A stretch of 7,571 nt of DNA from Naegleria gruberi (lineage: Eukaryota): the NCBI GenBank assembly GCA_000004985.1, contig GG739130.1; one strand, given 5' to 3'. This document shows positions 1 to 7,571 of this stretch, in pieces; the first letter of the stretch is position 1; each line of letters begins with the position of its first letter. Under the pieces are notes generated by a model, which saw only the letters and a program-made list of their open reading frames with translations, did not search any database and had not been told where the DNA came from. The translations under genes were made by a program, and so were the position numbers.

Positions 1-168
1 ATTGGATTGAGTGATGAACTAGTTGATGGTTGGTCATTCAAACATAGTCATTGGAAGAAGGATAGAAATTATGGCTTGATTCAAATTGGATTGAATGAAA
101 AGAGTTCAGATAAGCAAAGTGTAATTAATTCATATTTGAATACTTACAAAGAGTCATTTATAAACTAA
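1..168 (+). CDS. 3'-terminal fragment of an unrecognised protein-coding gene (partial, start lies upstream of the window). It has 55 sense codons followed by a tandem TAA TAA stop.
   Basis: Frame 1 is open from base 1 to the TAA at 166-168, with a second in-frame TAA at 169-171. It translates to IGLSDELVDGWSFKHSHWKKDRNYGLIQIGLNEKSSDKQSVINSYLNTYKESFIN. The other two forward frames hit TGA within the first 12 nt. At this AT content a 55-codon open stretch has roughly a 1-2% chance per frame. The amino-acid mix is protein-like and not low-complexity. It is absent from the ORF track because it has no start codon inside the window. I do not recognise the sequence or its family. Confidence 0.35.
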   Translation: MGLSDELVDGWSFKHSHWKKDRNYGLIQIGLNEKSSDKQSVINSYLNTYKESFIN

Positions 169-641
169 TAAATTTCATTGTGAAGCTTGTAACTGGGACG
201 TTGAATCTATTGGAGAGCTAAAGTTTTTGAGTATTTCACACAGCCAATTCTTTCCTTAGCAAATCCATTAATTTTGATCTAAGGAAGCCTATTGCCGATA
301 TTTGATGGTAGATGCAGTGGGGTTTGGTTAGGATTCAGAGTTGATTTATTTGGGTTATTTAAGAGATTACTTAGTGAAGATTCATATCATTGATTATATT
401 TCTTATCATCTATAAATGATGTAAATTTGATGTTTTCATTTCTTGTATTGACAGATATTTAAAGGTCAGGTCAGTACTAACTTTTGAATTATGACCTTTG
501 AGAAGTCAAATGTTTGGGACGTGAATCTACTCATTGGATTGTGTTGGTATTGCTAATAAAGAAACATTTCATTGATTTATTGATTATAACGGTCAAAATG
601 AGTTGAATGTAAGTGAATCTTATGTTGATTGATCGTGGATG

Positions 642-672
642 GGTAGTTTCGCCACGAAGTGGTGCAACTACC
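642..672. repeat. GC-rich nested inverted repeat (hairpin) with a 7-bp outer stem and a 6-bp inner stem capped by a GAA triloop
   Basis: ggtagtt (642-648) is the exact reverse complement of aactacc (666-672). Inside, c650-g664, g651-t663 (G.U), c652-g662, c653-g661, a654-t660 and c655-g659 close on the loop g656 a657 a658. Single-nucleotide bulges sit at 649 and 665. The surrounding about 45 nt (gatcgtggatgggtagtttcgccacgaagtggtgcaactaccaacc) is conspicuously GC-rich relative to the flanks. Confidence 0.4.
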
Positions 673-1747
673 AACCTTTGTAGATTGAATCAGGTTGATT
701 TGCATGCAATATGAATAAGTAACATTATCAAGAGTGATTATTCACTAATTCAATGGTCAATATTCAATAATCGGTTTGATTTCAATCAATAGCTTGCTCA
801 TCAAGCTTTGAATCAATATTCCAGTAATTAACGGCAGTCTATTTTTAAATTTAATCAAAGACCATATATAGTAGCTTGACTTTTATGATCTGGAAACTAT
901 CTAGATGTGTTCTATATTGAATAATCTATTTGAAAATGAGAAGAATTAACTCTTCTATTGAGTTTTATTGGTATTGCATGGTATTACGATTATAATAATC
1001 TACACAGAAATCACTCTTGAAATATAAACTGTACTATAGTGTATGAGAAACATAATGGTGGTGGAATTAATCAATAACTCGTTGAAATGACTGAGATGGA
1101 ATGTAAACTATGGTCTATTTGTCATGTAATAGTGACTAGACAGTGTCAATTTCATCAGATTATTTCAAACTGATTACATTCAATAAAAAACCGTTCTATA
1201 CATCACGTATGTCATACAGAATGAGTTTCAATATTTAATATTGTGAACTGACTCTGTTGGATACCATCTCTATAAATATAACAATATGAAAAGTGTCAAC
1301 ATTCAATTTCACATGCATGTTACTATGTAGAGTCATCATTATATCATCTAAATAGGTTGTATTTCAAGTTTCAGTCACATTGACTGTCTAGATATTGAGA
1401 TGTGAATACTAAGGCTGATGAAATGGTACCTTCACTGATTATTGACATGAACATTACAATTGATCATATGATTCTTGTATAAGTATTTCATTATTCAGTA
1501 ATTGTGATATGATGGTAAAATTTAATTTTGGAATTAAGATTCTTCCTAATTGATTACCTTAGATGTTCCTTAGTTGAGTTAAAGATATTTAGCCATGAAT
1601 ATGAAACTTTCTCAGATTGTTCTCCTCATCAAGCGGAGTGTATTCATACTTGATACTTGTATGATATATTGTAAATTGACTGAGATGGAGTATATTCTAT
1701 ATATTGAATTGTGACATTTTGAAAGATTGGTATTATTATCATATTGA

Positions 1748-4700
1748 NNNNNNNNNNNNNNNNNNNNNNNNNNNNNNNNNNNNNNNNNNNNNNNNNNNNN
1801 NNNNNNNNNNNNNNNNNNNNNNNNNNNNNNNNNNNNNNNNNNNNNNNNNNNNNNNNNNNNNNNNNNNNNNNNNNNNNNNNNNNNNNNNNNNNNNNNNNNN
1901 NNNNNNNNNNNNNNNNNNNNNNNNNNNNNNNNNNNNNNNNNNNNNNNNNNNNNNNNNNNNNNNNNNNNNNNNNNNNNNNNNNNNNNNNNNNNNNNNNNNN
2001 NNNNNNNNNNNNNNNNNNNNNNNNNNNNNNNNNNNNNNNNNNNNNNNNNNNNNNNNNNNNNNNNNNNNNNNNNNNNNNNNNNNNNNNNNNNNNNNNNNNN
2101 NNNNNNNNNNNNNNNNNNNNNNNNNNNNNNNNNNNNNNNNNNNNNNNNNNNNNNNNNNNNNNNNNNNNNNNNNNNNNNNNNNNNNNNNNNNNNNNNNNNN
2201 NNNNNNNNNNNNNNNNNNNNNNNNNNNNNNNNNNNNNNNNNNNNNNNNNNNNNNNNNNNNNNNNNNNNNNNNNNNNNNNNNNNNNNNNNNNNNNNNNNNN
2301 NNNNNNNNNNNNNNNNNNNNNNNNNNNNNNNNNNNNNNNNNNNNNNNNNNNNNNNNNNNNNNNNNNNNNNNNNNNNNNNNNNNNNNNNNNNNNNNNNNNN
2401 NNNNNNNNNNNNNNNNNNNNNNNNNNNNNNNNNNNNNNNNNNNNNNNNNNNNNNNNNNNNNNNNNNNNNNNNNNNNNNNNNNNNNNNNNNNNNNNNNNNN
2501 NNNNNNNNNNNNNNNNNNNNNNNNNNNNNNNNNNNNNNNNNNNNNNNNNNNNNNNNNNNNNNNNNNNNNNNNNNNNNNNNNNNNNNNNNNNNNNNNNNNN
2601 NNNNNNNNNNNNNNNNNNNNNNNNNNNNNNNNNNNNNNNNNNNNNNNNNNNNNNNNNNNNNNNNNNNNNNNNNNNNNNNNNNNNNNNNNNNNNNNNNNNN
2701 NNNNNNNNNNNNNNNNNNNNNNNNNNNNNNNNNNNNNNNNNNNNNNNNNNNNNNNNNNNNNNNNNNNNNNNNNNNNNNNNNNNNNNNNNNNNNNNNNNNN
2801 NNNNNNNNNNNNNNNNNNNNNNNNNNNNNNNNNNNNNNNNNNNNNNNNNNNNNNNNNNNNNNNNNNNNNNNNNNNNNNNNNNNNNNNNNNNNNNNNNNNN
2901 NNNNNNNNNNNNNNNNNNNNNNNNNNNNNNNNNNNNNNNNNNNNNNNNNNNNNNNNNNNNNNNNNNNNNNNNNNNNNNNNNNNNNNNNNNNNNNNNNNNN
3001 NNNNNNNNNNNNNNNNNNNNNNNNNNNNNNNNNNNNNNNNNNNNNNNNNNNNNNNNNNNNNNNNNNNNNNNNNNNNNNNNNNNNNNNNNNNNNNNNNNNN
3101 NNNNNNNNNNNNNNNNNNNNNNNNNNNNNNNNNNNNNNNNNNNNNNNNNNNNNNNNNNNNNNNNNNNNNNNNNNNNNNNNNNNNNNNNNNNNNNNNNNNN
3201 NNNNNNNNNNNNNNNNNNNNNNNNNNNNNNNNNNNNNNNNNNNNNNNNNNNNNNNNNNNNNNNNNNNNNNNNNNNNNNNNNNNNNNNNNNNNNNNNNNNN
3301 NNNNNNNNNNNNNNNNNNNNNNNNNNNNNNNNNNNNNNNNNNNNNNNNNNNNNNNNNNNNNNNNNNNNNNNNNNNNNNNNNNNNNNNNNNNNNNNNNNNN
3401 NNNNNNNNNNNNNNNNNNNNNNNNNNNNNNNNNNNNNNNNNNNNNNNNNNNNNNNNNNNNNNNNNNNNNNNNNNNNNNNNNNNNNNNNNNNNNNNNNNNN
3501 NNNNNNNNNNNNNNNNNNNNNNNNNNNNNNNNNNNNNNNNNNNNNNNNNNNNNNNNNNNNNNNNNNNNNNNNNNNNNNNNNNNNNNNNNNNNNNNNNNNN
3601 NNNNNNNNNNNNNNNNNNNNNNNNNNNNNNNNNNNNNNNNNNNNNNNNNNNNNNNNNNNNNNNNNNNNNNNNNNNNNNNNNNNNNNNNNNNNNNNNNNNN
3701 NNNNNNNNNNNNNNNNNNNNNNNNNNNNNNNNNNNNNNNNNNNNNNNNNNNNNNNNNNNNNNNNNNNNNNNNNNNNNNNNNNNNNNNNNNNNNNNNNNNN
3801 NNNNNNNNNNNNNNNNNNNNNNNNNNNNNNNNNNNNNNNNNNNNNNNNNNNNNNNNNNNNNNNNNNNNNNNNNNNNNNNNNNNNNNNNNNNNNNNNNNNN
3901 NNNNNNNNNNNNNNNNNNNNNNNNNNNNNNNNNNNNNNNNNNNNNNNNNNNNNNNNNNNNNNNNNNNNNNNNNNNNNNNNNNNNNNNNNNNNNNNNNNNN
4001 NNNNNNNNNNNNNNNNNNNNNNNNNNNNNNNNNNNNNNNNNNNNNNNNNNNNNNNNNNNNNNNNNNNNNNNNNNNNNNNNNNNNNNNNNNNNNNNNNNNN
4101 NNNNNNNNNNNNNNNNNNNNNNNNNNNNNNNNNNNNNNNNNNNNNNNNNNNNNNNNNNNNNNNNNNNNNNNNNNNNNNNNNNNNNNNNNNNNNNNNNNNN
4201 NNNNNNNNNNNNNNNNNNNNNNNNNNNNNNNNNNNNNNNNNNNNNNNNNNNNNNNNNNNNNNNNNNNNNNNNNNNNNNNNNNNNNNNNNNNNNNNNNNNN
4301 NNNNNNNNNNNNNNNNNNNNNNNNNNNNNNNNNNNNNNNNNNNNNNNNNNNNNNNNNNNNNNNNNNNNNNNNNNNNNNNNNNNNNNNNNNNNNNNNNNNN
4401 NNNNNNNNNNNNNNNNNNNNNNNNNNNNNNNNNNNNNNNNNNNNNNNNNNNNNNNNNNNNNNNNNNNNNNNNNNNNNNNNNNNNNNNNNNNNNNNNNNNN
4501 NNNNNNNNNNNNNNNNNNNNNNNNNNNNNNNNNNNNNNNNNNNNNNNNNNNNNNNNNNNNNNNNNNNNNNNNNNNNNNNNNNNNNNNNNNNNNNNNNNNN
4601 NNNNNNNNNNNNNNNNNNNNNNNNNNNNNNNNNNNNNNNNNNNNNNNNNNNNNNNNNNNNNNNNNNNNNNNNNNNNNNNNNNNNNNNNNNNNNNNNNNNN

Positions 4701-6712
4701 NNNNNNNNNNNNNNNNNNNNNNNNNNNNNNNNNNNNNNNNNNNNNNNNNNNNNNNNNNNNNNNNNNNNNNNNNNNNNNNNNNNNNNNNNNNNNNNNNNNN
4801 NNNNNNNNNNNNNNNNNNNNNNNNNNNNNNNNNNNNNNNNNNNNNNNNNNNNNNNNNNNNNNNNNNNNNNNNNNNNNNNNNNNNNNNNNNNNNNNNNNNN
4901 NNNNNNNNNNNNNNNNNNNNNNNNNNNNNNNNNNNNNNNNNNNNNNNNNNNNNNNNNNNNNNNNNNNNNNNNNNNNNNNNNNNNNNNNNNNNNNNNNNNN
5001 NNNNNNNNNNNNNNNNNNNNNNNNNNNNNNNNNNNNNNNNNNNNNNNNNNNNNNNNNNNNNNNNNNNNNNNNNNNNNNNNNNNNNNNNNNNNNNNNNNNN
5101 NNNNNNNNNNNNNNNNNNNNNNNNNNNNNNNNNNNNNNNNNNNNNNNNNNNNNNNNNNNNNNNNNNNNNNNNNNNNNNNNNNNNNNNNNNNNNNNNNNNN
5201 NNNNNNNNNNNNNNNNNNNNNNNNNNNNNNNNNNNNNNNNNNNNNNNNNNNNNNNNNNNNNNNNNNNNNNNNNNNNNNNNNNNNNNNNNNNNNNNNNNNN
5301 NNNNNNNNNNNNNNNNNNNNNNNNNNNNNNNNNNNNNNNNNNNNNNNNNNNNNNNNNNNNNNNNNNNNNNNNNNNNNNNNNNNNNNNNNNNNNNNNNNNN
5401 NNNNNNNNNNNNNNNNNNNNNNNNNNNNNNNNNNNNNNNNNNNNNNNNNNNNNNNNNNNNNNNNNNNNNNNNNNNNNNNNNNNNNNNNNNNNNNNNNNNN
5501 NNNNNNNNNNNNNNNNNNNNNNNNNNNNNNNNNNNNNNNNNNNNNNNNNNNNNNNNNNNNNNNNNNNNNNNNNNNNNNNNNNNNNNNNNNNNNNNNNNNN
5601 NNNNNNNNNNNNNNNNNNNNNNNNNNNNNNNNNNNNNNNNNNNNNNNNNNNNNNNNNNNNNNNNNNNNNNNNNNNNNNNNNNNNNNNNNNNNNNNNNNNN
5701 NNNNNNNNNNNNNNNNNNNNNNNNNNNNNNNNNNNNNNNNNNNNNNNNNNNNNNNNNNNNNNNNNNNNNNNNNNNNNNNNNNNNNNNNNNNNNNNNNNNN
5801 NNNNNNNNNNNNNNNNNNNNNNNNNNNNNNNNNNNNNNNNNNNNNNNNNNNNNNNNNNNNNNNNNNNNNNNNNNNNNNNNNNNNNNNNNNNNNNNNNNNN
5901 NNNNNNNNNNNNNNNNNNNNNNNNNNNNNNNNNNNNNNNNNNNNNNNNNNNNNNNNNNNNNNNNNNNNNNNNNNNNNNNNNNNNNNNNNNNNNNNNNNNN
6001 NNNNNNNNNNNNNNNNNNNNNNNNNNNNNNNNNNNNNNNNNNNNNNNNNNNNNNNNNNNNNNNNNNNNNNNNNNNNNNNNNNNNNNNNNNNNNNNNNNNN
6101 NNNNNNNNNNNNNNNNNNNNNNNNNNNNNNNNNNNNNNNNNNNNNNNNNNNNNNNNNNNNNNNNNNNNNNNNNNNNNNNNNNNNNNNNNNNNNNNNNNNN
6201 NNNNNNNNNNNNNNNNNNNNNNNNNNNNNNNNNNNNNNNNNNNNNNNNNNNNNNNNNNNNNNNNNNNNNNNNNNNNNNNNNNNNNNNNNNNNNNNNNNNN
6301 NNNNNNNNNNNNNNNNNNNNNNNNNNNNNNNNNNNNNNNNNNNNNNNNNNNNNNNNNNNNNNNNNNNNNNNNNNNNNNNNNNNNNNNNNNNNNNNNNNNN
6401 NNNNNNNNNNNNNNNNNNNNNNNNNNNNNNNNNNNNNNNNNNNNNNNNNNNNNNNNNNNNNNNNNNNNNNNNNNNNNNNNNNNNNNNNNNNNNNNNNNNN
6501 NNNNNNNNNNNNNNNNNNNNNNNNNNNNNNNNNNNNNNNNNNNNNNNNNNNNNNNNNNNNNNNNNNNNNNNNNNNNNNNNNNNNNNNNNNNNNNNNNNNN
6601 NNNNNNNNNNNNNNNNNNNNNNNNNNNNNNNNNNNNNNNNNNNNNNNNNNNNNNNNNNNNNNNNNNNNNNNNNNNNNNNNNNNNNNNNNNNNNNNNNNNN
6701 NNNNNNNNNNNN
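1748..6712. other. Assembly gap or masked block, 4965 consecutive N, no sequence information
   Basis: Direct reading. The N-run begins right after ...atattga at 1741-1747 and ends right before tgagatgt... at 6713. The track ORFs crossing it translate to poly-X. Confidence 0.99.
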
Positions 6713-7003
6713 TGAGATGTATAACACGATGGTAGAGTTGCATAGAGTGGTCATTTTCCAGATTTTCATCCATGTTACTCAGTTGACTAGATGGTATGAA
6801 AGGGATGAAATCTTGAATATGAAAGTTAAAATAAACTTGATATTCAATCTCTACACATCGAATGGAGCATTTACATGTATAATTTGTTGATTGAAGTGAT
6901 GTTTTTGATAGACTTTGTCTGACCTGTCCATCTTTAAATACCTCTTTGTAAAATCAATATTTACATTCCCATGGTACCATTTCTGATTCTTATGATATGA
7001 AAT

Positions 7004-7018
7004 GGGTTTGGGTTTGGG
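7004..7018 (+). repeat. Interstitial telomere-like motif, GGGTTTGGGTTTGGG (2.5 units), about 350 bp internal to the terminal array
   Basis: An exact match to the terminal repeat unit, embedded in unique AT-rich sequence (aaatGGGTTTGGGTTTGGGagactgtagggtaaatcc). The adjacent tagggtaaa is another G-rich telomere-like fragment. Confidence 0.8.
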
Positions 7019-7367
7019 AGACTGTAGGGTAAATCCATTACCCAAATTTAGTTGTCCAATTGTTGAAAATTGACTTTTACCAATATCATACTAGACGTTG
7101 TGCACTATATAATAAAAAAGAAATGGAATTTTAATTCACTGTACTTATTCAGAAAATCAACTCTGAAAACTAGTGTTTAACTTTTATTTTTCATTTCTTA
7201 GTAATAAGTATGACTTGGAACACAATCATTTCAAATATGATAGATACACATATGAGTTGACTATAATCATAAAAATATTTGAAAAATATAAAGTCTAGAA
7301 AAAGTTATAAGGCACTGCTTAAAACATAAAGATTTTTACCCTGTTGGGTCTGAAATTTCAAAGTTGA

Positions 7368-7571
7368 GTTGGGTTTGGGTTTGGGTTTGGGTTTGGGTTT
7401 GGGTTTGGGTTTGGGTTTGGGTTTGGGTTTGGGTTTGGGTTTGGTTGGTTTTGGGTTTGGGTTTGGGTTTGGGTTTGGGTTTGGGTTTGGGTTTGGGTTT
7501 GGGTTTGGGTTTGGGTTTGGGTTTGGGTTTGGGTTTGGGTTTGGGTTTGGGTTTCGGGTTTGGGTTTGGGT
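7368..7571 (+). repeat. Telomere-like tandem hexamer array (GGGTTT)n / (TTTGGG)n of about 32 units, running to the window edge. The G-rich strand reads 5'->3' toward the end.
   Basis: Perfect GGGTTT units run from 7371 to 7442 (12 units). A degenerate patch follows at 7443-7452 (GGTT GGTTTT). Then 17 perfect units run 7453-7554, a single inserted C sits at 7555, and further units continue to the last base. The window ends mid-unit, so the array probably continues. Short G3T3-type tandem repeats with occasional variant units and this strand polarity are the classic signature of telomerase-added telomeric DNA. Confidence 0.9.

Follow-up and report, generated by a model that had tools for sequence, protein, structure and literature searches.

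A pure (TTTGGG)n array closing a small draft scaffold is probably a chromosome-end telomere

The stretch of DNA analyzed here (the window, 7,571 bases) closes with an array of GGGTTT units that we read as a telomerase-type telomere of a eukaryotic nuclear chromosome, caught where a small draft scaffold ends. We put the probability of this reading at roughly 75 to 80%. It is favored because the array has the correct polarity, is pure over about 200 bp, meets non-coding DNA at an abrupt junction, and contains irregular units that break the reading frame. It is favored further because the same unit marks chromosome ends in Heterolobosea, both in the literature on Naegleria gruberi and in the contigs of an environmental assembly, JAESGV01.

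Tandem Repeats Finder (TRF) and unit parsing delimited the terminal (GGGTTT)n array at 7369-7571 on the + strand, with a period of 6, 34.0 copies, 96% matches, and a score of 376. The array extends up to the last base of the window, 7571, and nothing follows it within the window, whose odd length suggests that the record may stop at this point. Its G-rich strand is the + strand and runs 5'->3' outward, toward the window end, which is the polarity of a telomeric array. The unit is also of the telomeric kind, being short (within 5 to 8 nt), G/T-rich, and repeated in tandem. In all of this, the earlier note, which had described about 200 bp of GGGTTT reaching the last base with the G strand pointing outward, was accurate. 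An array of 34 copies cannot have arisen by chance.

Direct parsing of the array gave 31 perfect GGGTTT units on the + strand. Twelve of them occupy 7371-7442 and are followed at 7443-7452 by an irregular block, GGTTGGTTTT, which takes 10 nt where two units would take 12 nt and thus moves the repeat register by -2 nt. A further 17 perfect units fill 7453-7554, and a single extra C at 7555, 17 nt from the window end, then gives one 7-nt unit. After this C come two perfect units and, finally, GGGT. The extra C could be a true variant or, we infer, a miscalled base where a read begins. Both places had already been picked out as variant units, and the parsing resolves them into the 10-nt block and the extra C. 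The units TTGGGG, TTAGGG, and TTTAGGG and the unit TTTTGGGG each have zero occurrences in the window, which upholds the previous statements that TTGGGG is lacking and that the unit differs from TTAGGG and TTTAGGG.

These irregular units bear on the proposal that the array is a coding hexanucleotide repeat, which would specify a linker of repeated dipeptides (NP, KP, or TQ from one strand and GL, GF, or WV from the other) comparable to those of bacterial surface proteins. Bacterial genes frequently contain (AAACCC)n / (GGGTTT)n as a coding microsatellite (loci L121-L240). We scanned three public collections, namely, prokaryote genomes, viral sequences, and metagenome contigs, for (GGGTTT)6. In the prokaryote genomes, 110 of 123 arrays were internal, and 47 of the 86 testable internal arrays lay within open frames of 200 codons or more. 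At 558 bp, an array in Companilactobacillus nantensis (NZ_AZFV01000010.1; locus L196, 1372-1929) was the longest; it encodes an (NP)93 linker within an 812-codon frame, the product of which has the appearance of a surface protein. In the window, however, the length changes of -2 nt and +1 nt throw the frame off twice inside the array, and no frame stays open across it. All frames close at most about 25 codons from the junction on its proximal side, and the flank is without coding signal, in contrast to the single frame within a long open reading frame (ORF) at the Companilactobacillus locus. We give a coding origin of the array almost no chance.

The window is not continuous sequence but consists of 1,747 bp, a run of 4,965 N (1748-6712), and 859 bp. 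The run of N, which the earlier note omitted, accounts for two thirds of the window and represents either a sized gap in the scaffold or sequence that has been masked. The array sits on the 859-bp contig, which is joined to the remainder solely by scaffolding across the gap. The real sequence of the window is AT-rich, with a GC content of about 30%. A layout of 1.7 kb, a sized gap, and 0.86 kb, adding up to 7.6 kb, would fit paired Sanger reads of a single clone about 8 kb long and, with them, the Sanger-era draft assembly of N. gruberi.

Between the gap and the array lies a unique, AT-rich, sub-terminal flank (6713-7368) with no convincing coding frame. The change from flank to array at 7368/7369 is abrupt, with ...AAAGTTGAG on the flank side and TTGGGTTT... 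on the array side. Within this flank, a 15-nt interstitial mini-array, GGGTTTGGGTTTGGG, lies on the + strand at 7004-7018 (TRF row 7003-7018; repeat family D2). It is located 350 bp inward of the terminal array, has the same polarity, and is the sole other copy of the repeat in the window. After the mini-array, at 7027-7043, a small palindrome (GGGTAA..TTACCC) runs into a C-strand unit, CCCAAA, at 7041-7046. Together, the mini-array and the palindrome (7004-7049) may be what is left of a former chromosome end or the trace of a rearrangement in the subtelomere.

Because the telomere-bearing contig is just 859 bp, probably represents one or few reads, and is linked through a gap, an assembly or cloning artifact has to be considered, in which either a read is chimeric or telomeric reads of another locus were misjoined to this flank. 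A chimera would nevertheless still require genuine (GGGTTT)n DNA of the same organism, and the junction and the same-polarity mini-array at 7004-7018 resemble a natural subtelomere. Such an artifact is, in our estimate, very improbable.

The left flank (1-1747) is likewise unique and AT-rich (about 30% GC) and is apparently non-coding. Under the standard code, its longest open frame has 55 codons, compared with a median of 72 codons in shuffled sequences, and no convincing ORF was found in the flanks under genetic codes 1, 4, 10, 27, 29, and 30. A 55-amino-acid frame at the left edge was considered as a gene and set aside; it has a protein-like look, yet it gave neither a Pfam match nor a homologue among 5.8 billion proteins. 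None of the eight mechanical ORFs of the window has an exact-sequence match on record, and Pfam, Rfam, and tRNA scans of the window gave no matches. The 30-mer at 7339-7368, directly before the array, was absent from the prokaryote genome, viral, and metagenome contig collections, so these collections contain neither the window nor a relative. Both flanks were compared by blastn with 257 fetched loci, and the left flank was compared with plasmids and phages; neither comparison gave matches.

We also examined the composition of the left flank. The earlier note had called the flank dense in TGA triplets, and this is so in the left flank, where TGA occurs 77 times in 1,747 bp, compared with 38.3 +/- 5.8 times in shuffles. 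TGA and its complement, TCA, each lie about 2-fold above the expectation from base composition (odds of 2.0). The motif ATTGGATTGA occurs at 1-14 and again at 85-98, a related motif, ATTGGATTGT, occurs at 533, and the strand is skewed toward G over C and T over A. The excess of TGA and TCA, the recurring motif, and the skew may reflect decayed repeats.

Another proposal is that the array is a ciliate macronuclear telomere, either a mixture of TTGGGG and TTTGGG of the Paramecium type or, in a different ciliate, pure G3T3. The DNA of Paramecium has a comparably high AT content, and the first Paramecium assembly was reportedly a gapped Sanger draft as well; both points count for a ciliate origin. 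So does the unit, as TTTGGG is one of the two units of Paramecium telomeres, in which TTGGGG and TTTGGG are randomly mixed as a result of misincorporation at one template position (PMC13085455), in agreement with what the earlier note says of Paramecium. We treated this mixture parametrically, with G3T3 fractions of 50%, 70%, and 90%. None of the 31 clean units of the array is TTGGGG, and the probability of such an outcome in a random mixture is 5e-10, 2e-5, and 4e-2, respectively.

The flank argues in the same direction. Read in the ciliate code, the left flank has no TGA-free frame longer than 193 codons, less than the median of 236 codons in shuffles, and TGA is twofold overrepresented. The weak TGA-free frames and the TGA excess are a misfit with gene-dense Paramecium macronuclear DNA. 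Frame 0 of the minus strand, which is nearly open under the ciliate code (124 + 193 codons), was rejected as coding sequence because shuffles yield longer TGA-free frames. Furthermore, the AT-rich contigs that we examined with correctly oriented pure arrays (those of JAESGV01 and the contigs L007, L064, and L077) have long standard-code ORFs. Thus, we found neither the random interspersion of the two units nor a gene-dense flank in the ciliate code, and the earlier doubt about a ciliate or Paramecium origin, with TTGGGG missing and the flank non-coding under the ciliate code, is well placed. We regard a ciliate telomere as improbable.

The motif itself and its place at the end of a contig need to be weighed with care. 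Among the metagenome contigs, 84 of 120 arrays were internal. Terminal arrays in metagenome contigs other than those of JAESGV01 showed no polarity bias, as 14 were oriented like a telomere and 11 the other way round, a pattern that would be expected from assemblers breaking at repeats. Since the repeat is common in bacterial genes and its terminal copies outside JAESGV01 are without polarity bias, motif and end position alone are weak evidence. The earlier note had proposed a probable chromosome-end telomere. That proposal stands as the best-supported reading, given the polarity, the junction, and the irregular units, but the contig-end position is weaker evidence than had been assumed. The lesson for method is that contig-end position is no evidence by itself; what convinces is a consistent polarity over many ends of one genome, as in JAESGV01. 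In GC-rich metagenome contigs, we also observed short (GGGTTT)n runs that adjoin CCCTAA/CCCTAG (L051) or GGGGTT (L090 and L109), and these tracts may be mixed or degenerate telomeric tracts of other eukaryotes.

These counts speak for a rival reading, in which the array is a common type of hexanucleotide microsatellite within a chromosome or an extended interstitial block that resembles a telomere. In that case, the assembler would have failed to extend through the repeat, as it evidently may do elsewhere, given that many of the terminal arrays outside JAESGV01 are assembly breakpoints and that internal arrays are common in both the metagenome and the prokaryote collections. The attachment of the 859-bp contig only via the gap fits as well, and genomes with terminal repeats frequently have internal blocks of them, too, so that both often coexist (PMC3622300). 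Several features of the window nonetheless speak against a microsatellite. The polarity is correct, although by itself this had a prior of 50%. Over its 200 bp the array is highly pure, and the flank gives way to it abruptly. Reads of at least 800 bp would not be stopped by a repeat about 200 bp long unless the array were far longer. Finally, TTTGGG has been documented as a candidate telomeric unit in N. gruberi, the genome of which is AT-rich and uses the standard code. We consider a microsatellite unlikely, while granting it some weight, and a telomere remains the reading that we prefer.

The clearest support for TTTGGG as a chromosome-end unit came from JAESGV01, an environmental assembly (IMG 3300037860). 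All 12 of its array-bearing contigs (L005, L028, L029, L040, L054, L078, L080, L084, L085, L086, L106, and L120) have the array at an end or at most 44 bp from one, in the telomere polarity, and every array is joined to a different unique AT-rich sequence. Irregular blocks resembling the one at 7443-7452 of the window occur within the arrays of three independent contigs, L084, L085, and L086. The organism uses the standard genetic code and has PPR-E-DYW genes. In this assembly, genes or a retroelement nearly abut the terminal repeats.

Next, we considered which lineage these contigs represent. A P4-flippase encoded in JAESGV01 shares 62% and 58% identity with proteins of Acrasis kona, compared with about 45% for the next full-length matches. 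When the DYW-PPR protein of L086 served as the query, PPR proteins of plants dominated the matches and no taxon emerged. The A. kona loci fetched by way of its flippase genes include no true chromosome end. Acrasis is a heterolobosean. The flippase being closest to that of A. kona, JAESGV01 would therefore be a second heterolobosean lineage, besides Naegleria, with pure (TTTGGG)n ends.

Three other AT-rich, standard-code contigs (L007, L064, and L077) also carry a terminal array with the correct polarity. In 3-mer composition, L007 and L077 are the nearest to the flanks of the window (r = 0.76 and 0.74), a likeness that is weak evidence and suggestive only. Together with the GC content of about 30%, it is the sole support within the window for a heterolobosean source, as the window has no gene that could be placed in a phylogeny. 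We nevertheless take a heterolobosean amoeba to be the most likely source, at slightly better than even odds, with N. gruberi itself at slightly below even odds. Cluster look-ups with proteins of L007 and L077 gave no names. L007 (26% GC) contains a 796-amino-acid ORF at 2505-4895, which belongs to a cluster found on five contigs from JGI/IMG, Logan, and ENA. This ORF has no Pfam match, and by eye its C-terminal half resembles a mobile element of the tyrosine recombinase type.

In a survey of 143 genome assemblies, TTTGGG was put forward as a candidate telomeric repeat of the heterolobosean N. gruberi (Fulneckova et al. 2013, PMC3622300). Candidates were judged in that survey by where on a scaffold an array lies and which way it points at the end; the work was done in silico, and its authors call for experimental confirmation. 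A TTTGGG telomere is therefore already known as a candidate in N. gruberi, and the array of the window is mechanistically nothing new. The earlier note had held that a pure G3T3 telomere would be worth noting, but such a telomere is not new in view of the 2013 survey and of all of the array-bearing JAESGV01 contigs. The array matches both in its purity.

We searched the literature for other occurrences of the unit. The TeloBase paper and a nanopore paper on N. fowleri make no mention of Naegleria telomeres, and in the literature searched we found no statement that TTTGGG is the unit of Heterolobosea as a class. Units reported elsewhere are TTGGG in a scarab beetle, TTTGG in an eriophyoid mite, and TTTGGGTTTG in a Hyposoter wasp. 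Plain TTTGGG as a documented animal unit was not found in the beetle, mite, and wasp telomere papers. Apparent reports of TTTGGG as an arthropod telomere in the mite and beetle papers were rejected, because what lies behind them is either the unit TTGGG or a ciliate-derived probe, which yielded no signal in the beetle study.

Assuming a telomere, the origin of the array can be pictured along familiar lines, by analogy with telomerase systems. Telomerase would add (TTTGGG)n 5'->3' onto the 3' end of the chromosome, and its RNA subunit would carry a short template containing CCCAAA that is copied repeatedly. The irregular units would then be products of slippage or misincorporation, although a sequencing error may account for the extra C. 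Proteins that protect the end would be expected to be recruited by the duplex repeats and by a 3' G-overhang. Runs of G3T3 are able to form G-quadruplexes.

A true telomere at this position would mark one chromosome end in a fragmented draft and would be consistent with the A-less TTTGGG reported for Naegleria. It would be useful for assembly finishing and for the search for a matching telomerase RNA template. Given the published N. gruberi candidate and the Acrasis-related JAESGV01 contigs, TTTGGG may be the telomere unit of Heterolobosea as a class. If so, the window would be a further data point for TTTGGG having replaced the ancestral TTAGGG early in Heterolobosea, at the base of the class. 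A less likely reading is that the window stems not from N. gruberi but from a lineage for which no pure TTTGGG telomere has been described.

Known repeat systems resemble the array to different degrees. The bacterial coding arrays of (AAACCC)n / (GGGTTT)n have the identical repeat and are sometimes longer (up to the 558 bp in C. nantensis). However, they are internal, in frame, and inside long ORFs, whereas the array of the window is terminal, breaks the frame, and lies in non-coding DNA. Tetrahymena (TTGGGG), Oxytricha (TTTTGGGG), the scarab beetle, the eriophyoid mite, and the Hyposoter wasp (TTTGGGTTTG) share with the window short, A-less units made of G and T only and the same polarity logic. 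Their units differ from TTTGGG in length and in G:T ratio. The macronuclear and micronuclear telomeres of Paramecium use the TTTGGG unit itself, and by analogy they and the window array would both be classed as telomerase products. Paramecium arrays, however, mix TTGGGG with TTTGGG, whereas the window array is free of TTGGGG and its flank is unlike ciliate coding DNA.

The JAESGV01 arrays share with the window the TTTGGG unit, its polarity, the abrupt junction to unique AT-rich DNA, and occasional irregular G/T blocks. The flanks of the two are without sequence similarity, and JAESGV01 genes run close to the telomere, whereas the flank of the window is non-coding. The assembled JAESGV01 arrays are also shorter, at 36-139 bp compared with about 200 bp, presumably as a limit set by short reads. 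The candidate telomere of N. gruberi (PMC3622300) resembles the window in its identical and pure unit, in arrays that lie at draft scaffold ends in the expected orientation, and in an AT-rich genome.
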